Shown: piece by piece, positions 1 through 64,000 of the stretch
How the letters are laid out: the number at the start of each line of letters is the position of its first letter
Position numbering within the stretch: the first letter of the stretch is position 1
Source: an uncultured delta proteobacterium
GTDB taxonomy: Bacteria; Desulfobacterota; RBG-13-43-22
DNA: 64,000 nt
Assembly (NCBI GenBank): GCA_963843145.1
Contig: CAWJJC010000020.1
Span: 704,001 to 768,000, forward strand
Direction of reading: 5' to 3'
Translations under genes and position numbers: made by a program
Notes under the pieces: generated by a model
The model's database searches: none
What the model saw: the letters and a program-made list of their open reading frames with translations, nothing else
What the model was told of the DNA's origin: nothing

Positions 1-1172
1 CCGGGGGAAGCATTCCGCAGGCCATCGAGGCCATCAAGCAAGGGGCCTTGGATTACGTCGTCAAGCCTCTTTCCGGGGTCTGGCTGGAAGAACGAATCGG
101 GCAGCTCGATCATCAGCGGACAGGGTCGTTGGGCGAACCCGGGGGCCCCTTCGGGGCCGGACCAGTGTCCCGCCCGATTGTCACCCAGAACCGGAAGATG
201 CTGGATCTCCTGGAATTATGCCGCAAGGTCGCTGCCAGTAAAGCCACTGTGCTGATTCAGGGAGAGAGCGGCACAGGAAAAGAACTGTTTGCCCGCTATC
301 TCCACGAGCGCAGTCCCCGAAATAAGGAGGCTTTTATTGCCGTCAATTGTGCCTCTCTCCCAGACGGGCTATTGGAAAGCGAATTGTTCGGCCATGAAAA
401 GGGGGCCTTTACCGGGGCCATCCAAAAAAAATTGGGGAAATTTGAGTTGGCGCAGCGGGGGTCCATTTTATTGGATGAAATCAGTGAAATGAATACTCAA
501 TTGCAGGCCAAGCTGCTCCGGGTGCTGCAGGAAAACGAGTTGGATCGGATCGGCGGGCGACATCCGGTTCCTCTGGATATACGGGTCATCGCCACAACCA
601 ATCGAAATCTAGAAGAAAGCGTTGAAAAGGGGGATTTTCGCGCCGACCTGTATTACCGTTTAAATGTCATCCCTTTGCGCATTCCGCCTTTGCGGGAACG
701 CCCGGAGGATATTGAACTGCTGGTCGCCTATTTTGTGCGAAAATTAGCCAAACTCTATAATCGGGATGTGGTTCGGGTGTCGGACCAGGCTTTGAACTGG
801 ATCAAGCAACGGGAGTGGCGGGGAAATGTCCGCGAACTGGAAAACCTGTTGGAGCGTACCGTGCTTATCTCCTCCGGTCCGACGATCGAAATGAAAGATT
901 TTTGCCTGGAGGACTCCGCGCCCCCGACAACGGAGGTCCGGATCGATGGCTCGTCGACTTTCTCCCTCCGTGAAGTAGAAAAAGACCTGATCTTCAAGGC
1001 CTTGGATAAGACGGAGGGCAACCGAACCCAGGCTGCCAATATTCTGGGTATCAGCGTCCGGACCCTCCGGAACAAACTGCAGGAATATAAGCAGGAGGCG
1101 GGGTCGTGGACGGAGGAGGGATTGGTCCCGATTCACCCCCCGACCATGGTATGGGATTTGCAGAAAGCCTAA
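1..1172 (+). CDS. Sigma54-dependent response regulator (FlgR/FlrC-like flagellar activator), 5'-truncated by window edge
   Basis: Frame open from base 3 (AIEAIKQGALDYVVKP = end of receiver domain); GESGTGKE Walker A, GAFTGA, LLDEI, WRGNVREL and Fis-type HTH (GNRTQAANILGISVRTLRNKL); directly upstream of flgB. Confidence 0.9.
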   Translation, partial: GGSIPQAIEAIKQGALDYVVKPLSGVWLEERIGQLDHQRTGSLGEPGGPFGAGPVSRPIVTQNRKMLDLLELCRKVAASKATVLIQGESGTGKELFARYLHERSPRNKEAFIAVNCASLPDGLLESELFGHEKGAFTGAIQKKLGKFELAQRGSILLDEISEMNTQLQAKLLRVLQENELDRIGGRHPVPLDIRVIATTNRNLEESVEKGDFRADLYYRLNVIPLRIPPLRERPEDIELLVAYFVRKLAKLYNRDVVRVSDQALNWIKQREWRGNVRELENLLERTVLISSGPTIEMKDFCLEDSAPPTTEVRIDGSSTFSLREVEKDLIFKALDKTEGNRTQAANILGISVRTLRNKLQEYKQEAGSWTEEGLVPIHPPTMVWDLQKA

Positions 1173-1194
1173 GGATAAGAAGGATGAGGTGCTT

Positions 1195-1608
1195 ATGAAT
1201 CAATTTTTATCCGGTGCACTGTTTGATCGAACCTTCCATTTTCTGGAAAAATCTTTAAATCTCCGGGGTGCGCGCCAGGGGATACTGACCAGTAATATTG
1301 CCAATGCCGAGACCCCCGGCTATTCGGCCAAGGATCTCCCCTTCCGGCAAATCATGCGCCAAACGATGGGAGATCCATCCACCGTCTCGGTGCAAAAAAC
1401 ACATCCCCAACATTTTCCCGATCCGGGGTCGGCCCCGGAAAAGGAGTCCGGTCTACCCTGGTCGGTCGAAACCGTATCCTCGGGAGTTAATATCGACCAG
1501 GAAATGACCAAGCTGGCGGAAAACAACCTCCAATACCAGTCGGCCGTCCAGGCCCTGAGCAAAAAATTGGAAACCATTAAATACGTCATTTCCGGTGGGG
1601 GGCAATAA
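1195..1608 (+). CDS. flgB: Flagellar basal-body rod protein FlgB
   Basis: SNIANAETPGY motif, VNIDQEM..LAENNLQY; synteny. Confidence 0.95.
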   Translation: MNQFLSGALFDRTFHFLEKSLNLRGARQGILTSNIANAETPGYSAKDLPFRQIMRQTMGDPSTVSVQKTHPQHFPDPGSAPEKESGLPWSVETVSSGVNIDQEMTKLAENNLQYQSAVQALSKKLETIKYVISGGGQ

Positions 1609-1613
1609 ATCGA

Positions 1614-2051
1614 ATGGACCTTTTTAAAGCAATGAACATAAGCGGCACGAGCCTCAATACCCAACGGACGGTGATGAATATTATCTCCACCAACGTCGCC
1701 AACGCGCAAACCACCCGAACGGAAGAGGGCGGACCCTACCGGAGGAAAATCGCCGTTTTGGGACCGGCGGCGGTGCCCTCCGATTTTTCCCAAATTTTCG
1801 CCGGACGCGTAGAAAAGGGACAGGAGGGGGTGGAGGTCAAGGAAATAGTGGCCGACATGAGCGATTTGGAGACCCAGTATGATCCCCAGCATCCGGATGC
1901 GGATGAACGGGGCTACGTCACCTTGCCGAATGTCAATATTTTAGAAGAGATGGTGCAGTTGATGAGCGCCGCTCGAAATTACGAGGCCAGCGTTACAGCC
2001 TTCAATTCCGCCAAAAATATGATTCTTAAGGCCCTAGAAATCGGCCGCTAA
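1614..2051 (+). CDS. flgC: Flagellar basal-body rod protein FlgC
   Basis: NVANAQTTRT..GGPYRRK, YDPQHPDAD..GYV.LPNVN. Confidence 0.97.
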   Translation: MDLFKAMNISGTSLNTQRTVMNIISTNVANAQTTRTEEGGPYRRKIAVLGPAAVPSDFSQIFAGRVEKGQEGVEVKEIVADMSDLETQYDPQHPDADERGYVTLPNVNILEEMVQLMSAARNYEASVTAFNSAKNMILKALEIGR

Positions 2052-2074
2052 CTTGAAAAGGAGGAAACCGAATT

Positions 2075-2374
2075 ATGAACGCCATTTACGGTCTGGATCC
2101 AACGACTAATCGCCTGTCGGCTGGGGAACAAGTCGGCCGACGGGAAGTGGCGACGGCGGGATTTAAGGAATCCCTCGCCCAAACAGTCCGCGAAATCGAC
2201 GGCCTGCAAAAAGAGGCCGATCAGTCCATTGAAACCATGGCCGCCGGGGAGCCAAAAGACGTCCATGAAGTGATGATCGCCATGGAGAAGGCGGGGATCT
2301 CCCTGCGCTTAATGGTGCAAGTCCGCAACAAGATTATGAACGCTTACGAAGAAATCATGCGTCTGCAAGTATAG
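2075..2374 (+). CDS. fliE: Flagellar hook-basal body protein FliE
   Basis: DVHEVMIAMEKA..VQVRNK..AYEEIMRLQV. Confidence 0.95.
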   Translation: MNAIYGLDPTTNRLSAGEQVGRREVATAGFKESLAQTVREIDGLQKEADQSIETMAAGEPKDVHEVMIAMEKAGISLRLMVQVRNKIMNAYEEIMRLQV

Positions 2375-2394
2375 GGCGTTGAAGGCACAGGATT

Positions 2395-4071
2395 ATGGCC
2401 TCCAAATTGGTCGAACAATCTACTCAGCTAGTCGGCTCCATATCCAAGGGACGACTGTTTTCCCTGATCGCCATCCTCCTGGTGGCCGGGATAGGGTTCG
2501 GTTCCCTCATCTTTTGGAATACCCGCCCGGAGTATCAGGTCCTGTTCAGCAACCTTTCCCCGGAAGACGCCGGCGACATTGCCAACAAACTCAAGGAAAA
2601 GAAGATTCCCTATCAGGTGACGAACAGCGGGACGGCGGTTCTGATCCCCCGGGAACAGGTGTACGACACCCGACTGTCGCTGGCTTCAGAGGGGCTGCCC
2701 AAAGGCGGAGGTGTCGGATTTGAAGTATTTGATCGCACCAATTTGGGAACCACCGACTTTGTCCAGAAATTAAATTATCAAAGGGCGTTGTCGGGAGAAT
2801 TGGCCAGGACGATCAAGCAATTAAAAGAAATTGACCAGGCCCGGGTCCATATTGTCACTCCAAAGGATTCACTCTTTGTGGAAGAACAGAGAAAACCGAC
2901 GGCTTCGGTCCTGGTGAAAACCCGTTCGGGGATGACTTTGGGGCCCCCTCAGGTGGATGGCATTATCCATTTGGTGGCCAGCGCCGTGGAAGGCTTGGAC
3001 CCCAACAATGTAACCGTGGTGGATCAAACCGGTAAAATGCTGACCAAGAAAAACGACGGCTCTCCTGCAGGCCAGTTGACCACCAGCCAGTTGGATTATC
3101 AGCGCAACATTGAGGAGGGCCTGAAAAAGAAAATCCAGGGAATGCTGGAAGGAGTAGTCGGTCCCGATAAAGCCATTGCCCGGGTTTCGGCGGATATGGA
3201 TTTCCAGCAAGTCAATATTACCGAGGAACGTTTTGATCCGGCCACGGTTATTCGCAGCGAACAGAAAACGCTGGAAAAATCGTCCAGCACCACGGGTGGC
3301 AAAATCGGTGCGGACAAAGAAGGTTTTGTTTCACTAAAGTTGCCGGCCGAATCCAAGAACCCTGCCCGACCCGGCGCCACGGCCGGCAGCAAAACCTTTT
3401 CCGGAAGCACGGCCGGCGGTAATGAAACGATCTCGGAACGGCAAAACGAAACCAAAAATTATGAAATAACCAAGATCAATAAACAGATCCGCGGCCCGGC
3501 CGGAATAATCAAAAAAATTTCGACAGCGGTGATTATTGACGGGACCTACAAGGAAAGTGTGGGCGCCAAAGGAGCCAAAATCCGGCAGTTCGTCCCCAGG
3601 CCACCGGAAGAGATGAAAAACTTTGAAAACATGGTGAAGAAAGCTATCGGCTTTGACGACAGCCGCGGGGACCAGGTAGAAGTCACTTCCATGCCCTTTG
3701 CCTGGTCGGCCCTGGAGGATGGGCCCCGGTCCGAGACCGGATCGGCCTGGAAGGACTATTTCCAAATGCTGTATAAACCTTTGATCAGCTTGGTTTTGGC
3801 CTTGCTGTTTTTCTTTTTGGTGATCAAACCGATGATGAAAAGAAATCTCTTCAGCGGTTTTCGGACGGAAGAACAGGTGTTATTGGACCAGCTTCGGCCG
3901 CGGCCAGCGCTGCCCTCGGGAACGGAAGGCGGCGAGGTCCCGCAAATTGCCCAGAACGAGGAGGCCGGCCTTCTTAAGGGAATGGACCGGAAACGGATAT
4001 TTCAGTCCGTGGAGGAAGACCCCACCAAAGCGGCCGAAATTGTCAAATCCTGGCTGCACGAAAAAGGGTAA
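2395..4071 (+). CDS. fliF: Flagellar M-ring protein FliF
   Basis: Two TM segments, GFEVFD..GTTDF..NYQRAL.GELARTI, ASAVEGL, RGDQVEV. Confidence 0.97.
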   Translation: MASKLVEQSTQLVGSISKGRLFSLIAILLVAGIGFGSLIFWNTRPEYQVLFSNLSPEDAGDIANKLKEKKIPYQVTNSGTAVLIPREQVYDTRLSLASEGLPKGGGVGFEVFDRTNLGTTDFVQKLNYQRALSGELARTIKQLKEIDQARVHIVTPKDSLFVEEQRKPTASVLVKTRSGMTLGPPQVDGIIHLVASAVEGLDPNNVTVVDQTGKMLTKKNDGSPAGQLTTSQLDYQRNIEEGLKKKIQGMLEGVVGPDKAIARVSADMDFQQVNITEERFDPATVIRSEQKTLEKSSSTTGGKIGADKEGFVSLKLPAESKNPARPGATAGSKTFSGSTAGGNETISERQNETKNYEITKINKQIRGPAGIIKKISTAVIIDGTYKESVGAKGAKIRQFVPRPPEEMKNFENMVKKAIGFDDSRGDQVEVTSMPFAWSALEDGPRSETGSAWKDYFQMLYKPLISLVLALLFFFLVIKPMMKRNLFSGFRTEEQVLLDQLRPRPALPSGTEGGEVPQIAQNEEAGLLKGMDRKRIFQSVEEDPTKAAEIVKSWLHEKG

Positions 4072-4080
4072 ACGAGCGTC

Positions 4081-5097
4081 ATGGCCAACGAAAAATTAAC
4101 CGGTCCGCAGAAAGCCGCCATGTTCTTGCTCAGTCTGGGCGAGGAATTAACCACGAATATCATCAAGCAGATGGATGAGGAGGAGATTAAAAAATTGGGC
4201 AGCCATATTGCCCAGGTCAACTACATCGGTCCTAAAACCATAGAAAGCATTTTCTCTGAATTCAGCAGCCTCTATACCGTGGACCAACCCCTTCTCCTGA
4301 GTTCCCAGGGAAGCAATCAGTTCCTGAAGAACGTGGTGACCCGGGCTATTCCAGGGGAAAAGGGCCAGGAGATCATTGAAGAGATCGAGGAGCAAGGCAA
4401 GTGGAAATTATTTCAAAAAATAAAAAAATATGATCCCAAAACCTTAGCCAATTTTATTCGCAATGAACATCCCCAGACCATTGCCATTATTCTATCCCAC
4501 CTGGAGTCGGGGCAGGCGGCCGCCATTTTAAGCGAGCTGCCGATCAACCTTCAAACCGAAGTGGTTTATCGGGTAGCCGAATTAGAAAATGTGTCCCCGG
4601 AAATCGTGGAAGAAATCGATCAGGCGTTAATGGAAGAAGTGGCGGCGGTCAAAAGCTTTGAGGGGCAGCAGATTGGAGGCGTACGCTCGGTGGCCGAGAT
4701 GCTGAACCAGATGGACAGTTCCATGGAGGGCAATATTCTAAAGGGGATCGAAGAATTCCGACAGGGCCTGGCCGATGAAATCCGCCAGTTGATGTTTATC
4801 TTTGAAGACCTGATCAATGTGGACGATCGAGGCATTATGGCCATCCTGAAGGAAGTCAACAACGAAGAATTAATCCTGGCCATGAAAACGGCATCGGACG
4901 AAATGAAGGAGAAGGTCTTCAAGAACATGTCCGAACGGGCGGCGCAAATGATGAAGGAGGACCTCGAAGTGATGGGGCCGGTGCGGCTCAAAGACGTGGA
5001 AGTGGCTCAACAGTCGATTATCAAGATCGCTAAAAAACTGGAAGCCGAAGGCAAAATCGTTCTGGCCGGAAAAGGCAGCGAAGAGGCTTTGGTGTAA
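4081..5097 (+). CDS. fliG: Flagellar motor switch protein FliG
   Basis: QKAAMFLLSLGE, EHPQTIA, MFIFEDL, NMSERAA, GPVRLKDVE. Confidence 0.97.
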   Translation: MANEKLTGPQKAAMFLLSLGEELTTNIIKQMDEEEIKKLGSHIAQVNYIGPKTIESIFSEFSSLYTVDQPLLLSSQGSNQFLKNVVTRAIPGEKGQEIIEEIEEQGKWKLFQKIKKYDPKTLANFIRNEHPQTIAIILSHLESGQAAAILSELPINLQTEVVYRVAELENVSPEIVEEIDQALMEEVAAVKSFEGQQIGGVRSVAEMLNQMDSSMEGNILKGIEEFRQGLADEIRQLMFIFEDLINVDDRGIMAILKEVNNEELILAMKTASDEMKEKVFKNMSERAAQMMKEDLEVMGPVRLKDVEVAQQSIIKIAKKLEAEGKIVLAGKGSEEALV

Positions 5098-5109
5098 GGA
5101 GTCGAACAG

Positions 5110-5814
5110 ATGCCCGCCGGGACGTCCCCAAAAAGCTTTTCCCTCAACCCCTTTATCCGGAAGGACCAAAATCCGGATTTTCGCCCGGGGGCCATCCAAC
5201 CCCAATCGCCCAAAAGTCAATTTCAGTTCCATCCTCAGGTGACCCGGTATATGGAGGAGCTGCAGGAACAGGTTTATCAGGAACTAAAGATGAAGGCCAC
5301 GCAGATCGAACACGAGGCGTACGAGAAAGGCTTTGCTCAGGGGGAAAAAGACGGCCTGGAGAGCGGACAAAAGCGCCTGGAAGTGGTCATCAAACGGATC
5401 AACGCCCTCCTGACTCAAATTGAAAGCCAGAAAATAACGCTTTTCGAGCGGTTCGAACGGGAGATGGTCGAATTTGCCTTTTGCCTGATCAAAAAGATAC
5501 TCCAGCGGGAATCGCGATTGACGACCGGAGTCATCAAGGACACCTTGTCGACGGCCCTTAAAAAGACCGAGGAAAACCGGCAGGTCATCCTCCACATCAA
5601 CCCGGTGGATTATAGATATCTGCTGGCCCATCCGGATCAGATCCCCTGGGTGCTGAATGACCGAGAACGGGTAAAGATTCTGGAGGACGAAGCCATTACC
5701 CCCGGGGGCGGGCTCCTGGAAACAGAATTAGGGGTCATCGACGCCACCCTCGAAGGCCAGTTTGACCAGATCGTGGAACAGATCCAATGCCGATTGCCGC
5801 AGGGGGGGAAATGA
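5110..5814 (+). CDS. fliH: Flagellar assembly protein FliH
   Basis: AYEKGFAQGEKDG GxxxG repeats, INPVD, GGGLLETELGVIDAT; between fliG and fliI. Confidence 0.9.
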   Translation: MPAGTSPKSFSLNPFIRKDQNPDFRPGAIQPQSPKSQFQFHPQVTRYMEELQEQVYQELKMKATQIEHEAYEKGFAQGEKDGLESGQKRLEVVIKRINALLTQIESQKITLFERFEREMVEFAFCLIKKILQRESRLTTGVIKDTLSTALKKTEENRQVILHINPVDYRYLLAHPDQIPWVLNDRERVKILEDEAITPGGGLLETELGVIDATLEGQFDQIVEQIQCRLPQGGK

Positions 5815-7136
5815 GCTTAACCCCTACTTCTTGGAAAGCCTTTCAAACCCTGGCCCAGGAAACAGAGACCATCTGCAATTACGGACGCACCACCCAGGTG
5901 ATTGGATTGGTTATTGAGGGCCAGGGGCCCCGGGCGGCAGTGGGCGATATTTGCCACATCGAAAAGAATGATAAGAGTCGAAAAATCCCGGCTGAAGTGG
6001 TCGGGTTTCGGGACCAAAAGATATTACTTATGCCCTTCGGAGCGAGTCAGGGGATTGAACCCGGATGCCGGATTATACCGGCCGGTTTCCCGGCCCTGGC
6101 CCAGGTGGGGGAAGGGCTGCTCGGGCGGGTGATCGACGGCCTGGGGGAACCGCTGGACCAGAAAGGACCGCTCCTCCTGGAAGAAACGCTCCCTTTCCAG
6201 GTTAAGGCCGTTAATCCGGTATTAAGAAAAAGAATTTCGGAGCCCATCGATGTGGGGCTCAAGGCCATTAATGGACTGCTGACCTTGGGCCGGGGACAAC
6301 GCCTGGCCATCATGGCCGGGTCTGGAGTGGGAAAGAGCACCCTACTCGGGATGATGGCCCGCCATACTTCGGCTGAGGTCTCCGTGATCGCCCTGATCGG
6401 GGAACGGGGAAGGGAAGTCCGGGAATTTATCGAGAAAGATTTAGGGGCGGAGGGGCTAAAACGATCGGTGGTCGTGGTGGCCACCTCCGACCAGCCGCCT
6501 TTGATCCGTATCCGGGGAGCATACCTGGCAACGGTGATTGCCGAATTTTTTCGGAACCGGAAAAAAAACGTGCTCTTTATGATGGATTCGATCACCCGTT
6601 TTGCTATGGCTTCCCGGGAAGTGGGCCTGGCCGTGGGGGAGCCGCCGACCACCAAAGGCTACACTCCCAGCGTCTATGCCCAACTGCCGGGTCTGCTGGA
6701 GCGGGTCGGGACGACTCCCGGTCTGGGGAGCATCACCGGGATCTATACGGTGCTGACGGAAGCCGACGATATCAATGACCCCATCGCCGATGCGGTTCGC
6801 TCCGTGGCCGATGGACATATCGTGCTTTCCCGGGATTTGGCCAACCAAAATCATTACCCGGCCATCGATATCCTGGGCAGTATCAGCCGGGTTATGCCCG
6901 ATGTGGTGGATCGAGACCAGTTAGCGGCCCGCAACCAACTGATCGCCACTATGGCCGTTTACAAAAAAGCGGAAGACCTGATAAACCTCGGAGCCTATGT
7001 GACCGGGAGTAATCCCCAGATTGACCAAGCCATTAAAAAGATGCCGGAGATCAACGCCTTCCTTCGACAAGGGGTTGAGGAAAAAGTGGATTTTGCCTCT
7101 ACCTTGATGCAACTGAAAGCGCTGGCCAGTCAATAA
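5811..7136 (+). CDS. fliI: Flagellum-specific export ATPase FliI
   Basis: AGSGVGKS Walker A, IGERGREVREF, MDSITRFA, DGHIVLSR, YPAID; ATGA overlap with fliH. Confidence 0.97.
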   Translation: MSLTPTSWKAFQTLAQETETICNYGRTTQVIGLVIEGQGPRAAVGDICHIEKNDKSRKIPAEVVGFRDQKILLMPFGASQGIEPGCRIIPAGFPALAQVGEGLLGRVIDGLGEPLDQKGPLLLEETLPFQVKAVNPVLRKRISEPIDVGLKAINGLLTLGRGQRLAIMAGSGVGKSTLLGMMARHTSAEVSVIALIGERGREVREFIEKDLGAEGLKRSVVVVATSDQPPLIRIRGAYLATVIAEFFRNRKKNVLFMMDSITRFAMASREVGLAVGEPPTTKGYTPSVYAQLPGLLERVGTTPGLGSITGIYTVLTEADDINDPIADAVRSVADGHIVLSRDLANQNHYPAIDILGSISRVMPDVVDRDQLAARNQLIATMAVYKKAEDLINLGAYVTGSNPQIDQAIKKMPEINAFLRQGVEEKVDFASTLMQLKALASQ

Positions 7137-7139
7137 TCC

Positions 7140-7589
7140 ATGGCTTTTACCTTTCGACTGCAGTCCCTGTACCTTTGGCGAAAAAATTTAGAAGAGTTGT
7201 CCCAGCTCCGCTTGGCCGGGTACCTTCAAGCCCTGGCCGGACAGGAGGAACGAATGAAGAAACTCCGGGAGATCCGGAAGGCCTATGACGGGGAATGCCG
7301 GCATAAGGCCGGACAGGGGGCAACGGTCTGCGACCTGATCCTCTATCTGGATTATTCAAATGACAGCTTTCGACAACTGGAGGTCCTGGAACTGGAGCGG
7401 AAAAGAAACTTGAAACTTATCGAAACGGAACGGCAAAAACTGATGAACTTAACCCGGGAAAGAAAAATTTTGGAAAAGCTCAAGGAACGGCAGTTCATCA
7501 AATTTTTGTCCGAGCAGGAAAAAAGGGAACGAAAAGCGTCGGATGACCTGCTGGTGCAACGGCGTCCCGTTTCCAGGAAAGGCATCTAA
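7140..7589 (+). CDS. fliJ: Flagellar export protein FliJ
   Basis: FTFRLQ start, coiled coil, KILEKLKE..E.K..DD; position after fliI. Confidence 0.88.
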   Translation: MAFTFRLQSLYLWRKNLEELSQLRLAGYLQALAGQEERMKKLREIRKAYDGECRHKAGQGATVCDLILYLDYSNDSFRQLEVLELERKRNLKLIETERQKLMNLTRERKILEKLKERQFIKFLSEQEKRERKASDDLLVQRRPVSRKGI

Positions 7590-7593
7590 CCCT

Positions 7594-8193
7594 ATGGGAA
7601 CCAGGAAAGGGAGCGCCTTTTTTTATTACTTGCTGGGCCTGCAGGTTTTTTTGCTGGTCTTATTAATCGCTAAGGTCAGCTTGTCCGGGCTTCATTCTCC
7701 GGATAGACCGAAAATAAAACCCGACGCGATTCAGGGACGGCAAACTGTGCGAATCGAGACGACACCCCAAACACCCGCCGCTGACGCCTGGACCAAGGAT
7801 CCGGAAATCCTGAAAGCCCTGCAGGAGAAGTCCCGGGCCCTTGAAATTCAGAAACAACAGGTGGACCAAAAAGAGAAGGATTTGGCCCGGATTCAAATGG
7901 AGATCGACGGAAAAATAAATCAGTTAAATCAGCTACAGGTTCAATTAAAAAAAATAGTGGACCAATCTAAAACGATTCAGGATAAAAAGATTCAGCATCT
8001 TTCAGAAATTTTTTGCGCCATGCTGCCGGATAAAGCGGCCCGAATGATTGAGAAGATGGACGATAAAACCGTTACCGAAGTATTTCAAATCATGCGCAGC
8101 AAGGAAGTGGGTGGAATTTTGACCCATCTGGATCCCGCCCGCGCTGCCAGGATCAGCGCTAACTTGAGTCTGTTGACCCCCCGGGCGAATTAA
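7594..8193 (+). CDS. MotE/FlbB-like protein (TM + coiled coil + MgtE-N-like domain)
   Basis: N-terminal TM, coiled coil, M.PDKAA.MIEKMD..MRSKEVGGIL..DP.RAA; usual position between fliJ and fliK. Confidence 0.8.
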   Translation: MGTRKGSAFFYYLLGLQVFLLVLLIAKVSLSGLHSPDRPKIKPDAIQGRQTVRIETTPQTPAADAWTKDPEILKALQEKSRALEIQKQQVDQKEKDLARIQMEIDGKINQLNQLQVQLKKIVDQSKTIQDKKIQHLSEIFCAMLPDKAARMIEKMDDKTVTEVFQIMRSKEVGGILTHLDPARAARISANLSLLTPRAN

Positions 8194-8344
8194 GGAAAAA
8201 AATTTCTGCCCTGTCCCGCCTAGCCTGGAAATATTTGCCGCTCAGCCCGACCCTCAGGGGCGGCCTTACCGTTCGTTTATTGTAACTTCTCGAAAATACA
8301 ACTAAAAAAAATGGCCAGGGGCTGGGTTGGAAGAGTTTTAATGA

Positions 8345-8360
8345 TGGCACGACCATTGCT
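8345..8360 (+). promoter_or_regulatory. Sigma54 -24/-12 promoter of fliK-flgDE
   Basis: TGGCAC-GACCA-TTGCT matches TGGCAC-N5-TTGC. Confidence 0.9.
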
Positions 8361-8378
8361 TTACCCTGTGGTCAAACC

Positions 8379-10176
8379 ATGGAAACACTTGCCCCTAGCC
8401 CCTTGACCCGGTTAAAAATCCAGGACGCTCCTCCGGAGTTTGCTCCGAAAAATCCGCCGGAGCGCTTTGCCCAGGTAATATCCCGTCAAGAAAAGTCTAA
8501 CCGCCCTAAAAAAAATGCGATGGGTTTAGAGCGGGAAGAAGCGGGAGCGAATATTCCTTTGCCTCCCAAAAAGAAAGCCAAGCAGGAGAGCCCGGACCCG
8601 GTGACTGATCCGGAAGTCACGGCCTTGCTAACGCCTCCGACCTCGAATACCGTCCTCCCGAGTCCCCCGAGCCCACAGCAGGACCTAAAAGACCCGACTT
8701 TGTTCCCGAAACCCGAGGGCCAGACTCCCACCCCGGCCCTCGCCTCGACGGAGGTAAAGCCGCAGGATTCGCTTCTGGCAGTGGACCTCGAAGACCAGAC
8801 TTTTCTCCTTAAACTCATACCCCAGGCCTCTAATTCGGCCATGGCCTCTACGGATCAAATCGGTCCCGGTGCCAAGAGCCAGCCCGGGCCGGAGGATTTC
8901 CTTATTACCAGCGAAACCGGACCTGCATCTGCTCCGGCCGCTGTTCAGCCCTTAGGAGCTTTAAGAGAAAATCCGTCTGATTTCAAAGACGCTTGAAAAT
9001 CTGATTCTTTTCCCCACCCCGGAATCTTTAACCATTGAACAAAAGGTTTCTCCGGAGACGACGGGGAATGTTATGCGGTCTTCCCAGACAACGACGGAAA
9101 ACAATCTGTCGTTCTCCCCCCAGGGTCCGGCCATCCCGGAGACTACCTCGGCAGTTGATGGTCCGGACCCCTCCCCTTCGTTAATTCTCCAGGAGATCGC
9201 GCTGAAAGGCCAGGCTGGCGCGTCCCCTGCCCAAGAGATAAAACCCGAATCTCAGGAACCCTCTTTAGTAACCTTATCCAGGACAGAAAAGGTCGCTACC
9301 GCGCCAATAGTGGAGGGCCCGCCGTCCGTGGAGGCGAACCGGGTTGTCTCCAATTCGCCAGCAGTAAAGATTTCCACTACGGACACCTCTCCGCCGACTT
9401 CGAAAGAGATCCTTTCTGGCAGGGATATCTCCTCCTTAGCAAAGGCGGAAGGAGCGCCTGCCCCCGAGAAGACCTCCCCGAGATTAACCGGTCTGGGTCC
9501 GGAACCTTCTTCCCTTCACCAGGCCCCGCTGGAAAAAGTGGAACCGGGGATCACCCTCCGGAATCCTGGTGAAAACCTGCCCGCTTCTGGGGATCAGGAG
9601 ACGAATAACCCTTCCCGGATCCAGAACGACACCCACCACGGAAGTATAACCGAGTTCCTCAACCAACCCAGAATCGAAGGGATCTCGGCCGATCGTCCCA
9701 TTGAGGGGCCACCGAAAGCGTCTCCGGAATGGATCAAAGAGGCCCTCTCCGTTTATCAACAGTACAGCAAAGGGCTTCTCCGTAATCTCCAGCAGGCCGG
9801 AGAACGTATCCAAATGACCCTCGATCCGCCTCAATTGGGCAACATTCTAGTGGAGATTAATCGCGACCGAAATTTCGTTACCGCCCATTTGTGGACCGAC
9901 AATCCCCACACCAAGGAACTGTTGGACTTCAGCCGGGGGCAGCTTCAAAAGACACTGAAATTGGACGGCTTCCAACTCGACCGGTTCGAGGTCCTGGTAC
10001 AGCCGGACTTAAAATCCTTTCAGGAGGAGCGCTGGTTCGGGGGCCGGCAACCGGCTTGGGAAAACAACCGGCAAGAGGGGAGCCGCGCCTCGCCGGCCGC
10101 ACTGATCCCCATTTCTCCGGGGACGGTACCTCTCCGTTTCAGCCAGGGCAATCAATACGTGGACACTTGGGTCTAA
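8379..10176 (+). pseudogene. fliK: Flagellar hook-length control protein FliK, split by a +1 frameshift near 8965-8996
   Basis: ORF 8379-8996 (P/S/E-rich) and ORF to 10176 (IQMTLDPPQLGNILVEI T3S4 domain, C-terminal YVDTWV) are in different frames; downstream frame open from 8965; directly before flgD. Could be a sequencing error. Confidence 0.75.
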
Positions 10177-10198
10177 TTCAAAAAAAGAGGAAAAGGAA

Positions 10199-10858
10199 AT
10201 GACAACCAGCGCGATAAACGCAGCCACGACGACCGGCACTTCAACCAACCCGACCTCAAAAAATAATACGTTGAATCAGGCGGACTTCCTGAATATTTTT
10301 GTCACCCAGTTGAAGTATCAAGACCCCTTACAGCCATTGGATAACTCCCAGATGGCCTCTCAAATGGCCCAGTTCAGCATGGTCCAATCACTGAACAGCA
10401 TGACCGAATCCATGAAGAATATGGAAAGCTCCCAGGCGGCGGTTAACAACCTGCAGGCCGCTTCCCTGGTAGGCAAGAAGGTGGAGGTCAAAGGGAGCAC
10501 CCTGTCCCTCAGCCAAGGAACCGCCTCGGAAGGAAGCTACCAACTGGATAAACCGGGAAAGGTGACCATCAAGATTATGGATGAGAAGGGGAGTCTGGTT
10601 CGGGTCATCGAATCCGGAGTCACGGATACCCAAAAACAAAAATTCGTCTGGGATGGCAAAAACCAGCAAGGGGCCACTTTGCCCGATGGGCAGTACAGTT
10701 TTCAGGTCTCGGCCGTCGATGCGCAGGGCACGGCCATCGGGGTCAACACGACCATGGTAGGAAAGGTGGACGGCGTATCCCTCGACCAGGGAACGGCCTA
10801 CCTCCAGATAGGGTCCAATAAAGTTCTTTTATCGGAAATCATAGCCATTTTGGCTTAA
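10199..10858 (+). CDS. flgD: Flagellar hook cap protein FlgD
   Basis: FL.IFVTQLKYQDPL.P, QMAQFS, WDGKN..G..LPDGQY. Confidence 0.96.
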   Translation: MTTSAINAATTTGTSTNPTSKNNTLNQADFLNIFVTQLKYQDPLQPLDNSQMASQMAQFSMVQSLNSMTESMKNMESSQAAVNNLQAASLVGKKVEVKGSTLSLSQGTASEGSYQLDKPGKVTIKIMDEKGSLVRVIESGVTDTQKQKFVWDGKNQQGATLPDGQYSFQVSAVDAQGTAIGVNTTMVGKVDGVSLDQGTAYLQIGSNKVLLSEIIAILA

Positions 10859-10876
10859 CAAAAAAGGAGGACAGTC

Positions 10877-12196
10877 ATGGGAATCGGATCAGCATTTTAT
10901 ACGGGACTCAGCGGGTTGGACACCAGCGGGATGGCCATGGGGGTCATGGGGGATAACCTGGCCAATAGCGGCACCACCGGCTATAAGGGCAGCTCCATTT
11001 ATTTCAGCGATGTCCTGGGCCTGAGTCTTACCGGAGTATCCGGGGGTAACCGGGTGGGGGCTGGGTCCAAAACCCAGGCGGTGGACGTCAATTTTACCCA
11101 GGGCACCTTTGAAACCACCGGGTCCGGGACCGACGTGGCCATCAACGGGAACGGCTTTTTTGTAGTCCGGAATCCCGGTGACGGGGCGGAGTATTTCACC
11201 CGGGACGGCCATATGAGCATCGATAATGAAGGCTATTATATCAACAGCCAAGGGTACCGGATCCAGGGATATAAATACGGCCTGGATTCCGTTACCAAAG
11301 AGTATGCTCTGGAAGAAACCTTAACGGATTTAAAGGTGACCCCCGGCAGCATCAACCCCCCGATAGCCACCACCGCCGCGACCATGAAATTGAATTTGGA
11401 TGCTTCCGCGGACATCAAAACGACGGCTTGGTCTATAGTCAACCCTTCAGCCCCACCGGCTACTATACCCCCAACTCCGGATATGTATAATTTTTCGGCG
11501 CCGGTGACCATCTATGACTCCCTGGGCTCCAGTCATGTGATTCAAGTCTTTTTCACCAAGACCGCCGCCTCCACCTGGGATTGGCACGCCTTGATCGATG
11601 GCGGCGATGTGACCGGAGGTACCGCCGGGGCGCCGCAGTTGTTTGGTTCCGGGGTCGGCATGGCCTTTGATCCGGCAACCGGAAAATTGACCGCCCCCTT
11701 GGCCGCGGTACCCTTTCACGCGGGGGGATTAACCTTCCAGAATGGGAGTCCCTCCATCGCCAGTACGCTTGATTTCGCCGACAGCGTATCCTTTGCCTCC
11801 CCCTCCCTGCTCCAGGACCTGAGTCAGAACGGTTTTCCGGCCGGCAGCGCCACCTCGGTTTCAATCGATGAGTTTGGGAACTTGACGGCCGCCTACTCCA
11901 ACGGCACCAATAAACCCCTGTTCCGTATGGCCCTGGCCACCTTCAAAAGTCTAAGCGGCCTGGAGCGAAAAGGGCTGACCCTTTACCAGAACACCATTGC
12001 TTCCGGCGACCCCCTCTACGGAAAGGCCGGGGAAGGGAGTTTGGGAAAGATCAACCCCACCATGCTGGAAGCGGCCAACGTGGATCTGGCCTCGGAGATG
12101 ATCAAAATGATCATCGTGCAGCGGGCCTACCAGGCCAACGCCAAGGTCATCACCATGGTCGATGAGATGATGCAGGCCGTTCAAAATATCCGCTAA
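10877..12196 (+). CDS. flgE: Flagellar hook protein FlgE
   Basis: GDNLANSGTTGYK, DVAINGNGFF, YDSLG, LEAANVDLASE, QRAYQANAK. Confidence 0.97.
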   Translation: MGIGSAFYTGLSGLDTSGMAMGVMGDNLANSGTTGYKGSSIYFSDVLGLSLTGVSGGNRVGAGSKTQAVDVNFTQGTFETTGSGTDVAINGNGFFVVRNPGDGAEYFTRDGHMSIDNEGYYINSQGYRIQGYKYGLDSVTKEYALEETLTDLKVTPGSINPPIATTAATMKLNLDASADIKTTAWSIVNPSAPPATIPPTPDMYNFSAPVTIYDSLGSSHVIQVFFTKTAASTWDWHALIDGGDVTGGTAGAPQLFGSGVGMAFDPATGKLTAPLAAVPFHAGGLTFQNGSPSIASTLDFADSVSFASPSLLQDLSQNGFPAGSATSVSIDEFGNLTAAYSNGTNKPLFRMALATFKSLSGLERKGLTLYQNTIASGDPLYGKAGEGSLGKINPTMLEAANVDLASEMIKMIIVQRAYQANAKVITMVDEMMQAVQNIR

Positions 12197-12218
12197 CTGC
12201 TTTGAGAGCCTTTAAGGG

Positions 12219-12269
12219 TACGGGAGGGGACTTCGGCCAGCTCAGCCAAGCCGTTCAGCCCCTCCCGTA
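12219..12269 (+). terminator. Stem-loop after flgE (terminator or REP-like)
   Basis: TACGGGAGGGG...CCCCTCCCGTA 11-bp inverted repeat 22 nt after the flgE stop; poor U-tract. Confidence 0.5.
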
Positions 12270-12291
12270 TTCACTAATTATTAATTGGTTG

Positions 12292-12600
12292 TTCGCCCTT
12301 TTGGGTGGGTGGCCACAATATCTGGTAGATTAGACTGAAATCAGGCCTTCGTGGCCGATGGGTCTCGGCGAAAGGGTTTTCCACCTTGCTTTATAGGTTC
12401 TAACCCGGCCCCCATGTTTCTAAATCTTCACGGAGGCAGGGCCGGCCGAAGAAGCATCAAAAGCCTTTGAGTTTGGGCCTGCTTCAAATAAAATTGGTAA
12501 TTTAGGCCCGGATTCGAAGTCCGGAGTACCTTTGGAAAGCCCTTTCGCCGAGACCCATCGGCCATACCAGATCTGGGGGGTACCCACCCAAAAGGGCGAA
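12292..12600. repeat. Composite inverted-repeat (MITE/REP-like) element made of two head-to-head copies
   Basis: Perfect 19-bp terminal IR TTCGCCCTTTTGGGTGGGT / ACCCACCCAAAAGGGCGAA; inner IR 12352-12383 vs 12533-12564 (31/32); homologous copy at 41771-41909. Confidence 0.85.
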
Positions 12601-12833
12601 GCGTCTATTAATTTAACGCCGCCTTCGACTCGGCCGGAAGAAGTGGGTTCCGGCCCGGGATAACTCCGCGATCCCACTCCTCCAACACGCTCCCGATCGG
12701 TCTTAGCGTACGAAACGGAATCTCGCGCCCTTCGGCCCGGACATGCAGAGACGGAGTCCCTCTCCGCCCGCCCCTTGGTCATCCCGGGTTTGTTGCGGGC
12801 GGAAAAATATAAAACCCTGCCGGACGCTCGACT

Positions 12834-12847
12834 GTCAACCGATTGAC
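12834..12847. promoter_or_regulatory. Candidate enhancer (bEBP binding site) for the fliL promoter
   Basis: Palindrome GTCAA-N4-TTGAC about 100 bp upstream of the sigma54 site; resembles a FleQ-type box. Confidence 0.5.
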
Positions 12848-12949
12848 GCTTACCCTTCGAATTGACGAACTCTCCCCGACGCCCTGTCCCCACATGAAAA
12901 ATAAACCATAGATAACAACTAGTTAAGTAATACCGCTTCGATTCCCATC

Positions 12950-12965
12950 TGGCATAGGCTTTGCT
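12950..12965 (+). promoter_or_regulatory. Sigma54 promoter of the fliL operon
   Basis: TGGCAT-AGGCT-TTGCT. Confidence 0.85.
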
Positions 12966-13056
12966 TAATAGGAAGTCGACGTCGCCACCCAGGGTAATCC
13001 CCTCCGCCAAGGAGGACCTAAGTTTGCGACCCTATCACTAAAACCGATGGACAGCG

Positions 13057-13596
13057 ATGGCTAAGAAAATAGCAGAAATTCCCCCCGAATCTCAGGATGA
13101 AGACAGCCCGGTTCCGCAGAAATCGGCTTTGAAAAAATGGCTGATCCTGGGGGGCCTGGTGTTCATCCTGCTGGCGGCCGGGGGTGGGGCGGCCGTCTTT
13201 TTTCTCCCGGAGTATCTGCCCGAACCGCTCAATTTTTTTGACCAAAAACCGGCCAAAGGCTCCCCGGCCCACAAAAAACCCCCTGAAGAGGAACGAGGCC
13301 ACATTTACACCATGGACCCCCTCATCGTCAATCTAGCCGATGCCGACCAGAACCGGTACTTAAAAATTCGAATCAACCTGGAAAGTACGAAGCCGGAAGC
13401 GAACGAGGAATTTTCCAAGAAACTGCCCTTGATCAAGGATACCATCCTGACCATTTTGTCCCAAAAAAAGAGTGAAGAAATGTTTCCCTCTTCCGGCAAG
13501 GAAAAATTGAAAGCGGAAATGTTGCGCTCGATTAATCCCAACTTGCTCGAATTGAAAATAAAAGCCGTTTATTTTAGCGAATTCGTCATCCAATGA
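13057..13596 (+). CDS. fliL: Flagellar basal body protein FliL
   Basis: N-terminal TM, PLIVNLAD..RYLK, IKDTIL..LS, VYFSEFVIQ. Confidence 0.95.
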   Translation: MAKKIAEIPPESQDEDSPVPQKSALKKWLILGGLVFILLAAGGGAAVFFLPEYLPEPLNFFDQKPAKGSPAHKKPPEEERGHIYTMDPLIVNLADADQNRYLKIRINLESTKPEANEEFSKKLPLIKDTILTILSQKKSEEMFPSSGKEKLKAEMLRSINPNLLELKIKAVYFSEFVIQ

Positions 13597-14576
13597 GCAA
13601 AATTTTATCTCAGGAAGAAATCGATGCCCTCCTCTTCGGAGTGGAGGAGGGAGCGGTCCCCACGCAGCCGGATCAGCCGGTTGATTCGGTGGTGGTTCCT
13701 TATGACCTGACCAACCAAGACCGCGTTATCCGGGAAAGAATGCCTTCCCTGGAAATCATCAATGACCAGTTTTCCCGTTTTATCCGGAACACCCTCTCTT
13801 CTGCGCTGCGAAAAATCCTGGAAGTCAGCATCCAGGGCATCCAGATGATTAAATTCGGTGAATTCATCCGCACTCTTCCCGTCCCCAGCAGCCTGCATAT
13901 CTTTAAGATGGAGCCCCTGCGCGGGCACGCCATTTTAGTGCTGGATCCCAAGATGGTTTTCACCTTGATCGATGTGTTCCTGGGGGGAACCGGGAAAGGG
14001 ACTTACCGTATCGAGGGACGGGAATTTACGGCCATTGAATCTCGGTTGATCTACCGGGTGGTGGTGATGATCCTGACCGAACTGGAAAAGGCCTGGCATC
14101 CCGTGCATCCAGTGAGCATTCAATATGTACGCAGCGAAATCAATCCCCAGTTTGTCAGTATCGTCGGACCGAACGACCTGATGATCATGACGACCTTCGG
14201 ACTGGAGCTGGAACACTTTACGGGAATGATCAACATTTGCATCCCCTATGCCCTGCTGGAACCGATCAAAAACAAACTCTATTCCGGGTACCAGCGCGAT
14301 CGACTGGCGGTCGATAAAGGCTGGATCCGGCGCTTTGAAGCCGGCATCCAGCAGGCGGAAATCGACCTGGTCGTGGAACTGGGGCGGACCCAGCTTAAAG
14401 TGAAGGATTTGCTGAAACTGAAAATAGGCGACACCCTGGTACTCAATACCGAAGCCAACGATTGTCTGATCGCTAAAGTGCAGGGAGTTCCCAAGTATCT
14501 GGGACACTCCGGACTGTATGGTGCGAATAAGGCCTTCCAAGTCAAAGAAAAGATATCCCTGCCCCGAAATGGTTAA
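13593..14576 (+). CDS. fliM: Flagellar motor switch protein FliM
   Basis: ILSQEEIDALL CheY-binding motif, GGTG..REFT.IE, SEINPQF, SpoA C-terminus. Confidence 0.97.
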   Translation: MSKILSQEEIDALLFGVEEGAVPTQPDQPVDSVVVPYDLTNQDRVIRERMPSLEIINDQFSRFIRNTLSSALRKILEVSIQGIQMIKFGEFIRTLPVPSSLHIFKMEPLRGHAILVLDPKMVFTLIDVFLGGTGKGTYRIEGREFTAIESRLIYRVVVMILTELEKAWHPVHPVSIQYVRSEINPQFVSIVGPNDLMIMTTFGLELEHFTGMINICIPYALLEPIKNKLYSGYQRDRLAVDKGWIRRFEAGIQQAEIDLVVELGRTQLKVKDLLKLKIGDTLVLNTEANDCLIAKVQGVPKYLGHSGLYGANKAFQVKEKISLPRNG

Positions 14577-14588
14577 AAGAGGTTAACG

Positions 14589-14954
14589 ATGGAAGAACAA
14601 GCGACCCCGCTGAACGAAGAGGAACTGCAAGAAGTCATGGAGATGGAATTGGATCCCCTGGAAAACCGGTCTCCTGAGCCCAACGGACCGACCGTTACCA
14701 ACCTGGATTTCATCCTGGATATCCCCATGGAGGTTTCCGTGGAACTGGGCCGGTCCAAAATGTTGATCAGCGATCTGCTGCAACTGGGTCAAGGTTCGGT
14801 CATCGAATTGACCAAACTGGCCGGGGAACCATTGGAAGTGCTGGTCAATCAAAGATTGATCGCCCGGGGAGAAGTGGTGGTGGTGAATGAAAAATTCGGC
14901 ATCCGGCTGACGGATATCATCAGCCCCACCGAACGGGTCAAGCGGTTGGGCTGA
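14589..14954 (+). CDS. fliN: Flagellar motor switch protein FliN
   Basis: ILDIPMEVSVELG..GEVVVVNEKFGIRLTDII. Confidence 0.97.
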   Translation: MEEQATPLNEEELQEVMEMELDPLENRSPEPNGPTVTNLDFILDIPMEVSVELGRSKMLISDLLQLGQGSVIELTKLAGEPLEVLVNQRLIARGEVVVVNEKFGIRLTDIISPTERVKRLG

Positions 14955-14960
14955 GCGGGA

Positions 14961-15359
14961 TTGGACATGGGCTGGGTGGTATTTAAAATGTTGTTTGCGC
15001 TGAGCCTGGTTCTGGGCCTGCTGTTTCTGCTGGTTCGGGTCTTGAAGCGAACCCCGCTGATTCGAAAAGATCTCCCCACGGATTTTGACATTCGAGTCCT
15101 GACCACCAAACCGATCGCTCCTCGGAAGTTCATTTCCTTAGTGGAAATCGGCGGAGAAGTGCTGGCTCTGGGGATTTCGGAGGCCCAGGTCAGTTACCTG
15201 ACAAAAATTGAAAACCCGGAATGGCTAAAAAAATGGAAGCAGGGGACTCCCCCCGGTCCTGCCGGCACGCTGCCCGCCTGGATGGGAAATTTTCCATTGA
15301 AGAAAAGAAAAACCATCTCCTCCTCCGAGGAAAGAAGGGTATACGAGAATGGGGAATAA
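14961..15359 (+). CDS. fliO: Flagellar biosynthesis protein FliO
   Basis: N-terminal [16 protein letters not shown]; between fliN and fliP. Confidence 0.88.
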
Positions 15360-16122
15360 AAGCCTTCTCTCTATCATCCCGGTAATCGTGGTCGGCTGGG
15401 CGATCGGATTGACGCCCGCCGTCTGCTGGGGGCAAGGCTCTGCCTTGCCTCTTCCCGCCTTGAATATCGGCTTGGGGGCGGCGAAAAACCCGGGGGACGT
15501 TTCGGTCCTCGTTCAAATTCTTTTCCTCCTGACGGTCCTTTCTCTGGCCCCGGCGATCCTGATTATGATGACCTCCTTTACCCGCCTGGCTATCGTTTTT
15601 TCCTTTATACGTCATGCCATCGGCACCCAGCAGATGCCCCCCAACCAGATCCTGATCGGCTTGTCCCTGTTTTTGACCTTTTTTATCATGACCCCGGTCT
15701 GGCAGTCGGTCAAGACCACCGCCTGGGATCCCTATATGAAGAAGACCATCAACCAGGAGCAGGCCTTGGAAGCGGCGGCCAAGCCGGTGCGGGCCTTTAT
15801 GTTCAAACAGACTCGGGAAAAAGACCTGGCCCTGTTCGTCAACTTGGCCAAAATCGTCAAGCCTAAGAATACCGAAGACATCCCGACCACGGTGCTGGTC
15901 CCGGCCTTTATGATCAGCGAGTTGAAAACCGCCTTTCAAATTGGATTTGTCCTCTTTCTCCCTTTTTTGGTGATCGACCTGGTGGTGTCCAGCATCCTCC
16001 TCTCCATGGGCATGATGATGCTGCCGCCGGTGATGATCTCCCTGCCGTTCAAGATCTTGTTGTTTGTCCTGGTGGACGGCTGGCATTTAATTGTAGGTTC
16101 TCTGGTAAAAAGTTTCCTGTAA
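15349..16122 (+). CDS. fliP: Flagellar export gate FliP
   Basis: TSFTR, QMPPNQ, AFQIGF, GMMMLPP..ISLPFK, DGW. Confidence 0.98.
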
Positions 16123-16138
16123 GGAGCGAGGTGCCTTC

Positions 16139-16408
16139 ATGACCCCGGAAATGGTAATCAGCCTGGCCAAAGAGACCGTGGAATTGACCTTGCTGATCTC
16201 CCTGCCCATGCTGGCCGTAGGCTTGATTATCGGCGTGGGAATCGGCTTGCTGCAGTCCCTGACCCAGATCCAGGAGATGACCCTGGTCTTGGTACCCAAG
16301 ATTATCGCCACCCTGCTGGTTCTGCTTTTCATGCTGCCCTGGATGATGAATAAGATGACGGCCTATACCGAACAACTGATCCTCAACATTCCTACTTACG
16401 CCAAATGA
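16139..16408 (+). CDS. fliQ: Flagellar export gate FliQ
   Basis: Q..TQIQEMTL..VPK, LPWM. Confidence 0.96.
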   Translation: MTPEMVISLAKETVELTLLISLPMLAVGLIIGVGIGLLQSLTQIQEMTLVLVPKIIATLLVLLFMLPWMMNKMTAYTEQLILNIPTYAK

Positions 16409-16415
16409 GGGAACT

Positions 16416-17207
16416 GTGCCCATTTCCTGGTTGAACTGGTCTCTGACGCAATTTCAGGCTTTCGTCATCGTCCTGACCCGGGTGGCCGCGGTCTTGTTTA
16501 TGATGCCGCTCCTGGGTACGCGCTATGTGCCCACCCTGGTAAAAATCGGGTTGGCCTTGGTGATCAGCTTGATCCTCCTGCCCTTGGTCAAGGTGGAAGT
16601 CTCGACCGCCCTGTTTGAACCGGTGGGCTTCGCCTGGTATCTGATCGCCGAGCTGATGCTTGGCCTCATCCTGGGGCTGACCATGAAGCTGATCTTCGCC
16701 GGGATCCAGTTGGCCGGGGAGTTCATGGGTTATCAGATGGGCCTGGCCATGGCCAGCCTTTTTGACCCCCAGTCCGGGGTGAACAACACGGTGACGGCCG
16801 AGTTCCTTTATCTGGTGGCCCTCTTGTTCTTCCTGGCCCTGAACGGGCACCACTGGTTTTTTAAGGCCCTGGTGGAAAGTTTCCGGGAGGTTGAACCGGG
16901 AGTGTTGCCGGTTCGGGCTGGCTTGTATGAATACCTGCTGCAGCTTTCCGGAAAGATGTTCGTGATCGCCATCAAGCTGGTGGCCCCGGTCATGGCCATT
17001 GTCTTGTTTGTCCATATGGCCCTGGGTCTGACGGCCAAGATGGTCCCCCAAATCAATCTACTGATGGCCAGTTTCCCCCTGACCATCGGCCTGGGTTTGG
17101 TCTTTCTGGCCTTATCGATCGAACTATTCGGCCCGTATTTTCAATCCCTGTTTGAAGAAACGGGAATGGGAATGATAAAAACCGTTCTCCCTTTAATGGG
17201 CAGGTAA
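16416..17207 (+). CDS. fliR: Flagellar export gate FliR
   Basis: AGE..GYQMGL..FDP, NGHH, PQIN; hydrophobic. Confidence 0.95.
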   Translation: MPISWLNWSLTQFQAFVIVLTRVAAVLFMMPLLGTRYVPTLVKIGLALVISLILLPLVKVEVSTALFEPVGFAWYLIAELMLGLILGLTMKLIFAGIQLAGEFMGYQMGLAMASLFDPQSGVNNTVTAEFLYLVALLFFLALNGHHWFFKALVESFREVEPGVLPVRAGLYEYLLQLSGKMFVIAIKLVAPVMAIVLFVHMALGLTAKMVPQINLLMASFPLTIGLGLVFLALSIELFGPYFQSLFEETGMGMIKTVLPLMGR

Positions 17208-17209
17208 CC

Positions 17210-18277
17210 ATGGCTGAAGAATTTTCCGGGGAAAAAAGCGAACAGGCCACACCACGGCGGCGGGAGGAGGCCCGTAAAAAAGGGCAGGTCGCCAAAAGCC
17301 GAGAAATCCCTTCGGTCCTGGTGTTGATGACCGGGCTGCTGGTCCTTTTATTAATCGGCCGGCATTTGACACAACGTTTGGCGGACTTCACGGCCCAGAT
17401 GCTGGGACGGGCCGGCACGCTGTCGATCACACCCTCCTCGGTCCAGGCCCTGGGTCAGGAGCTGGTTACTTTTCTCCTGGTAGCCCTGGCTCCTCTCATG
17501 CTGGCCGTCCTGGCCATGGCGGTTCTGTCCAACTATATCCAGGTCGGTTCCCTGTTTGCCTTGGAACTCATCAAACCCGATTTTTCCAAGATCGATATTT
17601 TTAAGGGTTTGAAGCGTCTCTTTTCGATCCAATCCTTAGTGGAGATGCTTAAATCCTTGCTGAAATTGGTGATTATCGGCTATGTGGCCTATTCCACCAT
17701 CGCCGGAGAACTGCAAGAAATCCTACCCCTCACCGATCAGGAATTACCCGCCATCTTTAGCTATATCAGTCGGGTATCTTTCAACATCTTCATCAAGTCG
17801 ACCCTGGTGATGGCCTTGCTGGCCGGTCTGGACTATGTTTTCCAGCGGTTTCAGCACGAAAAGAAACTGCGCATGTCCCATCAGGAATTAAAGGAAGAGT
17901 TTAAACAGACCGAAGGAGACCCGTTAATCAAATCGCGGGTGCGCAGCCTCCAAAGGGAAATGGCCCGCCGGAGGATGATGGCCGAAGTCCCCAAGGCCGA
18001 TGTGATCATCACCAACCCAACCCATTTGGCCATAGCCGTAACCTATCGCAGCGGGGAAATGGTCGCCCCCCAAGTGTCGGCCAAAGGGGCGAATTTTCTG
18101 GCTGAGAAGATCAAAGAAATCGCCCGACACCATGGAATTCCCGTCCTGGAAAATAAACCCCTGGCCCAAGCCCTCTTTAAAACCGTGGATTTGGGGCAGA
18201 TGATCCCTCCCAGCCTCTACCAAGTGGTAGCGGAAATATTAGCCTATGTGTACCGGCTTAAAAACAAAAGGATCTGA
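17210..18277 (+). CDS. flhB: Flagellar export switch FlhB
   Basis: EKSE.ATP, EGDP, NPTH autocleavage motif, ENKPLA. Confidence 0.98.
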   Translation: MAEEFSGEKSEQATPRRREEARKKGQVAKSREIPSVLVLMTGLLVLLLIGRHLTQRLADFTAQMLGRAGTLSITPSSVQALGQELVTFLLVALAPLMLAVLAMAVLSNYIQVGSLFALELIKPDFSKIDIFKGLKRLFSIQSLVEMLKSLLKLVIIGYVAYSTIAGELQEILPLTDQELPAIFSYISRVSFNIFIKSTLVMALLAGLDYVFQRFQHEKKLRMSHQELKEEFKQTEGDPLIKSRVRSLQREMARRRMMAEVPKADVIITNPTHLAIAVTYRSGEMVAPQVSAKGANFLAEKIKEIARHHGIPVLENKPLAQALFKTVDLGQMIPPSLYQVVAEILAYVYRLKNKRI

Positions 18278-18330
18278 GGAGAAGATGAAACCCATTTTTC
18301 TTTGGCCAAGAGACATTCCCAGAGGGCACC

Positions 18331-20430
18331 ATGGCGGTTGATTCTTTAGCTCCGGCTGCTCCGCTCCTTAGGGACAAAATCCGTTTAGACCAGGTCGACC
18401 TGATGATGGGGATCGGGGTGGTGGCCGTGCTCCTGGTCATGATCATCCCTTTGCCGGCTTTCATTTTGGATATACTTTTGTCCCTGAGCATCACCTGCTC
18501 TCTGGTCATTTTATTGACCTCCACCTATATTACCAAGCCCCTGGAATTTTCCACTTTTCCCTCCGTCCTGCTGGTCACCACCCTTTTCCGGCTGTCCCTG
18601 AACGTGGCCTCTACCCGCCTGATCCTCCTGCACGGCAACGAGGGCGGCGCCGCCGCCGGGCAGGTGATTAGGTCTTTTGGCAATTTCGTGGTGGGCGGCA
18701 ATTTTCTGGTGGGGTTTATCATCTTCAGCATCTTAGTCATTATTAATTTTGTGGTTATTACCAAGGGAAGCGGTCGAATCGCCGAAGTGGCGGCCCGCTT
18801 TACCCTGGATGCCATGCCGGGCAAGCAGATGGCCATCGATGCCGACTTGAACGCCGGGTTGATCGATGATCGGGAGGCCCGAAGCCGACGCGGCCAGATC
18901 GCCCGGGAGGCCGAATTTTATGGGTCCATGGATGGGGCCAGCAAATTCGTTCGCGGGGAGGCCATTGCCGGGATCATTATCATTCTAATCAATATCGGCG
19001 GCGGATTCATCATCGGCGTGTTGCAGCAATCCTTGTCGCTGGCCGTGGCCGCGCAGAACTACACCATCCTGACTATCGGCGACGCCTTGGTGACCCAGAT
19101 CCCGGCCCTGATGATTTCCACGGCCGCCGGTATTATCGTCACCCGGGCCGCCTCGGAAAACAGCATGGGAAAAGAACTCGGGCGGCAGTTCAAACTCCAG
19201 CCTCAGGCGATCAGTCTATCCGCCGGCATCCTTTTTTTCTTTGGCCTGATACCCGGACTGCCCCACCTTCCCTTTATCAGTCTGGCGTTGATTATCGGCT
19301 TTCTAGCGTTTCTGGTCTTCCGGGAACAAAAACGGCTGGCGGAAGGACTGGCGGCGGCGGAACCCAAAAAAGGTGCCGCTCAACCCGCCGAGCAGATCGA
19401 ATCCCTGCTGCATCTGGACCTGCTGGAATTGGAGGTGGGCTACGGTTTGATCCCCTTGGTGGATGAAGAACAACAGGGAAATCTCCTGGAACGGATCCGT
19501 TCCATCCGGCGCCAGTTCGCCTTGGAAATGGGTTTTATCGTTTCCCCGCTGCGGGTCCGGGACAACTTGCAGTTGAAACCGGGGGAATATCGTTTTCTGA
19601 TTAAGAACAACGAAGTAGCCAGAGGAGAAATGATGTTGGGCTATTGCCTGGCGTTGAACCCCGGCGAAGTAAAAAACGTCATCGAGGGAATCCCCACCCA
19701 GGAACCCGCTTTTCAACTCCCGGCCCTGTGGATCTCCGAAAAAAGAAAAGACGAGGCCCAGTTTGCCGGTTATACGGTGGTGGATATTTCGACCATTATC
19801 GCCACCCATTTAACGGAAGTCATCCGGAGCCATGCCCAGGAATTGCTGAGCCGCCAGGATGTGCAAAAATTATTGGACCACCTGTCCCAGAGTTACCCCA
19901 AATCGGTGGATGAATTGATCCCCAACCTGCTTTCCCTCGGGGTAATTCAGAGGGTTTTACAGAATTTATTGAAAGAAAGGGTTTCCATCCGGGATCTCCT
20001 GACAATCGTTGAAACTTTGGCTGACTACGGCCCGGTCACCAAAGATCCGGATATCCTTACCGAGTACGTTCGTCAAAAAATCGCCCGTTCCATCCTGAAA
20101 CAATATGAAACCGTCGAAGGTGTTTTGCCGCTGGTCACCCTGGATCAGCATCTGGAAGACATTCTTCGGGACGGCATTCAGAAAGTGGACCAGGGCGCTT
20201 ATCTTTCCTTAGAGCCCAGTCTGGCCCAGCGGATCCTGGTCAGCATCAACCAGACCCTGGAAAAAACCGTTCATTTAAATTATCAACCGATAATTCTCTG
20301 TTCACCCCCGATTCGGCGCCATCTAAAAAAACTGCTGGACCGGTTTATGCCCCAAGTGGTGGTCATCTCTCATAATGAGCTGACCGCCAAATCCAAAATT
20401 CAATCCTTAGGTACGGTGACTATCAGCTAA
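18331..20430 (+). CDS. flhA: Flagellar export protein FlhA
   Basis: RIAEVAARFTLDAMPGKQMAIDADL, FYGSMDGASKFVRG. Confidence 0.98.
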   Translation: MAVDSLAPAAPLLRDKIRLDQVDLMMGIGVVAVLLVMIIPLPAFILDILLSLSITCSLVILLTSTYITKPLEFSTFPSVLLVTTLFRLSLNVASTRLILLHGNEGGAAAGQVIRSFGNFVVGGNFLVGFIIFSILVIINFVVITKGSGRIAEVAARFTLDAMPGKQMAIDADLNAGLIDDREARSRRGQIAREAEFYGSMDGASKFVRGEAIAGIIIILINIGGGFIIGVLQQSLSLAVAAQNYTILTIGDALVTQIPALMISTAAGIIVTRAASENSMGKELGRQFKLQPQAISLSAGILFFFGLIPGLPHLPFISLALIIGFLAFLVFREQKRLAEGLAAAEPKKGAAQPAEQIESLLHLDLLELEVGYGLIPLVDEEQQGNLLERIRSIRRQFALEMGFIVSPLRVRDNLQLKPGEYRFLIKNNEVARGEMMLGYCLALNPGEVKNVIEGIPTQEPAFQLPALWISEKRKDEAQFAGYTVVDISTIIATHLTEVIRSHAQELLSRQDVQKLLDHLSQSYPKSVDELIPNLLSLGVIQRVLQNLLKERVSIRDLLTIVETLADYGPVTKDPDILTEYVRQKIARSILKQYETVEGVLPLVTLDQHLEDILRDGIQKVDQGAYLSLEPSLAQRILVSINQTLEKTVHLNYQPIILCSPPIRRHLKKLLDRFMPQVVVISHNELTAKSKIQSLGTVTIS

Positions 20431-21455
20431 TGCGCATCCGAAGGTTCGAAGCCGAAAATATGCAAGAGGCCATGAAACAGGTCAAGGCCGTTTTGGGCCC
20501 GGAGGCCTTAATCCTTTCCTCCCGGTCGATCAAAAATCCAAATCAGCCGCACCAGTCGATTTTTGAAATCGTAGCCGCCATGGACCCTGACCCGACACCG
20601 GCCTTTCCCAAACCACCGCCCCGAGCGCCTTCCCGAAACCGGCCTTATTCTTCGGAAGTTCGCTCGGGGTCGCCTTCCCCCGAGAGGATCGTGGAAAAAC
20701 TTCTGGCCTGCGGGCTCTCCCCGGATTGGGTGAGCCCCTTGATCCGGGAGCTCAAGACCCTCTCCGGGAAGGAAAAAGGTCTCGCGGGAGAACAATTCCA
20801 GGATTATCTCGTCCGAAGACTGGCGGACGGGGTGGAAGTAGCCGGCCCGCAACAATCCGCCGGCCGGGTCTATGCCCTGATCGGTCCCACCGGGGTGGGG
20901 AAAACGACGACCATCGCCAAGTTGGCCGCTTATTTCAGTTTAAAAATGGCTCAAAGAGTCCTGCTGCTGACCATTGACACCTATCGGATTGGGGCGGTAG
21001 AACAACTGGCCACCTACGCCCGTATTCTGGGCCTTCCCCTGAAGGTGGCGGCCAGCCCGAAAGAACTAAAATCCTGTCTGGAAGAGCGGGGTGAACAGGA
21101 TCTGGTGCTGATTGATACCGCGGGCCGAAGTCCCAATAACACCGGAATGCTGGATGAGTTACGGGACTTTCTGACCGTTTCTCCGGTTATTGGGAGCCAC
21201 CTGGTGGTCAGCGCCACCACCAAAGAGGGGGACTTAAAAAAGATTATCTCCGGATTCAGCGGCCTCCCCCTGGAAGGATATATCTGCACCAAGCTCGATG
21301 AAACGGACCACTATCTCCCGCTGCTCAATCAATTGGTGCCGACCCGACGTCCCTTGGCCTATTTTACCCACGGCCAGCGGGTACCCGAGGATTTGGAGCA
21401 GGTTACCAAGTCCCGGATCGTCCGATTATTATCCAATCAAATTCATTGGAATTGA
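20430..21455 (+). CDS. flhF: SRP-type GTPase FlhF
   Basis: GPTGVGKTTTIAKLAA, DTYRIGA, DTAGRS, TKLDE, GQRVPEDL. Confidence 0.96.
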   Translation: MRIRRFEAENMQEAMKQVKAVLGPEALILSSRSIKNPNQPHQSIFEIVAAMDPDPTPAFPKPPPRAPSRNRPYSSEVRSGSPSPERIVEKLLACGLSPDWVSPLIRELKTLSGKEKGLAGEQFQDYLVRRLADGVEVAGPQQSAGRVYALIGPTGVGKTTTIAKLAAYFSLKMAQRVLLLTIDTYRIGAVEQLATYARILGLPLKVAASPKELKSCLEERGEQDLVLIDTAGRSPNNTGMLDELRDFLTVSPVIGSHLVVSATTKEGDLKKIISGFSGLPLEGYICTKLDETDHYLPLLNQLVPTRRPLAYFTHGQRVPEDLEQVTKSRIVRLLSNQIHWN

Positions 21456-21469
21456 TGAGGGGGCCCCGG

Positions 21470-22387
21470 ATGGATCAAGCCGAAGGTTTAAGGAAGATGG
21501 TCAACGGCGCCCAGGTTGATTTTAAGGCCCTGCAGTCCGCCCCCAGCGCCTCGCTGTCGCCGACGGACAGCCCGCAGGTGATCTCCATTTCCAGCGGCAA
21601 AGGCGGAGTGGGGAAAACCAATATTGTGGCCAACCTGGCTTTGGCCCTGACCCGGTTAGGGAAGAGGGTTCTGATCCTGGATGCCGACCTGGGATTGGCG
21701 AATATTGATATTTTACTCGGATTGACTCCGCGCTACACCATCGAGCACTTGCTGACCGGTCAGAAGCGATTAGAGGATATTTTAGTCCAGGGTCCGGAAG
21801 GAATGGTGATCCTGCCGGCCGGGTCCGGGATCCCGGAACTGGCCGACTTAAATGAGGGTCAAAAACTTTTTCTCTTGAGCGAGATGGATCAATTGTCGCA
21901 GCGCATCGATCTCCTCTTGATTGACACCGGAGCGGGAATCTCGGCTAATGTGCTCTATTTCAACCTGGCCGCCCAGGAATCGATCATCATTATCACCCCG
22001 GAGCCCACTTCCCTGACCGATGCCTATGCTTTGATCAAGGTGCTGGCCACCCGACATCAAAAAAAGCATTTTATGGTCCTCGCCAATTCCGTGACCACTG
22101 AACCGGAGGCCAAGGAAGTCTTTAGAAAAATCAGTCTGGTCGCCGATCGTTTTTTAGGCAGTGTCTCTTTGGATTACCTGGGGTTTATTCCTCTGGATGA
22201 ACATGTCCTCAAGGCGGTCAGGAAACAAAAGGCCGTCTTGGAGCTCTTTCCGCAATCTCCGGCCGGGAAAAGTTTTATGGCCCTCTCGCAGCGCCTGCTG
22301 GACCGGCCCTTTCGTAACCGCAACGAAGGCAATATTCAGTTTTTCTGGAAGCAGGTCTGGGAGCATTCCCATTTTAATGTCTCATGA
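21470..22387 (+). CDS. flhG: MinD-like ATPase FlhG/FleN
   Basis: MDQAEGLR N-terminus, SGKGGVGKT, DADLGLAN, PEPTSLTDAY. Confidence 0.95.
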   Translation: MDQAEGLRKMVNGAQVDFKALQSAPSASLSPTDSPQVISISSGKGGVGKTNIVANLALALTRLGKRVLILDADLGLANIDILLGLTPRYTIEHLLTGQKRLEDILVQGPEGMVILPAGSGIPELADLNEGQKLFLLSEMDQLSQRIDLLLIDTGAGISANVLYFNLAAQESIIIITPEPTSLTDAYALIKVLATRHQKKHFMVLANSVTTEPEAKEVFRKISLVADRFLGSVSLDYLGFIPLDEHVLKAVRKQKAVLELFPQSPAGKSFMALSQRLLDRPFRNRNEGNIQFFWKQVWEHSHFNVS

Positions 22388-23205
22388 AAAGGATGGCTGC
22401 TTTGAAAGCAAGTTTACAAAATTTTAGCCAGGTGAACGGATCGGCCCCCTTGAGGGCCTACGGCTCCGACCCGGAACCGTCGGCCGAGCGGGAGACCTTG
22501 ATTCTCAAGTACGCCCCGTTAATCAAATACATCGCCCATCGTTTGGCCATGCGGCTGCCGGCTCACGTCTCCGTGGAAGATTTGATCAGCGCCGGGGCCA
22601 TCGGATTGATGGATGCCCTGAATAAATTTGACCCGGGCAAGAAGGTCCAGTTCTCCACCTATGCGGAGTACCGGATTAAAGGGGCCATGCTGGACGAATT
22701 GAGGGCCCTGGACTGGGTACCTCGTTCGGTGCGGCAGAAAATGTCTCGTCTGGACAAGGCCTACTGGGAACTAGAAAAAGAAAAAGGACGCCCGGTGGAA
22801 GATGAGGAGATGGCCGAGGCCTTGGGGGTGACGCTGACCGATTTTTATGGACTGCTCAATGACACCAATCGGGTATCGCTCCTGGATATCGAAAACCTAC
22901 CGCGTCAATTAGCCGGTTTAAAAGATGATGAATTGGTGCAGTTGCTCCGGGATGATGAACATCGGGACCCCGCCTTTCAATTAAGCCTCATGGAAGTGAA
23001 AAAAATCTTGGCCCAGGCCATCGAGCGATTGTCCCAGAAGGAAAAAACCATCATCTCGCTTTATTATTATGAAGAAATGACCTTAAAGGAAATTGGCCAG
23101 ATTATGGGATTTACCGAATCCCGAATTTGCCAAATTCATTCCAAAGTTATCTTGAAGTTACGGGGCCAACTGAAAAAAGTATTCGATGCGGAAAGGGTAT
23201 CATGA
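22384..23205 (+). CDS. fliA: RNA polymerase sigma28 FliA
   Basis: RIKGAMLDELR..DWVPRS, LYYYEEMTLKEIG, TESRICQIH. Confidence 0.97.
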   Translation: MKRMAALKASLQNFSQVNGSAPLRAYGSDPEPSAERETLILKYAPLIKYIAHRLAMRLPAHVSVEDLISAGAIGLMDALNKFDPGKKVQFSTYAEYRIKGAMLDELRALDWVPRSVRQKMSRLDKAYWELEKEKGRPVEDEEMAEALGVTLTDFYGLLNDTNRVSLLDIENLPRQLAGLKDDELVQLLRDDEHRDPAFQLSLMEVKKILAQAIERLSQKEKTIISLYYYEEMTLKEIGQIMGFTESRICQIHSKVILKLRGQLKKVFDAERVS

Positions 23206-23232
23206 CTTCTGGTCAAAAAGAGGGAGCTGGAT

Positions 23233-23613
23233 ATGGATGTTAAGATGAAGGTTTTGGTGGTGGATGATTTTTCCACTATGCGGCGGATTGTCAAAAATAT
23301 TCTTCGGCAGTTGGGATTTGAAAACATCCTGGAAGCCGACGACGGGATGAGCGCCCTGGACGTGTTGCGCAGTCAGAAGGTCGATTTCATCATTTCCGAC
23401 TGGAATATGCCTCGCTTTTCCGGGATCGAACTGCTAAAAGCCGTCCGGACCAATGAAGAGTGGAAAGACCTCCCCTTCCTGATGGTTACGGCCGAAGGTC
23501 AAAAGGAAAACGTGATTGAGGCCGTCAAAGCCAAGGTCAGCAATTATATTGTCAAGCCTTTTACGCCGGAAACGTTGGCCGAAAAGATTAAGAAAATTTT
23601 TGAAAAAGGGTAA
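23233..23613 (+). CDS. cheY: Chemotaxis response regulator CheY
   Basis: VVDDFSTMRRI, SDWNMP, MVTAE, YIVKPF. Confidence 0.96.
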   Translation: MDVKMKVLVVDDFSTMRRIVKNILRQLGFENILEADDGMSALDVLRSQKVDFIISDWNMPRFSGIELLKAVRTNEEWKDLPFLMVTAEGQKENVIEAVKAKVSNYIVKPFTPETLAEKIKKIFEKG

Positions 23614-23616
23614 ATC

Positions 23617-24106
23617 ATGAATCGACGGAGACGGTTTTTTTTCTCAAAAAAAGGATGGGGCCTGATCCTCCTGGCGCTGACCATCTGCGGAGGATGGTTG
23701 CTCTCCAGCCAGGGACGGCCGGGGGATGACCGGCTAACCGCCTTTTTATTCACTAAAGCCGCTACCCCTTTACCCGTCCGGGAAATACCCGGAACCGGGC
23801 GCAGAGAAATGAAGGGCTGGAAGCTGACTCCTTTTTGGCTGTCGCTGGTTCACCAGGGACAGCCTACCCTGGCGGAGATTCGGGTGGCCTTGCAGCTAGC
23901 CGCCCCCTTCAGTCCTGATGAAGGATCGATCCGCTTAAGGGAATTGCGGGAGACCGTTTGGAGTGTTATCCAGGCGCCCGAAGCTACTCTGTTGCAACCG
24001 GGGGGAAGAAATCGGATGGAAGAGACTTTGACGCGTTCGCTTGAATGAGCACATTTTTCAAGGAACACTAAAGGGGGTAACGCTGGAGATCTTTCCCTGG
24101 TCGTAG
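23617..24106 (+). pseudogene. Divergent second FliL-like protein with an apparent +1 frameshift at about 24037
   Basis: ORF 23617-24048 has a TM segment and FliL-like LRE..V..Q..GR.R; removing one T in CGT-T-CGC gives RRLNEHIFQGTLKGVTLEIFPWS* (stop 24106), resembling a FliL C-terminus. Confidence 0.55.
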
Positions 24107-24143
24107 AGTTCCCAGGAACCGGCCTTCCTCTCCGGAAATCGTT

Positions 24144-24362
24144 ATGGCTGACAGTTTCCTTTCCACACCGCTCAATCAAACGGCACCGGTGAATCGCCTC
24201 CGGGATTCCAAACAGGAGGTGCCGGACCGCTACGGGAAAAGGCCGCGCCCGAAGAAACCCGAAGGGCTGCCCCCGAAGTCGGAAGAAAAAGAGAAATCCG
24301 CAACCCCGGAGATCGAAGAGGAAACCAAAAAATCCGGGAAGATTTTGGACATCGTCATCTGA
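24144..24362 (+). CDS. Small charged hypothetical protein (C-terminal GKILDIVI)
   Basis: Compact ORF inside the operon; the C-terminal ..LDI.I motif is common in flagellar-linked small proteins. Confidence 0.6.
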   Translation: MADSFLSTPLNQTAPVNRLRDSKQEVPDRYGKRPRPKKPEGLPPKSEEKEKSATPEIEEETKKSGKILDIVI

Positions 24363-24369
24363 AAAAATT

Positions 24370-24843
24370 ATGAATATGGAAAATCCCATCTTTTGGATGA
24401 CCGTCGTCGAAGGGGCGGCCATTGTGATCTTATCCGTCTCGATCCTCTGGATGCTCTGGGCCAAAAGAACCGGAAAGTGGGCTGCCGGCGAGGCCGCCGA
24501 CGAGCAAGCGCCGGCGCTGCCGATCGAAGAACTCAGGCAACTAATGGCAGAATCCCAGGTCATTACCCAGGACCTGGCCGGAAATTTAAAGGAAAAAAAA
24601 TTGATTTCCCAGCAATTGCTAGCGCAATTGGATGAAAAAATCAATAAATTAACCTGGCTGCTGGGTCGGGCCGAGGAAGCATCCCTTCAGCCTCGGCCTA
24701 CGGAGAACACCACCAACATCTATGTTAAAGCTATTGAACTGGCGGATCAAGGCCTTTCCCTACCGGAAATAGAGCAACAACTCCACCTGGCCAAGGGGGA
24801 GGTCCAATTGCTGTTGGACCTGAAAGCCTACTGCCTGAAATAA
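24370..24843 (+). CDS. DUF2802/DUF6115-like membrane-anchored coiled-coil protein with C-terminal HTH-like segment
   Basis: N-terminal TM; YVKAIELADQGLS..EI..LHLAKGEVQLLL. Confidence 0.7.
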   Translation: MNMENPIFWMTVVEGAAIVILSVSILWMLWAKRTGKWAAGEAADEQAPALPIEELRQLMAESQVITQDLAGNLKEKKLISQQLLAQLDEKINKLTWLLGRAEEASLQPRPTENTTNIYVKAIELADQGLSLPEIEQQLHLAKGEVQLLLDLKAYCLK

Positions 24844-24859
24844 ATCTTCGAGGACCTTC

Positions 24860-25948
24860 GTGCCGATCCCCTCTTTGGACGCCATCCTAAACACCGTCGG
24901 AATAACCCTTCTGCCTGCCAAACCGATCGATCGGGACTCGTTCACTCTGGGAGAAATCATCCCGGTGAAATGGGTACGTTCCCTGGACCCGCAGCGGATC
25001 CTCATCCAGGTTAAAGGGAGGGAACTGGTTGCCGAAACGGCTTTCCCCCTTCCCGAGGGGACTGAATTCCAGGCGCGGGTGGAGCAATTGGAACCCCGCC
25101 TAATTTTTAAGTTCCTGATGCCGGCCAGCGGCGATTCGGTTTCTTTCAGCCTGCTTAAAAAATATTGGGTCGGCGATCCGCCGCTGGAGAGGCTGGTCGA
25201 AAGCTGGAAAGCGCTCGAAAACTCCCAAGGACCTTCTCTGCCCAAGGAAGTTCAGGAGACCTGGACCCGAATCCGGGAGACGATCAAGATTTTTTCCGGG
25301 ATGCTGGAAGCCGGCGCGGATCCCCAGGCCCTGGCCCGGATCATTGATCAATCGGGTCTGAACTTGGAAAATAAAATGCGGCGAATAATCGATGCGGACG
25401 GAAAGCCTTTCCCCGCAGACCTGCTGCTAGGGGACCTGAAAGGCCTGCTCTTAAAAATGAAGGCCCAGTTGGAACGGGCTGCACCGGAAACGGCTCGTGA
25501 ACTTCAACCCCTTATCCAGAAGATGGAGCTCTACCAATTGCTCAATGCCGGGGAGGGAGACCCTTCTAAACTCCTCCTCCTAATTCCCTTTCTTTTCCCG
25601 GAAGGGCTTCGCTGGACGGAAATCCTGTTTTCCGGGGATCGGGGAGGCCGAGAGTCCGCCGAAGAACGGGGAAACGGCCTTCTTTTTCTCCTGGACCTGC
25701 CGGCCCTGGGAAAATTGCAGGTTGAGATCCAGATCCGTGAAAACCGTCTGCACGGCCGTTTCAAAACGCCGGATCCAAGAATCGGGGAATATCTGCAGGA
25801 AAACCTGTCCCGACTGGCAGACCGCCTGGGGCTGGCCGGATATTTGGCGGATATCGAAATCCGGGTGGTGGACCCGCAGCAACTCCAGGAGATCCTACCG
25901 GCCCGGCTGGAAAGTTTCCCGGATTCCTTGATGAGCCTGGTGGTTTGA
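24860..25948 (+). CDS. FliK-like protein (second hook-length-control C-terminal domain)
   Basis: SGLNLENK, LDLPALGKLQVEI..L.ENLSRL..RL; adjacent to FlhB-CTD gene. Confidence 0.7.
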   Translation: MPIPSLDAILNTVGITLLPAKPIDRDSFTLGEIIPVKWVRSLDPQRILIQVKGRELVAETAFPLPEGTEFQARVEQLEPRLIFKFLMPASGDSVSFSLLKKYWVGDPPLERLVESWKALENSQGPSLPKEVQETWTRIRETIKIFSGMLEAGADPQALARIIDQSGLNLENKMRRIIDADGKPFPADLLLGDLKGLLLKMKAQLERAAPETARELQPLIQKMELYQLLNAGEGDPSKLLLLIPFLFPEGLRWTEILFSGDRGGRESAEERGNGLLFLLDLPALGKLQVEIQIRENRLHGRFKTPDPRIGEYLQENLSRLADRLGLAGYLADIEIRVVDPQQLQEILPARLESFPDSLMSLVV

Positions 25949-26235
25949 TGTCGCGGAAAAAGGAATTTCACCAGGCGGCTGCCTTGAAATATCACCCGGG
26001 CCGGGATTCGGCCCCCCGGGTCACGGCCCAAGGGTCCGGCCTGGTGGCGGAAAAGATCATTGATCTGGCTCGCCGAAACGGCATTCCCATTAAGGAGGAT
26101 CCGGCCCTGATTCAGGTCCTGTCAAAACTGGATCTCAATCAGGAAATTCCACCGGCTGTTTATGTAGTGGTGGCCGAGATCCTGGCCTTCGTCTATTCCC
26201 TTAACAAAGGATACGCGGCAGCCAAGAAATCTTAA
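25948..26235 (+). CDS. Stand-alone FlhB C-terminal domain protein (EscU/YscU/FlhX family)
   Basis: AALKY..APRV.A.G.G.VAEKII..IP..EDP.L..EIPP..Y..VAEILAFVY. Confidence 0.92.
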   Translation: MSRKKEFHQAAALKYHPGRDSAPRVTAQGSGLVAEKIIDLARRNGIPIKEDPALIQVLSKLDLNQEIPPAVYVVVAEILAFVYSLNKGYAAAKKS

Positions 26236-26450
26236 GTTTAGGCGACAAAACCTCACTCTAGGTAAAAATTTCCTATCCGGGCAAAACGGCACCCCCTGGA
26301 GGGACTCCGGGGAAGCAATTCAAGCCCTCTTTCGGGCTGATACTTATCGGGTGGGCCCGAGAGATAAAAAATAGATAACGAATTTAATTAGTTAAGTTTA
26401 GCGGGGCCATGGCCGGCCTGGCCAAGGATTCGGCCCCAGGACAGACCAAA

Positions 26451-26466
26451 TGGCACAGGCATTGCA
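26451..26466 (+). promoter_or_regulatory. Sigma54 promoter of the flgF operon
   Basis: TGGCAC-AGGCA-TTGCA. Confidence 0.9.
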
Positions 26467-26498
26467 GACATGAATAATAAACGAGGGGAGAGACGATC

Positions 26499-27224
26499 TT
26501 GAATCAAAACCTGGCCCCGCTGGGCGCCTTACATCAGGAACGAAGAATCAGCATCCTGGCCAATAACCTGAGCAATTCCATGACGGTGGGTTTCAAAAAA
26601 GATATCCCTGTTTTCAATTCCATTTTTTATCATGAACAGGAACAACTCAGAAATCAAAAGATGGAGACCACCCAGACCGATTTCAGCCAGGGGGAACTCC
26701 AGCGGACCGGCAACGACCTGGACCTGGCCCTGACCGGGGAAGGATTTTTTAAGATCAGCACTCCGTTGGGAATCCGCTACTCCCGAGCCGGTAATTTCCG
26801 GCTGGATACCCAGGGACGATTGGTCAACGCCGGCGGCTATCCGGTATTGGGAGAGGGTGGGGAAATCGTCCTGGACGGCAAGAAGAAGATCACCGTGGGT
26901 ACGGATGGGACCATCCGGGCCCAAGGGGTGGAAGCCGGCAGCACAGCGGAAACCGTGGGCAAGCCGGTCTTAGTGCGATTTAAGGATTCGAGTCTGCTCA
27001 AGAAAGAGGGACACGCCCTTTTTCGTCTCGATGAACCCCAGCCGGAACTGGGGGCGGAAGGGTTGGAGGTCCAACAGGGTTACCTGGAAACAGCCAATGT
27101 GAACGCCGTGGAAGAAATGACCAAAATGATGGAGGCCTTCCGGACCTATGAGAACTGCCTGAAAATTATGCAGGCTAATGATGAAATGACCGGCAAAGCC
27201 GTCAACGAGGTGGGTCGAACGTAA
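26499..27224 (+). CDS. flgF: Flagellar rod protein FlgF
   Basis: ANNLSN..TVGFKKD, TGNDLDLAL.GEGFF, YSRAGNF, LETANVNAVEEM. Confidence 0.9.
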   Translation: MNQNLAPLGALHQERRISILANNLSNSMTVGFKKDIPVFNSIFYHEQEQLRNQKMETTQTDFSQGELQRTGNDLDLALTGEGFFKISTPLGIRYSRAGNFRLDTQGRLVNAGGYPVLGEGGEIVLDGKKKITVGTDGTIRAQGVEAGSTAETVGKPVLVRFKDSSLLKKEGHALFRLDEPQPELGAEGLEVQQGYLETANVNAVEEMTKMMEAFRTYENCLKIMQANDEMTGKAVNEVGRT

Positions 27225-27282
27225 CCCAATGAGTCTTACCTAAAATTCAATCGAAATGAATGAATAAGGAGAAAGATACAAG

Positions 27283-28065
27283 ATGATACGCGGACTCTGG
27301 ACGGCAGCCACCGGCATGTCGGCCCAACAATCGAATGTGGCCGTTATCGCCAACAACCTGGCCAATGTTAATACCGCCGGCTTCAAACGAAGCCGGACCA
27401 ATTTCCAGGATTTGATGTACCAAAATATCCGCAACGCCGGTGCTTCGACTTCGGAAGGAAGCCAGTTGCCGGTGGGCATCCAAGTGGGCATGGGCACCAA
27501 GGTCATTTCGGTCAGCAAAAATTTTCAACAGGGGGATTACACCCATACCAACAACCCCCTGGATCTGGCCATTGACGGCCGCGGTTTTTTCAAATTGATC
27601 AGTAACGACCGGGAAGTGTACACCCGGGCCGGGTCCTTCAAAACCGACAAGGATGGATACATCATGGATAGCAATGGGAGCCGGCTCCAGCCTGAATTTG
27701 CCGTGCCCTCCCAAACCACGACCATCACCGTGGGTTCGGGGGGGAAATTGGTCTGCACCGATGCCGGCGGCAAGGAATTGGGGAGTGTCCAGATGCAGGT
27801 CTATGATTTCATCAATCCCGCCGGGCTTCAGGCCATCGGACAGAATTACTTTGTCAATACCGACGGATCCGGAGACCCGGTGGAAGGCAACCCCGGCACG
27901 GACCAATTTGGGTCCATCAGCCAAGGGTTCCTAGAAATGTCCAACGTGGACATCGTCGAGGAAATGGTGACCATGATCATCGCCCAACGGGCCTATGAAA
28001 TCAGCGCCAAGGCGATTCAAACCGGGGATGAAATGCTCCAACAAGTGAATAATCTCAAGCGGTAA
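27283..28065 (+). CDS. flgG: Flagellar distal rod protein FlgG
   Basis: 260 aa, ANNLANVNTAGFK, FQDLMYQ, LEMSNV, AQRAYE. Confidence 0.97.
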   Translation: MIRGLWTAATGMSAQQSNVAVIANNLANVNTAGFKRSRTNFQDLMYQNIRNAGASTSEGSQLPVGIQVGMGTKVISVSKNFQQGDYTHTNNPLDLAIDGRGFFKLISNDREVYTRAGSFKTDKDGYIMDSNGSRLQPEFAVPSQTTTITVGSGGKLVCTDAGGKELGSVQMQVYDFINPAGLQAIGQNYFVNTDGSGDPVEGNPGTDQFGSISQGFLEMSNVDIVEEMVTMIIAQRAYEISAKAIQTGDEMLQQVNNLKR

Positions 28066-28095
28066 GAGATTCTTTTGGATCTTATTAGGCAGACT

Positions 28096-29085
28096 ATGAA
28101 AAATTCATGGCGTACTTTGGGAATCATAATCGGCTCCGGGCTACTGAGCCTGGGGCTTATGGCCGGGGCCGGCAAGGCGGAGTCCGGCCCGCGAATGCTT
28201 TTCAAAAGCCGGGCGACTGTTTCCGGTGAATGGATCCGGGTCGGCGATATAGCGGACCTCAAAGGGCTGCGGAGCGCCTTGACGGCGGAGATCAATCAAT
28301 TGCCGATCAAAGAGGCTCCCGAACCCGGGGAGGCCGCGGTGGTGACCCGCGAGGAGATCGCCTCGGCCCTAGAGACCGTCCCGGAGTGGATTCGGCGGCC
28401 TTGGGAGCTCGCGCCTCAGAAAATCACCGTTATTCGAGAAGGGCGTGTCCTGGGAGCGGAAGAGATCGGTCGAATCATAGCAGGTCATATCAGTAAGAAT
28501 CTGCCTGGGGGAAATCTCCAAGTGGAGGTGCGGGAGGTGCGGAATTTCGAGGAAGTCACCCTGCCGGCGGAAGCCCGATCCTGCAAGGTTTGGATTTCGG
28601 AACCCCTGCGCAAAGGCGGATGGGTTCGAGCCAACCTGGTCTTCTACGGGAAGGGAAAAGAAATAGAACGAATGACCGTGAACGCCCAGGTGGACCTTTA
28701 TCAAAAAGTGGTAGTGGCCGACCGCTACCTGAAGCGGCATCAGGAAATTCAGGCCGAGGACCTCCGGGTCATGCCCGTTAATCTTCAGCAACTGCCCCCG
28801 GATGCGGTCACCGACCCCCAGGAGGTCCTGGGGAAACGAATGATCGTCAACCTCAACGGACGGGAACCCATCCGGGCCTCCCTGCTCGAGGTCCCGCCTC
28901 TGGTTAAAAAGGGGGATGTGGTCAATGTCATCCTGGAAAGAAACAGCCTGCGGATTTCCTGCCTCGGCGAGATTAAGGAGACCGGGCGAAAAGGCGACCG
29001 GGTGAAACTGGTCAATCTCGGAAGCAAGAAAGAATTGTTCGCCCGGGTAGTAGACGCCGGCACCGTCCAACTGGATGTCAATTAA
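28096..29085 (+). CDS. flgA: P-ring assembly chaperone FlgA
   Basis: Signal peptide, SAF domain, PPLVKKGD..G..GDRVKLVN..SKK. Confidence 0.92.
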   Translation: MKNSWRTLGIIIGSGLLSLGLMAGAGKAESGPRMLFKSRATVSGEWIRVGDIADLKGLRSALTAEINQLPIKEAPEPGEAAVVTREEIASALETVPEWIRRPWELAPQKITVIREGRVLGAEEIGRIIAGHISKNLPGGNLQVEVREVRNFEEVTLPAEARSCKVWISEPLRKGGWVRANLVFYGKGKEIERMTVNAQVDLYQKVVVADRYLKRHQEIQAEDLRVMPVNLQQLPPDAVTDPQEVLGKRMIVNLNGREPIRASLLEVPPLVKKGDVVNVILERNSLRISCLGEIKETGRKGDRVKLVNLGSKKELFARVVDAGTVQLDVN

Positions 29086-29097
29086 GGGAACTGAACT

Positions 29098-29787
29098 ATG
29101 ACCCAATCCAAGAAAATAACCTGGGGAATCTTCATCCTGCTATCGATGGCTACCGGGGCCTGCATGCCCTTAACCTCCCACCGCTTGAATGCCACCCCGG
29201 TTGATCCGGCCCCGGCGGAGATCGCCGCCGTCTCGGAGGAGGGCTCCCTCTGGTCGGCCTCGACGGCCGCCAACCTCTTTACGGATTTAAAGGCCTCCCA
29301 CGTCAATGATATCCTCACCATCAGCATCGTGGAAACAGCTTCCGCCTCGAATAACGCCTCGACCAGCCTCGACCGGCAATCCGGATTGAAGGCCGGTTGG
29401 AGCGGGATACTGGAGGCCTTCCAGCAATTAGGCATGATCAAGGAATTGGGGAATTCTCACTCAGTCGATTTCGGGAACAAATTTGACGGCCAGGGAACCA
29501 CCACCAACTCTTCTAAACTGACGGCTTTCATTACCGCCCGAGTGATCAAGGTCCGGCCCAACGGCAATTTGGTCATCCGGGGGGCCAGGGACGTGCGGGT
29601 CAATAACGAGAACCAGTATATCTATCTTCAAGGTGAAGTCCGCCCGGTAGATATCTCCTCCAGCAATGTCGTCCTGTCCACCTACATCGCCGACGCGGTC
29701 ATCGAGCTGAGCGGCTACGGGGTAATCAGCGACAAGCAGCATCCGGGTTTAGTGGCCCGACTCCTGGATTGGATCTGGCCGTTTTAG
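29098..29787 (+). CDS. flgH: L-ring lipoprotein FlgH
   Basis: Lipobox (TGAC), GSLW, LFTD.KA..V.DILTI, PNGNL.I.G, C-terminal WPF. Confidence 0.96.
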   Translation: MTQSKKITWGIFILLSMATGACMPLTSHRLNATPVDPAPAEIAAVSEEGSLWSASTAANLFTDLKASHVNDILTISIVETASASNNASTSLDRQSGLKAGWSGILEAFQQLGMIKELGNSHSVDFGNKFDGQGTTTNSSKLTAFITARVIKVRPNGNLVIRGARDVRVNNENQYIYLQGEVRPVDISSSNVVLSTYIADAVIELSGYGVISDKQHPGLVARLLDWIWPF

Positions 29788-29865
29788 TATGAAAATATAT
29801 TCTGGATAAAGATCAACAGCGATACTGGATAAAAAACAATATTTCCGGAACGAAAGAAACGCTAA

Positions 29866-31107
29866 ATGGAAAACCATGTGAATAGGCCGCAGCCCGTCAA
29901 CCGAACCCCGATTACTCGATTAGGCTTCACCCTCCTCCTGGTCCTGGCCCTGGCCGCCCCGGGCTGGTCGGCCCGCCTGAAAGATATCGCCTCTATCAAG
30001 GGGATCCGCAGTAACCAATTAGTCGGTTACGGTCTGGTGGTGGGGCTGAATGGGACCGGGGACAGTTCGAACAACGTCGACTTCGCCATCCGCTCCACTT
30101 TGAACATGCTGGAGCGTATGGGCGTTCATGTGGAACGGGAGCGTTTCTCCAACATCAAGCTTAAGAACGTAGCCGCGGTCATGGTCACGGCCAACCTCCC
30201 GCCCTTTGCCCGTCTGGGAAGTAAGATCGATGTGGTCATCTCTTCCATTGGAGACGCTAAAAGCCTCCAAGGGGGGACCTTGCTCTTGACCCCTTTGAAA
30301 GGGGTGGACCATCAGGTCTACGCCCTGACCCAGGGTCCGATTACGGTGGGCGGGTATGTGGTTTCGGGGGGGGCTGGCGGAGGGGTGATTAAAAACCATC
30401 CCACGGTGGCGACCATTTCCAAGGGCGCGATTATTGAGCGGGAGGTGCCGGTGCGTCTGGCGGACAAGAAAGAGCTGTTCTTGGCCCTCTATACCTCCGA
30501 TTTCACCACCGCTGAAAAGGTCAAGGAGATCATCAACCGGTTTGCCGGGGCCGAAATGGCCCGATCGCTCGATTCCGGGACCATCCGGATCTCCATTCCG
30601 GAGGGTCACCAATCCAACCCGGCGGATTGGATTGCGGCCATCGAAAGGTTGGAGGTGACCCCCGATGCCCCGGCCAAAGTTGTCGTCAATGAGCGGACCG
30701 GCACCATCGTCATGGGCGAAAATGTGCGAATTTCCACGGTGGCCGTGGCCCACGGCAATCTGAGCATCCAGATCAAAGAAAATTTCAATGTTTCCCAGCC
30801 CCTGCCCTTCGCCCCGGGCGCTCAGCCGGGAGCATCCGGCCGGGGGGTGACGCCCAGCGGCGCCCCACCTCCCGGTGGAGGCACCGGACCGATTGTCGCC
30901 CCCGGGGGAGCCACGGTGGTCACCCCCGACTCGGATGTCTCGGTCAAAGAGGAAGGGAAAAAGTTGATGGTCGTGCCCCAGGGGGCTAATTTGGGCGAAC
31001 TGGTCCAGTCGTTGAATGCCATCGGGGTGACACCCCGGGACCTGATCTCCATCCTGCAGACGATCAAGTCGGCCGGCGCCTTACAGGCGGACCTGGAAAT
31101 AATCTAA
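29866..31107 (+). CDS. flgI: P-ring protein FlgI
   Basis: RLKDI..G.R.NQLVGYGLVVGL.GTGD, NERTGTIV, GALQADLEII. Confidence 0.98.
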   Translation: MENHVNRPQPVNRTPITRLGFTLLLVLALAAPGWSARLKDIASIKGIRSNQLVGYGLVVGLNGTGDSSNNVDFAIRSTLNMLERMGVHVERERFSNIKLKNVAAVMVTANLPPFARLGSKIDVVISSIGDAKSLQGGTLLLTPLKGVDHQVYALTQGPITVGGYVVSGGAGGGVIKNHPTVATISKGAIIEREVPVRLADKKELFLALYTSDFTTAEKVKEIINRFAGAEMARSLDSGTIRISIPEGHQSNPADWIAAIERLEVTPDAPAKVVVNERTGTIVMGENVRISTVAVAHGNLSIQIKENFNVSQPLPFAPGAQPGASGRGVTPSGAPPPGGGTGPIVAPGGATVVTPDSDVSVKEEGKKLMVVPQGANLGELVQSLNAIGVTPRDLISILQTIKSAGALQADLEII

Positions 31108-31129
31108 ATTTTTAAGAAAAAGGGAAATA

Positions 31130-31507
31130 ATGCCGATTAACACCTTAGCCGTGAATCCGCCGCCCCTCCCGCTCCCGATGAAACCGGGCGGCAAAAAGAT
31201 CGATGAAAAGAAGCTGAAGAAGGCCTCCGAAGATTTTGAGGCCCTGTTTATCAATCAGCTTCTGCAATCCATGCGTCGGACGGTCCTGAAATCCAAATTA
31301 CTGGAAGACGCCCCCGGCAAGGAGGTTTATCAATCCCTGTTTGACCGGGAAATCAGTAAGAAAATGGCCCAAAAAGGGGCATTGGGCGTGGGAAAAATCA
31401 TCTACCGGAACGTGCTGGAACACGAAAAGGCTCGAATGGCCCGCCCGGCGAACGGTTTGCAAATGCCTGAAAGCGGAACCTTAACTGGATCGGGAGAAAA
31501 GCCATGA
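31130..31507 (+). CDS. flgJ: FlgJ, rod-binding domain only (no muramidase)
   Basis: LKKASEDFEALF..MRRTV, Y.SLFD; 125 aa. Confidence 0.88.
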   Translation: MPINTLAVNPPPLPLPMKPGGKKIDEKKLKKASEDFEALFINQLLQSMRRTVLKSKLLEDAPGKEVYQSLFDREISKKMAQKGALGVGKIIYRNVLEHEKARMARPANGLQMPESGTLTGSGEKP

Positions 31508-32019
31508 GTCAGGAAACTTTAAGGGGCCAACAAGTACTGGATTGGCTGAAGACCGAAAAACAGGGGTATGAAGCTCTGTTGGCTCTTCTGGACCAGGAGT
31601 GGGAGTGTCTTAAAAGGCGGGATATCACCCAGCTCATTCCTCTGACCCGGGCCAAAGAGAGCCGGATCCTGGAGCTTCATGATCTGGCTCAAAAAATCAG
31701 GCCTTATCTGCCGTTGGAAAAAGCGGCTGACAAATATACGGAAATCGGAGGGCCAGGCGGCGGGTCACAGGCTCAAGCCTCAGACCCCCGGGAAGCCGCT
31801 CTGGCCAAGGTTCAAAAATCCATCCGGAAAATAAAAATGGATATCCAGACCCGGAATGAAAGGAACCGGCGCTATATCGAGGAGAGCTTGAGGGTCATCG
31901 AAGAGTTCTTTTCCCTCCTGGCCCCACCGCCGGATAAACCAGCCGCCTATAGCCCCTTTGAAAACCGGCGGGCCATGAACTCCGGGGGCCCTTCCTCTTT
32001 TATCAGTCGGAGTTTATAG
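31504..32019 (+). CDS. flgN: Export chaperone FlgN
   Basis: Helical, NERNR..I, PAAY; position before flgK. Confidence 0.8.
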   Translation: MSQETLRGQQVLDWLKTEKQGYEALLALLDQEWECLKRRDITQLIPLTRAKESRILELHDLAQKIRPYLPLEKAADKYTEIGGPGGGSQAQASDPREAALAKVQKSIRKIKMDIQTRNERNRRYIEESLRVIEEFFSLLAPPPDKPAAYSPFENRRAMNSGGPSSFISRSL

Positions 32020-32027
32020 GAGTCGTT

Positions 32028-33509
32028 ATGTCGGGTATCTCCTTTGTGCTCAACCTGGCCCGGGGCGCCCTGTCTGCGCAGCAGCAGGGAATCGCTGTGA
32101 CCGGCCATAACATCGCCAATGTCAATACCCCCGGGTACAGCCGCCAAGTGGCTAATTTTGAAAATCTGGCCTCGGATACCACTTCCCCGATCAAGTTGGG
32201 CTACGGGGTGGTGGTGGATTCGGTCTCCCAATACTATGATCGGTTCATTACCCAAAGCCTGCAACAGCAGGAGAGCATCTTACAGGAAACCGCTACCAAG
32301 CAATCCACCCTTTCATACGTCCAGAGTCTGTTCAACGACCAGGCCGGGAATGGCCTCAGCCAGGCGCTGAACGAATTCTGGAACGGCTGGCAAGATCTGG
32401 CCAATAACCCGAGCGGTATTCCGGAGCGCACGGCCCTGCTCCAGAAGGCGGAAGCCCTGACCGAACGGTTTCACACCATCGGCAGTGATCTCACCCGCGT
32501 CCAAAGCGAAGTCGGCAACAGCCTCCAGGCTTCCATCAACGACTTGAATAATTTAACGGGCCAGGTGGCCGATTTGAACCAGAGGATTGTTTCCAGTGAA
32601 TCCAATGGGACGACGGCCAACGATTTGCGGGATCAGCGAAATGTATTGCTGAAAAAAATATCCGGCCTGATCGAGGGCCAGACTTTTGAGTCTAAAGACG
32701 GTTCCGTGACTTTCGTGACTACCAACGGCCAGCTCCTGGTCGACCACGCCCAATCCTGGAAATTGTCTCAAAACGGTTCGTCTATTTATTGGAACGGCGT
32801 CCCCACGGACATTAGTAGCCGCTTACAAGGAGGCAAGATCGGAGGACTTTTGGACCTCCGCGATGAGACGCTTCCCCAATACCTGGCCAACTTGGATGAA
32901 CTGGCGGGGACCCTGATCAAAAATGTTAACGATATCCATGCAGCCGGTTTTAATCTACAAGGGGTGGGCGGGATCAACTTTTTCAATGATTTCCAGACCC
33001 CTCCGAACGTTCCCAACACCGGGAATTACACCGGAGCCGCGGCTTTCATCGACTTGAGCACCGGCGCCAATGGCGTGAAAGACAACCCTGAAAACATCGC
33101 CGCGGCCGAAGCCAATTCACCCGGCCCTCCTCCGGGTCCTCTTCCGGGGGACAACCGCAACGCCCTGAAAATACTCTCCATTCAAACTGATTCCACCTTG
33201 AGTATCAAGAAGTGGACCTACACGGATGGGGGAGCGACTACTGCCTCGGTGACCACGACCTCCACCCTGGATGATTATTATCGCACCCTGGTGGGGGACA
33301 TCGGGGTCCTGACCGCGGGCGCCACGCAGCAATATGACTTTACTCAGACCAAGGTCGATAGCCTGAATGATGTCCGGGCCTCCGTCTCCGGGGTCAATCT
33401 GGATGAAGAGATGACCAAGTTGATGGAGATGCAGAGCGCTTACAAAGCAGCCGCCAAATTGGTAACGGTCTCCGACGAACTTTTTACTACGATACTACAA
33501 ATGACATAA
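32028..33509 (+). CDS. flgK: Hook-associated protein FlgK
   Basis: GHNIANVNTPGYSRQ, NDLRDQR, SGVNLDEE. Confidence 0.97.
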   Translation: MSGISFVLNLARGALSAQQQGIAVTGHNIANVNTPGYSRQVANFENLASDTTSPIKLGYGVVVDSVSQYYDRFITQSLQQQESILQETATKQSTLSYVQSLFNDQAGNGLSQALNEFWNGWQDLANNPSGIPERTALLQKAEALTERFHTIGSDLTRVQSEVGNSLQASINDLNNLTGQVADLNQRIVSSESNGTTANDLRDQRNVLLKKISGLIEGQTFESKDGSVTFVTTNGQLLVDHAQSWKLSQNGSSIYWNGVPTDISSRLQGGKIGGLLDLRDETLPQYLANLDELAGTLIKNVNDIHAAGFNLQGVGGINFFNDFQTPPNVPNTGNYTGAAAFIDLSTGANGVKDNPENIAAAEANSPGPPPGPLPGDNRNALKILSIQTDSTLSIKKWTYTDGGATTASVTTTSTLDDYYRTLVGDIGVLTAGATQQYDFTQTKVDSLNDVRASVSGVNLDEEMTKLMEMQSAYKAAAKLVTVSDELFTTILQMT

Positions 33510-33521
33510 AGGATACCCGCC

Positions 33522-34412
33522 ATGCGTATAGCCACCTCGACCCTTTTCGATAGCCTGGAACGGCGGATTCAGCAGTTGACCGAAGGCCTGAATACAGTCA
33601 ATGAAAAATTGTCGTCCCAAAAGAAGATCAACCGCCCCTCCGATGACCCCTTGGGCGCAGCCTCGGCCATCGGCTACCGGAACCTGTTGTCCCAGGTGGA
33701 TCAGTATGGGCGAAATCTAAATACCGGGAAATCCTGGATGGACTCCAGTGAATCCGCCCTGAGCCAATCGCAGGATGTGGTGACCCGGGCCAAAGAGATT
33801 GCGGTCCAAATGGCCAATGGCGCTCAATCAGCGGCGACCCGCAGCAACATGGCCATAGAGGTGGGCCACCTATTGGACCAGGCCATCTCCCTGGGGAACA
33901 CCCAGGTCGGCGGAAAATATATTTTCGCCGGTTTCCAAACGGGAAAGGCGCCTTTCGCCAAAGTGAATAATGGGACTATCGATACGGCTCAATACAACGG
34001 AGAGGGGAATGACTTTCAGGTAGCCATCGGACAAGGCGAGACCTTGGCCATCGGACGAAACGGCCAGACCGTATTTATGAATTCCACTCTTTTTGACACC
34101 TTGGGCGGTCTGAAGCAGGCCCTGGAGGACAATAATGTTACCGGGATTCAGCAGGCCATGACGGGGTTGGATTCCGCCCTGGATCATTTTAACAATCAAC
34201 TGGCCGACGTGGGGGCCCGGGCCAATCGCCTGGAGACCCGGCAGGGCATTTTGCAGAACATGACTTTGAATTTTACGGAACAGCTTTCCCAAGTCGAGGA
34301 TGCGGATATAGCCAAGATGTCCATTGATTTGGCACAGGTGCAGATGGCCTACCAGGCGACTCTGATGACCACCGCCCAGGTAGGGAAGCTGAGCCTGATC
34401 AATTATATGTAA
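33522..34412 (+). CDS. flgL: Hook-associated protein FlgL
   Basis: INRPSDDP, YIFAGF, VGARANR, YQATL..SLINYM. Confidence 0.95.
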   Translation: MRIATSTLFDSLERRIQQLTEGLNTVNEKLSSQKKINRPSDDPLGAASAIGYRNLLSQVDQYGRNLNTGKSWMDSSESALSQSQDVVTRAKEIAVQMANGAQSAATRSNMAIEVGHLLDQAISLGNTQVGGKYIFAGFQTGKAPFAKVNNGTIDTAQYNGEGNDFQVAIGQGETLAIGRNGQTVFMNSTLFDTLGGLKQALEDNNVTGIQQAMTGLDSALDHFNNQLADVGARANRLETRQGILQNMTLNFTEQLSQVEDADIAKMSIDLAQVQMAYQATLMTTAQVGKLSLINYM

Positions 34413-34476
34413 CCAAATATCCGGCGCCCCGCGCCCAGTGTATTTCATTTAATCGTTTTCGCCAGGGAGGGTGAAA

Positions 34477-34701
34477 ATGCTTATTTTAACGAGGAAAATA
34501 GGGGAAACCATCACCATCGGGGATCGGATCAAAATCGTGGTGGTCGATATTAAGGGCAAACAGGTCCGGTTAGGGGTTGAGGCCCCACAGGAGACCACGA
34601 TTTTTCGGGAAGAAATTTATCAAAAGATCCAGGCGGAGAACCGACTGGCGGCCCAATGGGATTTTTCCCAGTTGGATCAACTGACCGATCGATTAAAATA
34701 A
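34477..34701 (+). CDS. csrA: Translational regulator CsrA
   Basis: MLILTRK.GE.I.IG..VRLG.EAP..REEIY..IQ.EN. Confidence 0.97.
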
Positions 34702-34724
34702 CCTTGTAGACAGGACCTAGGTCA

Positions 34725-35159
34725 TTGCAGATTGAAACCAGCCGTTTTGGTACGATAGTTGTCAAAGAGGAGCAGATCTTCCACCTGCCGGAAGGGATCA
34801 TCGGTTTTCCGGAGTGGACCCGCTATATCCTGATCAACCATAGAGAAGGGTCTCCCTTCCAGTGGTTTCAGTCCATAGAAAACCAGGACTTGGCCTTCGT
34901 TTTGATGGACCCCCTGGACCTGGTTGCGGACTACGATATAGACCTATCTCCCGAAGATTCTCTCCTGCTGCAGATCGATCAACCGGTCGCGGAGATCACG
35001 GCCCTGGTGGTAGTGAATATCTCTAAACAACCGCCATCGGAAATCACGGCTAACCTCCTGGCCCCGGTGGTGATCAATTCCGGAAAAAAAATCGCCAAAC
35101 AGATCATCCTCTATCAGAGCGACTATTCCGTCCGCCACCCGGTCCCCACAAAAAACTGA
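34725..35159 (+). CDS. fliW: Flagellar assembly factor FliW (CsrA antagonist)
   Basis: TSRFG, GIIGFP, WFQS..LAF, TANLLAPVVIN. Confidence 0.95.
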   Translation: MQIETSRFGTIVVKEEQIFHLPEGIIGFPEWTRYILINHREGSPFQWFQSIENQDLAFVLMDPLDLVADYDIDLSPEDSLLLQIDQPVAEITALVVVNISKQPPSEITANLLAPVVINSGKKIAKQIILYQSDYSVRHPVPTKN

Positions 35160-35184
35160 CCAAGAACTGTTGCCTCTCAAAAGA

Positions 35185-35212
35185 AAAAGCCGGCCAAAGC
35201 CGACTTTTTTTG
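35185..35212. terminator. Bidirectional intrinsic terminator between fliW and flgM
   Basis: AAAAAGCCGGC-CAAA-GCCGACTTTTTTT between convergent genes. Confidence 0.8.
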
Positions 35213-35234
35213 GGGAGGGAAGAAAAAGCAGGTA

Positions 35235-35549
35235 CTAGCTATTCAGTTCAACGAGAGACGCCTTCAACATCTTCCCGGCAAGTTCTTCACTGTTCACCTG
35301 GTAGGTTCCGGATTCCACTTTTTTCTTAAGGTCCGCCACTCTATCGGCTCGGGTATCCGGGGCCGAGAGAGCGAGCGCTTCTATCTTCTTAATCATCCTG
35401 AAGGAGGGGGATAAATCCACCCGGTCCCCAATTTGACTTTGTACCCTAGTTTCCGGATTGACCGTGCTCTGATCATTGGTGTTTACCTTGTTCTGCTGAT
35501 TGACATACTGGAGGATCTGAGCCTTTTGGCCGATATCTTGAATTTTCAT
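35235..35549 (-). CDS. flgM: Anti-sigma28 factor FlgM
   Basis: DRVDLS, R.DRVADLKKKVESGTYQV..LAGKM. Confidence 0.93.
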   Translation of the reverse strand: MKIQDIGQKAQILQYVNQQNKVNTNDQSTVNPETRVQSQIGDRVDLSPSFRMIKKIEALALSAPDTRADRVADLKKKVESGTYQVNSEELAGKMLKASLVELNS

Positions 35550-35562
35550 GAACCCTACTCCT

Positions 35563-35982
35563 TTATAACAGATTATTGCTGACTATGGTCTTGGTAATGT
35601 CTATTAAACGGTTTTTCAGTTGCTCGCTGTCCATCGGGGACAGGGTATCGACGACCTCTTTGCCCGCTTGATCCATCACCTTAAATACCAGGTATTCGTT
35701 TTCTTTTCGGTCGACCTCTAAAGGTTTCCCGTATTCCTGACTCAGCCGGTTTAGTATCTCCTGCGCTGTGCCGTTCCGTTCGGAGGTCTGGGTCAGATGA
35801 TTGAGCATTTCCTGGCTGATCGTATCCACCATGTGTCGTTTACGGGCTTCACTGGATATTTTTACAAAATCATTCTGCTCCCCCTTGTCTGACTTCCGGC
35901 TTCTCGCCAGCCGACTGCCTTCGGATATCTGCTGGCTATAGGTTCGCAGGACGTTTTGTATGTGATAGCTGGTGATGACCAT
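35563..35982 (-). CDS. FlgM-associated protein (DVU0524-like family)
   Basis: YHIQNVLRTYSQQ, D.VKIS.EARKR, L..EYG; directly upstream of flgM. Confidence 0.75.
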   Translation of the reverse strand: MVITSYHIQNVLRTYSQQISEGSRLARSRKSDKGEQNDFVKISSEARKRHMVDTISQEMLNHLTQTSERNGTAQEILNRLSQEYGKPLEVDRKENEYLVFKVMDQAGKEVVDTLSPMDSEQLKNRLIDITKTIVSNNLL

Positions 35983-36003
35983 GATACTTGCCTTTCACCG
36001 TCT

Positions 36004-36031
36004 ATATCGTCCAGGAGGGGGAAAAACTTTA
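36004..36031 (-). promoter_or_regulatory. Sigma28-like promoter for the flgM operon
   Basis: Minus strand TAAAGTTT...GACGATAT (TAAA-N16-GACGATAT). Confidence 0.7.
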
Positions 36032-36039
36032 ATCTTATT

Positions 36040-36399
36040 TTAAGCGGTCAGATTCACCCAGGCGCCCTTGGGAGGCAGATCCGAGCGGGGATCGGCTTGG
36101 CAGCGATAGGCTTCAATAAAGGTCTGCCTCAAAAAAGGGGGGATCTGAAGGGGTACCTCAGGGGAAGGGTCCGGATAAGCGGTGTTGATCCGATGGATGG
36201 GATTCGATGCTTCATAAGAAAGTCCGTCGTGCGAATTAGTTTCTAAAATAACCGCATCGGCTTCCAGGACGATCGGGTTTTTGACCTTGGGGGTCGGCGG
36301 ATTCGCCCGAAGCTTTCCGGGCAGAAAGTTATAATTGTATTCCTTCCGATGGGTTGCTATCGGAAAAAAAGCGACAGGAAGTGCTTTATTAACGGCCAT
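36040..36399 (-). CDS. Hypothetical protein (start uncertain)
   Basis: C-terminal AY...KG..VNLTA ending typical of small flagellar-linked proteins; downstream of a sigma70-like promoter. Confidence 0.45.
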   Translation of the reverse strand: MAVNKALPVAFFPIATHRKEYNYNFLPGKLRANPPTPKVKNPIVLEADAVILETNSHDGLSYEASNPIHRINTAYPDPSPEVPLQIPPFLRQTFIEAYRCQADPRSDLPPKGAWVNLTA

Positions 36400-36481
36400 A
36401 TTTAGAGATGCCTAAGCAAAAATCTTCCCAAATGCGCCAACCGTTTGATTAGAAAAGCCCACTTCTCTTACTACAGCAGTT

Positions 36482-36510
36482 AGAGTAAGATCAAAAAATA
36501 AAAAAGTCAA
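36482..36510 (-). promoter_or_regulatory. Sigma70-like promoter
   Basis: Minus strand TTGACT-N17-TACTCT with AT-rich upstream region. Confidence 0.6.
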
Positions 36511-36564
36511 ACTATTTTTTTAACAGATACAACCTGTTAAGCCACCCCCGGCTTTTCCATTTCT

Positions 36565-37194
36565 TTATCCTTGCTTAAAGGCCATCCCGATCAGGGGATA
36601 GACCACCATTCCTGCTAAAACCGCCGCATCTTCGGCAATTAAATACCGGGCGATGCTGGCATCGAACAAAACGTTGCCGTCCGGTGGGAACTCGTCGTCT
36701 CCGGCCCAGAGGATCAGGCAGACCGGGATCCTGGGGAAAGCCTGAAAACAGATACAGACATCCCCTTCCTCTCTTTCGACCCCGCCCTGTTGAACCCCCA
36801 ATTCGGCCAGGAGCCGAGGCCGGTGGCCGAAAGTCTTGACCAGGGGCTCTTTGGCCCGCTGGACAAAAGCCGAGTAATAGAACTCGCCTGAAGGGATCTC
36901 CCGGAAAGTGATCCATTGCCCGGCCAACGGGATCCCCGGGGCCTTTAGCAGGTAATGGAGGATCAAAACCTGCTCCTGCAGGGAAAGCTCTTTGGCCGGG
37001 TCCGGTCCCTGAACCTGGCCTTCCGGCCAGGCTATGGTAATCGTCTTATCCATAAACTGAAGCTTTAGGCGAGTCCCGTCCGGTCCCTGTTGGCAGGCTG
37101 CCCCGCTGAGGACCGCCGCCTGTTGGGGGTCCTGCTTGGCCCACTCCTCCCGGGCCAGTGCCAGGGCATTCTTATAATCGTCTATTCGGGACAT
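36565..37194 (-). CDS. DUF3786-like protein
   Basis: ILHYL, WITFREIPSG.FY..F, FPRIP..LW.GDDEFP..LFD, EDA. Confidence 0.8.
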   Translation of the reverse strand: MSRIDDYKNALALAREEWAKQDPQQAAVLSGAACQQGPDGTRLKLQFMDKTITIAWPEGQVQGPDPAKELSLQEQVLILHYLLKAPGIPLAGQWITFREIPSGEFYYSAFVQRAKEPLVKTFGHRPRLLAELGVQQGGVEREEGDVCICFQAFPRIPVCLILWAGDDEFPPDGNVLFDASIARYLIAEDAAVLAGMVVYPLIGMAFKQG

Positions 37195-39521
37195 GAAGCG
37201 TCCTTTATCCGGCACAAGGTGCAGAGGGTCTTATCTTTCAAGTCAATAATCCGGTATCCCCTGGCGCAGATCTGGTCACGAATCCGGTCGGCCTCGGTGA
37301 ACTCTTTGCGCTGCCGGGCCTGCTCCCGTTGCTCCAGCATATCCCGCACTTCTAAAGGAAGTTCCCGGTCCGGAAAATCAAAAATTTCCAATACGGTGTT
37401 GGTCTGCTTTAAGACCAAATCGATCTCCAGGAACTCTTCAGGGGTAATCCGCTTTTCAATGAATACCGGATTCAGGGCGCGGATGAGTTTGAAGAGGGCC
37501 GACAGGGCCGCCGCAATATTCAGATCGTCGTCCATGGCCCGCTTAAACCGGGTTTTGAAAAGATAAAGGGCCTCGCCGACCTCCGGATGCTCTTCCTGCC
37601 CCGCTTGCCGGGAATAAAGTTTCTGGACGAATTCATCCAGGCGTTTTAATGTCTTCCGGGACGTCTCCAGGGTTTTAAGGGAAAAATGAAGGGGTTTGCG
37701 GTAGTGAGTAGACAGCAGCCAGTACCGTACTTCCCGACCGCTGTAGCCCTGGTTCAAAAGGTCCCGTAAGGTGATCACATTCCCGCCGGCCGGGGAAATC
37801 TTTTTCCCTTCCACGTAAACCAGATCGCTGTGCAGCCAGTAGTTCACGAATTTCTTGCCGGTGGCCGCCTCGCTGATGGCGATTTCGTTTTCATGATGGG
37901 GGAAGACCAGATCCATCCCGCTGGTATGGATGTCAAAGGTTTCCCCCAAATATTTTAAGGCCATGGCCGAACATTCCACATGCCAGCCCGGACGCACATT
38001 CCCCCACTCGGTAACGAAATAGATCCCTTTCTTGAGTTCCGAAAGGTTGGTGCGCTTCAGCAAAGTGAAATCCCGGGGGTTGTCTTTTTCATATTCATCC
38101 AGGTCTACGGTTTTCCCAAGCTGGATTTTTTTTAAGTCAACCCGGGATAAGTGGCCATAAGGCTTAAAACGGGAGATATCAAAGTAAACCGAGCGGAACT
38201 TTTCATAGGCATACCCTTTTTTCAAGAGTTCCCGGGACAGGGCGATCATGTCCTCCACGTGCTCACTGGCCTTAGGATAATGGGATGCCCGTTTAATCCG
38301 CAAGGTGTCGATATCGCTTAAAAACGCCTGGGTGAAATACCCGGTGAAGGCCTCCAGGGTTTGGTTGGCTTCCTCGGCTCCGCGTATCGTCCGGTCATGA
38401 AGGTCGGTAATATTCATGACATGTTGGACCTCCAACCCCTTAAATTCCAGGTAGCGGCGCAGCAAATCGGCCATGACAAAGCGGCGGCAATTCCCCAGAT
38501 GAATCAAAGCGCTGACTGTGGGACCACAGGAATAAATGGAAACCCGGTTTTCCTTGAGGGGGACAAAATTTTCCTTTTCCCGGCTCAGAGTGTTATAAAA
38601 AACCAGCCCGTTTTTTTCCTTTTCATCGAAGAGCGTGGTGCTCAGATAGCGTTCCCCGCCGTCCGGGCAGATGACCACAATCAGGCCTTTCTTGAGTTGC
38701 TGGGCCTTTTGGAGGGCTACAAATACAGCTCCTCCTGAGCTCATCCCCAGCAGCAGGCCTTCTTCCCTGGCCAGCTTCCGGACCGTTTCAAAGGCCTCTT
38801 CATCCTCCACGTTGACTACTTCGTCCAATATGCTCTTGTCATAGATACCGGGCTTGTATGACTCCTTCATATTTTTCAGGCCCTGGATCTTATGACCCAA
38901 ATAAGGCTCCACGCCGACTATTTTTATGTTCGGGTTATATTCCTTGAGCCGCTTGGTCAGGCCCATCAGGGTTCCGGTGGTCCCCATAGTGGCCACCACC
39001 AGGGTCACCTTGCCCCCGGTCTGCTCCCAGATTTCCCGGCCGGTGCCGTGGTAGTGGGCCATGATGTTGTCCTGGTTATTAAACTGGTCCGGCAAGAAAT
39101 AGCGTTCCGGGTTCTCCCGAGCCATTTGATAGACCTTTTCGATGGCCCCATCGGTGCCCAGGTGAGCCGGCGTCAGGAGGATCTTGGCCCCGTAGGCCCG
39201 GAGGATCTTTTGGCGTTCAATGCTGGCCGATTCGGGCATGGCCAGAAGCAGTGGATACCCCCTGACGGCAGCTACCAGGGCCAGACCGATTCCAGTGTTT
39301 CCCGAGGTGGCTTCAATTATGGTTTTATCCTTAGTCAAGGCGCCGCTTTTTTCCGCACCCTCCACCATGGACAAGGCGACGCGGTCCTTGATCGATCCGC
39401 CAGGATTAAAGGACTCGATCTTAGCCCAGACCGCCGCCTTTTTATTGAGATTAAGTCGATTCAATTTGATCAACGGGGTATGGCCGATGAGGCTGGTTAT
39501 GTCGGGAAAGGCGTGTTTCAT
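37182..39521 (-). CDS. cysS: Fusion of PLP-dependent cysteine synthase (CysM/CysK-like, aa 1-~300) and cysteinyl-tRNA synthetase (aa ~305-779)
   Basis: NPGGSIKDR (PLP lysine), EATSGNTG, GTTGT, DGGERYLS; then CGPTV..HLGN, PGWHVECSAM, FPHHENE, DDDLN, ADRIRD; single uninterrupted frame. Confidence 0.95.
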   Translation of the reverse strand: MKHAFPDITSLIGHTPLIKLNRLNLNKKAAVWAKIESFNPGGSIKDRVALSMVEGAEKSGALTKDKTIIEATSGNTGIGLALVAAVRGYPLLLAMPESASIERQKILRAYGAKILLTPAHLGTDGAIEKVYQMARENPERYFLPDQFNNQDNIMAHYHGTGREIWEQTGGKVTLVVATMGTTGTLMGLTKRLKEYNPNIKIVGVEPYLGHKIQGLKNMKESYKPGIYDKSILDEVVNVEDEEAFETVRKLAREEGLLLGMSSGGAVFVALQKAQQLKKGLIVVICPDGGERYLSTTLFDEKEKNGLVFYNTLSREKENFVPLKENRVSIYSCGPTVSALIHLGNCRRFVMADLLRRYLEFKGLEVQHVMNITDLHDRTIRGAEEANQTLEAFTGYFTQAFLSDIDTLRIKRASHYPKASEHVEDMIALSRELLKKGYAYEKFRSVYFDISRFKPYGHLSRVDLKKIQLGKTVDLDEYEKDNPRDFTLLKRTNLSELKKGIYFVTEWGNVRPGWHVECSAMALKYLGETFDIHTSGMDLVFPHHENEIAISEAATGKKFVNYWLHSDLVYVEGKKISPAGGNVITLRDLLNQGYSGREVRYWLLSTHYRKPLHFSLKTLETSRKTLKRLDEFVQKLYSRQAGQEEHPEVGEALYLFKTRFKRAMDDDLNIAAALSALFKLIRALNPVFIEKRITPEEFLEIDLVLKQTNTVLEIFDFPDRELPLEVRDMLEQREQARQRKEFTEADRIRDQICARGYRIIDLKDKTLCTLCRIKDASCPE

Positions 39522-39524
39522 GGG

Positions 39525-39872
39525 TTATCGCCGCCCAAATCCGGACGGCTTTCTCCTTTTAGGACGATTGATCTTTTCGAACAAGGCAACTTGCTCAACC
39601 AGAGAAAGTTTTACCCGAACCGGTTTCCGGCCGGCCCGGCAGAGGCGGCAGCGGTCCTGGGAACAACCTTGACAGTAATGGCAATCCGGGCATTTTTTTC
39701 GTTTCTTTCCGGTCGGATGACCGGCCGAGGGTCGGATCTCTTCAAAGGGTATTAATCGCTGGCTTTGGCCCGGTCCGGTTATTCCGCTTGTTTTTTCCCT
39801 TAGCGCGCTGCGCGCTGCGCTGAGCGTCTTTTTTTTAACGCCCGGGCTTTTTGTTTTTACCCCGCTGCTCAT
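39525..39872 (-). CDS. Small basic Cys-rich protein, possible Zn/Fe-S binder
   Basis: CPDCHYCQGCSQDRCRLC; GAGGG RBS; stop 3 nt before the fusion start. Confidence 0.65.
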   Translation of the reverse strand: MSSGVKTKSPGVKKKTLSAARSALREKTSGITGPGQSQRLIPFEEIRPSAGHPTGKKRKKCPDCHYCQGCSQDRCRLCRAGRKPVRVKLSLVEQVALFEKINRPKRRKPSGFGRR

Positions 39873-39911
39873 ACCCTCTGCGCTAGACTTACAGTACTCC
39901 GCCCCTGATGG

Positions 39912-41741
39912 CTATTCCACCGTTACGCTCTTAGCCAGGTTTCTGGGCTGATCCACATCCGTGCCCCGCAGCACGGCGACGTGGTAGGCCAGAAGCTGCA
40001 GTGGGATGGTGAAGAGGATCGGGGAAAGCGTCCAATGGATCTTAGGGACCCGCAGCAGGTCATCCGCTCCGATCCTGAACCCGGCCCCTTCCTCCTGATC
40101 GGTCAGGGCGATGATCTTCCCGCCCCGGGCCTTGACCTCCTGCAGGTTGCTTTGCACCTTTTCCAGGATCTCGTTTTCCGGCAACAAAAGAACCGTGGGC
40201 AGGTCCTCATCAATCAACGCAATGGGACCATGTTTCATCTCCCCGGCCGGATAGCCTTCGGCATGGATATAAGAAATTTCTTTGAGTTTTAAGGCCCCCT
40301 CCAGGGCGATGGGGTAATGAATCCCCCGTCCCAGAAAAAGAAAGTCCTGGGCCTGAAAGTACCTTTGGGCCACCGCCTGAATCAGCCCTTCTTTTTCCAG
40401 AATCTCCTCGACGCCGCGGGGCAGAAGCAACAGGTCCCGGGCGACCCGGAGGCGCTCTTCCGTTGAAACGCAACCCAGCTCCTGGCCGATATGCAGGCTC
40501 AGGAGCGTTAGGGCGACCAATTGGGTGGTAAAGGCCTTGGTGGAGGCCACCCCGATCTCCGGTCCGGCGTGCGTATAAATTACCCCGTCCGCTTCCCGGG
40601 CCAGGGTACTGCCCACCACGTTGCAGATGGCCAGGATCCGGGCGCCCTTGGCCCGTCCTTCCCGCATAGCGGCCAGGGTATCGGCGGTCTCGCCGGATTG
40701 GGAGATCAGAATAATCAGGGTCTGGGGATTGATGATCGGGTTCCGATAACGGTATTCGGAACCGTAATCCACCTCCACCGGGAGGCGGCAGTATTCCTCA
40801 ATAAGAAACTTGGCCACCAGTCCGGCATGCCAGGAGGTCCCGCAGGCCACAATGACCACCCTGCTGATCTTCCGGAGTTCCCCGGCCTCCAGCCCGAACT
40901 CCGGCAGCGTCACCTGCCCGGTTTCCGGTGAAATCCTGCCTCGGAAAGTATCAATGATACATTGGGGTTGCTCAAAAATTTCCTTCTGCATGAAGTGCTT
41001 GAAGCCGGCCTTCTCGGCCATAACCGGATTCCAGGAAATCTTCTGAACCGGCTTTTCAATTTTTTCTTTTTTCCAGTTGAATATCGCGGGTTGAGGCAAG
41101 GTCAGGACGGCCAGGTCCCCATCTTCCAGGTAAATGACCCGGTCGGTATGATGCAAAAAAGCCAGGACATCGGAAGCTACGAAAAGCTCGCCTTCCCCAA
41201 GACCGATGATCAGCGGGCATTCTTTCCGCACGGCAATCATGGTCCGGGGGTCTTTTTGATGGAGGATCACCAGGGCATAGGACCCCTTAATATCCTCCAG
41301 TGCTCTCCGGACCGCCTGAACCAGATCCAGATCCCGGACGTATTTATCGATGAGATGCGCCACGATCTCCGAATCGGTTTCCGAAGAAAAGCGATGCCCT
41401 TCCCCAATGAGTTGATTTTTCAGCTCCAGATAGTTCTCAATGATCCCGTTGTGGACCACGGCGATTTGTCCGGACACATGGGGGTGGGCATTGGTTTCCG
41501 AGGGCCGTCCATGGGTAGCCCAGCGGGTATGACCGATACCGATTCGGCCGACCAGGGGATCACGGGCCAGGATCTCCCCCAACTTGTTTAATTTGCCCTC
41601 GCTGCGGCGAATGGCAAACCCTTCGTCCTGAATCACCGCAATCCCGGCCGAGTCATACCCCCGATATTCCAGGCGCTGCAACCCCTCATAGATGATCCCC
41701 ACCGGATCCTTAGGCCCCAAATACCCTATAATCCCACACAT
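39912..41741 (-). CDS. glmS: Glutamine-fructose-6-phosphate aminotransferase
   Basis: MCGI, LEYRGYDSAG, GHTRWATHG, C-terminal PRNLAKSVTVE. Confidence 0.99.
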   Translation of the reverse strand: MCGIIGYLGPKDPVGIIYEGLQRLEYRGYDSAGIAVIQDEGFAIRRSEGKLNKLGEILARDPLVGRIGIGHTRWATHGRPSETNAHPHVSGQIAVVHNGIIENYLELKNQLIGEGHRFSSETDSEIVAHLIDKYVRDLDLVQAVRRALEDIKGSYALVILHQKDPRTMIAVRKECPLIIGLGEGELFVASDVLAFLHHTDRVIYLEDGDLAVLTLPQPAIFNWKKEKIEKPVQKISWNPVMAEKAGFKHFMQKEIFEQPQCIIDTFRGRISPETGQVTLPEFGLEAGELRKISRVVIVACGTSWHAGLVAKFLIEEYCRLPVEVDYGSEYRYRNPIINPQTLIILISQSGETADTLAAMREGRAKGARILAICNVVGSTLAREADGVIYTHAGPEIGVASTKAFTTQLVALTLLSLHIGQELGCVSTEERLRVARDLLLLPRGVEEILEKEGLIQAVAQRYFQAQDFLFLGRGIHYPIALEGALKLKEISYIHAEGYPAGEMKHGPIALIDEDLPTVLLLPENEILEKVQSNLQEVKARGGKIIALTDQEEGAGFRIGADDLLRVPKIHWTLSPILFTIPLQLLAYHVAVLRGTDVDQPRNLAKSVTVE

Positions 41742-41770
41742 AGTGACACCTCGTCCTTATTATTTGTCTC

Positions 41771-41909
41771 TTCGCCCTTTTGGGTGGGTACCCCGACCCC
41801 AACTTCTGGTATGGCCGTCGGGTCTTGCCGAAAGGGTTTTCCAAAAGTACTCCCGACTTCGAATCCGGGCAAAAGTTACTAATTGCGATTACCCATCCAA
41901 GAGGGCGAA
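41771..41909. repeat. 139-bp MITE/REP-like element with terminal inverted repeats
   Basis: TTCGCCCTTTTGGGTGGGTA ... TACCCATCCAAGAGGGCGAA; about 110 bp highly similar to the reverse complement of 12495-12600. Confidence 0.85.
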
Positions 41910-41913
41910 AACC

Positions 41914-42918
41914 TCATATCTTAATAACAGGAACGTCCGTTTTCCGAGCGGTTACCCTTCGATCTTTGATATGGGAAAAAGGAGGCACGCTGACGCTCTC
42001 TTCCAGAACAGCATTTTCAAGGATTACCTGGGAAGACACCAGACAGCGTCTGCCAATGCGTGTTCGACCTGCGATAACCGTGAAGGGTCCAATGGTGGTG
42101 TCCGGGCCGATTTTAACGGTCTTTTCGATATAGGTATTTTCCGGATCCAATAAAGTGACCCCTTGTTTCATCCATTCCTCGTTGATTTGCCTTCTCAGGA
42201 TCAGGCCGGCTCGGGCCAATTCCGTTCGATCATTGATCCCCAGCACTTCCTCGGATTGAGGATGGAGCAACACCGAAACCGACTGCCCGGATTCCCGGGC
42301 CAGTTGAATGACATCGGTCAAATAATATTCCCCCTGCCGGTTTTTTCGGGAGAGCTTAGGCAGGGCGGAAAAAAGAAATCCGGAGTCAAAGCAATAGATC
42401 CCGGCATTCACTTCCTGAATCAGACGTTCTTCCGGGGTGGCATCTTTTTCCTCAACGATTCGCTTTAGGTCGCCCTGGGGATCCCGGAGGATGCGACCGT
42501 AGCCCAGCGGCTGAAGTAAACGGGTGCTTAACAGCGTAACCGGGGATTTCTTCTTCCGGTGGGTTCGAATGATTTTTCCCAGGGTCTCCTTCTTGAGCAG
42601 AGGGACGTCTCCGGACAAGACCAGGATTATTCCGGGAAAGGAATTCAAAATCCTGGAGGTCTGCCGCACCGCGTGGCCGGTCCCCAACTGGGGGTCCTGG
42701 GTGACGAAGGTCAAACCTGGACGGTCAAAGGCCTGCCGCACATTTTCCGCCTGATGGCCGATGACCACCACCGTTTTTTCGGGCCTCAGGGCGTTGGCCG
42801 CGTCCAAAACGTAGCCTAATAACGGCCGCCCCAACAAAGGATGGAGGACTTTGGCCCGGTCCGATTTCATCCGGGTCCCTTTTCCGGCCGCTAAAATGAT
42901 AATCGCTAAGGAAGGCAT
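41914..42918 (-). CDS. glmU: GlmU-like N-acetylglucosamine-1-phosphate uridyltransferase with truncated left-handed beta-helix domain
   Basis: LAAGKGTRMKS, QLGTGHA, GDVP, GYGRI, EYYLTD, GINDR; only a few hexapeptide turns, ends at 334 aa. Confidence 0.88.
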   Translation of the reverse strand: MPSLAIIILAAGKGTRMKSDRAKVLHPLLGRPLLGYVLDAANALRPEKTVVVIGHQAENVRQAFDRPGLTFVTQDPQLGTGHAVRQTSRILNSFPGIILVLSGDVPLLKKETLGKIIRTHRKKKSPVTLLSTRLLQPLGYGRILRDPQGDLKRIVEEKDATPEERLIQEVNAGIYCFDSGFLFSALPKLSRKNRQGEYYLTDVIQLARESGQSVSVLLHPQSEEVLGINDRTELARAGLILRRQINEEWMKQGVTLLDPENTYIEKTVKIGPDTTIGPFTVIAGRTRIGRRCLVSSQVILENAVLEESVSVPPFSHIKDRRVTARKTDVPVIKI

Positions 42919-42970
42919 AGTTTTTTTTAATGCCGCCGGCTAAAAAAGGCAAGGCAAAAGAAAGAATCCA

Positions 42971-44728
42971 TCAACTTACGGGCCGCAGGATGATAAACCC
43001 GGAAACAAATCTGGGGTCTGCTTTCCCGCCGGCCGGGATCCTTCCCAGTTCGGCCTCCAGTTTACTAATCAGGAACTCCAGCCACCAGCGCAGAACTTCG
43101 TCTTCAGCCGGCGATAACTCCGGGCCCTTATCCGTGAATAAGCGATAGCCGAGCTGAAAAACTTTTGACCCGGCTGGAGTAAGTCCGGCTTCCGGGTTTT
43201 GTTCGAAAAGCAAACCCTTCACCCGCTTCCAATCTTCAACGGTCAACGGTTGCAACACGGTCTGTCCGCGTAGCATCCGGTTAGCCAAGACGGTCAAACA
43301 AACAGCGCTTAGCGGGGGATCGGGTTGATAAAGAGAAACCGTGCCAAGGCGATTGATCTCCTCCGCGGCGACCCCCAGGCGCTGGGAGATCAATCGGCCC
43401 AGTTCGGCCAGTTTATCCAGCAACGCCCCGGTCTCTGCGAGTGCCCTCAAGTCCTGGAAAGGACGGTAATTCCCGCCTCCGGATTGATCATAATACAGCG
43501 GCCTTTTAAAAAGAAGGCCCCGGATCGTTTCCTTGAAAGGCGAATCCAGTACCTCCTCCCGCAGGAGGATATCCCGGTACCATTCCCCGCTGCGAATAAT
43601 GGCTTCCGCCCGGAATTTCAGTTCCAAACCCAGGCTGTGCCCGGTTTGAAAAACCCGGAGGAGGGGGATACTCCTCAGGATCTCTCCGGCCGTCCCCAAA
43701 TCATCCCGACTTAAATGGCGCAACCCCAGATCCAGGAATTGGAAGGCCTTTTGGACCGATTGGTAGATCGGCGCCGGCTCATTCACCTCGGCGCCGTCGG
43801 CCACCAAAATCTGATTGGCCAGGTGCGCCAGTTCCCATTTGATTCGAGTGATCTCCCCTTCCTCCACCCCCCGGTTCAAGGCGGCGTAAAGGAACGTTCC
43901 CTCCCCGGCGGATTCGAGGTGGCTGGGAGGATAAAAAGAGGCTTCCGGCAGGGACCGTTCCGGAAATTTCTCCTTACGAACCTGATCGCTGGGAACATAC
44001 TGGTAGATTTCCAGGGCCTCATAAAACTCGGGAAAACCCCGGTCGGCCAATCGTCCCCGGCGCCATTGAAGGGCGGTCTCTTCTTCTTCCAGCGGCAGGC
44101 GCAGGTGGACCCATTCCAACAAATTCTGATAATAGAGGGGGTCATCGGTACTCAGGAATTTCAGAAATCGGGTTATTAGAGGCGCATTCTTTCCACTTAG
44201 AAATTGCACATAATAATAGCCGTCCAGAGTAAAGCCGTTATTATCCAGGGATTCGCCTATTTCATCGTCCAGACTTTCCATTTTGACGACTCGGATCAGC
44301 TTCTGAAAAAGGGCCACGAGTAACTCGGAATCCACGGTGTCAAAAAGCTGTCTAAGTTTTTCCTCCCCGCAGGCCTCCAGCGTCTCCAGCCAAACGATGC
44401 TATTCTCCTGATTCAATTGATCTTTTTTCCAGAGGTCGAGGTCCAATAAATGGACGATTTGCTCCGGGGTGGCCAGGGAAATCAAATCAACGCTCTCCTT
44501 AATTCCCAACCCTTTGACGGTGAGGAACAGATCGGTTTCCGGGATCTGAGCCACCAGCTCCCTCGGATCGGGGGAGTTCAAGATAGATTCTAGCCGCTCC
44601 TCTAGGGGCAAAGAAAGAATGGCCCGGGTTTCTTCCGTTGAAGGAAAATAGCTCTGATCCACGAAAGGAAGTTCGGCGTCAAACCCGGCGGGTTCATCGT
44701 TAACTTGATTTTTTTCTTTTTCCGACAT
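42971..44728 (-). CDS. Conserved hypothetical protein (DUF6178-like)
   Basis: Acidic helical 585 aa; LDLDLWKKD, EE..L.WR.GRLADRGFP..EA..Y. Confidence 0.65.
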   Translation of the reverse strand: MSEKEKNQVNDEPAGFDAELPFVDQSYFPSTEETRAILSLPLEERLESILNSPDPRELVAQIPETDLFLTVKGLGIKESVDLISLATPEQIVHLLDLDLWKKDQLNQENSIVWLETLEACGEEKLRQLFDTVDSELLVALFQKLIRVVKMESLDDEIGESLDNNGFTLDGYYYVQFLSGKNAPLITRFLKFLSTDDPLYYQNLLEWVHLRLPLEEEETALQWRRGRLADRGFPEFYEALEIYQYVPSDQVRKEKFPERSLPEASFYPPSHLESAGEGTFLYAALNRGVEEGEITRIKWELAHLANQILVADGAEVNEPAPIYQSVQKAFQFLDLGLRHLSRDDLGTAGEILRSIPLLRVFQTGHSLGLELKFRAEAIIRSGEWYRDILLREEVLDSPFKETIRGLLFKRPLYYDQSGGGNYRPFQDLRALAETGALLDKLAELGRLISQRLGVAAEEINRLGTVSLYQPDPPLSAVCLTVLANRMLRGQTVLQPLTVEDWKRVKGLLFEQNPEAGLTPAGSKVFQLGYRLFTDKGPELSPAEDEVLRWWLEFLISKLEAELGRIPAGGKADPRFVSGFIILRPVS

Positions 44729-44852
44729 AGAGAATTCTACAATAATGGAGACCCGCCAAGCAAAAAGAGAAGAAGCCCCTCAGGCTCTCGACTCTTCGCC
44801 CTCTTGAGTGGGAGGGCCTTCAACCCACAATTCAACAGGGCGGGTTCCGAAC

Positions 44853-45137
44853 CTAGTGAAATTTCTGTTCGCCCTGGTCGACCACCTTTATTGGACCAAA
44901 TTGCCGTTCATACTTTTCCAGGTTATCCTCCAGGGCGTTGATGATCCTCCTCAAGTTGCTGGGGCTGACCATGATCCGGGAAACTAAAAACGTCCCACTG
45001 GGGGAGTTCAAAAGCCAGTCCAGGATGAACTCCTCTGGGCTGTGGGAAGCGATCAAGGAATTGCTGTAACGGCCGCGCATCATTTCGTCGCCGGTGTTGA
45101 TTTGGATCTGCTGAGACGGGTTGTTCGGGTTGGTCAT
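44853..45137 (-). CDS. DUF3467-like small protein
   Basis: GRYSN..SHS.EEFILD, SRI..SP, L..NL..YE..FG.I. Confidence 0.8.
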   Translation of the reverse strand: MTNPNNPSQQIQINTGDEMMRGRYSNSLIASHSPEEFILDWLLNSPSGTFLVSRIMVSPSNLRRIINALEDNLEKYERQFGPIKVVDQGEQKFH

Positions 45138-45227
45138 GGTGGCCCCCTTAAAATATCAAATTATTTCTTCAGTATATACTTTTATTGGTCGACAAAAAAG
45201 AGAAAACGCTTGACCACCAGAAGCCGG

Positions 45228-45707
45228 CTATGCTCTTGCCCTCGGCCCTCCTTGGCCGGCAGAGGCCACCACGACCAAAGGTATTGGTTCAACAACCTGG
45301 AGCCTGCTTACCGTAAACGTAGACCCCCGGGGCTTGTAGGCCACGCAGTCGATCTCCACGGCTCCGCCCAGGGCGAGTTCCACCCTTCCCACCGTTATCC
45401 GCGCCGGGGGATCCGTCCCCATGACCGCCAGGTAGGCCTGGTTCATCTCGGCAAAAGTCCCCATGTCGGCCAGGAAGACGTTGACCTTGACCACGTCTTC
45501 CAGCGCGGCGTCGCAGGCCCGCAGGATGGTTTCGATGTGCCGCAGGGTCTGCGTGGTCTGCGGACCGGTTCCGCCCTCTACCAGTTCCAGGGTATTGGGT
45601 TTGGTGCCCAGAATTCCGGAGACATAAATGAAATCACCGGCCATCACCGCGTGGCAGAAGGCCGGCAGCCTGGCCAGCCCTTCCACGATAACTTTTTTTC
45701 CAGCCAT
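45228..45707 (-). CDS. RidA/YjgF family reactive-intermediate deaminase
   Basis: IYVSG, VVKVNVFL.DM..F..MN..Y, PPARITV, VEID.VA; C-terminal extension. Confidence 0.9.
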   Translation of the reverse strand: MAGKKVIVEGLARLPAFCHAVMAGDFIYVSGILGTKPNTLELVEGGTGPQTTQTLRHIETILRACDAALEDVVKVNVFLADMGTFAEMNQAYLAVMGTDPPARITVGRVELALGGAVEIDCVAYKPRGSTFTVSRLQVVEPIPLVVVASAGQGGPRARA

Positions 45708-45746
45708 AATGCCCTCCTCCAATGTACTATAGATTGTAGGACCTTC

Positions 45747-45788
45747 GTAGGGAGTCAAAGTTCGGACGGCTCGGCGAAACCTCCCTAC
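45747..45788. repeat. GTAG-type REP-like palindrome
   Basis: GTAGGGAG-N26-CTCCCTAC, intergenic. Confidence 0.5.
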
Positions 45789-45838
45789 CACTATCGTGAC
45801 TCATGAACCCTCCGCCCCCTCTTCCGGCAGACAATGGA

Positions 45839-46630
45839 TCACCCGGCAGGGCGAAAATCGGCCACGACAGGCAGGTGGTCCGAGGCCAAAAGAGTCTTGC
45901 GGTTCCGAATCAAAGCGGCCCGCACCAGTTCGAGGTGTTTCTCAAAATAGATATGATCCAGGGATAGCAAGGGCAGCACCCCAGGGTAGGTCCGGTACCT
46001 GGACCAGCGGGTCTTAATCCGTACGCGCTGGAAATGGGTTCCCAAAAGGTGGGAAGCCAGCCCCGGTATCCATTCGTTAAAATCCCCCACAATGAGCCCG
46101 GCACCGATGCGCCGCCCTTCCTTCAGCATTTGCTGGTCAAAAAGTTTTTGGGCCTGCACTCGGCGCTCGTGAAAAGCCGTCCCCAGATGAAGATTATAGA
46201 CATGGAGCAGACGGCCGGATTCAAGTCGGAGGTCGGTTCGCAGGCAGCCCCTTTCTTCCCTCCCGGCATGACTGAGGTCATAGTGTTTTTCGAAAATCAC
46301 CGGAAAACGGCTCAGGGTGACATTCCCGTAGGCCCCTCCTCGGAGCCGGCGGGTTTCCCCGATCCGGAAATGAAAACCCAGCGCCTCGGCGATAAATCGG
46401 GCCTGGTGGGCTTCCGGCTCTTTACCCTCTACGCTTAAGACTTCCTGCAAGGCCACGATATCCGGTTTAAGGCCCTGAAGGATCTCGGCGACCCGTTGAA
46501 TTCGGTTGCGCCGGTCCATTCCCCGGCCCTTATGGATATTGTAAGTCATTACCCGAAAAAAATCGGGTTTCCCCTTCCGGGAGTCGGTTTCAGGATTCTG
46601 TGACTGAAATTTCGTTGTCTTGGTCATCAC
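45839..46630 (-). CDS. Endonuclease/exonuclease/phosphatase family protein (YbhP-like)
   Basis: TYNIHKG, ALQEV, YGN..LSR, GDFNEW, LDHIY, ASDHLP. Confidence 0.9.
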
Positions 46631-48074
46631 TCTTTTTTTCCCGGAACAGCTTAAACGTCCGGATCAATAGGGACCAGGCGATCCAGACGCAAAAGACGAT
46701 TAAGGGGAGGGTAGCCCACCGGGGCCAGAAGATCAAAAGCAGGGAGACGATCAGCAGCAGCACCCCGGCCAGGCCGGTGATCCTGGCTTCTGCGGCGCCC
46801 AAGAGGCGGTGGTTGGTCATGGCCGCCCCCACGGTGCCGCTGAGCCGGATGGCCCGAATTCCCGCCCGCCCTACACTGCCCGAACTGAAGGATCGGTCAA
46901 GAAAGGTTCGTCGCGGAGAGGCCGACGAAAGGCTAACCCTACCTCGCGGGCTGATGACCACTTCCGTGGACGACCTCAGGTCTTCCTCATACATATTTTC
47001 CATGGTCCGGGCGAAGGTCTGGTCCTCCACGGCCACATCCAGTTCGTAATTGCCCATCCAACTGGCGATATTCAAGTTGGTGGAACCCACTCGGGCCCAA
47101 CGGCCGTCGGCCACGGCCGTTTTGGCGTGAATCATGGGGCCGTTCCATTCAAAAACCCGGACTCCGGCTTCCAATAAAGGCTGGTAGGCCGCCCTGGAAA
47201 TTCCCCGCAGAAGGGGAATATCCGTGGCCCCGGGAAGCAGGAGGCGCACATCCACACCGTCCTGGGCGGCCGCCCGTAGGGCCTGAACATACGAACTGGT
47301 CCCAATAAAATAGGCGTCGGTCAACCACAAGGTCCGCCGGGCCAGAGCGGCGATCAGCAGGTCCAAGCGGTAGAGGCCGGCCGTGGAGGGAACGGTGCCG
47401 ATCACCCGCAGGGCGACGCTTCCGGCCGGCTGGATCCGGTCCGGAGAAGGGACCTCCTCGGGCGGCAAGGGTTCGCCCACGGTAGCCCAGACCTCGTCAA
47501 AGGATCGTTCCAGATCGAGCAGGGCCGGGCCCCTGACCTCCACGCCGGTATCCCGCCAGGGTTCAATCCCCTTTTCGGGTTCACCGGCCCACATCCGCCC
47601 TACGCATAAACCGGTGACAAAGGCCACACGACCGTCAACGGCGATCATCTTGCGGTGGTCCCGGGTGATCCAGCCCAGCGGGCTGTCCCAGTGAGGCGGA
47701 TTGAAACAACGCACCTCCACACCCGTATCCCGCAGGTATTTCCAGAATCGTCTGGAGGTCTTGCCGAAGCCGCCAACCCAGTCATAGAGGAGTCGGACCT
47801 TGACCCCTTCCCGGGCCTTGGCGGTCAATATTTCGGCGAACCGACGGCCGACTTCATCTTCGTGGATAAGGTAGCTCTCGAAATGGATGAACTTCCGAGC
47901 CGAAAGCAGGGCCTCTATCCAGGCCGGGTAATTTTCCCGAGCATCCTTTAAGAGACGGAGGGCGTTTCCGCTAACCAGGGGAGCGCCGGCCGTCCGGGAG
48001 AGGACTTGCTCGGCCAATTGCCGGACAGGCAGGGTTGATTCCCGGGACGAAGGGGTGGGGTACTTCGGATCCAT
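46590..48074 (-). CDS. Cardiolipin synthase (ClsB-like PLD) with C-terminal TM hairpin
   Basis: Two HKD motifs ([18 protein letters not shown]), WRDT, VGSTNLN; start uncertain. Confidence 0.88.
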
Positions 48075-48129
48075 ATAGATTCTATTTATCATAGGGCGGG
48101 TCAGGGGACAATCGTTTTCGCCAGTGATA

Positions 48130-49290
48130 TCAAGTTGTCTCCACCGTGCCCCGCAGGATCCGGACCCGCAATCCTCCATGAGATAACGATATTCCTTGAT
48201 CAAATCTCAACCCGGTATTCCGAGTCAAGGGAAGACTCGAGCTAAGGAGAGCGACCTGCCAGCCCGGACACTTTGATTGCAGGACCTTGCCGAATTGGGC
48301 ATAGAGGTTCCTCAGGTCTTTTTGCCGGCTGACCCGAACCCCAAAGGGCGGGTTGGTAACCACCCAGCCGGGTCCCGCCGGCACCTCAATCGACGAAACG
48401 GCCCGGCAGGAAAATTCGATGAGGCGGCCCACCCCGGCCCTTTCGGCATTTTCCCGGGCGGTCTTGATCACCCCCTGATCCCGGTCCGATCCGCTGAGGC
48501 TGGGGGTAAAACCCTTCAACCTGGGGACGGGGGTATTCAAAAGAGACTGCCATTTCTGGGCCTCAAAAGAGGGCCAGTTCATAAAGGCAAAGGGCCGGTT
48601 CAATCCCGGCGGAATGTTATAAGCCTGCAAGGCGGCTTCAATGGGGATGGTGCCGGAACCGCAAAAAGGGTCTATCAAGGGAGAAGCCCCGTCCCATCCG
48701 GAGGCCAGGAGCAGTCCCGAAGCCAGGGTTTCTCTCAGCGGGGCCTTCCCCCCCGCCAGCCGGTATCCTCTTCGATGGAGCAACGATCCCGAAGAATCGA
48801 GACTGACGGTCACCTGGTCATTTACCACCCGGGCCATGATGATTTGCGGCCCTGGGAATGTTTCGTTTTCCTCCCCCGCCTGAACGGAGGGAAGTCGACC
48901 CAACCGGTCGGTAATGGCCCCGGCCAGACGCTCGGCCACGGCCTTCTGGTGATACAGTCGGGATTGGTGGCAGGTGACCCGGAAAACTACCGGGCTCCCG
49001 GGTGGGAGAACCTCTTCCCAGGGAAGTTGACCGGCCTTGCGGCGCAACTCGCTGAACGCGGCCGCGCGAAAAGTCCCGAAGCGGACCAATATCCGATCGG
49101 CGGTCCGCAAATTAAGATTCGCCCGATAGAGATCCGTCAGCTCCCCCGAAAAGGAAATCCCGCCGATCTCCTCAACGGCCGGGTGCTCCGGCGCTGATGA
49201 ACCCGGGTCTGGAGGAAAGAGCCCCAGGACCTCCAGCTCGTGTGCGGTAAAAGACTCTAATCCTGGAGTACAGACGGCGAAAAATTCCAT
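48130..49290 (-). CDS. THUMP-domain rRNA methyltransferase (RlmL/YpsC-like)
   Basis: [35 protein letters not shown]. Confidence 0.88.
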
Positions 49291-50547
49291 TTATCCAGCC
49301 AATTTTCTAAGCCGGTTGATCCTTTCCACTAGTGGGGGATGGGAATAATGAAACCGGACATAGAAGGGATGGGGATTCAGGTTGGTCAGGTTGTCGGCCG
49401 CCATCCGTTTAAAGGCCTCGATCAACGGTTCGGGCGTTCCCATCTTGGCCAGGGCATAATCGTCGGCCTGGCGTTCATAGCGTCGGGAGAGGGCCAGGGA
49501 AAAAGGGGCCAGGAAGAAAGCCGCTTTTTGTCCGATGAGGCCCAGTAAAAAAAGACCGACATAGGCCTTGGGTTCGCCGAAGCCGAAGGAATAATAGAGT
49601 CCGGACCAACCCAGGAATCGAGCGGCCAGATAAAGCCCGGCCAGGGTAGAGGCGGCAAACAGCAGAAACAGTTTAAGGATGTGTCTTCTTTTGTAGTGCC
49701 CCAGCTCGTGGGCCAAGATGCCTATAATTTCTTCCTGGGGATGGGCCTGGATCAGGGTATCGAACAGAACCACCCGTTTGGTTTTCCCCAATCCGGTAAA
49801 ATAGGCATTGGTATGGCCGCTGCGTTTTCCGGCGTCCATCTGAAATATCCCTTTCAGACCGACCCCGGCCTTTTTCATCAGCCCGATGATTTTTCCCCTT
49901 AAGTCTTCCTCTTGTATGGCTTCGAACTTATTGAAAAGGGGAGCGATGAGTACCGGGTAGAGTACGGCCAGCACCAATTGAAATGACGAGAGGAACAGAA
50001 AGCCCCAGACCCACCAAAATTGAGGGGCGGCCTGAATGAGCCAGAGGACCAAGGAAAAGACCAGAGTAAAGAGAAGCAACGAAAGCAGGCCCGCCTTCAG
50101 GTGATCTAAAATCCAAATTTTGAGGGTGGCCCGGTTGAACCCGTATTTTTCTTCAAGCACAAAGGCTTGATAATAATCAAAAGGCAGATCCAGTAAGGCA
50201 TTCAAAAGCCCGGGGATCATAAAAAACAACAGGCCCGTGAGAACCGAATTCCAGGACAGGCGCGTCAGCAGGTTATCCAAGAAGGGGAAGAAGCCCCAGA
50301 GAATCAGACCCAGGAAATAGAGTTCGGAAAAGACCAGGTGAATCGACCCGAATCGGCTCCGCTCCCCCGAATAGGCAATGGTCTGTTTCATTTTTTGTTC
50401 ATCCATGAACCCTTCGAATCCCTCCGGTACCCGGCCGCCATGTTTTTGCTGATGATCCCGGTTCATTCGCTCCATCCCCAGAGCGAAGATCAACTGAAGC
50501 AGATAGAGCCCCACAAAACCACCAAACAAAAAATTCCATTGAGGCAA
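49291..50547 (-). CDS. M48 (Ste24-like) membrane zinc peptidase
   Basis: EEKYGFN, NAYFTG, AHELGH (HExxH), ERQADDYA, SHPP..ERI; TTG start after AAGGAG. Confidence 0.92.
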   Translation of the reverse strand: MPQWNFLFGGFVGLYLLQLIFALGMERMNRDHQQKHGGRVPEGFEGFMDEQKMKQTIAYSGERSRFGSIHLVFSELYFLGLILWGFFPFLDNLLTRLSWNSVLTGLLFFMIPGLLNALLDLPFDYYQAFVLEEKYGFNRATLKIWILDHLKAGLLSLLLFTLVFSLVLWLIQAAPQFWWVWGFLFLSSFQLVLAVLYPVLIAPLFNKFEAIQEEDLRGKIIGLMKKAGVGLKGIFQMDAGKRSGHTNAYFTGLGKTKRVVLFDTLIQAHPQEEIIGILAHELGHYKRRHILKLFLLFAASTLAGLYLAARFLGWSGLYYSFGFGEPKAYVGLFLLGLIGQKAAFFLAPFSLALSRRYERQADDYALAKMGTPEPLIEAFKRMAADNLTNLNPHPFYVRFHYSHPPLVERINRLRKLAG

Positions 50548-50731
50548 AAAGAACTCCTTATTCTCAGGCTTCGTGGGTACCCACACCGGGCCTGCGGTTT
50601 TAGTATGGAAAAGTTTAACTTTGATTTCAAGCGGAAAACGATGCGCCGCGCTCTCTGACTTGGATTATTTCCAAGCATCACCCTTTCCTGTTTTAAATTA
50701 TGAAAGCTTTAGGTTAAACTGGGAGAAAGCC

Positions 50732-52510
50732 ATGCATTTTTTTAAATCCTTCAACGCCTTCCTCAAGGCAGGTTTTATCTGCACGATTATAACCCTCGCT
50801 GTTTCAGGGGTCTCCTCGGGGGCCGCGCCGACTTTAGCGGTAGTGGTGGAAGGACTGGAAGGAGAGTCCCAAAAAAACGTGGAACGGGCTCTTTCCCTAC
50901 CGGAAGGAATTCTGGATAAAGATCGAGTCGATGAACCGTTGCTGGCCCTTTTCCAAAAGGATGTACCCCTGAAGGTCCGGGAAGCCTTGAAGCCTTTCGG
51001 CTTCTATCATCCCCGTGTGGAAACCGCCATCAAGAGGTCCTCCGATAAGCTTGTCCTGCGGGTCCACGTTGAACCTGGACCTCCGGTTCGGGTTCAAGCC
51101 CTAAGAATAGAGCTTCAAGGACCCGGGTCCGAAATGGACAAACTCCGGAAGAATATCCCCTTATTTCCTTTGAAAGAGGGAGATATGCTCCGGCAGGACC
51201 TGTATGAGGAGGGAAAAACCGCCCTTCAGGACGCGGCCCGTGAATCCGGCTACCTGGACGCCTACTTTTCCACCCACGTCATTCATCTGTCGTTAGAAAA
51301 AGATTCGGCTCAAATAGACCTGACCCTGGATACCGGCCCCCGGTATTACTTCGGGGAGGTTGTCTTTGTCCCGCCCTTACCCTTTCCGGAATCCTTTCTG
51401 CGGCGGTACCTGGCTTTCCGCCCCGGCCGGCCTTATTCCCCGCGAGGCCTGGCCCGGACACAACTCAACTTCAACAACGCCGACCGTTTCTCTGAAGTCA
51501 CCATCGAGGCCGACAAGGAAGAGGCCCAGGATTACCGGGTGCCGGTCCGCCTTCACCTGACGCCTTCCAAACTTAAGCGGTTCCGGTTCGGAGTCGGTTA
51601 CGAAACCGACAACGGGCCGGGAGTGCTGGTCCGCTATCAGGACCTGAATTTCAATCATTGGGGGCACGAGGCCAGCGCCGAGCTGAGGCTTTCCGAGCGA
51701 CTTCAAGGATTGGGCTTCGATTACATCCTGCCGGGTACCCGTCATTTGGACAACAAGACCGCTTTTAAACTGGGCTATAAACATGAAATTACCGATACCT
51801 ACGATACACGTTCCCTCTTTGCCGTGGGTGAATACGTGCAGCGTATCGGTCGGGGTCGTCTGGGGTCGGCCACCCTGCAACTGTTGCAGGAAGATTATAC
51901 CATTGGCGACCAGAAAGGGATTGCCACCCTGTTGATCCCGGGGGCCCGATTCTGGCAGCGCCGCTACGACGACCCGGTTCATCCCACCCGGGGCTACCGC
52001 ATTTCCATCGAGACCCGGGGGAGCACTCCGGCCTTGGGCTCCGACGGGTCCTTCCTGCAGGTCATTCCCCAAGGCGATGCCCTGATCCCCCTGGGAAACG
52101 GTTTCTCGCTCCTATTGCGGGGTCAGATGGGCGCCTCCCTTCAGAATGAACCGTTAAAAACCCTCCCACCGTCTCTCCGCTTTTTCGCCGGGGGGGATCA
52201 AAGCGTCCGGGGATATGCGTATCAATCCCTGGGACCCAAGGATCCGTCCGGGAAAGTGGTGGGCGGGAAAAACCTGCTGGTGGGCAGCCTCGAAATCGAA
52301 AAAGCCATAACCCGCCTCTGGGGATTGGCGGCTTTTTACGATGCCGGGAATGCCTTCGATGATTTCAGCCAATATAAATTGAAACAAGGCGCCGGTCTCG
52401 GCCTACGCATTTATACTCCCCTGGGCCCCATCCGACTCGATCTGGCGCGCCAGATCGGTGAAACCGACAACCAATATCGGATTCATCTTTCCGTGGGGTT
52501 CGCCTTATGA
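50732..52510 (+). CDS. tamA: Omp85-family translocation and assembly module TamA
   Basis: POTRA-like repeats, RFFAGGDQSVRGY, TPLGPIRLD, terminal beta-signal; paired with tamB. Confidence 0.92.
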   Translation: MHFFKSFNAFLKAGFICTIITLAVSGVSSGAAPTLAVVVEGLEGESQKNVERALSLPEGILDKDRVDEPLLALFQKDVPLKVREALKPFGFYHPRVETAIKRSSDKLVLRVHVEPGPPVRVQALRIELQGPGSEMDKLRKNIPLFPLKEGDMLRQDLYEEGKTALQDAARESGYLDAYFSTHVIHLSLEKDSAQIDLTLDTGPRYYFGEVVFVPPLPFPESFLRRYLAFRPGRPYSPRGLARTQLNFNNADRFSEVTIEADKEEAQDYRVPVRLHLTPSKLKRFRFGVGYETDNGPGVLVRYQDLNFNHWGHEASAELRLSERLQGLGFDYILPGTRHLDNKTAFKLGYKHEITDTYDTRSLFAVGEYVQRIGRGRLGSATLQLLQEDYTIGDQKGIATLLIPGARFWQRRYDDPVHPTRGYRISIETRGSTPALGSDGSFLQVIPQGDALIPLGNGFSLLLRGQMGASLQNEPLKTLPPSLRFFAGGDQSVRGYAYQSLGPKDPSGKVVGGKNLLVGSLEIEKAITRLWGLAAFYDAGNAFDDFSQYKLKQGAGLGLRIYTPLGPIRLDLARQIGETDNQYRIHLSVGFAL

Positions 52511-55500
52511 AACGAGGGTTGCTTGTCGGCGCCGGTCTGCTGGTCCTGATCCTGGCCCTGTTGTCCTGGGGGGTTTACCGCCTCCTCTGGACCCCCGGCG
52601 GCGTGCATTGGCTGCTGGAAAAAATCCCCCAATATACGTCCCTGACCATCCGGGCCGAAAAAGTAACCGGCCGGCTGGCTGGCGATTTGCTCCTGGAAGG
52701 GGTCCAGGTCCGCTGGCAGGGAGGCCGACTGGAAATTCAACAGTTGCAGACCTCCTTCAGAATCAGCCATCTGCTACGGGGACGCATCCTTTTTGAAAAA
52801 ATTGCCGCCAACCGGATTTCCATTGAAAAAAAGCCATCCCCGCTGGAGCCGCTTGATTTGACCCTGCCCCGGGTCAGCGGCCTTTTGGGCCGTCTGGACC
52901 TGGAGGTCCGAACCTTCCTCCTGGAGGCCATCCGCTACCAGAGTGGCAAAGAACCACCGCTGGTCATTAAAAAAATAGGCGGTCGACTGGCCTGGAAACA
53001 AGGGACCCTGGCCGTTAACCCCCTGGAACTGGAACTGACCGCCGGGCGGTTGAAAGGGGCGCTGGGGTTGGGTCTGGCCGTTCCCTCCCTGGGACTGGAC
53101 ATTCAATTCTATCCGGAGAAGCCCCTTTGGGGTTCGGACCGGATTTTCCTGCAGGCTCGCTTGAAGGAAGGCCGCCGCCCGGAACAGTTGGCCGGTCCGC
53201 TGGCGATTCAAGGCCGGTCGGGAACCGGGGAGCGAATCCTGTTTCAATCCGATCTGGCCGTAGCCCAGCGGCGGATTACCCTGCACGGGTTCTCCCTCCG
53301 GGAAAAGGGCCGGGAGGGAACGGTCCACGGGCAGGGAGCGATCATTTTTGAGCAGGCGGACACCGCCTACCTGGCCGATTTAAAACTGGATGGTCTCGAT
53401 CTATCCCGGGAGGTGAACTTCCCCGCCAGGGTGTCGGGGTTTTTACGGGTTGCAGGAAACCCGACGTCTTATAGCGGCGGTTTCGATTTCAAAAACAACG
53501 TTAAAACCTGGCAGACCCTCCAATTGCGGGGTGGCTTTCAAGGTAATACGGCGGGACTGGAAGTGCGGGTGGACCGCGGAGAATGGATCAAGGGGTACTT
53601 GCAGGGGCGGGTCAGACTGGCCTGGGAAAAGTATTTTTCTGTTCAGACTACCCTGGAAGGCAGACAGTTCAAGCCGGAGCAGATTAACGCCGGGTGGCCG
53701 GGAATAATCAATGTAGATCTCAAAGGAGATCTGCTTTGGTCGGAGGCCGGCTTGTCCCGAGGAACCCTGGACATCCGCTTGCTGGAAAGTCGGTTCCAGG
53801 GGAAAAATTTACAGGGCGGGATCAGGGCCACCTTGAAAGGTGAACGTCTTTCCATTGAAAAAGCCGAACTCCAGGGACGAGGATTCGCACTTACGGCCCG
53901 CGGGGACTGGGTAGAACGTCTGAACTTTGAAGCTCGGATCGCCGATCTATCCGCCCTGCTGCCCGAAAGCCGCGGAGGGGGGATGGCCAGCGGCTGGGTC
54001 CGCTGGCGGAATCAAAAGCTGGCAGGCCGCCTCTCCCTGCAAGGGAAGCGTTTTTCCTGGAATAACCTCTCCGCTGAAACGTTTAACCTGGTAGGGGGGT
54101 TAGACCAGGAGAAATCGAAACCTTCGGTCGACCTGAAGGCCTGGATTGGGAAAGGGACGTATAATTTCTTCCCGGTTGACTCCCTCTCCCTGAAGGTTCA
54201 AGGGACGATGGCCCGGCAGGAAATAAGTCTTTCCGTTCAGACTCCGGAGGGAAAGGTCCAAGCCGGATTGGAGGGGGCTTATCGACAAAACCGCTGGGAG
54301 GGGACCCTTTTAACCCTGGCCGGGGAAATCCCCCGGGGAAAGGCCTTCCGCCTGAAAGATCCCACCGAACTGAACATCGGGCCGGAGCGAATCCGCCTTT
54401 CACCGCTGGTCCTCACCGGTGCGGGCGGGGAGGTCCTGACCCTCGAGGGGGATCTGGGGCTGAAGCCGCTTTCGGGTTTGGTACGCGGTGAATGGCAGCG
54501 GTTCGATCTGTCCCGCGCCCGTTTCTGGTTGGAGCAACTTCAGCCGGAGGGAGAGGCCTCCGGTCGGCTGCAGGCACGATTTTCAGGGGAAGATCGCCTG
54601 GAAGTAAACCTCCGGAACGAAATGAAGGGAAAAATCCGGACCGGTCGGCAGACCGTGGAATTAAACCGGGGTGATTTCAATCTGACCTGGGACGATACGG
54701 GACTTCGTTCCTCCTGGGATTTATCCGGGTTGGGGGGGGTTCGATTCCGGGGCGAGGCCGCCTCACCGGAAAAAGGCCGTTTTTCATTTCCGGAAAAAGG
54801 GAGCCTAAACGCCCAAGGAAACGGGCTGCAGTTGGACCTCCTGAAACCGTGGCTGCCTCAAGGCCTTGTCCTGCAAGGACAACTAACGGGCCAGATTCAG
54901 GGATTCTGGAGCAAAGGGCTCCGCTTTAATCTCGATGGCGGGGCCAAGGTCCTGGAGGGTTCCATCGCCTGGAAAGAAAACGGATCTGAAATCCGGGCCC
55001 AGGTGCGTCAGGCCGATCTGGGAGTCCGCTGGGCCGAGGAGACCTTGAAAGGCGATCTGGCGGTTGAACTCGCTGGGTATGGAAAGGCCTCGGGAAAATT
55101 CAATTTGCCCCTCCCCACCCGATTTCCCTTGAAATTAAATCCCTCCGGTCCGCTGCAAGCCGGTCTTTCGGGAAACTTTCGAGAAAGCGGCCTGCTAACC
55201 GCCCTTTTCCCCCAGGCGGTTCGTTCCAGCCGGGGGAAACTGCAATGGGACCTCTCCGCCACAGGGACCTGGGAAAAACCGACGCTTCGGGGAAACCTGG
55301 AACTGGCCGAAGGCGGAGCCGATCTGCCCTCCCTGGGCCTTCGTCTCCAGGACGTAACCCTCAAAGGGACCCTCAGCGACGATCGCCTTCAAATTGACTC
55401 GCTGGATCTGCGTTCCGGACCCGGATCCTTGAATGGAAAAGCCGTCTTCAGGCTGAAAGATTGGAAGATTACCGAAATGCAGGGCAGGCTGCTCGGGAAG

Positions 55501-56442
55501 AATTTTCAATTCATCCACCGGCCCAATTTTCAAGCCCTGGGCAACCCGGACCTGGCGTTTAACGGAACCCCGGACCAACTCCAAGTGAATGGCAAGATTG
55601 AAATCCCTGAAGCGCTGATCACCAAGGATCCCATCTCGGGAATAATAAAAGCCAGTCCCGATGTGGTGATCGTGGATGCCCCCCCGTCCCCCCCTGCGGG
55701 CCGGTCTTATCCCATCCAGGGCCTAATCCATCTGGTCTTCGGAGAAAAAGTCCGGGTGAAAGTCGGCGGTCTGGATACCCTGCTCAAGGGAACTATCCGG
55801 GTGGCCTTTCAAAACTCCAAGGACCTGAACGCGACTGGAGAGATTCGAGCCGACCAGGGTACTTACCTTGTTCAGGGAACCAAACTGAACATCACCCGGG
55901 GCCGGGTGATGTTCCAAGGCCCTCCTGACAACCCGGGCCTGGACCTGCTGGCCGTGCGGACCATACGGGGAAGTCAACGCCTGGAAGACTTTGTGGATGA
56001 AGTCAAGGCCGGCGTCGTGGTGACCGGATCGATACGGTCGCCCCTGGTCCGACTCTATTCCCAGCCCGCCATGTCGGAGACGGATGTGCTATCTTATATT
56101 CTATTCGGAAAACCCCTGGGACGCGGTGCCGACCAGCAGAACCTGGCGATTTTGGGCAAGGCGGCCCAGCTTCTTTTGGGAGATAAAATGGACAGCAGCC
56201 TGGTCAGCCGCCTGAAGCTGGATACCCTCGATATTCAATCCGAAGGCGGGGATGTTTCCCAGTCCATCGTTACCGTGGGCAAATACCTCGACCCACGCCT
56301 CTACCTGGGTCTGGGGGGATCCCTATTCAGCAATACCTACCAGGTCATTCTGCGCTACGCCCTCATGCCGCGCCTGGAACTGGAAACCAGGGGGGGCACC
56401 CAGAGCGGCGGGGGCATTTATTATAAGGTGGATTTTGAGTAA
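52507..56442 (+). CDS. tamB: Translocation and assembly module TamB
   Basis: N-terminal TM, long beta-rich body, DUF490-like C-terminus (S.P.M...VLSYILFG, VGKYL.PRLY). Confidence 0.92.
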   Translation: MKRGLLVGAGLLVLILALLSWGVYRLLWTPGGVHWLLEKIPQYTSLTIRAEKVTGRLAGDLLLEGVQVRWQGGRLEIQQLQTSFRISHLLRGRILFEKIAANRISIEKKPSPLEPLDLTLPRVSGLLGRLDLEVRTFLLEAIRYQSGKEPPLVIKKIGGRLAWKQGTLAVNPLELELTAGRLKGALGLGLAVPSLGLDIQFYPEKPLWGSDRIFLQARLKEGRRPEQLAGPLAIQGRSGTGERILFQSDLAVAQRRITLHGFSLREKGREGTVHGQGAIIFEQADTAYLADLKLDGLDLSREVNFPARVSGFLRVAGNPTSYSGGFDFKNNVKTWQTLQLRGGFQGNTAGLEVRVDRGEWIKGYLQGRVRLAWEKYFSVQTTLEGRQFKPEQINAGWPGIINVDLKGDLLWSEAGLSRGTLDIRLLESRFQGKNLQGGIRATLKGERLSIEKAELQGRGFALTARGDWVERLNFEARIADLSALLPESRGGGMASGWVRWRNQKLAGRLSLQGKRFSWNNLSAETFNLVGGLDQEKSKPSVDLKAWIGKGTYNFFPVDSLSLKVQGTMARQEISLSVQTPEGKVQAGLEGAYRQNRWEGTLLTLAGEIPRGKAFRLKDPTELNIGPERIRLSPLVLTGAGGEVLTLEGDLGLKPLSGLVRGEWQRFDLSRARFWLEQLQPEGEASGRLQARFSGEDRLEVNLRNEMKGKIRTGRQTVELNRGDFNLTWDDTGLRSSWDLSGLGGVRFRGEAASPEKGRFSFPEKGSLNAQGNGLQLDLLKPWLPQGLVLQGQLTGQIQGFWSKGLRFNLDGGAKVLEGSIAWKENGSEIRAQVRQADLGVRWAEETLKGDLAVELAGYGKASGKFNLPLPTRFPLKLNPSGPLQAGLSGNFRESGLLTALFPQAVRSSRGKLQWDLSATGTWEKPTLRGNLELAEGGADLPSLGLRLQDVTLKGTLSDDRLQIDSLDLRSGPGSLNGKAVFRLKDWKITEMQGRLLGKNFQFIHRPNFQALGNPDLAFNGTPDQLQVNGKIEIPEALITKDPISGIIKASPDVVIVDAPPSPPAGRSYPIQGLIHLVFGEKVRVKVGGLDTLLKGTIRVAFQNSKDLNATGEIRADQGTYLVQGTKLNITRGRVMFQGPPDNPGLDLLAVRTIRGSQRLEDFVDEVKAGVVVTGSIRSPLVRLYSQPAMSETDVLSYILFGKPLGRGADQQNLAILGKAAQLLLGDKMDSSLVSRLKLDTLDIQSEGGDVSQSIVTVGKYLDPRLYLGLGGSLFSNTYQVILRYALMPRLELETRGGTQSGGGIYYKVDFE

Positions 56443-56599
56443 TGAAGGCTAACGATAGGTGTTTAATCGCTTGCGGGATTATGCAATTGGAAACCAGGAA
56501 GGTTGGGTTGGCCGGTCTTCAGAAGGTATTATCGAACGCCCTGGAGAGAGTCCAACCATGAATCCTTTACTCCAGCTTATGGAAAAACGGCCGAGGTAA

Positions 56600-57091
56600 T
56601 TAAAGCACCTTGGGGTTAAGCTGCCATAAAGCCGCCGTGAGCGCGGTGGCCAAACTTACCCAGGCCAGGTAAGGCAAAAGGAGATAGCCCGCTAACGGTC
56701 GCACCCGGTAGAAGGCGATCAGAGTCAGCAGGATCAGCAGCCAGAGAGCGATAATCTCCGCCAGCGCCCATCCCCCCTGCCGCCAGGCGAAGAAAACCCA
56801 GGTCCACAAGGCGTTTAAGGCCAATTGGATCAGATAGAAGCAAAGGGCTGGCCGGGTATTCTTCTCCCGCTCTTCACGCCAGACCAGCCAGGCGGCCACG
56901 GTCATGAGCAGGTAAAGGACGGTCCAGACCGGTCCGAAGACCGCCGCCGGCGGGGCCCAGGAAGGCTTGATCAGCTCGGCGTAAAAACCGGGGGCGTTGG
57001 CCGAAGCCCAACCCCCGATGGCCGCCGCCGAAAAAGTAATTCCCAAAATGATGAAGAATCCGACTAAGGGTCGAACTTTCCTCTCGCTCAC
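56600..57091 (-). CDS. tspO: Tryptophan-rich sensory protein TspO
   Basis: Y..L.KPSWAPP..FGPVWT.LY, LNALW..FF, LLPYLAW..A..L; GTG start inferred. Confidence 0.92.
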   Translation of the reverse strand: MSERKVRPLVGFFIILGITFSAAAIGGWASANAPGFYAELIKPSWAPPAAVFGPVWTVLYLLMTVAAWLVWREEREKNTRPALCFYLIQLALNALWTWVFFAWRQGGWALAEIIALWLLILLTLIAFYRVRPLAGYLLLPYLAWVSLATALTAALWQLNPKVL

Positions 57092-57125
57092 CGGTATGAT
57101 CCCTAAATCCGAAACAGGAATGGAT

Positions 57126-59375
57126 TCAACTGATCCCAGAACTCGCCTCTGGCCAGAGTTTTTCCAGCCGGTCCAGCAGTTCCCCCATTTCCGACTGGCT
57201 GGACAGGTAATAATCGGCATACAGGCTCTCGCCGATCGAAATGGAAAGACCCTTATCCTTCAGCGCCTGGAAAGCGTCCTCATCGGTTACATCATCACCG
57301 ATATAGATGGGCAGCTTGCCTTGTCCCAGCTTTTCCAAAATAAAAGAAACCGCCACGCCTTTATCCGGCGCCTGGAGGGGCCGGATTTCAAAGACTTTCT
57401 TGCCGGACCGTAAGGCAAAAAAGTGGTCATACTCCTTGGCCAGATTGAAAATAAGGTTGAAGAGCTTTCCCACATAGGGAATAGGAACCTGGCGGAAATG
57501 GATGCTGGCCGTGATCGTTTTATCCTCAATGAAAACCCCGGGAATGTAGGTCGTCGCCTCCCGCAGGCGGCCCAGATACTCTTCCAGCATCGGGCGATCG
57601 AATTTCCATTCCGGCAGAGCATACACTCCCAGGCCATCCCTTATCTCCGCCCCATGATTTCCGGCATACAGCAGGTCATCCACCCCGACCTTCTCGCGGA
57701 TATCCTGGAGGCTCCGTCCACTGATCACGGCCAGGGAGACCTTGTCTTTCAAACGCTGGAGCCGGGCCCGCATGGCTTCGGAAAGGACCGCTTTTTCCGG
57801 AGAGGAGACGATCGGCGTCAAGGTTCCGTCGTAATCCAGAAACAGGAAAACCGGCCGGCCTTGAATCTCTTTGGCGATGCGGTCCCAATGCTCAAAAACA
57901 TTACTCTGGGTCCTGGACCGCATTCCCGACAAGTGGAGCATCTCCCCGAGAATATCAAAAATCCAGCGGTGGATGTCATGCTCCTCCACTTGCCTTCTTA
58001 AGGCCGTCATGCGGCCCTTTCGTTCCTGCTCCGGCATGAGCAAGGCTTTCTTGATCTGCTCCGAGAAGTCTTCCAGATTGTAGGGATTGACCAGAATAGC
58101 GCCGTCCAGTTCTTCGGCCGCGCCGGCAAACTCGCTGAGGATCAACACTCCTTTTTCATCCACCTGAGCCGCCGCGTACTCCTTGGCCACCAGATTCATG
58201 CCGTCATAGACGGAGCTGATGATGGCCAGGTCCGCCAGCCGGTAATAGGCCACCAGGTCCGGATGATCGATTTTGGTGTCCAGGTAAATGATGGGCTGCC
58301 AGTCCGGTCCCCCGAATTTGCGATTAATTTTGGCGACCAGGTCCTCCACGGTTTTTTTATAACTCAAATACGGTTCCCGCATCCGGGTCGGCACGGCCAC
58401 TTGAATAAAGGTGAAACGATTTCTCCATTTTTCATACCGTTCAAAAAACAGTTGAAGGCTTTGCAGGCGCTTGATCAAGGCCTTGGTGTATTCCAGCCGA
58501 TCGACCCCCACCCCCACCTGTCCGCTGAGACGATATTTTTTTCTGATCCGGCCCATCAATCGTTCGGTCCGGGGGGCCTCGGCCATAGCGCTGAATTTCT
58601 TGAAATCGATGCTGATGGCGAAAGCCTTCAGACGGGTCAAATGTCCCTCGTAGCGGACCGTCTCCTGCGAATAATCCACCTCCGCCCCCAGGCCCTCCCG
58701 GGCGCAATCCAGGAAGTTCTTCACAAACAGCGGAATCTGAAACCCGATCAGGTCATTTCCCAATAAGCCTTTCAGAATCTCAGGGGCCTGAGGACAGATC
58801 CGAAAAACACTCCAGTCCGGCCAGGGGATATGCCAGAAATGGGCGATAACCGCCGGAAGGTTTTTGTCGCGCAGGGCCCCGGGAACCAGGCAGAGGTGGT
58901 AATCGTGAATCCAGACCAGGGAGGGGTCCTTGACTTCCTCCTCGACGGCCCGGGCAAAGAGGCTATTGGCCAAAGTATAATCTTCCCAATATTTATTGCG
59001 GTAATAGACCCGGTCCAGGGTGATGTGGCAAAGGGGCCAGAGTACCTGGTTGGAATACCCGTGATAGTAATTTTCCACCAACCCGGGATTGAGCCAGACC
59101 CGTTTCAACCGGTAGGAAGGCTGATCCGGCGGGACGGATACCCGGTCGTTTTCATCCACACTATCCCGGTCGGCGCTGCCGCTCCCCCAGGCGATCCAGG
59201 TCCCCCCCAGGGATTGCATCACATCGTCCAGGGCCGAGGTCAGACCGCCGGCCGGTTGATCCACGACCTTCCCCTCCCGGGTATTTTTGTGGATATAGGG
59301 TTCCCGGTTGGAAACCACAATAAGATTCTGGTTGGACAACCCGGTCTCCAAAACCGCACCTAACCGATCTTCCAT
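57126..59375 (-). CDS. Bifunctional trehalose-6-phosphate synthase/phosphatase (OtsA-OtsB fusion)
   Basis: VSNREP, GGL, WIHDYHL, HIPWP, DRLEYTK, DGMNLVAKE; HAD domain LDYDGTL and GDDVTDEDAF. Confidence 0.95.
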   Translation of the reverse strand: MEDRLGAVLETGLSNQNLIVVSNREPYIHKNTREGKVVDQPAGGLTSALDDVMQSLGGTWIAWGSGSADRDSVDENDRVSVPPDQPSYRLKRVWLNPGLVENYYHGYSNQVLWPLCHITLDRVYYRNKYWEDYTLANSLFARAVEEEVKDPSLVWIHDYHLCLVPGALRDKNLPAVIAHFWHIPWPDWSVFRICPQAPEILKGLLGNDLIGFQIPLFVKNFLDCAREGLGAEVDYSQETVRYEGHLTRLKAFAISIDFKKFSAMAEAPRTERLMGRIRKKYRLSGQVGVGVDRLEYTKALIKRLQSLQLFFERYEKWRNRFTFIQVAVPTRMREPYLSYKKTVEDLVAKINRKFGGPDWQPIIYLDTKIDHPDLVAYYRLADLAIISSVYDGMNLVAKEYAAAQVDEKGVLILSEFAGAAEELDGAILVNPYNLEDFSEQIKKALLMPEQERKGRMTALRRQVEEHDIHRWIFDILGEMLHLSGMRSRTQSNVFEHWDRIAKEIQGRPVFLFLDYDGTLTPIVSSPEKAVLSEAMRARLQRLKDKVSLAVISGRSLQDIREKVGVDDLLYAGNHGAEIRDGLGVYALPEWKFDRPMLEEYLGRLREATTYIPGVFIEDKTITASIHFRQVPIPYVGKLFNLIFNLAKEYDHFFALRSGKKVFEIRPLQAPDKGVAVSFILEKLGQGKLPIYIGDDVTDEDAFQALKDKGLSISIGESLYADYYLSSQSEMGELLDRLEKLWPEASSGIS

Positions 59376-59394
59376 TGTTGTTCCTTCTCTAATT

Positions 59395-60606
59395 TTACAG
59401 TTCCAATCGAGGCCTGCCGTTATTTTCCAGAGTGAGCCAGACGGCGAGATAATCCCGCATCTGACGGGTGATCAAAAAATTTTTTCGAACGTATTCCCGG
59501 GCCTGTTCCCCGATCCGGCTGACCATCTCCGGATTGTTCAGTAATTGCCGAATCCGGAAGGCCGCCCCCTCGATGGAATGGACCAGAAGGCCGGTAACTC
59601 CGTGGATGATCTGGAGCGGGATCCCTCCCACCGCTCCTCCGATGACCGGCTTGCCTTTCCACATGGCCTCGGAGACGGTCAGTCCGAACCCTTCCTTGAT
59701 CGACTTCTGTACGACTATCGTGGCAGCCCGCTGCAGGGCGTTGATTTTTAAATCACTGCCGGCCGGCAACAACAGTAAGAAAATATCAGGGTCTCCCTGG
59801 CAATAATTCTGCACCTCCGCCAAAACCTGTTCCCCCTCGGGGTCATCGGTCGCCGTGCTGCCGGCCAGAATCAAAATGCAATCATTGTACTTTTTGGCCA
59901 TCCGGTAGGCCTGGATCACCCCGATGGGATCTTTAAACCGGTCGAAACGGGAGACCTGGAGCACGATCGGCCGATCCCGGGGAATGTTCAATTCGTTTAG
60001 GACCTGGTCGATCTCCTCGGGCGAAAGATTCCGGTTTTTTTCACTGATGGGATCGATGGACGGAGGAATAATAAATTTGTCGAGGGGCAGATCCTGGGCA
60101 AATTTGGCCACGGAAAAAATGACCCCCTGGTATTGCTGGACATAGCGGCTGATCGGCTGCCAGACTTCCGGGTAGGGTTTGGACAGGTCGATATGGCAGC
60201 GCCAGACCCAGTGCCCTTCTTTCTTGTATTCGATCAGGGGCACCGGCTGCGGATCATGGATCAGGACCATATCGGCTTCCAGATCGAGCCGTTGGGCGTT
60301 TACCTGGTTGATATGATGATGATAGTCCCACATTTCCGGGGTGATGAGAACCTCGTCCCCCTGGAGGCCATTGTGAAACAATTTGGTGGTTTCGAAAAAC
60401 GGTTCGTCGCCCTCGATAACTTCCCAGCGGGTCCGGATACCCAGTTCCTGAAGCATGGGAATCATCCGTTGCAGTATTTCCGCCACCCCGCCGCCGTCTT
60501 TCGTGGAATTTATGTGCAGGAAGGTCCTGTCTTTCAGCCTGTCCCCCATGCGCTTCAAAAGGATTAAATCCCCCTTGGGGGCGATACCGGTATAGGTGTT
60601 GATCAT
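59395..60606 (-). CDS. treT: Trehalose glycosyltransferring synthase TreT (GT4)
   Basis: NST..GGGVAEIL, HDPQP, WRCHID, VSRFDRFKDP, EGFGLTVSEAMWK. Confidence 0.88.
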   Translation of the reverse strand: MINTYTGIAPKGDLILLKRMGDRLKDRTFLHINSTKDGGGVAEILQRMIPMLQELGIRTRWEVIEGDEPFFETTKLFHNGLQGDEVLITPEMWDYHHHINQVNAQRLDLEADMVLIHDPQPVPLIEYKKEGHWVWRCHIDLSKPYPEVWQPISRYVQQYQGVIFSVAKFAQDLPLDKFIIPPSIDPISEKNRNLSPEEIDQVLNELNIPRDRPIVLQVSRFDRFKDPIGVIQAYRMAKKYNDCILILAGSTATDDPEGEQVLAEVQNYCQGDPDIFLLLLPAGSDLKINALQRAATIVVQKSIKEGFGLTVSEAMWKGKPVIGGAVGGIPLQIIHGVTGLLVHSIEGAAFRIRQLLNNPEMVSRIGEQAREYVRKNFLITRQMRDYLAVWLTLENNGRPRLEL

Positions 60607-61274
60607 AGCGAGATGGTCTCCATGTCTGCTCTCAGCTTCTGTTCCACTTCTTGAATCAGGTGCTCTTTAATATCCTCCAGGCCGTTCATAAAGGGGTCGA
60701 TGGTCCGGACCCTTTCAGCCAGAGCCGTCTCCCCCAGGACATCCTCCATCCATTGGGAGAAGTCATCCTGACGGCTGCCCAACCGCACCCGGGCTTCATA
60801 AAAATGATAGTAAATGGAGGCCGGTTCGATGTATTTGATGGCCATCAAAAATTCCGCCAGATTCCGAATACGGACCCCGGCCGGAAAAATCACGGAAACC
60901 GTTTCATTAAAGTAAAATTCATCTCCCGGCCAGACCGCCCGGGGTCGGGGCGACTGGTTCAGGTAGGTATCGATTATGAGCAACAACTCCTGGCGGACCT
61001 CCTGAATATGTGTATGGCTGAAGGGGTCCACCATGGACAGTCGTTCGGCCAGGGAACGCTCTTCCAAAAATTCGCCCGCCCAATGGGCGAAATCGTTGGT
61101 ATACTCGACGCTGATATCCTTCAGAAAATATTCATGGGTATGATGGTAGATGGACCGGTCGGAAACCGTCGCCATGGCCTCTCGCAGTTCCTTCAGATCC
61201 CTGGCCTTCCTGCCGGTCGATTTGAGCAGCAGGACGCACTGCCTGAAGGCGAAAGATTGGTTTTGATTGTTCAT
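60603..61274 (-). CDS. DUF5752/OrfY-like TreT-associated protein with internal duplication
   Basis: Two copies of L.E...SIY.H..E...DF..W; overlaps both neighbours by 4 nt. Confidence 0.75.
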   Translation of the reverse strand: MNNQNQSFAFRQCVLLLKSTGRKARDLKELREAMATVSDRSIYHHTHEYFLKDISVEYTNDFAHWAGEFLEERSLAERLSMVDPFSHTHIQEVRQELLLIIDTYLNQSPRPRAVWPGDEFYFNETVSVIFPAGVRIRNLAEFLMAIKYIEPASIYYHFYEARVRLGSRQDDFSQWMEDVLGETALAERVRTIDPFMNGLEDIKEHLIQEVEQKLRADMETISL

Positions 61275-62314
61275 GCGCTCTCCTGCTTTTCCTGCCGCAG
61301 ATGAACCGTACGCTGCGGGAAGGGGATCTCGATGCCTTCATCTTTGAAACGCTTGAAGATACGTTTCCGCAATTCATGCTGGGCCAGGTAGTTGTCCACA
61401 AACTCGTTAACCTGGCAGATCAGTGTAAAATCCAGGGAGCTGTCTCCGAAACCTGGAATAAAGCGGACAAAGGGTTCCGGTTCCGGCAACAGTCCGGGAA
61501 CCTCCCCGGCGGTCTTCTTGGCCACCTCGATCAAGATGCGCTCCACCTGCTCGGGATCCGTGTCATAGCTGACCGACACCGGAATAAGCAGCGAGAGGCG
61601 CTTTTCCGGCAAATAATAATTCGTGATGACACTTTGGGCCAACTTGCCGTTCGGAATCACGACAATGTTGTTGGCCAGCAGCCGGACCCGGGTCGTCCGC
61701 CAGTTGATATCGGTTACAATTCCTTCCTGGCCCGATTCCAGCCGGATAAAATCACCGACACGAATGGCCCGTTCCATCAATAGGTTGATTCCGGCAAAAA
61801 GGTTTTCCAGGGTATCCTTCAGAGCCAAACCCACTGCCAGGCCGCCGACCCCTAGCGCGGTAACCATGGGGGCAATGGAAACTCCCAAAATGGTCAAGGC
61901 CGTCAAGAACCCGATGATCGCGATGATTCCCTTAACAATTCCCTGAGCCAGCCCGGTGCTTGGGACGGGTAGGTCCAGTTTTTCGATATAAAAGTTAAAA
62001 AGTCTTCCGGATAAATTCACGACCCCGATGACGATTGAAAGCAATATGGCCAGATGAATGGCTTTAGTAATATAAAATGCTATGCCGGAGGAAAGTTCCA
62101 GCAGGTCAACTCCCAGGCGGAGCCCGATGGCCAGACACAAAAAAATGGAAGGAATTTTAATCGCCCGGATGATCAGATCATCCATCCGGGAGTTGGTCCG
62201 TGTCGCCCAGTGATGAAGGGCACGCATCACAATGGCGCGAACGGCAAGCAGGATAGAGAAGATGATTAGAAAGGTTAGAAAGGGAACTAAATATTTATCT
62301 AAATAGGCATTCAT
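61271..62314 (-). CDS. Small-conductance mechanosensitive channel MscS family
   Basis: LGVGGLAVGLALKDTL.N.FAG, VGDFI, INWRTT, IPN, GIEIPFPQR. Confidence 0.95.
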   Translation of the reverse strand: MNAYLDKYLVPFLTFLIIFSILLAVRAIVMRALHHWATRTNSRMDDLIIRAIKIPSIFLCLAIGLRLGVDLLELSSGIAFYITKAIHLAILLSIVIGVVNLSGRLFNFYIEKLDLPVPSTGLAQGIVKGIIAIIGFLTALTILGVSIAPMVTALGVGGLAVGLALKDTLENLFAGINLLMERAIRVGDFIRLESGQEGIVTDINWRTTRVRLLANNIVVIPNGKLAQSVITNYYLPEKRLSLLIPVSVSYDTDPEQVERILIEVAKKTAGEVPGLLPEPEPFVRFIPGFGDSSLDFTLICQVNEFVDNYLAQHELRKRIFKRFKDEGIEIPFPQRTVHLRQEKQESA

Positions 62315-62320
62315 TGATTA

Positions 62321-62349
62321 ATAGTAACTGAAAGGGACACAACTGTCAA
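62321..62349 (-). promoter_or_regulatory. Sigma70 promoter of the mscS-trehalose operon (probably leaderless)
   Basis: Minus strand TTGACA-N17-TACTAT, 6 nt before the ATG, no Shine-Dalgarno. Confidence 0.75.
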
Positions 62350-62490
62350 ATGATGAACGTCGGCAGGCAGTTGGCCATACGGGACTTTGAGCGAAGCGGT
62401 GCGGTCCTCCGGCTGTAGCCGAGGGAGACATCAATGCCCATCCGGCCTTAACCCGCCTTCTTCCGGCTTCAATTCGGGTCGAGGCAATGC

Positions 62491-63492
62491 TCATCCGCTT
62501 CGGCCCTCGAGGAATTTCTGACTGATATCCTGCGCGATTAAAGGGGCATTTCCGCCGGCCCGGTTGTTGATGATCAGGTAAAGGTCCAGTTCCCTCTCGG
62601 CAGCCCGTTTCATCAACGCCACGGTGTCCTGGACCAGGCCCGGACTGAGCATCCCCTCCACGAGTTTATCGAAAGGATGGGCTTGAGCGAAAGCGTCTTC
62701 GTAGCGCTTGCCGATGGGGGTCATCAGGCGAACCAGACCCACCCGGCCGGCGGTGACCCAGCGGCCGCCGGCCCGCGCCACTTGCCGGCTTAAGGGCGGC
62801 AGCCAGGTCCAGTGCGACAGGATCTGACCGACCCCGTGCTTTTCCAAGATCTCGAATACGGGCGGGGACCAATAGGCTTCGGTCCTCAGCTCCAGATGGT
62901 ACCGGGCATCCCGGGGAAGGGCTTCAAAGAAGGCGTCCCATCCGGAGGCCAGTTGAGAGATGGGTATCCGGTCTTCTTTACGCTGATACTCCTGTTCAAA
63001 GACCATCCCCGCCAGATTTGATCCTAATAATTTATTCGCCGGGAGGTAGAACTGGTCCAGGAATACGCGGGAATTTAAGTAATGGGGGTTGGCGACCGTC
63101 TGGTTTCCCTGGCGGACTTTAAGGGCGCAGACTTCTTGAGGCACCTTTAAGATGACCCGATCATCCTTTTCCAGATAACGGGTATAATTTCTTAGAACAT
63201 GGTAGTTCGAGGTGGGTTCTCCGTCCGGCGTCAGCAGCGGTCGATAAAAGGTGTAGTCCAGTTCCAGAATGGAAAAGTGCTCGAAATACTCCCGGACGCT
63301 GTCCACCGGCACGACTTCATCCCGGTAAACTTTCCCACCCACGGTATGGGACCGGTGCGTGATCCGGCCCTGGTATTTTTCCGCGGAATAGATCTGGCCG
63401 ATCCAGCCCGCGTAGCGGTCGCTGGCCGTGCCGATGAAAATATGGGGATGAAGACCCCGGAAACGAAAGCTTTTCAGGTCTAAATTTTTCAC
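62491..63492 (-). CDS. DUF72 (YecE-like) protein
   Basis: IGT..Y.GW..Y, LELD.TFY, ELR, INNRAGGNAP; GTG start after GGAGG. Confidence 0.8.
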   Translation of the reverse strand: MKNLDLKSFRFRGLHPHIFIGTASDRYAGWIGQIYSAEKYQGRITHRSHTVGGKVYRDEVVPVDSVREYFEHFSILELDYTFYRPLLTPDGEPTSNYHVLRNYTRYLEKDDRVILKVPQEVCALKVRQGNQTVANPHYLNSRVFLDQFYLPANKLLGSNLAGMVFEQEYQRKEDRIPISQLASGWDAFFEALPRDARYHLELRTEAYWSPPVFEILEKHGVGQILSHWTWLPPLSRQVARAGGRWVTAGRVGLVRLMTPIGKRYEDAFAQAHPFDKLVEGMLSPGLVQDTVALMKRAAERELDLYLIINNRAGGNAPLIAQDISQKFLEGRSG

Positions 63493-63607
63493 TGATTTCT
63501 CCTCCTTTAGTGAAAAATTTAGTGAATTCAAATGGGAAAATAGCTTTCCGAGCAAATCGGCGCTCAGATTGAGTCAGCCTCAACCTTCTTTGACTGCGAG
63601 GCTGTTT

Positions 63608-64000
63608 CTATTTCTCTTTCCAGACTGGATTTCTTTTCTCCAGAAAGGCACTTACCCCTTCCCTGGCATCTTCGGAAGAACAAAGACGGGCGAACGCCTC
63701 GTTCATATATTCGAAGGCTTTATAATAATCCAGATCCGCGGCCGCATAGAAGGCCTTCTTGGCGATCTGCACCCCCACCGGACTCTTTTGGGCCAGAGTT
63801 GCCGCCCAGTTGCGGGTTTCCTTTTCCAGATCGGCTTCCGGGATGACTTTGTTGACCAGCCCCATGGCCAAGGCTTCCTGGGCTGAAATCAAATTACCGT
63901 AGAACAGTAATTCGAGCGCACGCTTTCTCCCGATGGACCGGGTTACCGGGACTACCGGTCCGATGCAGTTAAGTCCCACGTTGATGGCCGTCAGACCCAG
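63608..64000 (-). CDS. Enoyl-CoA hydratase/isomerase family protein, 5' end beyond window
   Basis: IGRKRALEL..G..ISAQEAL.MGLVNKV, SEDAREG..AFLEKRNP.W. Confidence 0.9.
   Translation of the reverse strand: MGLTAINVGLNCIGPVVPVTRSIGRKRALELLFYGNLISAQEALAMGLVNKVIPEADLEKETRNWAATLAQKSPVGVQIAKKAFYAAADLDYYKAFEYMNEAFARLCSSEDAREGVSAFLEKRNPVWKEK

Follow-up and report, generated by a model that had tools for sequence, protein, structure and literature searches.

The window analysed here is a stretch of 64,000 nucleotides from an uncultured delta proteobacterium of the phylum Desulfobacterota. Positions 37182..39521 of its minus strand hold a single unbroken frame of 779 residues plus a stop codon (ATG at 39521, TAG at 37182–37184), whereas the plus strand of the same interval has stops throughout. 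All features described below lie on the minus strand. The encoded protein (the window protein) consists of a CysM-type PLP cysteine synthase (residues 8–287) followed by a full-length module resembling cysteinyl-tRNA synthetase (CysRS; residues 307–763). Pfam places PALP at residues 8–287 (E = 2.8e-73) and tRNA-synt_1e at 319–621 (6.5e-96), with DALR_2 (658–685) and CysS_C (719–758) towards the C-terminus. The linker between the halves, LFDEKEKNGL (residues 297–306; 38604..38633), lies between the Pfam domains and has pLDDT values of 68–77; both halves are modelled confidently by AlphaFold2 (pLDDT 88.9, pTM 0.74).

The original prediction had described one 779-residue frame joining a cysteine synthase to a CysRS, which translation, Pfam and NCBIfam bear out, and the motifs that it named (SIKDR, CGPTV, HVEC and HHENE) and the anticodon domain are all present. 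It had also raised a stop or frameshift hidden by the assembly. Such an artefact was ruled out, with the same intact two-domain frame found in the best 120 database matches (all of 759–795 residues, with both Pfam domains in each) and in about 159 of the 401 sampled genomes of the phylum, in many families. Public databases label these fusion proteins ‘cysteine--tRNA ligase’. Comparison of gene neighbourhoods revealed no conserved neighbour of the fusion that might serve as a partner, acceptor or pathway gene.

Cysteine synthase half and its genomic context

The fold-type II PLP domain (residues 8–287; 38661..39500; PF00291, TIGR01136) scores 385.2 bits against the NCBIfam cysKM model TIGR01136, above the cut-off of 344.15, and 375.2 bits against the CysM equivalog TIGR01138, below the cut-off of 394.2. 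Its best relatives of solved structure are cysteine synthases, including E. coli CysM (2bhs) at 273 bits; Mycobacterium tuberculosis CysM is absent from the 60 best solved matches. The SIKDR motif (residues 43–47; 39381..39395) carries the PLP-binding Lys45, and TSGNTG (residues 72–77; 39291..39308) forms what we take to be the substrate-carboxylate (‘Asn’) loop, with the role that it has in CysK. The PLP lysine, SGNTG, the GT[TS]GT phosphate loop and the S[SA]G near the pyridine N are each conserved in 38 of 38 fusions and in the window protein, and the synthase half, judged by these residues, looks fully catalytic.

No gap is needed to align the loop EPYLGHKIQGLKNMKESYKPGIYD (residues 205–228; 38838..38909) with E. 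coli CysM (2bhs). The best chain of CysK type requires insertions here, and the loop is therefore of the short CysM-like type, as had been predicted. Its invariant Lys216 (Lys in 38 of 38 fusions) aligns with the first Arg of ‘GIRRW’ in E. coli CysM; the Arg at this site of E. coli CysM, or the mycobacterial CysM Arg, is presumably a specificity determinant.

The fusion is the sole CysK/M-type (cysKM) match in 78 of the 159 carrier genomes, which makes the synthase half the physiologically primary one. Five complete single-contig genomes from five families likewise have no other cysKM match at E 1e-15. CysE is matched in three of the 78 fusion-only genomes, compared with 75 of the 80 carriers with an additional stand-alone CysK and 187 of the 242 non-carrier genomes of the phylum; these cross-tabulated CysE, CysK and cysS counts were compiled by hand from search tables, and related genomes are not independent. 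None of the five complete fusion-only genomes has a CysE match, and SepRS was found neither in them nor in the genome studied here. Comparative genomics thus shows the fusion to be independent of CysE and suggests that its synthase operates without serine acetyltransferase. Since 75 of the 78 fusion-only genomes are without a CysE match, O-phosphoserine is indicated as the most likely substrate; the earlier proposal had named O-acetyl- or O-phosphoserine, and it is the latter that gains comparative support.

CysRS-like half: catalytic region and tRNA-binding region

Against the cysS equivalog TIGR00435 the CysRS-like half scores 417.6 bits (cut-off 340), covering model positions 2–459 of 466. 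Its Rossmann/CP catalytic-fold region (residues 319–621; 37659..38567; PF01406) is nonetheless catalytically degenerate. In the alignment to 1li5, KMSKS is replaced by KISPA (residues 574–578; 37788..37802); KM[SA]KS occurs in none of the 120 closest homologues, and its second Lys, a Pro in the window protein, is P, Q, R, W or Y among close relatives. Only two of 37 diverse fusions have this Lys, and the first His of HIGH is present in 20. HIGH itself is replaced by HLGN (residues 341–344; 38490..38501), which resembles the HIGN of the nearest active-looking stand-alone CysRS, with position 4 unconstrained among the fusions (11 different residues in the 120 homologues).

The zinc pocket of the window protein is complete. 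Alignment to 1li5 matches Cys332 of CGPTV (residues 332–336; 38514..38528), Cys517 of WHVEC (residues 513–517; 37971..37985) and His542 and Glu546 of HHENE (residues 542–546; 37884..37898) to the E. coli zinc ligands C28, C209, H234 and E238, respectively, and equivalents of E. coli W205 (in WHVEC) and T68 are also present. Across the 37 fusions, equivalents of C28, C209, H234 and E238 are retained in 32, 32, 36 and 21 sequences. Zinc ligands have been lost in five of the 37, one of which (L044 = G112) comes from a genome with the fusion as sole synthase, and cysteine sensing via zinc therefore cannot be what the domain does in every lineage.

The window protein is altered at 11 of the 61 catalytic-half positions that are at least 90% invariant in 92 active-looking CysRS; these references were picked by their HIGH-like and KMSKS motifs, so that invariance at the two motifs is by construction. 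Mean retention of active-invariant positions in the catalytic half is 0.72 over the fusions and 0.49 in five lineages, and a graded decay series is visible across lineages. The fused catalytic half has diverged faster than the canonical CysRS of the same genomes (52.2 versus 64.2% mean identity), and for the whole CysRS-like part identity is the lower in 35 of 36 pairs. On these grounds the CysRS half is probably no longer catalytic for charging. The window protein may have residual aminoacylation activity, since it has all four zinc ligands, scores above the cysS equivalog cut-off, shares H-x-G-N with active enzymes of the HIGN type and still carries the first of the two Lys of KMSKS.

Several of the changes follow a pattern. 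W488, G509 and Q549 are retained in only 0–3% of fusions, and the replacements at several lost invariants are conserved within the family (V509 in 28, I549 in 29, S419 in 33 and L/F488 in 36 of 37). A family-specific CP-domain loop, GKTVDL..YEKDNP.DFTLLKR..L.ELK.G (residues 469–499; 38025..38117; pLDDT under 50 at 469–478), is highly conserved among fusions and has Leu in place of the Trp of canonical DFxLWK. Conservation of this kind, which is not noise, would suit a module that has acquired ATP-independent chemistry on Cys-tRNA-Cys or on zinc-bound cysteine or sulfide, for instance deacylation, the passing of cysteine to a different acceptor or the supply of sulfur to the PLP site. Cyclodipeptide synthases have kept the class-I fold and aminoacyl pocket and lost HIGH and KMSKS. 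The fusions likewise have lost the ATP motifs and retained the amino-acid pocket and tRNA recognition, and aaRS-like proteins with roles in non-ribosomal chemistry are described in the available part of PMC2922099. We nevertheless consider new chemistry improbable. The zinc pocket is missing from the five fusions noted above, no residue emerged as a catalytic candidate, the neighbourhood comparison offered no conserved gene for an acceptor or pathway, and the carboxylate-binding SGNTG loop, being invariant, favours a free amino acid over aminoacyl-tRNA at the PLP site (from knowledge of CysK).

Cellular context also bears on charging. The genome encodes elsewhere a separate canonical cysS, for which the original prediction had proposed a search, of 492 residues with CHIGHARS and KMSKS (560 bits; the fusion reaches 420); the CysRS half of the window protein is 36% identical to it. 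A second CysRS-type gene is present in 154 of the 159 carriers, namely 152 with at least two CysRS-family matches plus G041 and G319, which were resolved as a canonical CysRS and a very degenerate fusion each. The fusion is never the sole CysRS among adequately assembled carriers. By this gene content the fused half would not be the cell's housekeeping synthetase, and charging would be the task of the separate canonical CysRS.

A protein with both halves active, which charges its own cysteine onto tRNA-Cys, possibly with channelling, as a second dedicated route, was the centre of the original prediction, and we now regard it as quite unlikely in this genome. It would account for the equivalog score above cut-off, for the zinc ligands, W205 and T68 equivalents and anticodon residues of the window protein, and for the likeness of HLGN to the HIGN of active enzymes. 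KISPA, the absence of KM[SA]KS from all 120 homologues, the variable second Lys and the 11 altered invariants speak against it, as do the lineages that retain the domain without zinc ligands and the presence of a canonical cysS in nearly all carriers, many of which have no other synthase than that of the fusion. KISPA, HLGN and the separate cysS had been overlooked when the CysRS was read as intact, and hand-over of cysteine to charging by the same protein is left unsupported; an inactive domain, which had been named as telling against it, is probably what the CysRS half is at the sequence level.

The idea may hold elsewhere. In the MAG of a Nanobdellota archaeon, the fusion (L061; cluster P0123) has HVGN/HIGN and KMSKS. 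The tree places it with active stand-alone CysRS of the HIGN type, and its 1.4-Mb genome contains no other cysS match. Because this intact-looking fusion is the only CysRS of its genome, making and charging cysteine may be combined there. PALP and HIGN-type cysS genes also adjoin in CPR, DPANN and Bdellovibrionales MAGs. The CysRS half of the window protein would descend from a HIGN-type CysRS whose gene first adjoined the synthase gene and later fused with it.

The stem-contact and anticodon-binding region (residues 626–762; 37236..37646; DALR_2 and CysS_C, mapped on E. coli CysRS) has been preserved. The anticodon-contact residues of E. coli CysRS given in the available part of PMC13449415 are R427, W432, D436 and R439, and their equivalents in the window protein are R736, F741, D745 and R748. 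All 37 fusions have R/K, an aromatic residue, D and R at the four positions, including the five lineages without full zinc ligands. Retention of active-invariant positions in this half is 0.93, and it has diverged as much as its counterpart in canonical CysRS (33.5 versus 34.2%). The CysRS-like half thus still looks able to grip tRNA-Cys. The protein ends in a cysteine-rich tail, DLKDKTLCTLC...CPE (residues 760–779; 37185..37244; low pLDDT at 773–779), which stands in for the usual G-T-x-W ending in the window protein's family only.

Two further explanations concern the role of the CysRS half. A purely structural or docking role (solubility, oligomerization or anchoring to the translation apparatus or to tRNA, with no sensing or regulation) fits the confident model of both halves and the persistence of the domain in the five lineages that have lost zinc ligands and most catalytic invariants; it leaves unexplained why the four anticodon contacts are kept in every fusion and why divergence of the tRNA half does not exceed that in real synthetases, and we judge it unlikely. 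Decay, with a CysRS half that has no function and is heading for loss, would agree with the graded series across lineages and is highly improbable. The domain is full length in about 159 genomes, which belong to many of the phylum's families, and pairwise identity averages 46.6%. Of the 92 columns that are invariant in a 56-sequence alignment, 29 fall within the domain (R346 to D760) and, contig-edge cuts aside, there are no truncated forms among the matches listed.

Proposed function

We propose, with about even credence, that the window protein is a CysE-independent cysteine synthase in which a fossil CysRS serves as a built-in sensor of tRNA-Cys or cysteine, rather than a channel for making and charging cysteine. 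The CysM-type PLP domain would condense O-phosphoserine with sulfide. The C-terminal two thirds would be the fossil, in which selection on the ATP/adenylate machinery has been lost and anticodon recognition of tRNA-Cys retained, together with the cysteine-binding zinc pocket in most lineages, including that of the window protein; it would read the state of cysteine and/or tRNA-Cys and tune the attached synthase. A sensor is more likely than a second charging enzyme because the ATP signature has been lost and the grip on tRNA-Cys apparently kept. We infer the sensor role, the binding of tRNA-Cys or cysteine and the allosteric coupling from the pattern of retained and lost residues. In a more specific and doubtful version, uncharged tRNA-Cys (GCA anticodon) would turn the attached O-phosphoserine sulfhydrylase on and cysteine in the zinc pocket would turn it off.

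If the sensor reading is true, the database name ‘cysteine--tRNA ligase’ is misleading, naming the probably dead charging half and passing over the other half, on which about half of the carriers depend as their sole cysteine synthase and which works without serine acetyltransferase. Reconstructions of cysteine biosynthesis would need revision for a major group of anaerobes that includes many sulfate reducers and syntrophs, and the few known cases in which a synthetase fossil has come to control amino-acid synthesis would be joined by one that is class I and recognizes tRNA. The series, in which adjacent genes are followed by an intact fusion, then by fusions that have lost the ATP motifs and finally by those that have lost zinc ligands, would be a natural experiment in the conversion of an enzyme into a sensor. 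We know of no fold-type II PLP enzyme under tRNA control. Should the tRNA-gated version hold, a large part of the phylum would have its sole cysteine synthase gated by tRNA-Cys at the enzyme level, as the first biosynthetic enzyme known under direct control of its cognate tRNA and a bacterial single-polypeptide counterpart of the logic of GCN2 and HisZ.

Comparison with known systems

The synthase half shares the PLP fold type II and the short CysM-type loop with E. coli CysM, M. tuberculosis CysM and archaeal OPSS, but falls under the CysM equivalog cut-off and has Lys216 where E. coli CysM has Arg. The CysRS-like half agrees with canonical CysRS (E. coli 1li5/1u0b and the cysS of its own genome) in domain order, zinc ligands and anticodon-binding residues and differs in the loss of KMSKS and other catalytic invariants. 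The Nanobdellota fusion has the same two-domain order and is 47% identical to the window protein (P0123), from which it differs in having HVGN/HIGN and KMSKS.

MshC and the CysRS* of Desulfobacterales are described in the available part of PMC9437257 as CysRS-derived proteins with non-standard roles. MshC, the mycothiol ligase, is an ATP-dependent ligase, and this identity was rejected at 180.2 bits against the TIGR03447 cut-off of 485.1. CysRS*, which is associated with SelC*/SelB*, has no anticodon-binding domain, whereas the window protein keeps the domain. At the positions that mark cysteine persulfide synthase (CPERS) in the available part of PMC10655014, the window protein has R377, R380, K574 and P577, which departs from the CPERS pattern.

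The sensor role is suggested by analogy with two systems, in which HisZ tunes HisG and GCN2 reads uncharged tRNA through its HisRS-like domain. In the part of PMC9437257 available, HisZ is described as a paralog of HisRS that has no catalytic activity and through which histidine inhibits HisG. The fusion resembles it in its origin from the cognate aaRS, its lost catalytic motifs and its physical tie to an enzyme that makes the same amino acid. HisZ is, however, a class II, separate subunit without an anticodon-binding domain, whereas the fossil is class I, is covalently attached and has kept the anticodon-recognition residues, and its allostery would be an extension from HisZ. The HisRS-like domain of GCN2, according to the available part of PMC4335047, is catalytically dead, binds uncharged tRNA and controls the enzyme to which it is attached, and a degenerate aaRS-like domain joined to an enzyme is what we propose for the fusion. 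GCN2 is eukaryotic, responds to many tRNAs and has a kinase as its output, whereas the fusion is predicted to be specific for tRNA-Cys and to act through a biosynthetic PLP enzyme.

Fusion gene, distribution and neighbourhood

The fusion gene, which joins a CysM-type cysteine synthase (PLP half) to a CysRS-derived module (CysRS half), lies on the minus strand as a single open frame of 779 codons, with an ATG at 39521 and the stop codon at 37182–37184; the plus strand is closed at these coordinates. Pfam assigns a PALP domain (residues 8–287), a class-I CysRS catalytic domain (residues 319–621), DALR_2 (residues 658–685) and a CysRS C-terminal anticodon domain (residues 719–758). The PLP half exceeds the curated NCBIfam cut-off for cysKM (385 versus 344 bits) and the CysRS half that for cysS (418 versus 340 bits), with the N-half slightly below both equivalog cut-offs, CysM and CysK. 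All motifs quoted in the original prediction were found in the protein, and the short CysM-like loop was borne out: residues 205–228 align without gaps to E. coli CysM, whereas the best CysK-type chain requires insertions. M. tuberculosis CysM, to whose specificity loop the original prediction likened this one, is not among the 60 best solved chains, so the likeness is at most putative. The original prediction gave no strand and overlooked KISPA in place of KMSKS and HLGN in place of HIGH. An AlphaFold2 model folds both halves confidently (pLDDT 88.9, pTM 0.74) and speaks to the folds, not to inter-domain coupling.

A junction frameshift or other assembly artefact is ruled out, since the same single frame occurs in about 159 of 401 sampled genomes of the phylum and in all 120 best database matches. 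The carrier count combines 150 listed matches, each spanning nearly the full query without a change of frame, with nine genomes inferred from best E-values without listed match rows (G168, G042, G080, G114, G238, G320, G286, G319 and G041); G071, with fragments at contig ends, was excluded. Desulfocarbo indianensis SCBM is among the carriers. The best 120 matches, from a search of 5.8 billion clustered proteins, are all 759–795 residues long, contain both Pfam domains and, if named, appear as 'cysteine--tRNA ligase' from Deltaproteobacteria, Desulfobacterales or Desulfofervidaceae. The full-text literature, exclusive of subscription journals and supplements, yielded no account of a fusion between cysteine synthase and CysRS.

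Before the fusion gene on the same strand are a glmU-like gene, glmS and a 115-residue cysteine-rich basic ORF (39525–39872, minus strand) with a CPDCHYCQGCSQDRCRLC cluster, which ends 3 nt before the fusion start codon and has no Pfam match. This gene order is retained in another genus of the window's family, and locus L029, from another genus of the same family, has a 106-residue counterpart of the small ORF in the same place (58% identity over 53 residues). Downstream, a DUF3786 gene (36565–37215, minus strand; Pfam E value 4.9e-56) overlaps the end of the fusion gene by 34 nt from its listed GTG start; it is not conserved beside the fusion in other genomes, even within the window's family. 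Across 21 diverse loci, all-against-all comparison of ORFs recovered only antisense shadows of the fusion gene itself as conserved neighbours, and a conserved operon partner was rejected, as no neighbour is shared across families. No Rfam family reached its gathering threshold anywhere in the window. A flagellar block at 27283–35549 contains FlgG-like, FlgA-like, FlgH-like, FlgI-like, FlgK/FlgL-like and FliW-like genes, assigned by eye, and FlgM, checked with Pfam; DUF6178, DUF3467 and RidA/L-PSP family genes lie on the opposite side of the fusion gene.

A degenerate synthetase beside a canonical cysS

The window's own genome encodes a separate 492-residue cysS, flanked by ispD/ispF and a dehydrogenase gene, with CHIGHARS and KMSKS motifs and a score of 560 bits versus 420 for the fused copy. 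Judged from sequence, the fused CysRS half is a paralog alongside a normal cysS. At least two CysRS-family matches are present in 152 of the 159 carriers in the same 401-genome sample. Among the seven exceptions, G041 and G319 have a canonical cysS and a fusion with a decayed CysRS half (126–141 bits only), three are genomes 62–79% complete and two (G158 and G362) are fragmented assemblies, with both genes present in relatives of the same genus or family. Thirteen carriers (G024, G065, G101, G165, G195 and G225, of one family, and seven others) have three matches; the third may be CysRS*, a paralog without the anticodon-binding domain that is reported for Desulfobacterales in a passage of PMC9437257.

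KM[SA]KS is found in none of the best 120 homologues, and eleven different residues (E, Q, N, V, P, D, T, I, H, L and A) occur among them at the fourth position of HIGH. Members of the window's own family, 75–93% identical overall, have P, Q, R, W or Y in place of the second lysine of KMSKS. With KMSKS lost in this way beside a canonical cysS, we consider residual charging activity of the CysRS half, as in the make-and-charge enzyme originally envisaged, unlikely. When 37 diverse fusions are compared with 12 canonical enzymes from the phylum, the zinc ligands are kept to differing extents (C28-equivalent in 32/37 fusions, C209 in 32/37, H234 in 36/37 and E238 in 21/37), with at least two gone in five lineages. 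Several lost positions now have a residue peculiar to the family: L or F for W488, V for G509, I for Q549 and S for T419. A novel reaction independent of ATP, with Cys-tRNA or a zinc-bound ligand as substrate, would accommodate both the kept ligands and the new residues; given the lineages that have lost zinc ligands, it too seems rather improbable. A persulfide-synthase (CPERS) role is also unlikely, with only one of the four PLP-binding lysines described in PMC10655014 present in the CysRS half.

Our reference for invariance consists of 73 alignment columns, 61 from the catalytic half and 12 from the tRNA half, each of them ≥90% invariant among 92 CysRS sequences that look active; because this set was chosen for HIGH-like and KMSKS motifs, the columns of those motifs are invariant by construction. 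Mean retention in the fusions is 0.72 for the catalytic-half and 0.93 for the tRNA-half columns, and the window protein is changed at 11 of the 61 and one of the 12, respectively. Across 36 genome pairs, identity over the catalytic region is lower for the fusions than for the canonical enzymes (52.2 versus 64.2%), and the anticodon-binding region has diverged equally (33.5 versus 34.2%). The anticodon contacts of E. coli CysRS given in a passage of PMC13449415 (R427, W432, D436 and R439) align with R736, F741, D745 and R748, and the four positions are kept by residue class in 37/37 fusions, those that lost zinc ligands among them, and in 56/56 rows of a larger alignment. Two canonical rows, can_L019 and can_L021, which are wrong-strand ORFs from high-GC loci, were excluded from the retention, identity and anticodon-contact counts and are present in the tree. 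We regard a functionless relic as a very remote possibility. Conservation is highest in the PLP half (64.6% identity), with all catalytic residues kept in 38/38 sequences. That the CysRS half serves only as a structural element or tether appears improbable, if slightly less so than charging. Prediction of an interface between residues 1–303 and 304–779, from a 56-row alignment, gave 0.30 against a mark of 0.32 and counts neither for nor against contact between the halves.

No stretch of the fossil domain is more conserved than residues 469–478 (GKTVDLDEYE; 38088–38117, minus strand), and the AlphaFold2 model leaves no other internal segment below a pLDDT of 50; this suggests a conserved flexible loop that may become ordered on ligand binding. 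The C-terminal end is peculiar to the window's family: where CysRS usually has D-T-x-x-G-T-x-W-R, these proteins have a tail rich in cysteine (CTLC, C-P-E; residues 760–779; 37185–37244, minus strand). The tail cysteines and the upstream Cys751 could form a small metal site; protein cluster P0023 of this family lacks the second tail cysteine.

Origin of the fused CysRS

In a FastTree phylogeny of 96 rows, containing all stand-alone matches down to P0160 and every third thereafter, the nearest active-looking relatives are stand-alone enzymes that read HIGN for HIGH and have an intact KMSKS, and the HIGH-type canonical CysRS of the phylum is located elsewhere. Because the tree is rooted at its midpoint and has local supports only, it was used for grouping only. 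The fusion of cluster P0123 has both HIGN and KMSKS, and a relative of it in a Nanobdellota archaeon MAG (L061, 3001–5295; 804-residue frame) is apparently an intact fusion and the sole cysS match of that genome, which measures 1.4 Mb. A PALP gene adjoins a separate HIGN-type cysS, the only cysS present, in MAGs of Woesearchaeota, Moranbacteria, Bdellovibrionales and Bathyarchaeia. This adjacency (loci L070–L077 and L082, from CPR, DPANN, Bdellovibrionales and Bathyarchaeia MAGs) is a pairing seen in reduced genomes. The intact archaeal fusion and the adjacent gene pairs together point to a plausible order in which adjacency led to fusion and catalysis was lost after a second CysRS had become available.

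Synthase half and proposed regulation

At an E-value threshold of 1e-80, the fusion is the only cysKM match in 78 of the 159 carriers; 80 have a further match, and in the remaining one a contig end truncates the fusion. For five complete genomes on single contigs, from five families, the sole match even at 1e-15 is the one at the fusion's coordinates. CysE matches (TIGR01172, E-value threshold 1e-30), tallied by hand over related and thus non-independent genomes, occur in 3/78 fusion-only genomes, 75/80 carriers with another CysK and 187/242 non-carriers. The five complete carriers lack CysE (one 44-bit hexapeptide match) and SepRS. Cysteine synthesis through O-phosphoseryl-tRNA was rejected, as neither SepRS nor SepCysS exceeded threshold in the window's own genome and SepRS is missing from the five complete carriers. 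The own genome has one ordinary tRNA-Cys(GCA) and is of the redundant kind, with a 308-residue CysK and two CysE-like genes below the 210-bit CysE cut-off, of 325 residues (L014, contig C25, 1051–2028; 173 bits) and 333 residues (L015, contig C2, 1042–2043; 160 bits). Both have long N-terminal extensions containing cysteine, and across the phylum CysE-like matches are commonly of this sub-threshold type (about 1e-45 to 1e-52).

O-phosphoserine is an intermediate of serine synthesis, and its use by the fused synthase would be the simplest reading of the gene content. The earlier guess of this substrate, drawn from the loop, agrees with the scarcity of CysE in fusion-only genomes, from which we infer its use.

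In the CysE/CysK system, cysteine feedback usually acts on the upstream committed step. A pathway without CysE, and hence without such a step, would make the synthase itself the control point. A module that bound cysteine with CysRS-like selectivity and recognised tRNA-Cys by its anticodon would be suited to sensing. We give about even chances to the whole statement that a degenerate synthetase half acts as a sensor or regulator; its degenerate-synthetase part is much firmer than its sensing part. The proposal draws on the synthase as the likely control point, on the suitability of such a module and on two precedents: HisZ, a synthetase-derived regulator (PMC9437257), and the HisRS-like domain of GCN2, a synthetase-derived sensor (PMC4335047).
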